In this document: positions 1 to 64,000 of the stretch, in pieces
Layout of the letters: every line of letters begins with the position of its first letter
Position numbering within the stretch: position 1 is the first letter of the stretch
Assembly (NCBI GenBank): GCA_033442325.1
Contig: JAWQFM010000003.1
Coordinates: 1,456,473-1,520,472 of the forward strand
Direction of reading: 5' to 3'
Source of the DNA: Salpingoeca rosetta
Lineage: Eukaryota; Protista; Choanoflagellata
Length of the DNA stretch: 64,000 nucleotides
Position numbers and translations under genes: made by a program
Notes under the pieces: model-generated
Databases searched by the model: none
The model's input: only the letters and a program-made list of their open reading frames with translations
Told to the model about the DNA's origin: nothing

Positions 1-6188
<6,188 letters not shown>

Positions 6189-7226
6189 GGCGACGGTGCT
6201 GGCGCGTGTGCGTGCTCGGCGTCAGACACCACCTCGCTGCCTACGGAACTGGCTCGCGACCTGGTTCCAAACACGGCTCTGAAGCGGATGTGATTTGGTT
6301 CACACCTCTCTTCTGCTGATGCGTGTGGATGTGCGTGTGCACTGTTCTGTGAGTGCGTCGTGCCCTCCCCGCCCCCGCCCCACCTTGCTCCCTTGCTGTC
6401 AACCTTCCTCCCTGCCCTGTCCCTGCTCCTGCTTGTGTGGGAAGGATAGCGAACAAACAAACACACCCACGTTGTCACACCACACCCAAGCAACCCAACG
6501 CCACCACCACCTTGTTTTGCGTGTCGCTGTTGTTGTTGCCAAGAAAAAACAGCAAAACAGCAAAGGGCAAAACAACAGCGCGCAAACTGTTTTGTGTGAC
6601 GTGTGATTTGACGCAAGTGGATAAGCCCTCTCCGTTAAACCCAGCCACGAGACGACGGAGCAACGGAGACAGCACTAGAGCACTAAGACAGGGGAGCCGG
6701 TGCTTGATCTCGCCCCTTCTTTCCCGTTCCCTTGCTGTCTTATGTTTTTTCATGCTGCCTTGAGCTAATATGTTATGTTAACAGTACAAACGGTTCATTG
6801 TTTGCCCACGAGGGCTTCCTGGCGGGGGTGCTGGTAGACATCCGTCGTTGTTACATTACGTGATGGGAGGAACAACCGAAGAAGCAAGCGAGCCAACAAG
6901 TAAAAGGACTGAAGCAACTTGGCTGTAAACGATGGGGGTCAGGGCTCTCTGCGATGTTGGGAAGATAAATCAATCACTCAAGCAAGCAAGTACACACTTG
7001 CCGCCTTGGTACACGATGAAACACCAACGAACACATAGGCACGCACACACAGAACAAGACAACGTTCGCTCTCACGCGACCTCAACACGGAAAGGCATGA
7101 GAACACACACACGTGCGCACGCACGTATACACAAACACACGTATGCACGCACACGCACGCACACACACACACACGTACGAACATAGGCGCACACACGCAC
7201 ACGCACACACGTGCATGCCACGGAGC

Positions 7227-9157
7227 TCAGCTTGAAGGGAAGAGCGAATCGAATCGCTTCTGGTCCATAATGAGACGCATGATAAACCCATGCTGCGTGT
7301 CGTGTCTAAACCACCAGTCCCGCGTGCGCGTCTGCTTGTTCAGCGCAATCGTCAGGTCACGCACAAGCATCGACTCAATCTCAAGGAAGAATTTGCACGT
7401 CTCCGACTCCTCGATGATGGACAGCAGATCCTCAAAGTCCTGCACAAACGGCGTGTAGGGCTCAGGGAAGCCAAAGTCCGACCCTGTTGTTGTTGTTGTT
7501 GTTGTTGTGCGTATGCGTTCGTGTTTTACGTAAGGAAAAGGGCAAGGGCGCGTGTGAGACGCAGCACAGAGATGAAGAACGTGCTGTGCCTCGCCTTGGC
7601 TTGCGGGCACAGGCATGGACATGCACACACACACTCACACATACTCGCGCATACTCGCACGTGCACGCATGCGCATACACACAAACACAGACGTGCACAT
7701 GCACGCAAAGCGACAACGCACGCGTCTCGAAGGAGCGGCTGATGGTGAGGACGATGCGTTCTGGCGACGCCTTGATGCGGTCAATCACCTCCTGGTGCGA
7801 CAGGCTGCCCACGTCCTCGTTGTTGATCTTGAGAATCTGGTCACCAACACGGAGGTCCGCGTGGAGCGCAGCGCTGTTTGGCAGTACCTTCCCCACCATG
7901 GGCGGTACGGACGAGCCATATCCGCCAACGACCGTGAACCCAAAGCTGCCGCTCAGCCGCTGGAACGTCACAATCTCCACGCGACTGGCGACGGCGATAC
8001 ACTTTGGTGTGTGGCGCAGCGCACGCTGGTACTCCTGCACGAGTTGCATGCGCTGTCGTTGGATGGACGTGAGGGCGGCCTTCCTCTCTGTCAGCGTCTG
8101 CGACTCCTGCTGTAGGATGCTCTCGTACGGCTCAAGCGCCAGCTTCGATCCAATGCTCTCAAGGTGCGTCACGTGCGCCAGGTATGCCTTGGACCGCTGG
8201 TTCAGCAGCTGAATGTGCACCGCCGCTTTTGTCAGGTCTGGATAGAGGCGCATCAGATCGTCTCTCGAGTCTGCGAGGGCCGCCTGCTCGTAGCTGTCAC
8301 GCACGTGGCCGTACCGCGCCAGGGCCAGCCGTCGGTGCTGGTCATACACCTGTATAGCGCATGCAAACACGTGGTGAGTTGCATGCGCGCGCTTTGTATG
8401 GTTGTACTTGTGTGTTTGTGTGTCTGTGTGTTTGTGTGCTTGTGTGGGTGTTTGTGTGTGTGTGCTTGCTTGTATGTGTAGACGTGTTTGTATGTGTTTG
8501 TGCGCAGAGCGCTGGAGGGGGGTCGATGGTGGAATCACGAACACGTTCGCGTGCACTTGTGCACCAGTTTTGGCGTACAATGAGGTCGTCGCGAAGGGTG
8601 CGAGTTGTCACGGAGATGAGGTGCCTCAGGTCTGCAACTGAACGCGAGTATGAACACATGCACGTTGCCCCGATGAGTCCTGTGTGAACAGACAGGGTAC
8701 ACGCAGTCACAACCACCCGAGCACACGCACGTATACACATGTACACGTGTACACAAGCATACACACGCAGATACTACACGTACATGGGACACACGCACAA
8801 TGAATTCACCCCGATACCTTCGTAACTCTGCTGCTCAATCTTCGCTTCGAGGTCGCGCTCCAGGACCAGGCGCACGTGGTCTGGGAACTGGCGAACAAGC
8901 TCAACAACCTCCGTGTGGTCGCAGTTGGACACGTCCCGCCCATTCACTTTCACTGCACGGTTCATGATGGGGGGGGGGGGGCAAAGTGCGATTTGAGGTG
9001 GGCGGCAGGGGTGTTACTTGTGAGGGTGAGGAGGCCAAGGGCGGTGGTGGATGAGTTGGAGGAACTGCACTTAAGTGTCGAGCAAGTCGGTGAACAGACG
9101 CAGGAGAGACCGTGCAGCACGGCACACACACACACACACAAAAAAAAAAGAGTACTC

Positions 9158-9197
<40 letters not shown>

Positions 9198-9560
9198 CAA
9201 GCAAATTCAAGGCAACACGCATACCAATCTTGTCGCCGATGCGCACGAGGCCCTCGTTGTCCACAACGCTCCCGCTCTTGAGGTGGCTGACCCGGTAACA
9301 GTCCGTCGCCTCGTCATATGTGATGGCAAACCCATATGTGCCTGATGGCGGGCGCTGGATTGTGAGCTTCAGCCGTGCAGGCTCCGTGCCCACGCGCTGC
9401 TGCTCGCTGTGTGTGCTGGACCCTGTTGCAGAGCACACGGGAGGGGGGACGTGGGTGGGGAGTTGTGGTTGGCGTAAGGTGGCGAGTACATATCATGTAG
9501 AGGGAAGGAAATAATGGTGGATTGCTTCTGCTGACGATGGACCGCGCAGTGACGACAGAC

Positions 9561-9591
<31 letters not shown>

Positions 9592-9602
9592 ATACACACC
9601 CA

Positions 9603-9679
<77 letters not shown>

Positions 9680-11338
9680 GCGCGCGCGCCTACGCACCGT
9701 CTTCGACGTCCATGGTGCGCTCGATGGAGAAGAGGACGAGCTCGCCTCGCGGGACGCGGCTGAGGAGATCCACCAACATCTCGTGGGTCAGGTGCTTCGT
9801 ATCAACGCCGTTGACCGCCAGCAGGTGGTCCCCCGGCTGCAGCTTGCCGTACGCCGGGCTTGTCTTGAACACGGTGTGGATGAGCATCTTCTCTGGGTAC
9901 ATGCCGGCAACCGTGAACCCAAAGCCACCCTCAACAGGGCGCTTCACCTCGTGTGTCAGGTGCACGTGCTTCTCCTTCCGACTTGTCACAGAAGGACTGC
10001 GTGCAGGCAAGCGCGCAGACCGAAGCGACGCGGACTTGCGTGGGGACGGGCTCTTCGACCCGAGCGAGCGGCTGCGCGAATTGCTCCCGCGCGGGTCAAT
10101 GTATGTCGTGCGCTTGTTCAAATGACTGGGGGTTGGTTGTTTCGGTATGTGTGTGTGTGTGTGTGTGTGCGGGGAGGGGGAGGCAGAGTCACGGCGCGTG
10201 GAGGAGCGAGCGGTGGCTTGTGAGCGAGCGGTGGCGTGTGAGCGAGTGTTTGCTCGACCTACACGCAAGCAAGGATCCTAACCACCTGCACATACACCCA
10301 CGCACTTCACATGCAATCACAAAAGCCCGTGCCAGCAAGGCGGTCAACATACTCAATGTAGTAGGTGCCATGTTCCCTGTCGCGCACCACATCCCACCCG
10401 AACGGCAGGTCTGTTTCGCGGTTGTGACGTACACACGCACAGGCGATCACGTGAGTGTGGCAAGTTGACAGCAGACAGGGCAATCAACAGGGTTAGCAAA
10501 GACGAGATAAGCGCCTACCACTTTCGCTCTGACTGGCTAATCGTTCGATGCGCGGGTCTATCATGTGTGTCATCTGCGTATCTCGACTACACGGCAAAGA
10601 ACGGGGAAGGTGTGTGCGTGTGTGTTGGGGGGGGGGGCGGGAGGAAGAGATAGAGTTGTTGAGTGTAGGCGACGAAAGGGGCACACGCATGCGCACGCAA
10701 GCACACTCATGCACGCGCACGCAAGCACACTCATGAACGCGCACGCGCACACTCATGCACTCTCGCTCACCCATACACACCTGCACTCACACACACACAC
10801 CTGCACACACACACACACATACATACGCTTGCATACTCGCATACCCGCCCCTTCATACACGCACGCACTGCCGTCGAGCTTACTTGAAGAAGCATTCTTC
10901 ACCGGAGGATGTGTATCGTATCTCCCAGCCGGGAGGAAGAGGTCCCAGGTCGCGGTCACGCGAGACCTCTCGCTCAAGATCCCATTGCTCAAGATCCGAG
11001 CGCTGCTGTGCAATCTGGCTGATGCCCTTCTCGAGCTGCTCTGGTGCAAGCCCGCCGACGACGGCGCCGTCCTGACTGTCGTCCAGGTCTTGTTCGTCAG
11101 GGTGGTACACGCCGGAGCTGAGGGATCGGCTGCGCTTTCGACCCAGGCTGCGCAGGCTGCTGAGGCTGCGCGACAGGTTCTTTCGCAACCTGCCCAAGGA
11201 CGAGGATCTTGCGCGCGTGGTGCTCTCCTCTCTGTCCTCTGTCCTCCCACGCCTCGTCTTTGTGCTTTTGCTTCGGAGGCGGTTCCACAACCTCGAGAGC
11301 GAGTTACCCCGCTTCATGCTGCTGTCTTTCCTCGGCAT
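7227..11338 (-). CDS. MAGI-like scaffold: two WW domains, three PDZ domains and a coiled coil, no guanylate kinase domain seen
   Basis: WW1 LGPLPPGWEIRYTSSGEECFFN|RDTQMTHMIDPR; WW2 DLPFGWDVVRDREHGTYYI..HLNKRTTYIDPR; PDZ signatures GGFGFTVAG..LQPGDHLLAVNG, GTYGFAIT..RIGDKI..VNG and GSFGFTVVGG..LRVGDQILKIN. Stop at 7227. An additional 5' exon upstream of 11338 is possible. Confidence 0.85.
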
Positions 11339-12093
11339 CTCGAACTCCTTTTGCTTTGATACCGGCTATCGGAGCAAGAGCGCATGCATGCATGTGCGTG
11401 TGTGCGTACGTGTAAAGTGTGCGTGCATGCGTGCGTGTAAAGTGTGCGTGAGTGAGCTCAAGGGGACACTGGCAGACACGTGCGCAACGCACTCGTCAAG
11501 CGACCAATCTGCGAATGGACTCCAGTCAACGGCAGGCACGATACGGGCGCTCAGGCACGCAAGCAAACGCGCGCACACACACACACACACAACTCACACA
11601 CGTACACACAACTCTCTCTCACACACACACACACAACTCACACACGTACACACATACACACATACACAAAGCCAGCTGCACTACGCACTCCGCTTTAGCG
11701 CTGCAGAAGAGATGAAGGTCTGGTGGTGTCTCCTCTCTTGGGTTCAACGACGAGGTTTTTGTGTTCGCCTGCCTCTCTTTGCCTTTGTGAATTTTTTTTT
11801 ATTTTTGTTTGAATGGCGGCCGAAAATGCGTTGGAATCTTGGCTGATTCGCCCGCTTGTTTTGGTTGTGGCATTTTCGTGCCTTAGTTCTTTCGCTTTTT
11901 GACTGGTGAAGGGAACGACAGCGCAAAGGAGGTCGTTGTGTGTTGTGCGAGGAAGAAAAGTTGTTGGTTGTGTGTGTGTGTGTGTGTGTGCAGGTGTGAT
12001 TGCGCTGCTGGTGGAGCACGGCTGCACGGAGGACGGACGGACGGGACAAGGGCACAGGGCAGACGCATCCGCTGCATGAGCTGATCCCCGACC
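11339..12093. promoter_or_regulatory. Putative bidirectional promoter region between the MAGI-like gene and the SH3/PP1-binding gene
   Basis: Divergent start codons about 750 bp apart; no specific motif identified. Confidence 0.4.
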
Positions 12094-14228
12094 ATGACAA
12101 CACCAAAGTTGTTTCGTGCCATCGCAGACTTTTCGTCTGACGATGCAGAGGATCTCCAGTTCCGGGCTGGTGCCACCATCATTGTCACAGATCAAGGCGA
12201 AGGCAAAGAGTCCTGGTGGTAGGTACACTACAAATGCGTGCGTGTGTGCGTACACGTGCGTGTGCATGTGTGTGTGTGCGCACACGTGCGTGTGCATGTG
12301 TGTGTGTGTTCGTGTGTGTTCGTGCGTGTGCATGTGCGTGTGCACATGCATGTGTATATGTGTGCGTGGCGGAACATGCTACGTCCATGCGATTTGCGTG
12401 ACTTGCGTGACTTGCGTGACTGGCGTGACTGGTGTATTGTGCTTATCGCTGACCCATCCCACCACGCACACACAACACACACATGTTTCTTTTATCCCCT
12501 CCCCATCCTTCTAGGGAGGGTGAGCTCGATGGCAAGAAAGGCACCTTCCCCGGCACGTTTGTTGAGCCGCTGTCCAAGTTTGTGAGGCAAATGGGTGCCC
12601 AGGTAAGCATCAACCACTGGCTGCGCTGCAATGCGTCGCGCAGGAGAGCACACAGTCACAGTCACACACACACACATACACGTGTTCACAGAGGTATACA
12701 CGCACAATCACACACGTGTACACGCACACGCACACGTGTACACGCACACGCACACGCGTAAACACACACGCACACGCGTAAACACACACACACGTGTCCA
12801 TGTGCTCACATGATGATTTTCCATGTCTGTGCCTTGCTGAATGCAGGCGTTCAGTGTTGCAGACAAGGACAAGGAAGAGGAGGAGGAGGACGAGGAAGAA
12901 GAGGAAGAACAAGCAGAACAAGGAGAGAAACAGTCACAGCAAATCAGGCAGTTGCAAGCGAGCAGTCCAACCACTGGCCGCGCAGCCCCGCATGGTGCCG
13001 CTAAGCGTGTCAGGTTTGATCTTGGCTCCTCCACAATGTCGGAGACATATGGCAAGTTTGAATACGACCGTAGTGGCGAGTTCAACCCCGACAGATCACA
13101 CCAGGAATGGCTGCTGGAAGAGGTGCGTCGCAGGGAATGCGTTGCAGCCGACACACAGACAGTGCCACGTGCGCGTACATGACTTGTTCCCACCTGTGTT
13201 TTTTTTTTTTTTTTTGAGCTGGACACGACACGACCATGCTTGCCCATGCCTCCAGCCGTCCACTCATCATCATCATCATTATCGCGTGTTCGCTCCCCAA
13301 TAGGCGGAAGAGAAGCTGCGCATGCTGCGCGACCGCTGGTCATATCTCGAGTCAAAGCTCCCGCGCGGACAGAAGTGCGAGGAACGCATCGCCTATGAAA
13401 GGTCAGTGCACATCTCACACATACATGCTTGCGTGCGCGCGCATGAGCAGGAATGTCAAAGGTGGGCAGAAACGAGACGGTTGCGGCAGTGTGGGTGCGC
13501 CCATGACATACGCTTGCCTTGCTCACACGTGCCTGTTAACGTTGATGGTGAACGTCAGGGAGCAAGAGGAGAAAGAGAGAATACAGAGGGCGGAGGAAGA
13601 GCGGAAGCGACAGCGGCGCCTACAGATGAAGTTGAAGCTGCAACAGGTACACATTCTGCTTGCGACCATGCACGGAGCGCGTATGCTTGCTCGTGCTTGT
13701 GGGCGCACGTGTGCATGTTTATTTGTGGGCGCACGTGCTTTTAAGCGTATGTGTGTGCGTGTGTGCGTGTGTGCGTGTGTGTGCGTGTGCGTGCGATCTG
13801 CCCACGTCGAGTCGAAAGGGCAGCGTGCTCGATGTCAACAGTACTCATGGNNNNNNNNNNNNNNNNNNNNNNNNNNNNNNNNNNNNNNNNNNNNNNNNNN
13901 NNNNNNNNNNNNNNNNNNNNNNNNNNNNNNNNNNNNNNNNNNNNNNNNNNCGCGCAGTGAGCGCTTGCGACGGCTGCAAGAGGCGCGTGCAGCACGCCGC
14001 TCTGGGGAGCAAGGCCAACACGCGGGACTGCCAGGTGCACAGGAGCGAGGGGGCGCTGTTGCTGCAGCACCACAACAGCAGCAGCAGCAGCAGCAACGTG
14101 CTCGCGTGATGTTCCTGCAAGGTGCAGCGAACGACAGGTGTGTGGCTTTGAGTCTTGAAGGAGGAGAGAAGATGTGCTGGCGCGAAAAAGTGATGGTTGA
14201 CACTTCTCCGTGCTCAACAACAAACTTC

Positions 14229-14325
<97 letters not shown>

Positions 14326-14405
14326 TACCCTCTCACTCACATACACACACACGCTCACACACACACGCACACACACACACACACGCACACACACACGCAC
14401 ACGCA

Positions 14406-14437
<32 letters not shown>

Positions 14438-14579
14438 CATATCCAGGGCGCCGCCACCATCGCAGCCCGTGCTGTCACTTGAGCCGACGGACGAGGACGT
14501 GGAGACGGACGATCTGACTGCGACGACGCTCACATTCCACCGCGGGGTATGGTCGCAAGGGCCGCAGACAGAGGCGTGA
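12094..14579 (+). CDS. SH3 domain + neurabin/spinophilin-type PP1-binding module + coiled coil (possibly the 5' part of the downstream PTP gene)
   Basis: MTTPKLFRAIADFSSDDAEDLQFRAGATIIVTDQGEGKESWW|EGELDGKKGTFPGTFVEPL is an SH3 domain. It is followed by an acidic tract, KRVRFDLGSSTMSETYGKFEYDRSGEFNPDRSHQEWLLEE and a charged coiled coil. An N-gap interrupts the gene. TGA at 14577-14579 if unspliced. Confidence 0.8.
13851..13950. other. Assembly gap (100 N)
   Basis: Run of N. Confidence 1.
14229..14323 (+). repeat. (TCTG)n tetranucleotide microsatellite, intronic
   Basis: Directly visible tandem repeat. Confidence 0.95.
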
Positions 14580-15777
14580 TGACACACGCTCCTATGCACA
14601 TAACGCCCAGCCACATCACACACAAACACAGGCACAGACACACAGGCATCACCACATACACCGCTGCACGCATGTACGAGCAGTGTTTGTGTAGTATGGA
14701 TGTGGGTGGGCTTCATACTGCATCCATGGCGTCCTGTTCCCCGTGCGACGGCAACGTGGCCCGCACTTGTCGCTTCTATCACACATCGGGTGCTCCATCC
14801 CCTGTCCACTTTCTGTTCTTGTCGTCGTCTCTCGTGCGTGCGTCTCCCTTTACGTTTTTTTTTTCAACACCGCCACCACTGCAGCCGCGCCATTGTCCCC
14901 CACACCCTGTTCTATTGTCCCTCGTTTCTGACTTTAGGCTTCAGCTGTAATTGCTTGTGCATATATCTGTTTGTCTGTACGTTTGTTTGTGGGGGGTTGC
15001 GAGTGGCATGATCAAGGGTTGTTGTTGACTGGCCCTGCTGTTCGCTTGTTGCGGTCGGTGGTGGTGCAAGCGGGTCGTTGTTGAATATGGCTTTGTAGAT
15101 GAGTTTTGAGTTTGCCCCGCCCCCTTCCCTTTCAGCTGCATTTGTTTTGTTGTTGATTGTCAATGTCCCGACCCCCTCCCCTCCCTCTTTGTTTTCATGT
15201 GCCCTGTTACTGCTGCTGTGCTGTGCTGTGTTCCTACCCCCCCCCCCTCAACCAGCTTCGGTCTTGTTTGGTATTCCTCTGTGTCCTCCCTTGGGGTTGG
15301 GTTTCCTTGCCTGCCTCACTCCACGTCTTCCCTCTTCCCTTCCCCTCCCCCCCCCTTTCCTGCATCTTCTGCCTCTTGCTGGTTGTTCGTTTGCCCGACA
15401 CTATGTGGACGGCGCCACTATTAAACTGGGCGGGGGAGCCAACAATGCACCCATCATAACCTCATTCTTTACTTTCCTTTCCGTTCCGCACAGCGTTTTC
15501 AACCTTGCCTCTCCTCCCCCCGCCCAGGGCCCATATCCACCACCACCACATCCACACACACACCCTCCCCACATCCACACACACACCCTCCCCACATCCA
15601 CACACACACACACACACACACACTCCCCACATCCACACACACACCCACACACACACACACCCACACACACACACACACACGGGCTTGCTGTGTACTGTGG
15701 CGGGGCAGGGCCCAACACGACTTTGAATGTGTGTGATCAGCGAGCAACCACCTCCTTTGTCCTACTTACCCCACTTC

Positions 15778-15854
<77 letters not shown>

Positions 15855-15856
<2 letters not shown>

Positions 15857-16216
15857 CACGGGTTCTGGGCAAGAGAAGGAGGAGGACACGACAGCGCCGG
15901 CTGCAGATGATGCGGGGACACGGGGCGACAGCATCGATGATGACGCAGCGGCTGACACAGCACCAGTCACGCCCGCTGTGAACGGCAGTAACGCGAGCAC
16001 AGCGGCCACGCCTGCCAGCGACACCACGACCGCGACCAACAGCAGCAACACTGATACAGGCGATGGTCGAACGCCGCTCGATGTCGCAATTGATCGACTC
16101 GAGGAGACAATAGCGCAGCTGGCGCGGGAGGACGAGGGCGGCGTGACGGGATTCGCCCGCGAATTCCTCGTGCTCGACCAGCAGGACCACGAGTGAGTGC
16201 GCACACACTGGTGTAT

Positions 16217-16306
<90 letters not shown>

Positions 16307-19300
16307 GATGTGTGTGTGTGGATGTGTGGATGTGTGTGTGTGTGGGGGGGGGGGGAGATGACATGACGAATGTTGTTTTTGTTGAAAAGAGACAAGTGTT
16401 GATTCGTTGTGGCGTATCCTGTGGCGGTGGCTGACCGCTGACGTTTGCCAAAAGTTACGGGCGTTGGATGTGTGTGTGTGTACGTGATTGTGTCAGTGTA
16501 TGCATGCGGCTGTCCTCTTTCATCATGGTATTGACCACGCCCACCACCACTGGCAGAATGTTCCGGCGCCGCAAGACGGAGGCCGGGGAGAAGCGTCGCG
16601 AGCTCAACCGCTACTCGGACATCATTCCATATGATGCAACGCGAGTCATGCTTGGGCCCCAGGACTCATCAGAAAATTACATCAACGCAAGCCACATGCG
16701 GGTACGCAAGGAAGCACGCGTTGTGTGTGCATGTGTGTGCATGTGTGTGCATGTGTGTGCATGTGTGTGCATGTGTGTTGCACCTCTTCCTTTTGCTGTT
16801 TCTCACGCATGTCAACCCAACATCACCTGCATGCCCTCCTCCCTCCCTTCTTACACGCCATCAGAACCTGCTGCCCGGGTCACCGCACTATATCGCTGCG
16901 CAGGGCCCGCTCGAGGGCACCGTCGCACACTTCTGGAAGATGATCGCACAGGTGTGCGCGTGCGTGTGTGTGTGTGTTTTGTGTGTGCGCGCGTGTGTGT
17001 TCGCTGTCGTTGTAACAGTGCCTTTTTTTGACCTGTTGTTCGTGCGGTGTGAGCACATGCCTTTGTAAGCTTCTGCGCGTGGTGCCTGCCTGCTCACGGT
17101 ACTTCCGCCGTTGCTTTTGCCGCTGCAGGAAAAGACGCGTGTGATCATCATGGTGACGAACACAGAGGAGAAGGGGCGACGCAAGTGCGAAAAGTACTGG
17201 CCAGGTGCGTTTTTCCAAGGAGTGTTTTCCTTTTTGCTTGTTTGTGTGCGCGCGTGTGCGTGTGCGCGCGCGCGTTTGCACGTTGCACGCCCACACATGC
17301 ACACGTACAAACGCATGTTACACATGAGCATGCAGCGTTCAGGCTTTGTGTATGTACGCGTGTTTGCTTGTGGGGGCTTGCCTTGCCGTTGAAACAGCAC
17401 CAGATTCACGTCAACTCTCACCTGCTGTGTGGGCATTTCGTCATCAGATCCCGGCCACGTCCTCTCATTCGAGGGCTCGGTCCACGGCCCCGCTGTTCAA
17501 GTGCTCTGCAAGTCCGAAACGCGCGCACAGGCCTGGTGAGCTGCAGTTGTCGTGCACGAGCTCTGCAGTGTGCGTTGGGTTGCGACGAACACACGACAAC
17601 ACAGGAGAACACATCATCAGTGACTGCTTTGCTTGCCATTGTTGTCCTGTTCCTTCTATTCCTTCCATGTAATGCCCACAGCACTCACGCCACCGTCACA
17701 ACACGATCACCACCACCACCACCAACAAATAGGGTGCGTCGCGAGTTTCAAGTGACGCAGGTGCAAGACGGAGAACGGGTGGAGCTGAACGTGTCGCAGC
17801 TGCACTTCACGAGCTGGCCCGACCGCGGTGTACCGCACGACCCCGTCATGTTCCTCAGCTTCCTGCACACGGCCATGGCTGCGCAGAACGCCGCGCACAA
17901 GCAAGCGCTCAGCATGAAGGAGGAGAGCATGCCACCAATAGTCGTGCACTGCAGCGCTGGTGTTGGTCGCACGGGCGTGTTCATCCTCGTCTACTCCATC
18001 CTCACCTACCTCCCATATGTGAACAAGGGCGGGCGGTATGTGCTCAATGTGCGGGAGACAATCCAGCGCATGCGAAAATACAGGCGCTACCTTGTGCAGA
18101 CAGTCGACCAGGTGAGCAACAGAGCGAGCTAACAGGGCCAAACAAGCACGGTCTGTTATAGTGCTAGTGTTGTTGTTTTGTTCGTGTTGTTGCTGCTAGT
18201 GCCGTTGCTTGTTCGCGTGGCTCTGCGTACGCTCCATGCATGTTCACTGTGCTCAATTCTTGTTTCAACTTGATCATTATTATTGCTCTGCCTTGCTTCA
18301 CCTCACCCTCCAACACCACAACGTTCCTGCTGTGTTGCAGTATGTGTTTTGCCACCACACCATCCTGCATGCGACCAAGTTCTATCGTGACGGCAGCAAG
18401 CGTCTCAAGCAGCAGAAGCGAACAACAACAACAACAACCACCGCCGCCGCCGCCACTGCGTCGCCCGCCACAACTGCAGCAGCAGCAGCTGTTGTTTCGT
18501 CCTCGTTGGAGGGCCGTCCCGTCTCTGTTGACGATGGTGCGCCCACACCCCCGTCGTCATCATCGACACCAGCAACAACGCCTGGTGGACACCGCAGATC
18601 ACCGGTCGACGTCTCCGTGGACGCAACGCCCGAAGAAGAACAGGACCAGGAACAGCAACGACAGCAGCAGCAGCAGCGTGCATCGGTTGCGCCGTGGCAC
18701 CACCCTGAGCTGGATCGTCCTCAAGCGGAGGCCGCGATCATGGCCGTTGAGAGCCGCAGTGATGGCCTGTTTCTGTTGTACGGGCACGCCTGTGTTGACG
18801 CAACCAGTAGCGAAGACGCGCGCGTGTCACTCGCCGTGCTTGCAGGCAACGATGTGCATCACATTGAAATCACCCAACACGACAGCGGCTTTGCGCTTGG
18901 CCCGTACGTTGGATAGTGTGTGTGTGTGTGTGAGGTGTGCATGAGAATGTGTGAGCGTGTGTGTGAGCGTGTGTATGTGTCTGCGTGTGTGAGCGTGTGT
19001 GTGTCTGCGTGTGCGAATGTGTGAGTGCGTGTGGAGGTCTCGTTGTGGAAGCATGTTTATGTCTTGTTTGGCGTGTTCAGTCTTGCAACCCAAACTGCAG
19101 CAAGCACCGCTCACGTTGCAGTCCGTGATCCATTGCCATGGCAGGCACACCGCCGAGGACCTTGCATCGTTGGTGCTGCAGCTTGCGCGGGCGGGTATGT
19201 CAGTGCACGTGCCCGCTGCGCTGTCGTTCTTCGTTCCGCACGCGTCCGCCGCACAGGAGGCCGTCATCATTGAGCTGCAGCGGCTGGAGGAGGCGGCCCA

Positions 19301-21183
19301 ACAGCATCAGCAACGACAGCAGCAGCAGCAACAGCAACAGGAGGAGCAACAACGGCAGCACCAAGCGCGGGTCGCGGCGGAGACGAGTTTTTCTCACGTT
19401 GCGCCACCTGTGGGCACACCGGAGCGCGGTGGTTCACGCACGAGCATCACGTCTGCGTCAACCGACGTGTCCATGGAAGGGGATGGTACGCCACGCAAGT
19501 CATCGCTTCGCTCTCGAATGAAAAACTTCAAGAAGAAGCTCACGCCGCGCAAGGTAGCAGCACGGCAGCCATGCAGCTTGCAGCTTGTTGTTGTGATTCA
19601 TGGCTGTGTGCTTATGTGTGTGTATGTCGCGCAACGTGCACGCTTGTTTCGCTCATGCATGTGTGCGTGTGTGTGCTTCATTGAGTGGTTGACACGTACC
19701 TTGTTCTTTGCTCTGTGGGCAGCACGTTGGTGTTTGTTAGGCTACATGATGAGGTAATCTGACATCCGTAACATGATGCTGTGCTATTTTGTTGTCGACT
19801 TCAGAGCAAGGAATTGCGGGAAGCGACAGAAGTGAAGCGAACGCTTCGCATTGCTCAGTTCTCCCCACCCGATCCAAAGGTACCACAAGCAGCGGGCTTT
19901 CAAAATGCCACACCGCGACCTCCTCGTGTTTGGGCGGTGGGGCGTGTTAGTGTGTGAGCACTGTGAGCGCAACCATTTTGCGGTGGTGCCATCCCCCCAT
20001 CTCCAGGCAAACAAACACGCAATACTGCTCACCAGGCTTGCAATGGAACTCACCACCAACATCACACTCCCATCTCTTGTGTGTGTGTGTATTTGTCAGG
20101 TGCTCAGCAGTTCCTTCAAGCGGGGCGGGGATGTGCTTGAACTGTCTGGCAGATCGCACTACCTCACATTCCTCAATGGTGTCTATCGCGAAGTTGAGCG
20201 CTCCCACCGCGGTAACCCCGTCTATAAGCTCATGTACGCGCAGCATGTGTTGTATGTGCGTCAAGTGTGAGTGTGTGTGTGTGTGTGTGATGCGTGTCAT
20301 GTGTGAAAATGTGTGTGTGTGCTTGTGGCTTGCAATTGGCATTTGTTTGTCATTGTGATGTTGTGCGCCAGCAACGTAACACCAACATCGCGGTGCTGAT
20401 CACGGCTTCTCTCACATCTATCCCGCGTTTTGCACCTGTCCGCTCACCCCACCCCCACATCTTTGCGTTCCGAACTCCCTCCCTCCCCCCCCCTCTCTCA
20501 AATAGGGCGCCAATTGATGCCCCACACACGCATCTGCACGGCGAGTATGTGTTTCTGTTCATGGACATTGACGACAAGGCGTGGGTGTTCTTCCTTCCAA
20601 ACGCTGGCCCGGTCGCTTGCTGCGCGGCCATCTCAGGTACGCGCAAGTGTGTGTGTGTGTGTAAGTGTGTGTGTAAGTGTGTGTGTGTGTATGTGTGTGT
20701 ATGTGTGCGTTGAGTAACGGGTGGCTATGAATGAAAGCGTGGCCGTGCTGAGTGAAGGAGAGAGAGAGAGTGTGTGTGTGTGGCTGTGTTGTAATGCTGT
20801 TCAAAGTCATGGCTTGTCGTTTTGCATTCACCCTTGCCTCTCACTCGCCATCTTCCCCTTGTTCCTCCTAATCCTACACCCCACACGTCTCCGCTTGTTT
20901 GTTCCATTCGTCAACTTGTGTGCGCAACAGCGGATCCCGTTGAGACGGACGGCGAGTGGATGATTGTCAACACGCGGAACGAGCTCGTCCCAGATGCAGC
21001 CGTGCACATCTCACGACTCGCAGGTCACCATCATGACCATGGCATTCGAGGCGGCGCTGGCAATTGCACTCTTGCTTGATAGCGATGGTAGTGATGCTGG
21101 TGGTGAACAGTGAGTTATCTGCTCTTTGCACGCTGTCCTCACGAGTATGTATTGTGTGGGATGTATGTGTATGTGCATGTGCA

Positions 21184-21262
<79 letters not shown>

Positions 21263-22143
21263 GTGCATGTGCATGTGTATGTGTATGTGTATGTGTATGT
21301 GTGCGTGTGCGTGGTGCAGGTGTGCCTGAGCGTCGCCATCCAAGCCGGGAAGCAGAGAGCGCAGAGCTCATGAGTTTGCGGGAGGAAGTACAGACGCTTC
21401 GGTGAGAGACTGAGACGAGACAAAGTGGTTCCGAACGCCATTTATCGTGTGTGCTTGTGTGCGTGTGTGTGCGTGTGCGTGTGCGTGTGGTTATGTTTGA
21501 AGAGTGCTGCAGCAAGCTTTAAGCTGCTCGTGTTTATACTTGCTTGCACACGCCCTCAACTGTGATCACACACGTCCTGCACATGTCCCACTTCCCATTT
21601 GGTTTATATGCTGTTGTGAAAAGCGTGCGGCTGAAGGAAGCATCTGAGCGCGAGCACCTCGCGACCAAACTCATCCAGTCTCAGAAGACTGTCAAAGACC
21701 AGCTCTCGCAATCTCAGGTCTGCAGTTGCAACAGCTACATTTGCTGTGTGCGCGCGTGTGTGTGGGTGTTTGTGTGTGTGTGTGTGTGTGTGGTTATGTG
21801 TGTTTGTGTATGTTCGTGTATGTGTGTGTGTGTTTGTGTACTCATCGTGCCCATCGACATCTTGTGGGCGTGTGCGCGTGTGTCTGGCAGCACCGCGAGC
21901 GAGAGCTGGCGATGCGGCTTGTGGAGTTGCAGGAGCTGGTGGCGAGCAAACTCGGCATGGATGACCTTGAGGAACTGCAGGAGGCGGCAGCGAAAGGTAC
22001 GGTGCTTGATAGTGGTGACAGTGACTACAGAGCTGTTTGGAAGCACCGGCGGTCTCACAAGCACGTTAACACACACACCCACACCCACACCCACACCCAC
22101 ACCCACCCACCCACACACACACACACACACCCACACACCCACA

Positions 22144-22201
<58 letters not shown>

Positions 22202-22440
22202 GCACGCACGCTTTGGCTGTGATTGCAGCATCTGGCACGGAGAGTGAATTGCAGCAGCAGTTGCAAGTTGCGGAGGCGAGGATTGAACAGCTCGAGAATG
22301 AACTTGCTCAGGCAGCAGAGGTAGGGTCCCTCTCCCAACCCACAGACACACAGACACACACACACATTCCCACACACACACATACACACACAGACACACG
22401 CATGCACACACGCATGAACACACACACATGCACACACGCA

Positions 22441-22471
<31 letters not shown>

Positions 22472-23442
22472 TCCCACACACACAAACACACACATTCCCA
22501 CACACACATACACACATTCACACACACATGCATCACGCTCACCTTTCGCCCTTGTTTGGTTGGCAGGTTGAGACGAGCCTGCGCGACCAGATCAACCGTC
22601 TTAGTCTAGCGGAGGAAGGCCTCTCCCGTCGCATCGAGCGCCTGGAGATGCTCCTTGACGAGAAGACAGATGCCCTGAACCAGTCCGCATCCAACGAGGA
22701 GGTGCGCTGCGCATGTACACGCGCGCGCACGTGTTATTGTTCGTTCTATTGTTGCGTTTTGTGGATTTTTTTTTGGACTGCTGTTGTTTGTTGTGTAACT
22801 TGGTGTTTCGATGTTGTTGTTCCGAGTTGTTCATGTTTCATTTTCTACATTTCCGACGCGAACGCTCACGTCCCCTCCATCATCACTTGTCTTGCTCTGC
22901 GCCGCTGCGCATCTCCCTCAGTCCCTTGCTCGCGAGCTTGCGTCTGCAAAGGTGCAGATTGCAGAGTTGATGGAAGAAACAAACGCGTTTGCGCAGCCAC
23001 CCACCGCCAGTTTCAAACAGGTTACATGTCGCGTGTTCACGTTTGCCGTGTCGTGTGTATACATATGTGTGTGTGTGCAACACGTTATGTGTCTCAACAC
23101 ACTCCTGCGTCTCGCTGGTGTTTTTGGGTTCCTGTCTTCCTCACGTGTGCGTCGTTTCTGATCTCTCCATGCTGTTGCGCCATGCGCTGCTCTGCGCCTA
23201 CAGGTGTTGGACTTGTCCAACATTGATGAGGAAGACGAAGAAGAGGAAAGCGCCGATGAAGCCACCATCAAAGCACAGCAGTGCGTTGAAGCATGTGTCA
23301 TGCGAGTCCTGAATTTTGCCACGAGACCCCAGCACACGTGCCCATTGTTAACGTTCTTGTACCAGTCACGTTGACCTTTCTCTTGTGATTCTCTGCTCAC
23401 CATGTCCCATTACACACTGCTCGTCCACACTTGCATTGTGGC

Positions 23443-23489
<47 letters not shown>

Positions 23490-23640
23490 GGTTGAGGCAG
23501 CGCGACAGAAGGCCCTCAACGCCGCCAACATCTTCGCTGACGAGAGCGGATTTGCACCGCCGCCAAAGGTGAACAAACGCACATCACCACTGAAATGTGG
23601 GAACAACGCAGACGGCGTGTGTGTGTGTGTATGTGTGTGT

Positions 23641-23673
<33 letters not shown>

Positions 23674-24196
23674 ACAGCTACGGCTGTGAAATGAAGTTAG
23701 GATTGTGGTTTGTCTGATGTTAATGCCTTGGATTCACTCGCTCAAACCCATGATGATGTTTGGCGTTGCGTCGACACAGCCATCGCAAGAGCGGCGGGGA
23801 TTGCCAGCTGGTATCTTGTGGGGGGAGGACAATGCTGATGGCGATGATGACGGTGACACTGCTGGCGCTGTTGACGACGACGACGACGATGATGATGGTG
23901 ATGGTGATGATGACGCACGCACGCGGACGCTTCACCTGGCCGGGTTTGGCGAGTCCATGCTTGGCGGCGACGAAAGTAGCATGATGGACGATGATGATGA
24001 CGACGATGAGGATGACTCGTACATTCCAATTGATGACCAAGAAGAGTACATTGCACTTCAGGATTTTCAAGCCGTTGCTTCAGATGAGCTGTCTTTCTCA
24101 CGGGTATGCGTGCATGTGCTTGTGTGCGCTTGTGTGCGTGTGTCTCTGTGTGTGTGTGTGTGTCTCTGTGTGTGTGTTTGTGTGTGTGTGTGTGTT

Positions 24197-24228
<32 letters not shown>

Positions 24229-24487
24229 CTTGTGTGTGCATGTGTACACGTGGGGCTGCTCATCAGTTGTCGCACCAGCGCATCGTTCAACCCTTCCTCA
24301 GGTTGTTGCCTCATCTCATTCAACTCAACCCCACCTCCAACATGACCACGACCGCAACCATATCACCTCCACCGTTGATCAGGGGCAAACCATCCTCGTG
24401 ACAGGCCGTCAGGGGCAGGACTTCTATGGACGACTGAACGGACGCGAGGGCCGGTTCCCCATGCGCTACGTCGGCACCAAGATGTGA
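15855..24487 (+). CDS. Non-receptor classical protein tyrosine phosphatase: PTP - SH2-like - unknown domain - coiled coil - SH3 (start codon not found)
   Basis: PTP motifs [62 protein letters not shown] and LVQTVDQ|YVF. SH2-like [27 protein letters not shown]. Heptad-rich exons at 21.3-23.0 kb. C-terminal SH3 [19 protein letters not shown]|[16 protein letters not shown] ending TKM* at 24487. Confidence 0.85.
21161..21301 (+). repeat. (ATGTGT)n hexanucleotide microsatellite, intronic
   Basis: Directly visible tandem repeat; it produces spurious MCMC/HIHI ORFs. Confidence 0.95.
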
Positions 24488-25179
24488 CCACAATGTGGTT
24501 GTTGATGGCGATGATGACGGAAGCGATGGTAACCACGACGTCTTGTTGATGTGGCCTGACCTGAATCCACATTGCCTTTGCGCGTTGACTGGCAGGTTGC
24601 CGTGTTGGCCGCTGTGCATGTTGTGCTCTGCTTCCTTGTTACTGTTTCTCCTGCCTCTCCACAACACGCCTTGCCTTCCTTTCGTCACATCACCTGTTCC
24701 TTTGTTTCCCTGTACGCTCTGTATGTGTGTGTGTTGTGATGTGATGATCTGCTTTCTGTTCACAACTATGTTTTTTGCTTCTTCAGTCGTTGCATACAAT
24801 GGTTGTGGTTGTCGAGAGTCATGGTGACAAGTTGTTTCTCACTGCATTGTCAACGTGTGCGAAGTGTGTGTGTGTTGTGTGAATGTGTGTGCTTGTTCCC
24901 TTCTTAGTCACTGCTTGCCTTAGCGGTTGTTCAATTGAAGCAGATCATCATGTGTCAGGAGCAAGCGGGCAAACAAGAACAAACAGAGCGAAGCGAGAGG
25001 CAGTCACAACGATTCACAAAATCAATCGACACACAGACGCAGACGCAGACACATGCACAAACACAGACAGACACACAGACAGACACACACTCAGACACAC
25101 ATGCACACACACAGACACACAACAGACACAGGCACACAGACACACAGACACACACAACAGACACAGGCACCACCGCGTG

Positions 25180-26790
25180 CTATCTGGTGGCCGAAATGAT
25201 GTTGTTCCTGTTCGAGAAGATGAGCGGGTTCTTGAACGTGTCACAGGAAGCAGCAGAGGCGGCGACCGCCGTGTGCAGGTGGCGCGTCCAAAACTCATAC
25301 TTGTCCAGCTCATCTGTGAATCCGCTGTCACGCACGGTCATGACGCCAGAGCGGCGGGTGGGGAAGCAGCAAGGCGAGAGCACAATGCCGCGGAACGCGG
25401 GAATTGCCTTGAAGAGCTCAATCGCACGAAGCGACAACACGCCGCACAGATGCATGCCCACCAGGATGGCTGGACGCGGCGTGGACTCACGCTGGGGCGC
25501 ACCATCACTGCTGTCACCATCACCAGCATCAGGATGACCGACATCGCTGCCAGCATCAGCGCTATCACGAGGGTTGGTGTTGCACTGTTGAATGCGATCT
25601 GCGAGCAGCTGCGCAAACTCCGGCCGCATGATATCGGCCTGGATGTAGGACACGTTCTCATCAAAGTGGGGCACAATGTTGGCTGGCATGCGATCAACGG
25701 CAATGACGCGGCTGCGCGGGTGCTCCAGCCCAAACAGGGCAGATGTGAGCGACTTGCCAGAGCACAGGTCCACCAGCGTGATGGTGTCAATGTCGATGTC
25801 CAGGCGTGTACACTGGGCGCGCACGGCCTCGAGGATGGCCCACGTCTCCGTGACCTCCTTGCGCAGGTGGTGCTTGTCTGCCAGTGTGTGGTACTTCGGG
25901 TTGCTCTTCAGCGCAGCAAAAGCCTTGGACTGCAAGAACTCGCCAACGTATCGGTTGGGTTCCTCTGGCGTCTCTGCCTTGCTTGTCAAGGCTGCTGCCT
26001 CAAGTTGCTTCGCGGCAAGGTCGGTTGTGGCGTCGTCTGCAGTTGGGGTTTCAACTTGGGCACGTGCATCCCCTTGATCTTGCTGCTGCTGCTGTTGCTG
26101 GTGGTCCTGCTCTTGATCTTGCACTTGATCCTGTTGCTGCTGCGCCTGCTCTGAGCTCTCTGCGTTGCTGGCTTGCGTTGCCTTTTCGACCTCCCTCTCA
26201 TGGTTGCTGATGAGAAAGTTGATGCGTGGCTTGGCGCGGATGAGCTCACCGCAGATTGGGCACTTTGTCCGGCCGCGCGGTAGCGTCTCTTGCTCGCCTT
26301 CCTTGCTATCGCGAGCGCTGGCCGCCTCTGCTTCGATGGCCTTCTCCAGCAGCGGTACGGCGGACTTGAAGCCCTTGATGCGCGCAATCTCCAGGGAGTC
26401 TTGCTTGTACCGCCAGCTCTTGGTGGATGCGCGCGCGCCGGCTGCGAGGAGCAGCTCCACGGGCCGCAGGCCGTGGCAACAGGAGACGGCAAGCATGAGC
26501 GGCGTTTGGCCGCGCATGTTGCGCGCATTCACGTCCACGCCCTTCCCAATGAGGTACTCGGCCACCTCGACGCGGTTCTGGGCCAGGGACGCGTGCAGGG
26601 CGCTGTTGCCGCCCTTCTTCTTGGTGGCGTTGGGGTCCACGCCCGCAACCTCCACAAGGTACTTGACAGCCTCCAGGTTTCCGCCGCCCGCAGCCATGGC
26701 CAGCGTCGTGCCCACGTGATCCCGCGCCTTGAGCATCGCCTCAAACGCCGCCGTGCGCTCCCCTTCCGCAGGGGCCCTTGTTTCAGCCAT
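25180..26790 (-). CDS. Intronless ankyrin-repeat + class I SAM-dependent methyltransferase (Methyltransf_32-like), 536 aa
   Basis: Ankyrin repeats GTTLAMAAGGGNLEAVKYLV, GNSALHAS..EVAEYLIGKGVDVN and GQTPLMLAV. Methyltransferase motif I LVDLCSGKS, then VIAVD, LVGMHLCG and VLSPCC. Confidence 0.85.
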   Translation of the reverse strand: MAETRAPAEGERTAAFEAMLKARDHVGTTLAMAAGGGNLEAVKYLVEVAGVDPNATKKKGGNSALHASLAQNRVEVAEYLIGKGVDVNARNMRGQTPLMLAVSCCHGLRPVELLLAAGARASTKSWRYKQDSLEIARIKGFKSAVPLLEKAIEAEAASARDSKEGEQETLPRGRTKCPICGELIRAKPRINFLISNHEREVEKATQASNAESSEQAQQQQDQVQDQEQDHQQQQQQQDQGDARAQVETPTADDATTDLAAKQLEAAALTSKAETPEEPNRYVGEFLQSKAFAALKSNPKYHTLADKHHLRKEVTETWAILEAVRAQCTRLDIDIDTITLVDLCSGKSLTSALFGLEHPRSRVIAVDRMPANIVPHFDENVSYIQADIMRPEFAQLLADRIQQCNTNPRDSADAGSDVGHPDAGDGDSSDGAPQRESTPRPAILVGMHLCGVLSLRAIELFKAIPAFRGIVLSPCCFPTRRSGVMTVRDSGFTDELDKYEFWTRHLHTAVAASAASCDTFKNPLIFSNRNNIISATR

Positions 26791-26975
26791 GGGCGGCGAT
26801 CGCGATCGCTAGCCAAAGAAAGCAACAAGCAACGTGCACGTTGTTGCTGTAAGCGCTGCGCTGCTTGTAAGTGTACCTTATTTACGCATCGAATCGTAAA
26901 CGAGCAAACTTGTTTTTTTGTTGTTGTTGACGGAGACAACAGAGGACAAGCAAGCACGCAAGCAAAAGCAAGAGG
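26791..26975. promoter_or_regulatory. Very short (about 185 bp) divergent intergenic region, putative bidirectional promoter
   Basis: Head-to-head ATGs at 26790 (-) and 26976 (+); locally AT-richer. Confidence 0.45.
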
Positions 26976-29187
26976 ATGGATGCGACGCCAAGAGCGCACC
27001 CGCTCACACTGCGAGGTACACTGGCCTTCCTTCCTGCTGGCCTTCCTGGTGGTGCCTTGGCCTTCCTGTTGGTGTCTCCATCCCTCTCCTATCCCACTAT
27101 CACCACTCAGGATCACACTACTTCTCTGCTTTCGTCCCTTGCTGTCAGTGATGCAGTTGGCCAAGCCAGGCTTCGCGCGACATGATCCCGTTGGCTACGA
27201 CGAAGAAGGTCGGGCATGGCGCTCGCTTTCTTGCTTGCTTTCTTTCTTGCTTGCTTTCTTGCTTGCTTGCTTTCTTGCTTGCTTGCTTTCTTGCTTGCTT
27301 GGTGTTCAGTCGGATGATGGCCTTGCATTGCTTTCGTGCACGCTGTTGCTCTTGTGCCTCACGCCTGCAGTTGACTGGATGTGTTGTTTGTGGGTGTTAG
27401 GGTTGGCATTGACGCGCAACGTGCTCCACGCAGAAAACCCTCGCCACTACGCGCCAGCCAACGTCACAGAGGCCTTACAGCTGCCTTCATCTCAAGGGTA
27501 TGTTTGCTCCTCGCGTGATGATGCGTGATCGGGTGTTTGTGACCGCATGTGAGTGCATACGAGTGAGTGTATGTATGTGTGTTGGTGCGCATGTAAGGTT
27601 GCGGGTTCCTCGTGATGATAGTGCCGTATCCACTGTAGCTCACAAGCGGGGACAGTACGCGACGTTCCACTTATATCCGCACTCACATCCACACTCACAT
27701 CCACACTCACATACACGCTCACTCACTTTCTCTCCCATTTTCTCACTCACTGTCATGAGCAGCAAAGTGTACTTGGGGGAATCGTTTTCTGCGTTCATCA
27801 ACATCTGCAACGACGGCCATGATGTGGTGACAAACGTCTCGCTGAAGGTGAGCACCGTGCACACATGTATGCCATGAGTTGCACGCGCACACATGTACGC
27901 GCAGTTCTGTCTTTGTCAGTGAAGGCCCTCTATCTCACCTTGATTGCACGCTTTGATCATCCCTCCTTTGTTGTTCTCGCTCGCGGGATATAGGTGGAGA
28001 TGCAGACGGCGAGCCAGCGCCACACATCGCTCGCAGATCCAGAGTCGTGTCGAGCGTCGAAGTTGGAGCGAACACAAACGCTGCAAACCACAATCAGACA
28101 CGAAATCAGAAGTCTTGGCACGCATGCGTACGTACAAAAGCTGTGTGGCACGGCCGCATGGGGCAAGTGTGACAACCCACGTTTCATGGTGGTGTTGCTG
28201 CTGATAATGATGAAGCCTGTGTATCTGTTGTTGTCACTGCGCTATTGCCGCCATTGAGCAGCTCACACCCACATACAACCATGCCATTCGTTCAACGCAC
28301 ATTTTTGGCGTGGTGCATGCACGTGATGCGACACGCAACATGGGCGCGTTTCAACGCATCAGGTTACTCTGTGCCGTGAGCTACACGCTCTTGAATGGGG
28401 AGCGGAGGACATTTCGCAAGTCGTTCAACTTTGAGGTCAACCAGCCCTTGGACGTCATTCCACACTGCACCACTATCCAGGCAAGCACCCCTTTTATTGC
28501 ACACGCAGTGCTGTCGTGTGCGTGCGTGTGTGTGACTGTGTGTCTGTGTGTGTGACTGTGTGTGTGACTGTGTGTGTGACTGTGTGTGTGTGTGTGTGAC
28601 TGTGTGTGTGTGTGTGTGTCTGTGTGTGTGTGTTTGTTGGGCGCAAGCAGCCAGTGCGAAGTCTTTATTCACCAGAGCGCCATCTTCGTACCATCCACGC
28701 CCCGTCGTTGTAGAACACAATTGTGCTTGAAGTGCAGGTGAAGAACCAGATGCCACATCCAATCCACTTTCAGTCCATCAAATTCACTCCGCAGTCTGCG
28801 TTCGCCGTTCAAGACTGCAATGCCACGTTATGTGCGTTGCATCGATGTGCTTGTACATGTTTCTGCTGATGTGTTGTTGATTTGGGGGACAGCGTGGTTT
28901 TGTGTATAGGTGCTGCTGTCATCATCATCGTCATCATCAACACCACCACTAGCGACCACTAGTGACCACTCAAAGACCTCACACTCACCGGTTCGGTGTG
29001 TGCACGTACACGTGTGTGCATGTACACGTGTACACGTGTGTTTGTGTGCGTTCAGGTCAAGATGGGAAGACGCGGTCTGTATTTCACGGGTTTCAGTCTG
29101 TGGAGCCAAAGGTTGGTGCTCACACACGTGCACTTGCATTCATAGCTACCCGCCACACTAGTCCCATTCTCAAGCGTTTCCCCAACA

Positions 29188-29270
<83 letters not shown>

Positions 29271-30985
29271 ATTCACTGACGAGTTCACGTTCGGAACACA
29301 TCCTTAACACCATGTATGCGTCATGCTTGGTTGCCATGATGACAGGAGAGTCGAAGCTATCTGTACAAATTGACGCCGGCAGAGGGGCAATACTTTGAGT
29401 TCAGGTATCACCACCATCACCACTGACACCACGAACACCACCGAACGTGTTGTAGTTGTGTGTTTGTGAGAGAGCGTCCCACAGTGTCACCAACTGGCGT
29501 ATGGGTCTCACCGCGTCCACCTGTCATACATCAACCATGCATCCGTTCACCTTCATCACCACTAACACGACCGCCTCCACTATCACCGCCACCACCACCA
29601 CCATCACCACTGCCAGGCGACGGAAGGCGATTGGAAAGCTGGATGTGATGTGGCGCAGCAGCATGGGCGAGTTTGGCCATCTCCAGACGAGCCAGCTCGA
29701 ACGTCCCGTGCGTTTCGTCTCGCTGTTGTTCGCGTGGTTGTGTGTGTGTGTGTGTGTTTGTGTGTTTGTGTGTGTGTTTGTGTGTAGTATGTGCATGTGT
29801 TCGTATGGTCATGTGCGCGTGCTTACAATCCTCGGCCGTGCCTTTGATCGAAGCATGCAATCCCCATGCCTCCACCACCACTATGCGCCCCTCCTCACCC
29901 CCTCGCCCCCAATGCGTCGCCGCTTCAGGTTCCGCCTGTGCACGACCTTGAACTGCACGCGACCAACGCGCCCTCCGCCGTCACCGTGGGCGCTCCATTC
30001 GAGGTTGAGTGCGATGTCATCAACTTCCGCGACGTCAAGGTCGACGCGTCCCTCAACTTCGACCTCCAACAGGTTGTGTGTGTGCTAGTGTGTGTGTGTG
30101 TGTGCGTAATCAGAAGAACAGCACACTACGAAAAAGTTATGACATCATACTCGAGAAGTCCCGCATCAGGATGTAAGAAAAAAAAAAGAACCCGGTAGCG
30201 GTAGCCCACAACCACAGAACGAAGACCTGACGCGCACGGTATAGGGAGCGCGGTAGAGGAGGTATGTGACGGCGCGATTAATGAGTGGGCTAAAATGTAA
30301 GGCCTGTATAGCGGCAGGCAACATCAAACGCGACACTATAGCGATCGTCAATGTCCATTGTGGATCCATTGGCGGTAGAGGATACGATGCACATTGCTTG
30401 TTCACTATCGTGATCCGTCAACCGTAGACTGTGATGTAAACAATATATGAAGATGGTCGAGATAGCTGATGTTTTTTTCCACGCGAGATATGTAGTGCAC
30501 ATCTGGGTACTTAACTGAATCTGTAGGATAAGACAAAAGGTATACGCGCCTTTCGAGAATGACGCTATCCATCATAGGGCTCCAGTCGGAGCATTGGTAT
30601 AGAAGAAAATTAGACCTAATGAAATAGNNNNNNNNNNNNNNNNNNNNNNNNNNNNNNNNNNNNNNNNNNNNNNNNNNNNNNNNNNNNNNNNNNNNNNNNN
30701 NNNNNNNNNNNNNNNNNNNNNNNNNNNAACAACATACACAGTCACACACACAACAGCACGGCGTGTGCAACTAAAAAGGGGTGCGTGCCTGGATAGTGGA
30801 TGCAGTGTGAAATGACGTCAAGGGCTGGTTGACCTCAAAGTTGAACGACTTGCGAAATGTCTTTCGCTCCCCATTCAAAGAGCGTGTAGCTCACGGCACA
30901 GAGTAACCTGATGCGTTGAAACGCGCCCATGTTGCGTGTCGCATCACGAGCATGCCCCACGCCCACACAGACACTCGCACACACG

Positions 30986-31027
<42 letters not shown>

Positions 31028-31574
31028 CATGCTTTTCACTGTACACTGTGGCACCAAGGCGAGGAGCACATGCTTCGACAAGCATGATTCAGCCACTTGC
31101 ATCTCACGTTCTACTTCATTGCCTGCTGCACCGCCGCCACCACCGCCACCACCCCATCAACCACCCTACTCACCACCACAATCATTTACCAATTGTCCTG
31201 CTTGCAGCGGGTGACGCTTCGCTTCATCGCCACACGGAGCGGGCTTGTCTCCTGTGTTGGTCTCTCCCTCGTCGACGTCGCAAACTCGCGCTCGTTCGTC
31301 GTCCAAACCCCATTCCAGGTCGGCTGTGGTTGGTGGTGGTGGTGGTGGTGGTGGTGGTGCATGTGCAAATGTGTGCAAACAATTGCCCTTTCAGTTGTGG
31401 TGGCCGTAAAAACGGTGATGGTGCTTGGTGGGTTCGCTGCGATGAGGAGTGTGCTGGTTCGCCAATGTGCTGCGGACGGCCACACGTCATCCATACCCTC
31501 ACTGTCTGACGTTGACGCTTCTATGACTTGCATACGTACTTGTGTGACAACAGGTTGTTGCAAATCGACAATGA
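26976..31574 (+). CDS. TRAPPC13: Trafficking protein particle complex subunit 13, multi-exon; one exon probably lost in the gap
   Basis: MDATPRAHPLTLR|VMQLAKP, LQLPSSQG|KVYLGESFSAFINICN, VEMQTASQR, LLCAVSY..FRKSFNFEVNQPLDV, VLEVQVKN and IGKLDVMWRSSMGEFGHLQTSQLER. The last exon and stop are inferred. Confidence 0.9.
30628..30727. other. Assembly gap (100 N)
   Basis: Run of N. Confidence 1.
30728..30960 (-). repeat. Inverted, slightly degenerate copy of about 28308-28545 (TRAPPC13 exon plus flanks)
   Basis: The reverse complement reads gtgatgcgacacgcaacatgggcgcgtttcaacgcatcaggttactctgtgccgtgagctacacgctc..., matching 28323 onward, with indels increasing toward the gap. Confidence 0.9.
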
Positions 31575-31773
31575 CATGACATGACATGACATGACATGAC
31601 ACGGTGCAATGCTGGATCAATATACATGCAAACGCCAGCGATCATCGAATGTCAATCTACTTCTCTACAGCCATCAATCACACTCTGTCCCTCAGTGAGA
31701 GATAGGGAGACGGAGAGACAGTTTGTGTATGGGTGTGTGCATGCGTGTGTGTGTGTGTGTGTGCATGTGTGCG

Positions 31774-34697
<2,924 letters not shown>

Positions 34698-34980
34698 CCC
34701 TTCTTCTTTGTTGTCTCCTTCTTGTCTTGTTGTGTTGTTTTTGTGCTTTTCTTTCTTGCTTGCTTGCCAACGCTGTAGCCAGCAGCCACTTTTCTTCTTT
34801 CAGGTGGTTGATGTTTGTGGACACTCACTCCCACGCACACGCACACACATACATCCGCTACAACATGCGCAGGCAGCCAATGCAGTGACTGCAACTCATG
34901 TCCACAACAGCGAATCACCACGCACCAACGGCACTGCGCATCGGAGCCAACGCACAAATCAACCAACAGCAGCGGTGCCA

Positions 34981-35877
34981 TTAGCGCCGCCAGATCTTGA
35001 GCATCTTGTCTGCGCCGCCGCTGGCCACAATCGAGCCAGTTGGGCACCAGTCCACAGCAAACACAGAGCCCTCGTGGCCAGGCAGGTCTCGCGACAGCTT
35101 TGTGTCTTTCGTCTGCCACAGCTTGAGCGTGCTGTCCTCGCTTGCCGTGATGAACATGCGCGAGTCTGGCGCCCACGCGCACCGGAAGACCGGTCCGACA
35201 TGCCCACGCAGCGTGGCAACAAACTCGCCCTTGCGGTTCCACACGCGGGCAGAGCGGTCAAACGCACAGCTGACGATCCAGCGCCCGTCTGGGCTGAACT
35301 TTGCGTAGTTGACGGGTCGCTGGTGGCCAGTCATGCGGCAGATGGGCTTCTTGCTCTTGCTCGGCTCCCAAAGGAACAGCGTGTGGTCCTGCATTGGTGT
35401 GCGCACGTGAGTCAGTGTGTGTGAGTGTCAGTATGTCAGTGTGTCAGTGTGTGTGCGTGTGTGCGTGCGTGAGTGAGGAGTGGGTGAGTGAGAGAGGGAG
35501 AACGGGGACACGAGTGACACAGAAGGGGACAGAGTGAGTGAGTTGGGAGAGAGAGAGAGTGTGTGTATACAAATGTGTGTAGGTGTGTTGATGAAGCAAG
35601 AGATGTGTTGGCAAGTGTCTTCACCTCGCTGGCGGAGACCATGAGTTCCTTCTGTCCTTTTGCTTCGTTGTACCGCTTGAGACTCGTCTCCGTGATGTCG
35701 CCCTCTGTAGCGAAACACCATCATCACACATACGCACGCACGCGATAATGAGACATAGCCGTGCTTTTTCACTTGACAGACAGGCAGAGGCCGGCTAGAG
35801 AACATGCTGCAAAGAGACAAGCGGACGGACAGACGGACGGACAGACAGTCAGACACACACACACACACACACAACAC

Positions 35878-35923
<46 letters not shown>

Positions 35924-37456
35924 CACCGATGACGCCACGCTCGTTGAAGGCGCCCGTCCTGAGGGCGTGGTCTGTGCTGAGAGAAAGGCAGTTCACCCAA
36001 TGCGCATGACCCTGAAGGATACACAGTGGCATGAACAGGGCGCGGGTGAGTGATACAGCGCAACACACAGTGAGTGGGTGGGTGTTCGTGTGTTCGTGTG
36101 TGCGTGTGTGTGTGTGTGTGACTGTGATGTTGTTGTGTTGAAGAGATCGAACCTTCATGGACCATGCCATTGCTCCGTCGTGTGCCCGCCACGCTTTGAT
36201 GGTGGTGTCCTGCGATGCCGTGTAGATCATGCCTTCACCGCCCCACACAACGCACTTGACTGCCTTGGTGTGCTGCGACAGCGTCATCAGGCATCGCCCA
36301 ACAGACACATCCCATATCTTCACCGTGCCATCCTGCAACACCAACAGTGTTGGTGCGGGGAGGGCGAGAGGTGACAAGTGCAATGCATGGTGTGAGTGTG
36401 AATGTGGGTGTGAATGTGGGTGTGAATGTGGGTGTGAATGTGGGTGTGAATGTGGGTGTGAATGTGGGTGTGAATGTGAGTGTGAATGTGGGTATGTATG
36501 TGCATGTTGCTTGCGGAGCTCAGGGGCAAATCGCAGAGCACCGCATGTCACAGTCCCCCGCATCTCACCGCTGACGCTGATGCAAGCCGTGTGGAGACTT
36601 TGTGTTTCGACCTGGTAATGTGTGCATGTGCGGGTCGAATGTGAGAAAGCGTTGACAGGTCAGAGACGCCGACAGCGGTGCCAGAACTTCACATCTCCCA
36701 CTCACCCTCCTCAATGACAACAGCGAGCGACTGTTCTTACGTGTGCATTGGCTCCCACGACAGCCATGTGACGTATTTCCTGTGCCCCTTCAGCGGTGCG
36801 CAGGCGGGCGATGCGCGATCTGCTTTCCACACGCGAATCTACAACACACACACATGTACATGCACACACATGCACACACATGCACACATACACACACACG
36901 CACAAGTGAGTGTGGATAGTTGTGGTCTGCGTGTTGGTCCCATCAGTCATCGTACAGCAGCGTACAGTTGGGCAATACAGGCAGCAGCAATGTGCCAGGC
37001 GTCGGTACCTCGCAGTCGCGGCTGCCGGACGCAAGCAGCTGTGAATCGGGCGACCATGCCACACACTGCACCCAGCTCTTGTGTCCTGCACAGGTGTAGA
37101 CCACATGTGCATGAAATCAGTGTCATGCATCGTCAACGCAGCCACTGAGACGGGTTCAAGACAAAACACGTGCATTCTCATCTCCACCACACTGGTCTCG
37201 TTGAGGGTGAGCCCTCCTGCACTCTTCCTCAGTGCTCCATCGCAGCCGCACCTTTGCATGTCTTGCGTGGTGTTGCTGTGAACACATCCCAGAAACGGAC
37301 GGTTTGGTCACCACTGCCGCTCGCGAGCGAGTTGCCATCGGGACTGAATGCCACATCGACAATGTTGTCCGCATGCCCTGCAAGATGGCTTGTGATGAGT
37401 GCCGCGCCAGTTATTTGCAAGAACACACGAGTACAAGCACAGACAGACAGACAGAT

Positions 37457-37497
<41 letters not shown>

Positions 37498-37542
37498 CAC
37501 ACACACACACACGCAAACACACGCAAACACACGCAAACACAC

Positions 37543-37585
<43 letters not shown>

Positions 37586-38278
37586 AACACACACACACAC
37601 ACAAACGCACACACACACACACAACTCTACACCTCCCTCTCCCTCTCCTGCTGCTGTCCGATCTTGCATGTTGTTCCCATACCTGGAATGGTGCCGCTGC
37701 ATTGCGAGATACCGGCAACACGGAAGACAGCCTGGGGCTGATACACGACTCGAACCACTTCCTCAGAGGATACACCGGTTGTGTTCATGATGTCAAGAAT
37801 GTCGGTTGTGATCTCCTTGTCCTTGACATAGAATGCATACGGCGCTGGATCCTCCTACGCCATGATCAGGTGGTTGCGTTGTATCGTGTAAGTATGTGCG
37901 GCAAACAACGGTGAGCGAGAGCAATCAGGGCAGGGCTTTCTGCAGGTGAAGGTAGCAAGGGTGTGGTCTTCATGTGTCATGCGCAGGCGGGCCAATGTGC
38001 AGCATATGTGGGAGTGTGCTGCGAGCAGGGCTGGAAGGACGCGTCGCACCTCTTCGAGGATCTCGTTGCACAGCATTTGGAGCTGTGCTGGTGTGGTCTC
38101 TGATGACAACTCGATTGGCTGACATGCTTCCTCTCCTTCCTCATTCACAAGCTGTACCAGCACTCGCACATGCTCGTGTTTCCTGTCGCGTGGCGAGGAG
38201 AATGCGTTGAGCGTGTGTGCACAAGGAGTGAGGAGGAAGGTGCCATATGTGTGTGTGTGTGTGCGCAACTTATGTGCG

Positions 38279-38341
<63 letters not shown>

Positions 38342-38408
38342 ACAGTTGGCTAACTTACTTTTCCTCCTCCAGCTTGGCCTGGAGCTTGGCCTTCTTGTAC
38401 GACGCCAT
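34981..38408 (-). CDS. NLE1: Notchless homolog / Rsa4 ribosome biogenesis factor (NLE domain + WD40)
   Basis: [100 protein letters not shown] and [28 protein letters not shown]. Confidence 0.93.
36395..36492 (+). repeat. 12-bp tandem repeat (TGTGAATGTGGG)n, intronic
   Basis: About seven visible copies. Confidence 0.9.
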
Positions 38409-38638
38409 GTCTCTCGCGCGCGTGTGTGTGTGTTCGGTGTTGGTGTGTCCTGTTTGCGTTTGTGTTTGCATACACGTGGGTTGCAGCTTTTAATCGCGCA
38501 TCGAATCATGACCTAAATTATCAAATTGACGACAGCGATGCCGTGCATGCACACAGACACACAGAGACGCATGCACACAGACACACAGACACACAGACAC
38601 ACACAGACAGACACACAGACACACACACAGACAGACCA

Positions 38639-39810
38639 TCAGTTCAGGGAGGCAATCTTGGCACGCATGTGCTTGATGGTGGCTGTGGTGCGTTTGTTGA
38701 GGGGCACGTTGTGCCTGAGTGCGCATGCCCACATGGCATCAAACACAGCCAGGGCCTCAGCAGCCGCACGTGCACCCGAATCAGTGGCATCATCGTCCCC
38801 TCCTTCTCTTTCAATCCTAGTTCTATCTTCTCCCAAATGTGCCCCACTCTTGTGCCCAGCACACGCTTCATCGCCTTCAGTATCACCATCGCCAAAAGAC
38901 CTCACCTCTTCACTTTGACCACCACCACCACCACCATCACCAGCAGTCACCAGCCTGCGATCGTGCTCGCTCAAGCACGCGCTCAGCGCAAAGACGACCT
39001 GACCCGGTGCTGTGTCCACACCCAGCGTCTCCAGCACCTCCAGCGCAGCGCGGCCGTCCCCACGTGTCACTGCTGCCACCAGCACGTGGTGCAGGTGCTT
39101 CTGCCGCGCGGTGGCCGCCGTCAGCTGGCCGCTCTGCACAAGACCCTCCACCACCTCCTCCGCAGCAGCCGTCCTTTGCTGCGCGGCGAGTTCGCGTGCA
39201 ACCACCAGGTGCACAGGCGGCGGCGCGTGGGAACCAAACGTGCGCGGGTACTCCCTGAGCAGCTGCGTGGCGGCACACACGCCATCGCCAGTCATGACAG
39301 CGCGCATCAGGGCGTGGTGCATGCGGTTGCGCGGGTCGCGGAAGTTGGCTGAGCTCAGATGCTGTGCAACCCGCAGGGCATGCGAAGACGCGCCAGCAGC
39401 AGCAAAGCAATCCAGCAGCCGCAGCCTGTCTGTCACCGTCATCTGACCCTGCTCTGTCAGCATGCCCTCCAGCTCAAGCGCACGCGCAACAGCGCCCGCC
39501 TTGCATGCCACGTGCAGCGCGGCCTTGTAGTGTGTGGCAAGCGCAAGCCCTTGCGCCTCCAGCATGGACAGGCACCGGTCCGCTACCTGTGTTGCAGCAG
39601 ACCAGCGAATGCACGTGAGCGCAACACGCGGCGCAGACTGCAGGCACACGCCGCGTAGTTCAAACGTGTCCAGCAAATTGTTCAAAGCCGGCCAATTGCG
39701 CTGCTTCGCCAAGTGCGTCACAAGGAGCAAGCCCGCTTCCTCAACACCATCACTGCTGCTGGCGACGGGTGCTGCAGATGTGCTTGGCATGCCAGTCACA
39801 GCAACAGCAC

Positions 39811-39880
<70 letters not shown>

Positions 39881-39882
39881 GC

Positions 39883-39916
<34 letters not shown>

Positions 39917-42094
39917 GCGATGACCACGGCGCGAAGTGTCATGGCGGTGGTTTGCAGACGGGCCTGATCGTATACCACCGGCCGGTGCTGCTGTGAAAGG
40001 TGGTGACGTGGCGGGTGTATCCCCCGTTGTTTGCATGGCTGTTGATGTTCGTGCTGTGTTAGGCGAGGCTGTGTGCGTGACATTTGCGGATGCGTCACGT
40101 GGCAGGGATACGTGTTGCCTTATCCACGCAACACCCTGTGCTCCGTTGCCGCCCTTGCCACGATACCGCAGCCGTGCACCTTGCCTGGTAGTTGCCGCAA
40201 TGCTGTTGAAGTAGCGCACGCCCGCATCGTCACGCCTGCTTGCATCACGCTGCCGCAGAATGGCGGTGAGGGTGCTCGTGTGGAACCTTGCGCCCATGTC
40301 CTGTCCGTACGCCGCAAGCAGTGGGCCAACACGCGGCACAATGTCTTCCACACGGTCGGCGGCAATGAACGCCCGCGTGAGCGTGCGCAGCGTGGATGCA
40401 TCAATGACACCCTGGCTCCGTGCACCACTGATGTCGCTGTCTTGTCCATCACCACCACCAGCACCATGGTGAACGACACAGTCAGCGGCACCACCACCAC
40501 TACCACTACCACCATCAGCGTGTCGGCAAACACGACCAGCGACTCGGGGTGTTGTCGAAGCAGTCGCAGCAGCAGCAGCAGCAGGAGGAGGAGGAGCAGC
40601 AGGTGTGGTGGCGGCAGTTGTAGTAGTGGCAGCGCCATGAGCGGTGTTCAGTTCTCGCTCGAGGGCTGCAAACGTCTCCAGGGCACCGTCCACGTCGCCG
40701 TATTGCGCCTGCGCTTTGAGTGTCGCGTGCAGCAGCGTTGCGTGGTCAACGAGTGGCGGCGGGGCAGGCGGGTCGGTTGGCGCCGCCGCGTCTGCTGTGA
40801 GCCACGTGGCAAAGTCAACAAAGTCTGCCATGGTGGCGTGGGTGGCGATGCCGTCAAGTACGGCTGTCATGAAGGCGGGGGTGAGCACCAGGTCCGGGTA
40901 GATGCTCTGCCAGTCTGCAATGCGAAGCAGCAGCGCGGGAGTGGCGCTGCCCAGCTCAATGTGAGCGCACGCGCAGCTTGCCAATAGTGCTGGCGTGAGC
41001 TGCTCTTGCTGGTGCAGCTGCGTGATGATGGCCTCTGCTTCCGCGTGCTGCCCGCGCGCCACGTAGCACCTGTACACGGCAAGTTGCAGGTGAGGGGGCC
41101 AGGACATGCCCTGCTCAAGCATGATGCGCATGAGACGCTGAACGCCGTCGAGGTGGTACGCGGCGCCACAGGTGTGGACGGCCTTGCAGAGCGCAAAGGC
41201 GTCCAAGGTAACGCCGTTTGCCATGGCCAGCATGATGGCTTTCTCCGCACCAGCAGCGTCCTGTCGTCGCTGCAGCACGCCAAGTGCGCGGTGCACGTCC
41301 TCCTTGGAGACGGGCGGGGGCACGCGGTCCGCGTGTGCAACGGCCGCAAGGAAGGCCTGGAGGGCATTTCCGCCGTTGCGATTGCTTCTTGGCCTGTTCG
41401 CTGCTGATGTGGTGTGAAAGTCTGCATTGGCTGCGTTGTGAAGGTCTACGCTTGCTGCGACTGCCGCCTCGGCATCTGTGGTCACGAGCGGCGGTTTAGT
41501 ATCCGGGGCATGCCGCAGTGGTCTGTGTGTACTGGAGACCTCGCGTTTGACATGGTCGTGTGTTAGTGTTGATGGTGGTTTTGATGGAGGTCTTGATGGA
41601 GGTCTTGGTGGCGGTGATCGATCCTTCTCTAGCTTCTGCTGCTGCTGCTGTTGTTGCTGTTGTTGCTGTTGTTCTGTGGCAATCAGTGTGGATGCTGATC
41701 GGCGATGCGACAGGTGCCGTCTGAGAACAGAGGGGTGGCGTATGTGTCTGGTAGCTGTATCTTCACACAAGTGCTGTGTGCCTCCAAGCCAGGAGTGCTG
41801 GGTCTGTTTGGCAGGCGCAGCCCACCCACTGCCGCGTTCGCCATGCCACCTCCCGCCACGGCACAGGCACACGTGGGGCAGTGGGCGCTGTGTGGGGTGG
41901 GCGCGAGCAGCTGCGCGTGGCTGCTCCGGCGTTGCTTCGTGCCTCCACCCCGTGTGCAGCACGTACCCTTCTCCTACTCCTCCTCCTATTTCAACACGAC
42001 CGCCAACACTGCTTCCAACACTGCTACTCCTGCTGCTGCTTCCACAGCACGCACGCTGCTGCCGCCTCAACCCACACCACCGCCGCCAAGCCAT
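38639..42094 (-). CDS. Intronless degenerate pentatricopeptide-repeat (PPR)-like protein, probably mitochondrial, 1151 aa
   Basis: Helix-pair repeats AFALCKAVHTCGAAYHLDGVQRLMRIMLEQG, LHATLKAQAQYGDVDGALETFAAL, YKAALHVACKAGAVARALELEGML and LLDCFAAAGASSHALRVAQHL. Arg-rich, acid-poor N-terminus; poly-Q and poly-N inserts. Confidence 0.7.
39811..39917 (+). repeat. (TTG)n trinucleotide repeat encoding poly-Asn in the PPR-like ORF
   Basis: Directly visible. Confidence 0.95.
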
Positions 42095-42232
42095 ATCCAG
42101 TGCCTAAAATTTATGGTGTCGTCAACAGATTCACAAGTTTGCAACGAAAAGACAAGCACGCTGCCAAGCCAGGTGTTGTGTGTGGCGTTGCGTTGTTGTG
42201 TGGTTGGTGGAGCCCCGAGACAGGCAGCAGCG

Positions 42233-48561
<6,329 letters not shown>

Positions 48562-49501
48562 CGTGAACCACCGCGCGCTGTTCCACCTGCAGTTGTGTGC
48601 AGTGAGATGTTAGCGTAGTATCTTGACATACCGAAGAGCACGCAGCGTTGTGTGAAAGGAAATCACACACACATACAGACAGACAGACACAGACACAGAC
48701 ACACACATGCACACAGACACAGACACACACACAGACACACACACGTGTACACAGACACACATGCACACAGACACAGACACAGACACACAGGCACAGACAC
48801 GCACAGACACACAGACACACAGACACACAGACAGACACAGACAGACACAGACACACACAGGCACAGACACGCACAGACACACAGACACACACACATATGT
48901 GCCAACGTACAAAGCAGTCAAGGATCGAAGCTGGGGCGGTGTTCTGAAGACACTGGCCAATGCAGTGACAGCGGTGGATGCAGCTGTTGGCGCTGTTCTT
49001 GACAAGAAGCAGAGATCACGACGCTGGCTCAACAGGAGGAATCGGCAACAACAACGTGCTCTTCGCCACATCGATCAATCTCTGGTCGTGGTTGGTGAAA
49101 ATTATGAACATGTTTCAACACATTTCTACGCTGACACCAACAAGCAAGCAAAGACGAGCAACAGCGGTTATTTGGGTTTGCACCACCACCACCACCCCCG
49201 ATCAGCAGCACCAACCAAGACAAGGCCGCATCAACGCGAAAGCCAGGCGAGGAGTACACGAACCATCATCGGCTTCCCTTTCCACGAATATCTCTTCCCT
49301 TTGGTACCACTCCCCGTCCCTGCTTTTCTCTCTTTCTCGTTCTCTCGCCTCTGGCGTTGGCATAGAGCAAAGCAGAAGCACGCCTCCCGTTGAGCTGTGC
49401 AAGGACAAGCAACCCACTCAACAAGAAGACAGGAGGAAGAAGAAGCAAAACGGGGACGTAGTCCTGCATCAGGATCAGATTGAAAAGACGGACAAGCAGA
49501 C

Positions 49502-49656
49502 ATGTCGTCACAGGACACCACGCGACAGCTCTTCACGGAGATTGGCTGTCTTGAGCATCCGTTCATGAAAGTAAGGACATGAGAGAGAGAGAGCGTGTGT
49601 GTGTGTGTGTGTGCGGCGGTTTGCGTGTGTGCGTGTGTGTGTGCGTGCGTGCGTGC

Positions 49657-49688
<32 letters not shown>

Positions 49689-52148
49689 GTGTACACGAGA
49701 TCTGGTTTGCTTCCTTCGATTCACAGGGGTACAACAACGCCGCTTTCACCTTGACAGGCTTCTGTGGACGAGGTGGTGCGCGTGTCAAAGAGCTGTCAGA
49801 AACTCATCGACACGGAGATGGTCAGCATAATCAAGGCCTTTGACGAGCTCGCCGGCTCCTCTGACGTCTCTGCAGCTGTCGTGGACGCCAGGCTAGCAGC
49901 AATGCAGACCCAAATTGAACAACTCGAGGACCAGGTGTGTTGTGTGTTTGTGTGTGTTTTGGACTTGGTGTCCACATCGTGCACGACAATGTGCCCTGAT
50001 TTTTGGTGTAATCTGACACCTGTTCCTCGTTCCCCCTTCTGCTTAACTCGCCTTCAATCCCGTCCCTTCCCTGCTCAACTCAACATCATCTCGCTCCACC
50101 CACCAGATGCAAGAGATCCGGCAAGCCGAGAGTGAAGTGTTTGAAATGTGCGCTGCTCGTGTGCAACATCTCCAAAACGCCGAGACAATGAGGTGCGACA
50201 GCATGGTGCACCATCGGTGATGGGGATTGTCATGAATGTTGCCGCATCGGTGTTGCACAACCTTATCCATCACACGCTCGTGTTGCGACGTGGAAGCATG
50301 TGTTCGCGTGGGTTCACGATTCACACGGCTTTTGTGGCGCCGTGTGTGTCGCCATCATCCACCTTTTCTCTCACCCTTCTCACCATCACGTCTCAACATC
50401 TCCGGCCTTGCATGTCCATCCCACAACGCAATCCTGTGGCAGTGCGGACCTGTGGAAGCAGCTGCGCGTCAACCGCTTTCTCGCCGACTATCTCCTCCGT
50501 AATGGCCTGTACGACACGGCGGAGAAGCTTGCTGCCGTCCCCGCGCTGGCGTCCCTCATCAACGTCCCCCTCTTCCAAGAGGTGCGTGCGTTGGAGCAGC
50601 ACATCCGCAACCGCGAGTTTGAGCCCGTGTTGGTGTGGCACGCGCGCCACGAGCAGCGGCTGCGGCGACTGGGCAGCACCCTCCTCTTCAAGCTGGAGCT
50701 GCAGGTCTTCATCGAGGTGCGATATGCTGTGCTGGGTCGCGCTGGGCTGTGTGTGTGTGTTTGAATGTGTGTGTGTGTGTTTGAATGTGTGTGTGTGTGT
50801 TTGAATGTGTGTGTGTGTGTTTGAATGTGTGTGTGTGTGTTTGAATGTGTGTGTATGTGTGTGTGTGTTTGAATGTGTGTGTGTGTATGTGTGTGTGTAT
50901 GTGTGTGTGTGTGTTGTGTGTGTATGTGTGTTTTGTTCGCATAATGGTTAGAACTCCACCGTTTCCCTTTGAGCAGCCTCACGTCTTTGACAAATCCTAC
51001 ACCCTCCTGCTGGTCCTGCTGGTCCTGCTACTTCGGCTGTCGTCCCTCATTTCACAGTTGATACGCAAGGACGAGCGGGCAGAGGCACTCGCGTACGCGC
51101 GCACTGCATTCCCAAAACACGCCCAGCAGGTACGTGTTGTGTTGCTCGTTGGGTGTGTGGTTGTTGCGAATCAGCGCTCACACGTTTCCCTGAACTGTGT
51201 TGGTTTCACCTTCACCTTCATTGCCATCGTCCAGCACATGGACACAATCAACAAGGCAGTCGGCGTGCTCGTGTTTCCTCAGCAACACGCATCGCAGGTA
51301 CGCACGTGCACGTTCACGACACGGCGACAGCAGTGGAGTGACTGAATGCTTCCTTTTGGATTGTTTTATCCGCACTGTTTCTTCGCCTTTGACAAACGCA
51401 CACCACACCACATTTCCGCATTTACACACACACACACACGCACACACACGCACACATACACATTATGCACGTGTGCATTCACACGCGTGTGCAGGAGTTG
51501 CTATCGGAAGAACGGCTTGAGGACTTGGTGCAGCAGCTGCGACGCAACAACTTTGCACTGCACAGCCTCACCGCCCAGTCTGTGTTTGACGCCACGCTGC
51601 AAATTGGCGTTTCCGCCTTCAAAACCGTGCACTGCGGCAACCCAAACACAGCGCTCTCCACCTGCCCCGTGCGTACGGCTCGCGTGTCACCTTGCATCTT
51701 GTGCGTGTGTGTGCGTGTGCGCATGTGCGTGTGCGCGTGTGTGTGCATGCTGTTGTTGTTGGCGGTGTTGAGTGTGCATCATCAGCGTGGCTCATTCACG
51801 CTCACTCCCATACGCACACTCACTCCCATACGCACACTCACTCCCATACGCACACATACACATTCACGCATTGACACGCATGCATGCACAGACGTGCAGC
51901 AAAGACATGCAGCCGCTGGCAGCGAAGATGCCGTATTCGGTGCAGACGACGTCCAAGCTGTATTGCCGCATCAGCAATGCCAGGATGGACGAGCACAACC
52001 CGCCCTACATGCTTCCAAACGGCCAGGTCTACTCGGAACAGGTGCGCCCCGCGTTTTTGCGCTCTTGAGGCAGTTTGGGTTGTACTGGTGTTGTGCTGCG
52101 TGGTGGGTTTGAGAGGGGGGGGGGAGTTGTGGCTTGCTCGCTTGCTGT

Positions 52149-52233
<85 letters not shown>

Positions 52234-52362
52234 TCATGCATTGCTTACATGAACATGATTTAGGCGTTGCGGAGCATGCAGGAAACCAACGGCCACATCA
52301 CGTGTCCAGAGACGCACAACACGTTCCACATGAGTGAATGCAAGCGCGTGTACATTGTGTGA
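49502..52362 (+). CDS. MAEA: MAEA / Gid9 (Fyv10) subunit of the CTLH E3 ligase
   Basis: MSSQ..LEHPFMK; LisH RVNRFLADYLLRNGLYDTAEKLA; CTLH STLLFKLELQVFIE|LIR; LQIGVSAFKTVHC; SKLYCRISNARMDEHNPPYMLPNGQVYS; ITCPET..KRVYIV*. Confidence 0.92.
50761..50880 (+). repeat. About 20-bp tandem repeat TTGAA(TG)n, intronic
   Basis: Five to six visible units. Confidence 0.85.
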
Positions 52363-53016
52363 TGGTGTGCCCAGTGCATGCACCAACGCATCGCATGATT
52401 GATCGACCCATTGTAGTTTCTCTTCCTCATCTCGCCATTGTTTGTTACCCATAGCCCGCCACGCTCACCCCCTCTCTTTCTCACTGTAATAAACGAACGA
52501 GTGCAAACCTTGAGCGTGTTACGTGTATTGCCATGTGTGCATCAAAGCAACGGAAGCTACGACGATGACAATGCAGACACACACACACAAGTGGCAGAGA
52601 TGAACCAATCCTCTCCACACCACACCACATCACACAACATGCAACAGCAGGATAGAACACACAAGGCGGACATTAAACTCGTATGTATGACAGAAGCATT
52701 GAGACCAACGAAAAACACAGCTGTCGTGTGGCGCTGATGCACAAACGCGCAATCACATCACACCACATCATGGGCACACTCATGGCTCCTTCCTTCAGGG
52801 GGGAGGGGACACATTACACAACTCAACACGCACATCACACCATCACACATAACAGGGGCATGTGTGTCCAGCTACCAGGCAGCCCTATCCCATTTCTCGG
52901 TCACATCTTGCCTCCACCAATCCACCGCAACACAAACGCGTCACACGCGTCCAACGCGGCCAACGCATCAAACGCATACCTGCAATTGCACAAGCGCGCA
53001 CGAGTGCGAACGTGCC

Positions 53017-54156
53017 TCAGAGGATCTTGAAGACGGACTTGAGGCGTGCCATGAGGCGCCAGTCCTCCTTGGAGAGGTCCTCCCTGAAGTAGTTCTTCAC
53101 GGCGTCAATTGAGTCGCGGCTGATGCGGCTCACAAGCTCGTCCTCAACGTCAAAGTGGCGGCCAACCATCTTCTTCTCCCCGCTCACGGGCTCAATCTTG
53201 ATGCTCACCTCCTGGCCCTTCTTGGCAAGGTCCACCTCCTTGTGCTCAAACTGCATCGAGGAGACGACGCCAATGTCAACCGAGTCCTTGGACGGCACGC
53301 ACAGCGGGGTGCCCGTGCGCAGCAGGCCCTCCTCCACGCGCACGCCAACCACAATTGGGTCGCGCGCGTTGAACACGCAGTCGGGGACAATCTGCAGGCG
53401 GCAGGGGAACACGGCAATGTTGCGATACCGCTCGCGCAGTTGCTGCTTCACCTCCTCCATGTGCTTTCGGAACGATTCCTCCAGGTGGTAGATGATGTCC
53501 GCCTCGAAGATGCGAATGCCCTCCCGCGCCGCGTACCGCTTGGCGTCTGCGTCCACGGGCACGTCAAAGGCGAGGATGCAGGCGTACTTTGGATCGCGCT
53601 GCAGCTGGATGGTGCACCGCGTCACGTCGCGCCTGTGCACGGGCCCAATGTTCACTGCAGACACGGGGATCTTCTCCGTGCGCAAAAACTCCAGCAGTGC
53701 CTCGAGCGAGCCGAGCGTCGACGCCTGCACGCACACGCCCTTCTCCACCGTCTTGATGGCGTTGAGCGTGTCCTCCAGCAGGCGCTCTGCCTCCTCCTTG
53801 TACACCTCTTCCTCCTCGGGCGTGTGCGCCACATACAGCGGCAGGCCCGCCACGGCCTTCTCCAGGTTCTTGCCCGCAATCTTCACACCCTGCGCAGCGC
53901 GCACCTCCTTGTGCAGCACATATGCGTTCTTCACGCGGAGTTCCTTGAGCGGCGCCGGCATGAGCAGCGAGCGCGCCGTGGTGACGATGGGGCCCTCCAG
54001 CCCGCCCAGCACAATGGTGTCGCCCTCGCGAAGCGTGCCGTTGGTCAGGATCACGTCAATCGTCGTGCCGTAACCCTGCACCTCCTTCACCTCAAGCACC
54101 GTGCACTCAAGCTCCTCGCTGTACGCTGTTTGGGGGGGGGGGGTCGGCACGCATGT

Positions 54157-54255
<99 letters not shown>

Positions 54256-57200
54256 CGTGTGAGCGGATGATGTTGTGAAACGACTGAAACGGACACTTCA
54301 AGCAGTGCTGCATTCATACACACACACACACACACGCACACGCACAAGCGTACACACACGCATACACAACAAACAGACGCGCACGCGTACCAAGGGCCTT
54401 TGCAAGCATCTTCTGGGTGAGGCTGACGAGGAGGAAGAGGAGGTCGGGTACGCCCTCGCCCGTGTGTGCAGAGGTGGGCACAATGTTGACATACTCGCGG
54501 ATGTTCTTGTTCTTCCAGTAGAGCTCCGTGTTGATGCCGCGCTCCGCAAACTGCAGCTTGATGTGGTCCAGGCGCGTCTCAAAGTCCTGGATGGCCGGCT
54601 GCTTCTGCTTCTTCAGGGCAAGCTGGATGGGCGTGTTTGGCGTGCGGATCCACCCGTTGAGGCGGTCAACCTTGTTCAGCGCAATGACAAACGGCGCCTT
54701 GCGCTTGCGCAGCATCTCCAGGGACTCGGCCGTCTGCGGCTCAATGCCGTGCATAATGTCGACGACAAGCACAGCCATGTTGCACAGCGACGACCCACGC
54801 GAGCGCAGGTTGCTGAACGACTCGTGCCCGGGCGTGTCAATCACAAGCAAGCCCGGCACCTTAATCTCAAACTTGCTGCCCTTCTTCACCTTTGCCGTCT
54901 GCCGCTCAATCTCGTCTGTGGGGATGTACGTCGCGCCAATCTGCTGCGTGATGCCGCCGGCCTCACCGTCCTGCACGTGGCTGCGACGAATCTTGTCAAG
55001 CAGCTTTGTCTTGCCCGTGTCGACGTGCCCCAGCACAGCGCAGATGGGCGACCGCAGCTTGTCTGTCGTCCGCTTGGCCTCGTTCTCCTGGCGCCGCCGC
55101 TCAATCTCCAGGCGCGCCGCCTCAACGCGCTCCTCATGCAGCTCCTCCTGCGTCTTGTGCTGTCGCTCAACGCGGCTCTCGGCGCTGCGTGTGTACGTCT
55201 CCACGGCGGCTTCGTCGCCCTCTTCCTCGTCATCATCATCGTCACCGTCACCATCACCACCGGCTGCTGCTGCTGCTGCTGTTGGTTTTGCGGTGGCGGC
55301 GGTGGCGGTGGCACCGTCCTGGCCCTCGTCCTCTGCCTGATCATCGCCATCATCACCGTCGCCGCCCAGACCAAGGTCAGCAGCGTCCAGCAGCTGCAGG
55401 AGGAGATGAGGGGGCGAGGTTGCAATTTGGAACGTAGGTTTGGGGGGGGGGGGGGAGAAGGTTATGCGCAGGGGAGAGGCCCACGTGAGGTGGTGGCGGC
55501 ATGGCAGAATTGGATTGCACAGCAAGATGTATGCGGGGGGGGGGGGAAGCAGTTGCACAAGAAACAAAAGCGCCGCGGGCAGCGAACAATGCAAGCCATT
55601 CACGACAAACGACAGCCATGTGCACATCAAACAACAAGCACGCGTGCGTGAGCCAAGCCAGCAGAGCAAGCAAGCGTACGTCTTCCCAGTTGTCGACTTC
55701 CTGGTCCTCTTCCTCCTCCATCTTCTTCTTTGCCTCTTCCTCTTCCTTTGCCTTTGCCTTTGCTGCCTCCTCGGCCGCCTTGGCTGCCTCCAGCTCCTTC
55801 TGCTTCTGCCGTTTCTTCTGGTTCTGCTTGTTGTTCGGGCGGTGCTGGCCTGTGGTGTTGTTGTTGCAGAAAGGGAGGGAGACGCACAGTCATGCGTGAG
55901 CGAGTGGTTCGCGTTTGGGGAGGGGGGGTTTGGGGGTTGGTGAAGGAGGAATGCGTGCACAGGTGAAACAATGAGCAGCGAAAGGAAGGCGCAGGCGCAG
56001 ATGGGATTACGTACTTGGTGGGCCAGTGACGTCTGTTGATTCACGTACGCAACATAAGGAAGTGGCGGTGCATGTGAGTTGAGCAAACAAAGTTTCACAC
56101 AAATGCATCGTCGCTGCACTCACACAGACCCACACGTGTTCAAAAAAAAAAAAAAAAAAAGAACACGAAGGCGCCACACACACACACACACACACCACAC
56201 ACCACATACGCACCTCCGCCGAACATCTGGGCGAGTTTCTGGCGGGCGAGCTCTTGCTTCTCCTCCTCGGTCTTCTCCTTCTCCCGCTTCTTTGCCTCGG
56301 CCTTGCGGCGCTGCTTGCGGAGGCGTTCGCGCTCGCGCTTCTTCTCGCGTCGTTCCTCTTCGCGGCGGGCCTCCTCCTCCGCCTTCTTCCGCTCTTCCTC
56401 CTCCTTGCGCTGCCGCTCTTCCTCTTCCTCCTTGCGCTTGCGCTCCTTGGCCTCAAACGCTTCCCGCTCCGCCTGCAGACATGCACTCGCAAGTGTTAGG
56501 AGGGGGAGGGGGGTACGCGTGCAACCACGCAGTGCGCACATGCAAACCGCCACTTCCACACAACAACAGAAAGGTACAAAAACGCACGACACACAACCAC
56601 AAACAAACACACGCGCACAAAATACAAATGACGAGACACAAACACACACACACACACACAGACACCAACAAACAAACAACACGAACGTGACCGACCTTGA
56701 GGGCCTGGGCGAGCTTGCTCATCTTCTTCTTCTTCTTTTCCTTCTTGGATTCGCCTTGCTGGCCCTCGGCACCCTCCTTCTTGCCCTCACCTTCTGCGCC
56801 AGCAGCCTCTTCTGTTTCCTTCTCCTTCTCCTTTCCCTCCTGTTCCTGTTCTTCCTCCTCCTGCTGTTCCTTCTCCTCCTGCTCCTTCTTCCTGAGCGCT
56901 TCTTCCTCTGCCTTGCGCGCTGCCTCGGCCTCGGCCTCAGCCTCCATCTCATCTTCGAGCTCGAGCGCAAACGCATCGAGGTCGACCGCGTCCTGCTGCT
57001 TCTTGCCCTTCTTCTTCTTGCCCTTCTTCTTCTGCTGCTTCGACGGCAGCGTCACCTCCTCCTTCTCTTCCTCCACTTCAGCCTTGGCGTTGTTCTTCTT
57101 GTTCTTCTTGTTCTTCTTCTTCTGCTGCTGCTGCTTTGGCGGCTGCTCGGCCACGCCCTCCTCGTCCTCGTCCTCATCCGACAGCATGAACATGTCCTGC

Positions 57201-58039
57201 GGCACCTGCTGCTGCTGCTTCTTGCCCTTCTTATTCTGCGAGGGAGACAAGCGCATGGTGAACGGTGGTGGCATGGAAATGGGTCGCGATGCGTGCATGC
57301 ATGCAGGAGCATGTTCACGTGCATACAAATACCACAGAGGTAGTTGTGTGTGTGTGCGTGTGTGTGAAGAACCTAACAGGTTACAAGCATGCAATGACAA
57401 GAATACCTTCTTCTTCTGCTGTTGCTGTTGCTTCTTCTTCTGTTGGGCCTGCAGGGCCTCGAGTTCAGACTCGCTCATGTCGAGCTCGTCCTCGTCAGAT
57501 GCAAGGTCGGCCTTGGCCTCGGCATTCAGCGCCTCCATCTCGGCCATCCTGCACCGAGCGAGCGAGCAAAACAAGCCAACAAACAAGCGAGCGGGAAACA
57601 AAAAGTACAATGAGGATCATGGGATGGGGCGAGTCGCGGGTTAAGGGAGTCATGTGGCAGAGTGACGCAAAAGGACACGCAAACAAGCGCATGGCATGAC
57701 GAGCACGACGAAGGCAATGTTGATAGACAAAGCATTGAGCAATTCATGAAGGTGTAGCAGAAGGCATGAAGAGGTTTCAGGGGGTGGGTGGTGTTATCAG
57801 GGAGAGGGATGAAGATGGTCAAAAAAGGAAAGGGTGGGTGGAAAGGGAAATGGCATGGGAAGCGTGGCAGAAGAGAAGTAGGAGGAGAGGAGAGGGGAGC
57901 ACAAAGATGAAGAGGGTGCATGGGAAAAATGAACGGGTGATGGGTGTGTGTGTGTGTGTGTGTGAGGGAGAGTTTGTGTGCGAGTGTGTTGAACGAACCA
58001 GTCATCGTCGTCGTTGCGACGTCCCTTCTTCTTTCCCAT
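53017..58039 (-). CDS. EIF5B: Eukaryotic translation initiation factor 5B
   Basis: K/E-rich N-terminus; [76 protein letters not shown] and DIIYHL; ends VFKIL*. Confidence 0.97.
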
Positions 58040-58198
58040 GGTGCTGGTTGCGGGTTATGCTGGGAATCGGTGTGGTTACGCGCTGTGGACGAGGAAGTAA
58101 ACAAGGTGTGTGTGTGTGTGTGTTGGAATTATTAGGTCACGGCCGTGTTGTGGTAAAACCAACTCCAGATGTGGCATAGCTTGTCAGCGGTGACACAA

Positions 58199-58233
<35 letters not shown>

Positions 58234-58607
58234 TGTGTGTGTGCGCGCGCGAGACAACTGCTCTTGGCTGGTAAGTTTGGACGCTTGCTTGCTTGATGTG
58301 GAAAATGCCAAGGTGTCAGCCCTCGCCCAGCCTGTGCATGTTATGGGCTTTTGTGTTGTGTTACACCGAGCCACCGGTGCTGTGCAACGCAAGCAGTGCA
58401 CCACCAACACTTACGCAGTGGAGTGCTCGAACAACACAAGACGATGGTGGCGACGACACACTGCGTAAGCGCAAGCGAGAGAGCAAAAGCAAAAAAAGGG
58501 CGCAGACAGCAGCAACACGTGAGAGAGAGAGAGAGAGCAGAGAGGAAAGAGAGAGCGAGATGTTGAATGCATTTTGTGGTGTCGGTTGGAGATCAAAATC
58601 CCTCAAA

Positions 58608-58996
58608 ATGTCAACCTCCGAGAAGAGCGAGGTGTTGGCGAGCGACAACCTGCCAGACCAGGTAGGTGTGCGTGCAGTGTTTTGGTCGGTGTGTTGCTGT
58701 GTGAGCTGTGCATACTCTGTGCACACTGTTTGCATAGCGTGTGTGCACTCGCGATTGCGTGGGATAGTCTTGTTGTCCAAATTGAATGTGTGTCACACTC
58801 ACCACAATCAGTAATCACTGAACGCACTGACCTTTGCAAATCCACATCAACAACAACATCACAACAAATACAAACATGGCCAGGTGTTTGCAGACCTGGT
58901 TGAGGTTGTTGTGGAGATCCTCACATCTACGTCCACGGTACGAGCGTGTGCGTGTGCGTGTGTGTGCGTGTGTGCGTGTGTGTGTGTGTGCGTGTG

Positions 58997-59085
<89 letters not shown>

Positions 59086-59518
59086 CTGCGTCTTGTTGGA
59101 CGAGGCGTGGTTCCAGTCGCTGTGCAAAAGCTCTGCTAAAAACCCTTGCTCCTAGCCAAGGTGCTCCACATACCGTCACAATTGCAAACCCACATGTTTG
59201 CACACGCACGCACGCACGCTCGCTCGCACGCACGCACGCACCACTCTCCTCTCTTCTCTTCATAGACGGACGAGCTGGTGACCAAGGTCAAGGAGTTTGC
59301 ACAATCGCATGAGGATGCAAGTGCACGTGTCATAAACGCCTCGTTTCGGGGCTGGCTCACATTCTTCCGAAACGCCCAACGCACAGGCATGAGCGTCAAG
59401 GCCATCTTCGAAGAGCTCATGCGCATCGGTCAGTTGGCCCCTGTGTGCGTGTGTGCGTGTGTATGTGTGTGTGTGCGTGTGTGTATGTGTGTGTGTGCGT
59501 GTGTGCGTGTGTGTGCGC

Positions 59519-59550
<32 letters not shown>

Positions 59551-60538
59551 GTGACATTGCGAGTGGGGAACGTTCACGAGGTGTGGCACGCAGCTGCAAA
59601 GGGTTCTCCGTTTCACCTTGTCGGCCTGTGTTGTCTCAGCTTGTTGCCGCCGCGCACTTGTCGTTTTTTTGCCATGTCCCAAACGCTACTTGGTGCCTGG
59701 AACGATGCCTCCTCTCATCGCTTTTCCTCACGCAAGCTGATGATCCTTACTTTGCAACATGTTCACCACGCCAGGGTTCTCAAAGGGCAAGGCGCAATAC
59801 GTGGCGAAGAAATTCAAGGCTAACGAACAGGCGCTCACACGCACGCTCATCGGAAACACATTTGCCATCAACGAGATTGTAGACATGCAATGGAAGTTTG
59901 GAGGTGAGCTCGTTTGTACGTGGCGCGCGCGCGCGTGTGTGTTAATGTGTGTGTGTGTATGTGTGTGTATGTGTGTGTGTGCATATGTGTGTGTGCGAAA
60001 CATGTCGGAAGCCGGCAGCGATGTAGTAGTCAGCTCCCTCTCTTTTCTCCTCTCCCCCTCTCCTGTGCCTTCTTGACCAACACCCCTCCCGTCTCACTGC
60101 TTCTGCTGTTGCAACCAACCAACCTTATCACTCTTGCATTGCAGTGACTGCGGGGAGCAGCGAGTTCAAGCAGACGGGCGACTCGTTCCTGCAGCTCAAA
60201 CTCATTCTCCAGCGCGGCACCACCCGCGAAGAAGCATACATGGGTCAGAACCTTGCACTTGCGCTGTGCTCTGTGTGTGCGCGTGTGTGTGTGTGTGCGT
60301 GTGCGTGTGTGTGTCTGTGTGTGTCTGTGTGTGTCTGTGTGTGTCTGTGCGTGTCTGTGTGTCTGTGCGTGTGTCTATGTGCTGGGCTGCATCGTATCAC
60401 AATGCTCACAACAGTGCACATACCCACAACGTTGCGTGATCGCGTTGTGCGTGCACAACAGAGCTGTCACTGCCGCAGTTCTACGCGTTCTTGAAGGAGA
60501 TGGAGACAGCAAAATCCTGCCTGGAGTCTCTCTCATAG
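58608..60538 (+). CDS. COMMD7: COMM domain-containing protein 7
   Basis: C-terminal COMM domain [12 protein letters not shown]|[22 protein letters not shown]|[22 protein letters not shown]; six exons. Confidence 0.9.
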
Positions 60539-61023
60539 GGGCAGTGCATGTGTGTGTGTGTGTATGTGTGTGTGTGTTCATCGTTTTGGATTATGATGTA
60601 CCTTTCTCTGTCGGATGTGTTAGAAGGGCCGTCACAGTGTTACATTCAACGGTTCCTCAGCCATTGTAGTCGCTCCTTCGTAGGTCGAGAGAGTGTGTGC
60701 AGTTGTTCTTGGCATTGTGGTTTCGCTTCTCCCCTGGGTTTTCTCTTCCACTATGATTGTGTTTGTTTACACGTTTCGCTATATCCAAGACACACCATCA
60801 GCTATGCACGGAAAGCAGCAGCAGGGAAACAGAATCAGCGGTCACATCAGGGACGATGAGGGTGACAGGTATGAACAGCAGGCAGACAGACGAAGTGATA
60901 AAAAACCCAGCAGAGGGGAAGAAGAGGAAGAGGAAAAGTGCGAGTGGAACGCAGACGTGGGCGCACAGATGTATCGACAACAGATTTGGGGGGGGGGGGC
61001 TCGCACGCGCGTTCACAAAACGC

Positions 61024-61086
<63 letters not shown>

Positions 61087-61107
61087 GATCTTGTGTCCAG
61101 CCGCCCC

Positions 61108-61695
61108 TCAGCCAAACTTTGAGAGGCGTTTCCTGGCCTGAGCGACGTTCTCGCTCAAGTCCGCACAGAAGATGTGGCCGGCGGCGTTGCAGGCGATGAT
61201 CCAGTCCTTGTACCTCTCGTTCATCGAACAGTCAATCTGGGATACCGCGCAGAGGGCATGGGGTAGGGGGGATTGAAGGGCGTGAAGGATTGGCGGAAGA
61301 ACAGAGGGGAGTTGTGACTACGCATCTTATTCCAGCACACACACACACACACACATACACACACATACACGCACGCACAGACAGGCACAGGCAGACACAA
61401 CTAATGTGTACGTACAGCGGTGATGGACTGGAGCGGGGTCGGGAACATGAGTCGCTTGACGTCGTCATGGTAACCGAGCGCCTCAACCCGCGGCATCGTG
61501 TACCGTTCGTGCATGTCACAGTGCACAACCAACTTGCACTGCTCGCGAGCAGCGTTGCGGTTGGCAGGCGTGGCAGCGCTGTCATTACGCAACACGCGCG
61601 CAGTCACCACGGCGTTGTCCGCAAAGTGCAGCTGCTGCGGCTTTGGTAACGGCTGTGCACGTTGGTTGTTGTGTTGTGCGTTGGTTGTTGTGTTG

Positions 61696-61768
<73 letters not shown>

Positions 61769-62738
61769 AAGCGAGTTTGTGTGAGTAAATAAAAGCAAAG
61801 CATGGTTCGCAAAGGGAAGTTCACAACAAACACACGCGCACACACGCACAAATACACAACATGAGCAATCCCCCTAACAGTACGTCACGTCATAGAATTT
61901 GCGGTGTCAGCAATAGCAGTACCTCTGTTCCGTCTGTGAGCACGGAAATGTTGAGCCAGCCCTCGCTGCCACCATAGCAGATGATGTTGTGCCACGAGTT
62001 GCATCCCAGCGCGAAGATGGTCCCTGGCACGCGGGCGGCCGGAGGCGCGGGAGGGGTGTTGCGCGGGTCGGCGTTGATCACGCGAATGAGCTCATCATCG
62101 CCGGCAACACAGGGCCCGTCGCGGTGGTGCGGCCACGACAGCCCGTACTTCCACCACCAGAACGGCTGTGGAGATATGCGCACCTCCACCGTCGGCGTCA
62201 CGCTGATGGTCGTCATGCTCTCTCCGCTGCTCGTGGTTGCGGTGTGCACGGCAACCTTCCAAAGCTGTCGTATGCATTCAGGCACGAGGGAGGGAGAGAT
62301 GGGAGGAGAGGTATGGCAGGAGTGCAGGACAATTGGAATGAGCATCGCAAAGCGATGGGAGGGGAAGAAGACGCCCTTGCCAAGCCCTGAAAGGAGTGAA
62401 CGCACACATATACGCACACACACGCACACACGCACACATGCACACGCACACACACACACGCACGCACACACTCCAGGGCAGACACAGCCTCGGCGGCAAG
62501 CCGACCCAAGGAGCACACACAGTGCGCACCTTGACGTCTCTGGTGTGGCCTGTGGTGGCCAGAACGGGCTCACGGCTCGGCTTCCACTTGACCACGGTGA
62601 TGGGTTTGTTGTACCCATTTGCCGCATCAAACAAACACGCTGCCGGTACCACCCTGGACAGCGACAAGGGAATGGGCAAGAGGAGGTACCAAAGTCAGAA
62701 AAGAAGTGTGTGTTGTGGGTTGCTTGTGTGTGTATGGT

Positions 62739-62831
<93 letters not shown>

Positions 62832-63083
62832 TGTGTGTGTGTTTGCTAGTGGAAATGGGTTACCAGTCAACGGATAACGGAACCTCCTCGAGCGTCTCCA
62901 AGTAGCCAACGATTGGCAAGTCAATCACAGCGCCGGCAGCCTGAAAAGGCATGAGGTGATAGACAAGAGCGCCGTGTTCAAGACGAGTAAGGGGCGTGCA
63001 CACAAACACAGACAGACGCAGACAGACGCAGACAGACACAGACACAGACAGATACACAGACGCACACACAGACACAAACACAG

Positions 63084-63115
<32 letters not shown>

Positions 63116-63348
63116 GGCCGCGATACGAGCAGCTGCTGACCAGTGTGCGCGCATGTGGCGGTGCAACGAGGGCAAGCGTGCCAGAGGAAAATCCCATCGC
63201 CATCAGCCCGAGCGACGCAGGTGCGTTGCGGCCGTGAAACCGCCACGTCATGCACATCAGCCGACCGTGGCCACACCGACACGTGTATGCGTGGTGAAGG
63301 TTTGGTATCGCATCATCAGCGCCGCCGTCGCTGCTGCTGCTTCTGCCG

Positions 63349-63403
<55 letters not shown>

Positions 63404-64000
63404 GATTGTCATTGCTCGCACTTGTCGCTTTCCGAGTCGCTGATGATGACGATGAGGGCGCCGATGCCGAGGCATCTTGAGCAGGCTGTGTCTGATGCTG
63501 CTGCTGTTGTTGTTGTTGCGCATCATCGCTTGCTGTCGCGAGCGTCCACATCTGCATACAGTCGCCCCGTCCTTGCGCGGGGAGCACGCCGCTCAGCCGG
63601 TGCTCTGTTGTCCGCGTCGGCTCGGGCGAAGACACGCCGATTGCTACATGCAGCGGCGACACTGCAGGGGAGGCGGGAAGCAGTAGAGTGAGTGGTGTGT
63701 GAGAGAGAGGGAGAGAGAGTGCGCGAGTGAATGAGAGGGAGAGGATGTGTCCATTGCACATGCGCGGAATGAAGTGGCCGAGAAACAGGCAACGCAACAA
63801 CAGGAAACATACGCGCCAGTCATGCAAGTGTGCACAGGAAGTCTGGGTGACGTACCGGGGTAGGGGCAGGTGGCGCAGGCAACGACACGCTTGCCCGTGA
63901 AGCCAACGCACAGCTATCATTCATAGGACAGCAGGCAAGAGACAGGCGTTAGCAAACACATATACACACACGCACACAATCGTGAATGGCACAGGACGAG
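61108..64000 (-). CDS. WD40-repeat protein, probably TFIIIC subunit 2 (GTF3C2/Tfc6)-like; 5' end outside the window
   Basis: Blade-like segments VVACATCP, VAIG..MQMWTL, LMCMTW..LGLMAMGFSSGTLAL, PLSVDW, ITVVKWKP..LATTGHTRDVK|LWK and WIIACNAAGHI. Stop inferred at 61108. Confidence 0.55.

Follow-up and report, generated by a model that had tools for sequence, protein, structure and literature searches.

The interval 12094-24487 of the Salpingoeca rosetta window (the whole stretch of DNA that was analysed, 64,000 nucleotides) probably constitutes a single gene of 29 exons, all on the plus strand, which joins a neurabin/spinophilin-type putative docking site for the phosphatase PP1 to a classical protein tyrosine phosphatase (PTP). 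Two neighbouring gene-like units occupy this interval, and their long product, if they are joined, would span at least 1,556 codons; the start of exon 6 is hidden in an assembly gap. Exon structure, frame compatibility, and domain content were read directly from the DNA. The most likely predicted domain order is N-terminal SH3, PP1-binding string, ERLRRL coiled coil, disordered linker, PTP, SH2-like domain, domain X, second coiled coil, and C-terminal SH3. A chain of this composition had been proposed by the sequence-only reading, and Monosiga brevicollis and a second Monosiga-like lineage carry the same order at their orthologous loci. The modules are known, and the architecture is new; we know of no animal tyrosine phosphatase with such an arrangement. 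In the protein collections searched, no Salpingoeca rosetta protein spans exon 3 or exon 8.

The N-terminal half comprises exons 1 to 7. Exon 1 (12094-12218) contains the start codon, whose MTTPKLF.. context is kept in three relatives, and the first part of the N-terminal SH3, which alone reaches 24.6 bits with Pfam SH3_1 in single-exon searches, above the cut-off of 22.9; the unsplit SH3 of M. brevicollis scores 40-44 bits. The remaining SH3 lies in exon 2 (12515-12602), matching Pfam SH3_2 profile positions 37-54 and, by tblastn, loci L001, L021, and L028. Exon 3 (12847-13122) encodes an acidic linker and the putative PP1 dock (about 13003-13122), which is conserved in four choanoflagellate sequences. 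Comparison with relatives placed a conserved LRML.DRW .. KCEER motif in exon 4 (13304-13401), and frame reading together with the relatives defined exon 5 (13559-13646), a basic/acidic coiled-coil stretch ending in phase 0. An assembly gap (13851-13950) covers the beginning of exon 6 together with its acceptor; the visible part of this exon (13953-14137) encodes an ERLRRLQEAR repeat and a Q run and ends ..GAAND(R) at a donor (cag/gtgtgt) located at the same position in relative T (L001 2175). Exon 5 gives no in-frame join to the first AG past the gap (13956), and the frame after the gap (RSERLRRLQEAR.., from 13953) extends back into the N run, indicating that exon 6 begins inside or before the gap. 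At this position the relatives have a linker of 44 residues or longer and up to three ERLRRL repeats, and order and orientation across the gap are supported by agreement with these collinear sequences. Exon 7 (14447-14546) encodes an acidic linker and ends ..TLTFHRG in phase 0 at a gtatgg donor, whose score of 4.0 is inside the range of the 26 other donors.

Neurabin and spinophilin are PP1 partners with an RVxF-PhiPhi-R-W string, the motif definitions of which were adopted here (PMC12185105). The dock of exon 3 reads KRVRF .. TY..EYDR .. GEFNP .. EW. An RVxF motif is present in every copy (KRVRF in Salpingoeca rosetta; GRVSF, RRLSF, and RRVTF in relatives) and aligns to RKIHF of spinophilin, while the Arg of YDR aligns to YDRR and the Trp of EW to a Tyr of spinophilin. 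All three aligned sequences keep R, F, T, YDR, GEFNP, and EW unchanged; species U retains the Arg and Trp, but its motifs read YER and GEFDP. Among 177,635 PDB sequences, the M. brevicollis dock matched only spinophilin (3egg/3egh) and neurabin (3hvq/9gsu), all four PP1-bound chains (E 0.01), with 45 residues aligned at equal RVxF/TY/YDR spacing and with coverage of the RVxF motif, the strand, TY..DYDR, and the helix start. A three-species dock profile likewise ranked 3egg_C, 3egh_C, 3hvq_C, and 9gsu_C as its top four PDB matches. The PP1 docking site put forward by the sequence-only reading is matched by PP1-bound segments of spinophilin and neurabin. It is rather improbable that the string only resembles that of neurabin and does not bind PP1, in which case the N-terminal part would simply provide the PTP with an SH3/coiled-coil adaptor. 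Such a resemblance would be consistent with the weakness of the matches to spinophilin, neurabin, and Pfam PF17817 (E 0.0003-0.08, all below the Pfam cut-off where Pfam applies) and with PhiPhi positions that vary between species. In addition, the docks of Salpingoeca rosetta and relative T, searched singly, had no Pfam or PDB match. However, the exclusive recovery of PP1-bound chains by the M. brevicollis copy, PF17817 as the sole Pfam match of two of the four docks, including that of M. brevicollis, the invariant residues, and a conservation far above that of the flanking linkers argue for a dock of neurabin/spinophilin type, with PP1 binding predicted.

The PTP part consists of 22 exons, which scripted splicing keeps in frame through the stop at 24485-24487. 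Exon 8 (15855-16192) encodes an S/T/A/D-rich linker followed by the first PTP helices and aligns inside single exons of L021 and L028. The catalytic domain (Pfam Y_phosphatase, containing QTVDQ) occupies five exons (16557-16701, 16865-16951, 17129-17204, 17448-17535, and 17733-18111), and Y_phosphatase (PF00102) gave E 3.9e-24 and 86 bits on one exon (17734-18111) against a cut-off of 20.9; its M. brevicollis counterpart reaches 137.8 bits. The HC(X5)R loop, WPD loop, Q loop, and NxxKNRY-type pTyr loop are all present in the spliced translation, so that by its motifs the domain is a classical, catalytically intact PTP, as had been claimed. Two exons (18341-18903 and 19145-19553) encode the end of the PTP, a T/A/S linker, a degenerate SH2-like domain (W-H-H-P .. 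GLFLLYGH ..), and a Q-rich stretch. The SH2 profile reaches 19.5 bits (E 0.0011) here and 16 bits (E 0.013) in M. brevicollis, below the cut-off of 21, and found no match in relatives T and U. The FLVRES Arg is absent from the corresponding motifs of Salpingoeca rosetta (FLLYGH), T (FCVFGD), U (FLVYTG), and M. brevicollis (FLVARE). An AF2 model of this domain is too poor for use (pLDDT 46); its order of helices and strands suits SH2. A linker exon (19805-19879) precedes domain X (20100-20233, 20506-20636, and 20931-21023), which is 43-57% identical to its counterpart in L028. The L028 version gives an all-beta AF2 model (pLDDT 76.5), and domain X has no PDB or Pfam match. A donor at 20266, considered for the exon starting at 20100, was displaced by gtacgc after 20233, which is better by homology. 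The second coiled coil spans eight exons of the in-frame model (21320-21401, 21624-21717, 21891-21996, 22229-22320, 22567-22701, 22922-23020, 23204-23280, and 23490-23568), collinear with L021 11872-12855 and L028 11567-12457. An acidic stretch and the C-terminal SH3 (23780-24103 and 24383-24487) end the protein, as they do in L021 and L028. This SH3 is split by an intron, with SH3_1 at 15.7 bits in the first half and SH3_2 at 19.7 bits in the second, both below cut-off.

The fused arrangement was seen directly in two other lineages. M. brevicollis (L021) and the second Monosiga-like lineage (L028 and L029) encode SH3, dock, coiled coil, and PTP in the same order, and in these orthologs both halves share one reading frame. 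A single exon without interruption holds both the end of the coiled coil and the start of the PTP, the open frames measuring 380 (L021), 411 (L028), and 525 (L029) codons. In L021, the SH3 (7703-7921), dock (8046-8222), and coiled coil (8343-8635) are followed by an exon in the open frame 8608-9747. This exon encodes a pair of ERLRRL-type repeats, then an S/T/P linker and the N-terminal segment of the PTP as far as ..FWQMIIE; splicing of the four exons preserves the frame. The L028 and L029 frames extend from the coiled coil to KCEQYWPD within the PTP, that of L029 starting from the DRW..KC.ER motif, and a five-exon model of the second lineage is in frame. The three N-terminal halves are collinear, with the exon 7/exon 8 boundary falling inside the continuous exons of the relatives, and L021 and L028 go on with an SH2-like domain, domain X, a coiled coil, and an SH3. 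In another relative, L022, a clear acceptor (..ttgtctttgtag/AGT ACC) precedes the corresponding exon, which begins with Ser-Thr, as does exon 8 of Salpingoeca rosetta. Synteny reaches the upstream neighbour of the SH3/PTP locus too, and adjacency of the two halves alone therefore proves little.

At the junction itself, the end of exon 7 (..CAC CGC GGG/gtatgg, phase 0) fits the start of exon 8 (cacacag/AGC ACG, phase 0) in frame, and scripted splicing confirmed the frame compatibility of the proposed join of 14546 to 15855. Also upheld were the earlier statements that exon 8 codes for the in-frame start of the PTP domain with no in-frame ATG, and that 14580-15854 harbors no convincing start exon. 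Scanning of this segment yielded no credible candidate; the sole in-frame ATG upstream of exon 8 lies at 15099, and the frame that it opens is of low complexity (P/L/T/H) and crosses a (CA)37 microsatellite. Given an exon 8 devoid of ATG, nothing credible upstream, matching phases, and fused relatives in two lineages, a single gene is most likely, and we infer that the 14546-to-15855 junction is used in Salpingoeca rosetta and that a poly(A) site lies in intron 7. This intron (14547-15854) is 1,308 bases long, exceeding the median of the 26 other introns (157-364 bases) 5.7-fold and the longest of them 3.6-fold, and (CA)37 makes up its last 75 bases, adjoining the acceptor; (CA)n stands directly 5' of the exon 7 acceptor as well. 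Its donor and acceptor scores are inside the range of the 26 other introns and in the weaker third. Intron 7 has no Rfam match and no copy elsewhere in the window.

Read past 14546 unspliced, the frame continues with VWSQGPQTEA to a stop at 14575-14577. In RNA-like runs, 0.51-0.57 of the words of 13953-15779 were recovered, compared with 0.125 expected from exons alone, whereas 15855-19560 gave 0.48-0.50 against an expected exon share of 0.502. The share for 13953-15779 equals read-through to about 15.25-15.35 kb, a value that a 3' UTR and an RNA beginning near 15.05 kb produce alike. The first 700-800 bases of intron 7 are mostly present in RNA-like assemblies without other introns. The high word share suggests that much of intron 7, over 14547-15779, persists in RNA, fitting the short SH3/dock isoform ending QTEA that had been predicted from the sequence. 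The first part of the intron probably doubles as the tail of this isoform, with 10 codons, a stop, and a 3' UTR to about 15.25-15.35 kb. In the low-depth run X14, 0.46 of the tail/spacer stretch was found versus 0.12 of the PTP stretch; transcripts that terminate in the spacer may therefore outnumber those reaching the PTP, a pattern that would also suit two separate genes.

Gene fission would be one route to two genes: the 1.3 kb spacer would have split an ancestral fused gene into a complete SH3/PP1-dock gene (12094-14577, followed by 0.7-0.9 kb of 3' UTR) and a PTP gene with its own promoter and a start in or after the spacer. The word shares of the spacer and of X14, the exceptional spacer length, and the in-frame stop 10 codons past the donor are compatible with fission, but we regard it as unlikely. 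Exon 8 has no ATG, and the ATG at 15099 would need 252 low-complexity codons through (CA)37, a repeat in which any slippage would cause a frameshift. Initiation at the next in-frame ATG (16558) would drop the first PTP helices, and neither M. brevicollis nor species U has this Met. Moreover, the donor and acceptor phases still match, and at the equivalent place L022 shows an acceptor rather than a start. A PTP made from its own RNA with ATG 15099, exon 8 being extended upstream to about 15.05 kb to encode a hydrophobic proline-rich N-terminal extension, is very improbable. That frame is open from 15099 to 16192, and a share close to 0.5 would also result from an RNA covering about 15.05-15.78 kb together with exons 6 and 7. 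However, the stretch is A-poor (A 6-15%), so that open frames are expected by chance, the frame crosses dinucleotide microsatellites, and the exact protein is not on record. The extension also has no counterpart in L021, L028, and L029, which have a coiled-coil tail at the equal position.

Among known systems, neurabin-1 and spinophilin (PPP1R9A/B) share with the predicted protein the RVxF motif followed by TY-x3-[DE]-Y-D-R at equal spacing, an acidic helix start (HMMER), and a downstream coiled coil. However, their F-actin-binding region, PDZ, and SAM are absent here, an SH3 upstream and a PTP downstream being present instead, and the similarity is marginal; no exon matches the Pfam PDZ profile, and a coiled coil follows the dock instead. 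SHP-1 and SHP-2 (PTPN6 and PTPN11) are also cytoplasmic classical PTPs with SH2-type modules, and the N-terminal helix motif GF..EF..L..Q of the PTP is similar in SHP-2. The M. brevicollis PTP copy has PTPN11 and PTPN9 among its best single-domain matches in the PDB. Nevertheless, SHP proteins carry two SH2 domains before the PTP, whereas one degenerate SH2-like domain lacking the FLVRES Arg follows it here, and they possess no SH3, PP1 dock, or coiled coils. The fungal PP1 regulators Bud14/Tea4 contain an SH3 followed by an RVxF motif in one protein but have no PTP domain, and exon 3 showed no detectable similarity to them in a representative search. MONBRDRAFT_15437 (partial, M. brevicollis MX1) is orthologous to the PTP catalytic exon, with 59% identity, and lies inside the fused locus L021 7703-13258; its public model is a 185-residue one-exon fragment, with the full architecture unannotated.

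Collectively, the predicted dock would hold the PP1 catalytic subunit beside the PTP domain, giving a complex with both Ser/Thr and Tyr phosphatase activity in which the two phosphatases may act jointly. The SH3 domains would place this complex, and the coiled coils would oligomerise it. For the long form, 14546 would have to be spliced to 15855 over intron 7, which is unusually long and has rather weak sites. If the donor after 14546 is left unused, translation would add 10 codons before the stop, the transcript would end within intron 7, and the resulting short SH3/dock/coiled-coil protein would serve as a PP1-targeting subunit without the PTP.

Short GT-AG introns rich in (CA)n/(GT)n repeats run through this eukaryotic region, whose exons were rebuilt by hand and by script. 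The upstream unit comprises exons at 12094-12218, 12515-12602, 12847-13122, 13304-13401 and 13559-13646, a partly hidden exon visible at 13953-14137, and a seventh exon at 14447-14546, whereas the downstream tyrosine phosphatase (PTP) unit comprises 22 exons running from 15855 to the stop codon at 24485-24487 (1,236 codons). A GT/CA microsatellite occupies 12259-12366 within an intron. As the sequence-only reading had stated, exon 15855-16192 is coding, its spliced translation giving a linker and then the first PTP helices, and an in-frame ATG is absent from it. As claimed, the donor following 14546 and the acceptor preceding 15855 share phase 0, and read-through past 14546 adds 10 codons that end in QTEA*. 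We consider it likely that 12094-24487 is one gene, whose long product of at least 1,556 residues would be ordered SH3, PP1 dock, coiled coil, PTP, SH2-like domain, X (an unnamed beta domain), coiled coil and SH3. An abundant short product ending in QTEA* is probably made in addition to the long one.

The partly hidden exon adjoins an assembly gap, an N run at 13851-13950. Exon 13559-13646 closes in phase 0 and has no in-frame join to the first AG past the gap, and the post-gap coding frame (RSERLRRLQEAR..) extends back into the N run, therefore placing an exon start inside or just before the gap. In L001, a contig of an uncultured marine relative, the counterparts of exons 4 and 5 and of the post-gap segment are joined in a single exon that also holds a 44-residue linker between them, and the next donor lies at the same position as the window donor 14137. 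Monosiga brevicollis and species U, a second Monosiga-like lineage, are also collinear across the gap region. These relatives support the prediction that the gene continues through the gap. The basic helix motif (S/T)R(A/G/S)ERLRRL(A/Q)(A/E)AR(A)A, a repeat without a Pfam match, is present once after the gap (13953-14000), three times in the M. brevicollis locus (L021, 8500-9010) and three times in species U (contig L028, 8990-9330); further copies may be concealed in the window gap.

Using the PTP catalytic exon as query, three relatives were recovered, represented by a partial M. brevicollis model, a Logan contig and marine metagenome contigs. In the M. brevicollis locus, homologs of both units adjoin on the same strand. 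The SH3 domain is encoded in one exon with a conserved start (MTTPQLF..), followed by a dock exon and a coiled-coil exon; the next exon, lying in a 380-codon open frame, carries two ERLRRL-type repeats resembling the window post-gap segment and, after an S/T/P-rich linker, the N-terminal part of the PTP, which includes NRYNDIIPYD and extends to FWQMIIE. These four exons splice in frame to give 570 residues. With this PTP-bearing exon as query, species U was recovered on two contigs, L028 (JGI, 16.7 kb) and L029 (Logan). Their open frames, 411 and 525 codons long respectively, extend from the coiled coil, or in L029 from the DRW..KC.ER motif of window exon 4, across three ERLRRL repeats and a linker and reach KCEQYWPD in the PTP. 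A five-exon model for species U is in frame. Downstream, both M. brevicollis and species U encode the SH2-like domain, X, a second coiled coil and a terminal SH3. The three N-terminal halves align collinearly throughout, and the window exon 7/exon 8 junction falls in a disordered linker, inside the continuous exons of the relatives. In L022, from an AT-rich relative, the counterpart of exon 15855 is preceded by an obvious polypyrimidine acceptor and starts with Ser-Thr like the window exon; no further contig extending it upstream was found. From these genomic comparisons, we conclude that these lineages inherited the predicted fused chain from a common ancestor and that 15855-16192 is an internal exon.

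L021 7703-13258 corresponds to approximately 1022260-1027815 of M. brevicollis CH991546.1. The gene there has ~1,500 codons and encodes the full chain; MONBRDRAFT_15437, the public model, represents only a one-exon fragment of it with 185 residues, and the locus outside this model is unannotated. Homologs of the upstream neighbour in M. brevicollis, a minus-strand DUF4550/FLJ43738-like gene, occur on the minus strand at 1958-4931 of the window, so local synteny is not confined to the gene itself; the tRNA-synthetase neighbour that M. brevicollis and species U share downstream was not found in the window. A representative protein search with exon 3 returned no S. rosetta protein, only read-through ORFs of the uncultured marine relative, and a word search with exon 8 gave no match. 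The contigs of this marine relative terminate downstream at poly-T. One of them, L002, diverges from its five sibling contigs within a CA microsatellite, and its stretch 1422-1892 leads into an unrelated G-patch-like frame; the part beyond 1421 is probably an assembly chimera.

The spacer between the two units (14547-15854) would be an intron of 1,308 bases, compared with 157-364 (median 230) for the other 26 introns. Scored with position weight matrices built from the gene's other sites, its donor reaches 4.0 (others 2.0-11.0) and its acceptor 2.5 (others -1.1 to 8.3), which makes the two sites weak yet usable; a (CA)n tract abutting the acceptor occurs at exon 7 too. The base composition of the spacer is indistinguishable from that of the introns. 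No match was obtained for the spacer in an Rfam scan or in scans for sigma-70-type promoters and intrinsic terminators, no copy of it exists elsewhere in the window, and exact look-up of ten ORFs from it found none on record. ATTAAA at 15420 is the only poly(A) hexamer in the spacer, and because hexamers are lacking after the PTP stop as well, they carry no information here.

RNA-like assemblies were consulted through a run index that returns word shares only, without positions. For 15855-19560, seven runs from two studies held 0.48-0.50 of the sampled words, against a script expectation of 0.502 for words wholly inside modelled exons; the assemblies thus look like spliced RNA and agree with the PTP exon model. 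Over 13953-15779, the word share in runs from these two studies was 0.51-0.57 vs 0.125 expected from exons alone. Therefore, some 700-800 extra words are present in RNA, nearly all necessarily from 14547-15779, and the spacer is not cleanly removed as an intron. This share is equivalent to read-through from exon 7 to ~15.25-15.35 kb, which fits the short isoform ending in the intron that had been predicted from sequence. The low-depth run X14 contained 0.46 of 13953-15779 vs 0.12 of the PTP stretch, which suggests that transcripts ending in the spacer may outnumber those that reach the PTP.

Because the shares carry no positions, an RNA starting near 15.05 kb is also compatible with them. The main rival is a lineage-specific fission into two genes, which we regard as quite improbable. 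The view that no convincing start exon precedes exon 8 holds: the sole in-frame ATG, at 15099, would add 252 low-complexity codons through (CA)37, an extension without counterpart in the relatives, and the next ATG, at 16558, is not conserved and would remove the first PTP helices. The alternatives for a separate PTP start are therefore poor. The resulting 365-codon open frame at 15099-16196, running from the ATG through pyrimidine-rich low complexity and (CA)37 into the first PTP exon, is likely a trap for automatic gene callers.

In single-exon Pfam searches, the N-terminal SH3 and a strong Y_phosphatase were recognized, and the SH2 and C-terminal SH3 fell below threshold. The PTP catalytic motifs are intact in the translation, as the sequence-only reading had claimed, and the domain has no special affinity for any one animal subfamily. 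The SH2-like domain lacks the phosphotyrosine-binding Arg, lies below the Pfam cut-off in two species and was missed in two others, and its AF2 model (pLDDT 46) is unusable. X is conserved over ~115 residues (window 20100-21023; L028 11624-11971) and is predicted to form a small all-beta fold (AF2 pLDDT 76.5). It matches no PDB structure or Pfam family, and in the ESM Atlas resembles (TM ~0.7) only unnamed ciliate, diatom, haptophyte and apicomplexan domains.

The dock, a putative neurabin/spinophilin-type string in exon 3 (~13003-13122), gave no neurabin match in PDB and Pfam when the window sequence was used alone. The M. brevicollis dock matches only four of 177,635 PDB sequences (E ~0.01), namely spinophilin 3egg and 3egh and neurabin-1 3hvq and 9gsu, in an alignment spanning RVxF, the next strand, TY..DYDR and the helix start, and a three-species dock profile ranked the same four chains first. 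In Pfam, the docks of M. brevicollis and species U each match PF17817 alone, below cut-off. Neurabin and spinophilin are classed among the PP1 partners with an RVxF-PhiPhi-R-W string (PMC12185105). The Arg of YDR/YER and the downstream Trp are invariant in all four choanoflagellate sequences, and the prediction that the dock binds PP1 is well founded. A metagenome scan with the dock profile returned 14 gut-metagenome loci (41% identity), which were judged spurious bacterial matches; no contig was taken to be human.

The specificity of PP1 comes from the partners that dock to it and that of classical PTPs from the domains flanking them, and the neurabin/spinophilin PP1-binding module is familiar from animal synaptic scaffolds. 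To our knowledge, no classical PTP carries a structured PP1-binding string, and none was found in the literature searched, where the modules are known and their combination is undescribed. A tentative and rather unlikely possibility is that the long product is an obligate phosphatase machine with two activities. PP1, held by the neurabin-type string, would sit a short tether away from the live PTP domain, the SH3 domains would recruit doubly phosphorylated targets such as Thr-x-Tyr activation loops, and both phosphate marks would be removed in a single encounter. The balance between this machine and a PP1-only targeting subunit would depend on whether the weak donor at 14546 is used or skipped. 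If so, the neurabin PP1-binding module would be older than animals and first used outside a PDZ scaffold. Should the protein work as read, the module would occur in a unicellular relative within another domain setting, and choanoflagellates would join Ser/Thr and Tyr dephosphorylation in one polypeptide-centred complex, which would be relevant to the pre-animal organisation of phosphotyrosine signalling.

Follow-up and report, generated by a model that had tools for sequence, protein, structure and literature searches.

The locus and its predicted gene

The window, by which we mean the whole stretch of 64,000 nucleotides of Salpingoeca rosetta DNA analysed here, contains an intron-rich gene on the plus strand, extending from 12094 to about 14579, with an SH3 domain at its start (Table 1). 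Searches with this gene were run exon by exon; positions 12259-12366 of the window were masked in the local BLAST database, and the loci around the window's own match (L001 and L012) were left out as queries. Positions 12259-12366, in the intron that separates exon 1 from exon 2, are CA-rich.

Exon 1, which ends at the donor TG/GTAGGT, matches Pfam SH3_1 with an E-value of 1.2e-6 (28.4 bits, for a cut-off of 22.9), and exon 2 matches the C-terminal end of SH3_2 (positions 37-54 of 55), bearing out the SH3 domain proposed in the initial annotation of this DNA. The protein begins with this domain almost at once, from residue 8, with no F-actin-binding region in front of it, and the closest PDB matches of the domain are intersectin-2, CSK and GRB2. 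Exon 3 is open throughout, without stops, between an AG acceptor and the donor GAG/GTGCGT. Pfam searches with exons 3-5 returned low-complexity noise alone and no PDZ domain. Exons 4-6, initially described as a coiled coil, form a conserved and highly charged helical region. An assembly gap of 100 N follows exon 5 (13851-13950), and because exon 6 adjoins this gap its 5' end is uncertain; its 3' end is joined in frame to position 14447 by a split codon (AG/G).

Table 1. Predicted exons and motifs of the window gene, and the related gene found elsewhere in the same genome
Feature	Position	Strand	Content	Basis or remark
Exon 1	12094..12218	+	start codon and N-terminal half of SH3, MTTPKLFRAIADF...GKESW, then split Trp codon	
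Exon 2	12515..12602	+	C-terminal half of SH3, EGELDGKKGTFPGTFVEPL...	
Exon 3	12847..13122	+	linker, acidic tract, putative PP1-docking string and helix start	276 nt; both ends in phase 0
Acidic tract	12865..12927	+	KDKEEEEEDEEEEEEQAEQGE	lineage-specific, without counterpart in P0002, P0004 and P0006
RVxF motif	13003..13017	+	KRVRF	sequence, orthologues, complex model
ΦΦ-position strand	13033..13050	+	T-M-S, then E-T-Y	alignment A3, complex model
Arg motif with its Tyr	13063..13071	+	Y-D-R	alignment A3, complex model
F-N-P turn (possible Trp-motif counterpart) and helix start	13081..13122	+	F-N-P, then DRSHQEWLLEE	
Exon 4	13304..13401	+	continuation of the helix, AEEKLRMLRDRWSYLESKLPRGQKCEERIAYE	
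Exon 5	13559..13648	+	charged helix, (R)EQEEKERIQRAEEERKRQRRLQMKLKLQQ	
Exon 6	13953..14137	+	RSERLRRLQEARA...RARVMFLQGAAND	5' end uncertain
Exon 7	14447..14579	+	APPPSQPVLSLEPTDEDVETDD...TFHRG	to stop 14577-14579, or spliced at donor 14546
Neurabin-like gene	G000:C17, locus L003	-	string RARRPSFDIAATQVLETYSQSEYTRGKFAFNP, then PDZ, coiled coil and SAM	

A relative of this gene from a marine metagenome (P0002, loci L007-L010) has the same exons and keeps the string. Exon 1 is 84% identical to its counterpart on scaffold L007, with nucleotide likeness beginning 3 bases 5' of the ATG, exons 2 and 4 are 69% and 75% identical in L007-L010, and the segment RSERLRRLQEAR of exon 6 is 92% identical, with GRLVFLRGNAQSR at the same place in L007. 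Nucleotide likeness to this relative is restricted to the exons and, inside exon 3, to the string, where the alignment is confined to the 3' part (13060-13127). Two transcript-derived proteins, P0004 (297 aa) and P0006 (428 aa), both combine an SH3 domain, the string and an LRML..RW helix; exon 4 is 68% identical in P0004, and its counterpart in P0006 is QRMLEFRWYILERDLPPGSKCDEH. Pfam searches of these two proteins at full length found SH3 only, and no PDZ, SAM or ankyrin repeats, and a look-up of P0006 in the ESM Atlas gave generic SH3 clusters with low scores. In a single-sequence AlphaFold model of P0004, which was poor (mean pLDDT of 48) and was used for helix positions alone, long helices occupy residues 174-203 and 206-252, and the helix begins at the point equivalent to the helix of the window string. 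The range of the family so far is one choanoflagellate, the marine-metagenome relative and two protist-type transcriptomes.

The initial annotation further pointed to an acidic tract ahead of the string, as in neurabins. The tract is present, but the parallel with neurabins did not extend to the orthologues, none of which conserves it, and it is probably a mere linker.

The putative docking string and its modelled complex with PP1

The putative PP1-docking string corresponds to residues 53-92 of the exon 3 translation (KRVRFDLGSSTMSETYGKFEYDRSGEFNPDRSHQEWLLEE, window positions 13003-13122, plus strand). It consists of KRVRF, 15 residues, Y-D-R and then F-N-P, and leads straight into the long charged helix. 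Its conservation in orthologues, on which the initial annotation had made its proposal depend, was found in P0002/L007-L010, P0004 and P0006. KRVRF fits the RVxF pattern [KR]-x(0,1)-[VI]-x-[FW]; the motif reads GRVSF in P0002, KGIRF in P0006, KRVSF in P0005 and SRIRI in P0004, the last of these having I in place of the aromatic F/W. The Thr of T-M-S is invariant in the eight strings of alignment A3, as are the Tyr and Arg of the Arg motif, and this invariance extends across the SH3 family and the neurabin-like strings. At the ΦΦ positions of this alignment, V-F of spinophilin (and likewise of neurabin) is matched by V-L in the neurabin-like gene of this genome and by L-F in the metagenome relative; the window copy has M-S and, with one hydrophobic residue in T-M-S, is half hydrophobic here. 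Within the SH3 family (alignment A4), G-x-F-x-P, R-S and W are all invariant, and the candidates for a Trp motif are the F of E-F-N-P and the W of Q-E-W.

The modelling with PP1 that had been suggested at the outset gave ipSAE values of 0.92, 0.93 and 0.92, for 0.00 in the best of three controls. The inputs were a 47-residue exon 3 peptide and residues 1-305 of a PP1 orthologue from another organism (P0016); at least 83% of the contacts recur between runs, and the pLDDT of the partner is 67-68. Of 78 solved complexes, 51 pass the mark used for the complex score, as do two of 108 mismatched pairs, and this mark is uncalibrated for disordered peptides; the score may also reflect, in part, memory of the solved spinophilin-PP1 and neurabin-PP1 structures.

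In the model, the V and F of KRVRF sit in the RVxF pocket, touching P0016 residues 170-171, 244-245, 263 and 291-294, which correspond to I169, L243, R261 and L289-F293 of PP1alpha. Partner residues 18-20 (T-M-S) lie on residues 295-298, at the edge of β14, and the Thr touches residue 73 (D71 in PP1alpha). Y-D-R is placed at the Arg-motif site, with P0016 residues 26-27, 72-73 and 271-277 listed as contacts; these cover P24, Y70, D71 and N271, the residues at which Arg-motif contacts have been described (PMC7599070). In the RVxF-ΦΦ-R-W class, the ΦΦ strand lies on PP1 β14 and the Trp motif on I133/Y134 (PMC7599070, PMC12185105), and the course of the peptide in the model, from the RVxF pocket by way of β14 to the D71 site, agrees with what has been published for this class (PMC7599070, PMC12185105). 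The contacts reach residue 34 of the 47-residue peptide, well past the RVxF motif, and the F of F-N-P is the last confident interface residue. P0016 residues 135-136, equivalent to the Trp-motif site I133/Y134, fall outside the confident contacts, and residues 137 and 140-141 fall inside them.

Relationship to neurabin and spinophilin

The spinophilin sequence quoted in the initial annotation proved exact, with a 100% match to residues 34-73 of chain C in PDB entries 3EGG and 3EGH; neurabin-1 (3HVQ, 9GSU) differs from it at few positions. We could also reproduce the near-register alignment of the window string with spinophilin, with one 1-residue gap and a BLOSUM62 local score of 44. This score was equalled in 0.02% of 20,000 shuffles (p ~2e-4), and none of 20,000 shuffles equalled the score obtained with the neurabin-like string of the same genome. 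When profiles of the SH3-family orthologues were run against 177,635 PDB sequences, the four neurabin/spinophilin PP1-binding chains took ranks 1-4, in register from the RVxF motif to the helix, with E-values of 0.06-0.26 for profile A2 and 0.12-0.45 for profile A4; Phactr, PNUTS and PPP1R15 chains are missing from the matches at E<=10. No PDB family ranks above neurabin/spinophilin, but the best E-value against it, 0.06, is short of conventional significance. Single-sequence phmmer searches of the PDB with the 92-aa exon and with a 43-aa string did not bring up either spinophilin or neurabin at E<=10, so the likeness is visible with profiles only. Animal neurabin was not found in a HMMER search of 1.8 billion sequences with profile A1, which is expected because a match of about 14 bits lies far under what a collection of this size requires. 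One match of that search, P0003, was discarded as a spurious repeat protein.

Across the 55 Mb genome, the profiles matched the window gene itself and one other place only (E 8.8e-4, or 0.012 with the strictest profile). This second match, the sole non-self genomic match of the window string, with E 0.085 when the single sequence is used, is the string RARRPSFDIAATQVLETYSQSEYTRGKFAFNP, immediately in front of the PDZ domain in a gene encoding string, PDZ, coiled coil and SAM. The two strings have F-D, E-T-Y, E-Y-x-R and F-N-P in common. They differ in that the string of the neurabin-like gene has Pro where RVxF needs V or I and is followed by PDZ, coiled coil and SAM; an exon boundary also marks its start, but marks the end of the window string. 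When the neurabin-like exon of locus L003 (region 1-175) was used in a word search, nothing matched at E<=0.001, and our literature search found no paper joining neurabin with choanoflagellates.

The window string resembles neurabin-1 and spinophilin (PPP1R9A/B; 3EGG, 3EGH, 3HVQ, 9GSU) in having exactly 15 residues between the RVxF motif and Y-D-R, then x-x-x-[hydrophobic]-[DN]-P followed by the helix, and in the S/E-T-Y ahead of the Arg motif; identity over the 40 residues is about 30%. The differences are that the window protein has no PDZ after the helix and no SAM, that SH3 replaces the N-terminal actin-binding region, and that the G-x-F-x-P-x-R-S..W block is specific to the SH3 family and absent from neurabin. 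Taken together, sequence and model support the view that the string is of the neurabin/spinophilin-like extended PP1-docking type and lies in a non-neurabin protein. The part of the initial annotation concerning the host protein holds: there is an SH3 domain at the N-terminus and no PDZ. In the complex model, the string falls on the expected PP1 sites.

It is improbable that this likeness is fortuitous, with the RVxF motif alone being functional, or with no PP1 binding at all and the Y-[DE]-R-[SA]-G-x-F-[DN]-P-x-R-S...W block serving to cap or pack the helix or to bind another partner. The E-values against animal neurabins, just 0.06-0.45, would fit such an explanation, as would the absence of the A4 block from spinophilin and the non-aromatic RVxF of P0004. 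However, three independent targets set beforehand (the PDB rank, the genomic match beside a PDZ domain and the complex model) were in each case the top result, the Y and R of the Arg motif do not vary in either family, and the modelled contacts continue far beyond the RVxF motif.

A more serious alternative, although still less probable than not, is that the string binds PP1 but arose apart from neurabin, by convergence on the same path over the PP1 surface, and that it was neither inherited nor, as the initial annotation suggested, shuffled from a common module. The string is short and disordered, nearly all of the common residues (F, T-Y, Y-x-R, x-P) are at or beside PP1 contacts, and a stretch of 40 residues moulded by a single PP1 surface can become alike through convergence; indeed, RVxF-ΦΦ-R-W strings are common to four unrelated animal families of PP1-interacting proteins (PMC12185105). 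The domains flanking the window string, moreover, have no counterpart in neurabin, and introns lie at different positions around it and around the string of the neurabin-like gene. Against convergence, the window string is nearer to neurabin than to the other families of the class, with an identical F-to-Y spacing of 15 residues, S/E-T-Y and D/N-P in common and the helix starting at the same point. The 55 Mb moreover hold no non-self match other than a neurabin-like string, and the Phactr, PNUTS and PPP1R15 chains went unreported at E<=10.

Phactr1-4, PNUTS and PPP1R15A/B belong to the same docking class, and the helix after their string approaches the hydrophobic groove of PP1 (PMC12185105, PMC7599070). 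Phactr1 uses Y534 and R536 as a Tyr-x-Arg device on PP1 D71/N271 (PMC12185105, PMC7599070). Unlike the strings of these proteins, that of the window has no Trp 6 residues past the Arg. The spacing between RVxF and Arg motif also differs, at about 11 residues in Phactr1 vs 15 in the window string. ASPP1/2/iASPP and fungal Tea4/Bud14 are PP1 regulators that combine SH3 with an RVxF motif in one protein, and the ASPP SH3, which is next to ankyrin repeats, binds the PxxPxR tail of PP1. We know of no extended neurabin-type string in ASPP or Tea4. Kinship of the window SH3 with that of Tea4/Bud14 or ASPP was also considered and is unsupported by its PDB matches.

Proposed function and the end of the gene

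The specificity of PP1 comes from its targeting subunits. PP1 is encoded in this genome and strongly conserved (locus L004), and we consider it probable, at roughly three in four, that the gene at 12094 to about 14579 on the plus strand encodes such a subunit, predicted from sequence and modelling to consist of SH3, disordered linker, neurabin-like docking string and helix. Having no PDZ domain, the protein is not a neurabin; a conserved peptide of neurabin/spinophilin type in an SH3 protein is most likely the mark of an undescribed PP1-targeting subunit older than animals. Actual binding to PP1 is inferred, as are the part played by SH3 and any substrate. In the mechanism that we propose, the V and F of KRVRF would plug the RVxF pocket of PP1, the following residues would add a short strand to β14, the Tyr-x-Arg pair would bind D71/N271/Y70/P24 at the C-terminal groove, and the helix would depart from PP1 near the hydrophobic groove. 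The SH3 domain could then recruit substrates or partners that are rich in proline to the docked PP1 or, in a role comparable to that of the neurabin PDZ, bind PP1's own PxxPxK/R tail; the tail of P0016 carries RPNTPPK.

That the module is older than animals, in line with the initial annotation, which had it predate animal neurabins, gains support from the presence of the string-PDZ-coiled-coil-SAM gene in the same choanoflagellate genome. By virtue of this gene, the neurabin architecture and the docking string would together predate animals and neurons. The window gene would add a new family to the RVxF-ΦΦ-R-W string class, in which the recruiting domain is SH3 rather than PDZ, and its string offers a simple testable peptide for the age of the extended PP1 grip and for descent vs convergence in its spread.

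A further question is where the gene ends. Exon 7 is similar to the C-terminal tails of P0004 and P0006, which are complete small proteins derived from transcripts and end soon past the region resembling exon 7. This argues against the SH3, string and helix being the N-terminal part of the PTP-SH2-...-SH3 gene that lies downstream and extends to about 24484, in a single polypeptide in which a tyrosine phosphatase would recruit a Ser/Thr phosphatase. We regard this fusion as unlikely, although the best donor past exon 7 (14546, GGG/GTATGG) is in frame with the acceptor at 15855 of the first recognisable PTP exon, that exon has no Met, and there is no obvious gene between the two on the same strand. 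An in-frame pairing of this kind has a one in three chance of occurring, and an in-frame stop (14577-14579) lies 10 codons past the donor. The fuller scenario appears to us somewhat more doubtful still: the splice from 14546 to 15855, onto the PTP-SH2-coiled-coil-SH3 gene, would yield a dual Tyr and Ser/Thr phosphatase holoenzyme, derived from an older, free-standing SH3 PP1-targeting subunit, N-acylated in other lineages, that became fused to the PTP.

A probable PP1-docking string in a small SH3 protein

Our analysis suggests, with a probability of about three in four, that the gene starting at 12094 encodes a PP1-targeting subunit that docks PP1. The protein would consist of an SH3 domain, a linker, a neurabin-like docking string and a helix, in that order, with the SH3 domain serving as the recruiter, the counterpart of neurabin's PDZ domain; alternatively, the SH3 domain might additionally grip the PP1 tail. 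It would be a new PP1-interacting protein with a string of an already known type, the 'RVxF-ΦΦ-R-W string' defined by Fedoryshchak et al. 2020 (PMC7599070) and, in eLife in 2025, by the same laboratory (PMC12185105); this type is common to Phactr1-4, neurabin/spinophilin, PNUTS and PPP1R15A/B. In this class, the RVxF occupies its pocket, the ΦΦ contributes a strand to β14, the Arg is salt-bridged to PP1 D71 and bonded to N271, the Tyr two residues before it stabilises the Arg and contacts D71, Y70 and P24, and a Trp or other hydrophobic residue lies on PP1 I133/Y134; in neurabin, a five-turn helix follows the string and leads to the PDZ domain (PMC7599070, PMC12185105).

The window is part of contig 3 in a genome of 55.4 Mb (68 contigs), and its DNA is eukaryotic and intron-rich, with a GC content of about 56% and CA repeats in the introns. 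The gene model was read from the sequence, and database searches were made exon by exon. Translation of exon 3 yields the string exactly as the initial annotation had written it, and the SH3 domain to which it was said to be attached is indeed encoded by exons 1 and 2. In a marine-metagenome relative, exons 5 and 6 are a single continuous exon (KLKLQQRRKQREQEP...SRSERLRRLQEARS), and part of the coding sequence may therefore be absent from the assembly at the gap between them. A second RVxF-like motif, RARVMF (14097-14114, plus strand), near the end of exon 6, is a candidate docking site that could serve PP1 or another partner; its place is kept, the marine-metagenome relative L007 having GRLVF there and the orthologue P0004 perhaps DIRII.

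Features of the SH3 gene, the gene downstream and the neurabin-like gene of the same genome (window positions unless stated)
Feature	Position	Strand	Remarks
Exon 1	12094-12218	+	ATG and first half of SH3; Pfam SH3_1 E 1.2e-6
CA-rich stretch	12259-12366		Within intron 1
Exon 2	12515-12602	+	Remainder of SH3
Exon 3	12847-13122	+	92 codons, phase 0 at both ends; acidic linker, then string
String	13003-13122	+	Last 40 codons of exon 3, KRVRFDLGSSTMSETYGKFEYDRSGEFNPDRSHQEWLLEE
Exon 4	13304-13401	+	AEEKLRMLRDRWSYLESKLPRGQKCEERIAYE
Exon 5	13559-13648	+	Charged helix
Assembly gap	13851-13950		100 N; interrupts the gene after exon 5 and before exon 6
Exon 6	ends 14137	+	Sequence reading
Exon 7	starts 14447	+	Split codon AG/G links exon 6 to exon 7 in frame
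Downstream gene	15855-24484	+	PTP exon motifs 16606-16635, 17944-17976
Downstream gene, SH2-like exon	18695-18733 onwards	+	
Downstream gene, C-terminal SH3	24047-24472	+	Coiled-coil exons also in gene
Neurabin-like gene (L003)	G000:C17:329000-338999	minus	L003 coordinates: string ~8380-8482; PDZ ~7990-8160; SAM halves 5858-5953, 5289-5405

The donor at 14546 is in frame with the acceptor at 15855 and the first recognisable tyrosine phosphatase (PTP) exon has no Met, as would be expected if 12094-24487 were one gene in which the SH3, string and helix are fused to the downstream phosphatase. We consider such a fusion less likely than not, since the transcript-derived orthologues of the SH3 family are complete small proteins and a stop occurs soon after the donor, at 14577; were it true, the finding would gain in interest. 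Upstream, the minus-strand neighbour (9690-11338) is a MAGI-type scaffold gene in which ORF 9690-10268 encodes a PDZ domain and ORF 10880-11338 a WW-like motif, LPPGWEIRYTSSGEECFF.

Likeness to neurabin and conservation of the string

The spinophilin string given in the initial annotation is exact (residues 34-73 of chain C, PDB 3EGG/3EGH), and the neurabin-1 string (3HVQ, 9GSU) is nearly identical to it. In the window string, as in neurabin, 15 residues separate the F of the RVxF from the Y of Y-D-R, and a helix follows; compared with the class, its ΦΦ is half hydrophobic (M-S), and an invariant Phe (E-F-N-P) stands where the hydrophobic contact could be. Its local alignment with spinophilin scores 44 (BLOSUM62), a value attained by just 0.02% of shuffles; single-sequence phmmer against the PDB did not find spinophilin. 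A profile of five SH3-family strings, with the neurabin-like gene left out (A2), placed the four distinct neurabin/spinophilin PP1-binding chains first to fourth among 177,635 PDB sequences, in register (E 0.06-0.26), and recovered from its own genome only itself and the neurabin-like string (E 8.8e-4). When both tests were repeated with only the four sequences of proven SH3 context (A4), the ranks were unchanged (E 0.12-0.45, aligned from the RVxF through the helix E-L-E) and the neurabin-like string was found again (E 0.012); no Phactr, PNUTS or PPP1R15 chain appeared in the PDB at E<=10 with either profile. Three independent searches each reached a target fixed beforehand, none of those against animal proteins being conventionally significant alone. 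Across an alignment of eight SH3-family and neurabin strings (A3), the Thr of E/S-T-Y is invariant, as are Tyr and Arg in Y-x-R, and seven strings have the RVxF aromatic. The window protein is nevertheless not a neurabin, because it has no PDZ, actin-binding N-terminus or SAM.

A profile of the window and neurabin-like strings (A1) gave four real matches among 1.84 billion proteins. P0001 and P0002, encoded on contigs (L007-L010) of Tara and other marine metagenomes, represent the same gene, exon for exon (84% identity in exon 1, 69% in exon 2, 75% in exon 4; string GRVSFDLVGGGLFDTFATSEYDRSGEFNPDKSHQEWILEE). At the nucleotide level, the exon pieces alone align with the window, and in exon 3 the string alone, leaving the acidic tract unaligned. 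P0004 (297 aa, from a transcript-like 1.1 kb Logan contig) has an SH3, RIRITSGHTVGETYSRHEYERAGDFDPERSANDW and ETLRMLRDRWQYMERDLPPGAKCAERLAWER, in that order, and its C-terminus, -SQV, looks like a PDZ-binding end. P0006, a complete 428-aa EukProt ORF obtained by a word search seeded with P0004, begins with MGNC... and an SH3; its KGIRF stands 15 residues ahead of YERAGHFDPARSQDQW, and the same helix follows. P0005, a 170-aa ORF on an unrelated Logan contig (L011 416-928), contains KRVSFDLEHTAVQETYGSQEYDRS, which shares 60% identity with the window string over the first half of the latter; no SH3 is visible in P0005, and its continuation differs. Since string and helix are kept across metagenome, Logan and EukProt relatives, they form, as judged from sequence, the conserved core in a family of small SH3 proteins, and the acidic tract lies outside it. 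The initial annotation had asked whether orthologues conserve the string, and those of the SH3 family do; the acidic tract that it likened to that of neurabins is present in the window protein but is not conserved in orthologues. The starts MGNCLSG (P0006, residues 1-7) and MGCTSS (P0004, region of residues 30-36, at a possible start) resemble N-myristoylation/palmitoylation signals; no signal of this kind is present in the start M(T/A)TPKLF shared by the window protein and its metagenome relative.

Predicted complex with PP1

As the PP1 gene of the same genome (L004) is spread across four or more exons, we used P0016, a 333-aa PP1 orthologue from another organism (word search seeded with the open frame around one L004 PP1 exon), whose numbering is that of human PP1alpha + 2, judged from the GDIHGQYYD motif. 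The complex prediction proposed in the initial annotation, run with P0016(1-305) and the 47 aa encoded by 12982-13122, returned ipSAE values of 0.92, 0.93 and 0.92 (best of three controls 0.00). The method's mark was attained for 51 of 78 solved complexes, against 2 of 108 mismatched pairs; a pass can reflect memory of like solved complexes, and the method is not calibrated for peptides or disordered chains. At least 83% of contacts were common to the runs, with a partner pLDDT of 67-68. The confident interface spans peptide residues 7-34 (AKRVRF...EF): V and F contact the equivalents of I169, L243, R261 and L289-F293, T-M-S contacts the β14 edge, and the equivalents of P24, Y70, D71 and N271 lie in the interface; those of I133/Y134 are absent from the confident contacts. 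The model supports a similar binding mode without proving that the two bind. For P0004, single-sequence AlphaFold gave a model of poor overall quality (pLDDT 48), in which the string is unstructured and long helices begin at the residue that follows D-P-E, consistent with a helix placed after a disordered dock.

A neurabin-like gene in the same genome

A search of the genome with the window string gave a sole non-self match, RARRPSFDIAATQVLETYSQSEYTRGKFAFNP on contig 17, at E 0.085, where a chance match could have fallen on about 1e8 other six-frame positions. RARRPSFDIAATQVLETYSQSEYTRGKFAFNP opens a large exon and is followed by a PDZ (Pfam E 4.7e-8; best single-domain PDB match spinophilin, 36.9 bits), a long coiled coil and a SAM whose halves lie on two exons (SAM_1 E 9.5e-6). 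The contig-17 gene thus has neurabin-1 architecture, with the string at the neurabin position. R-R-P-S-F stands at its RVxF position, Pro replacing the required V/I; a separate KRRGVKF occurs further downstream. Our literature search found no paper naming neurabin together with choanoflagellates.

It is conceivable, if somewhat improbable, that the SH3-family and neurabin strings converged on the same PP1 path and do not share common descent. Exon 3 is symmetric, which would permit the shuffling suggested in the initial annotation, but intron positions around the two strings differ, and its phase symmetry is therefore no evidence for or against shuffling. What stands of that interpretation is a neurabin-like PP1 string in a non-neurabin, pre-animal SH3 protein: provided that the genome is that of a choanoflagellate, the presence in it of both the SH3 family and the neurabin-like gene makes them older than animals.
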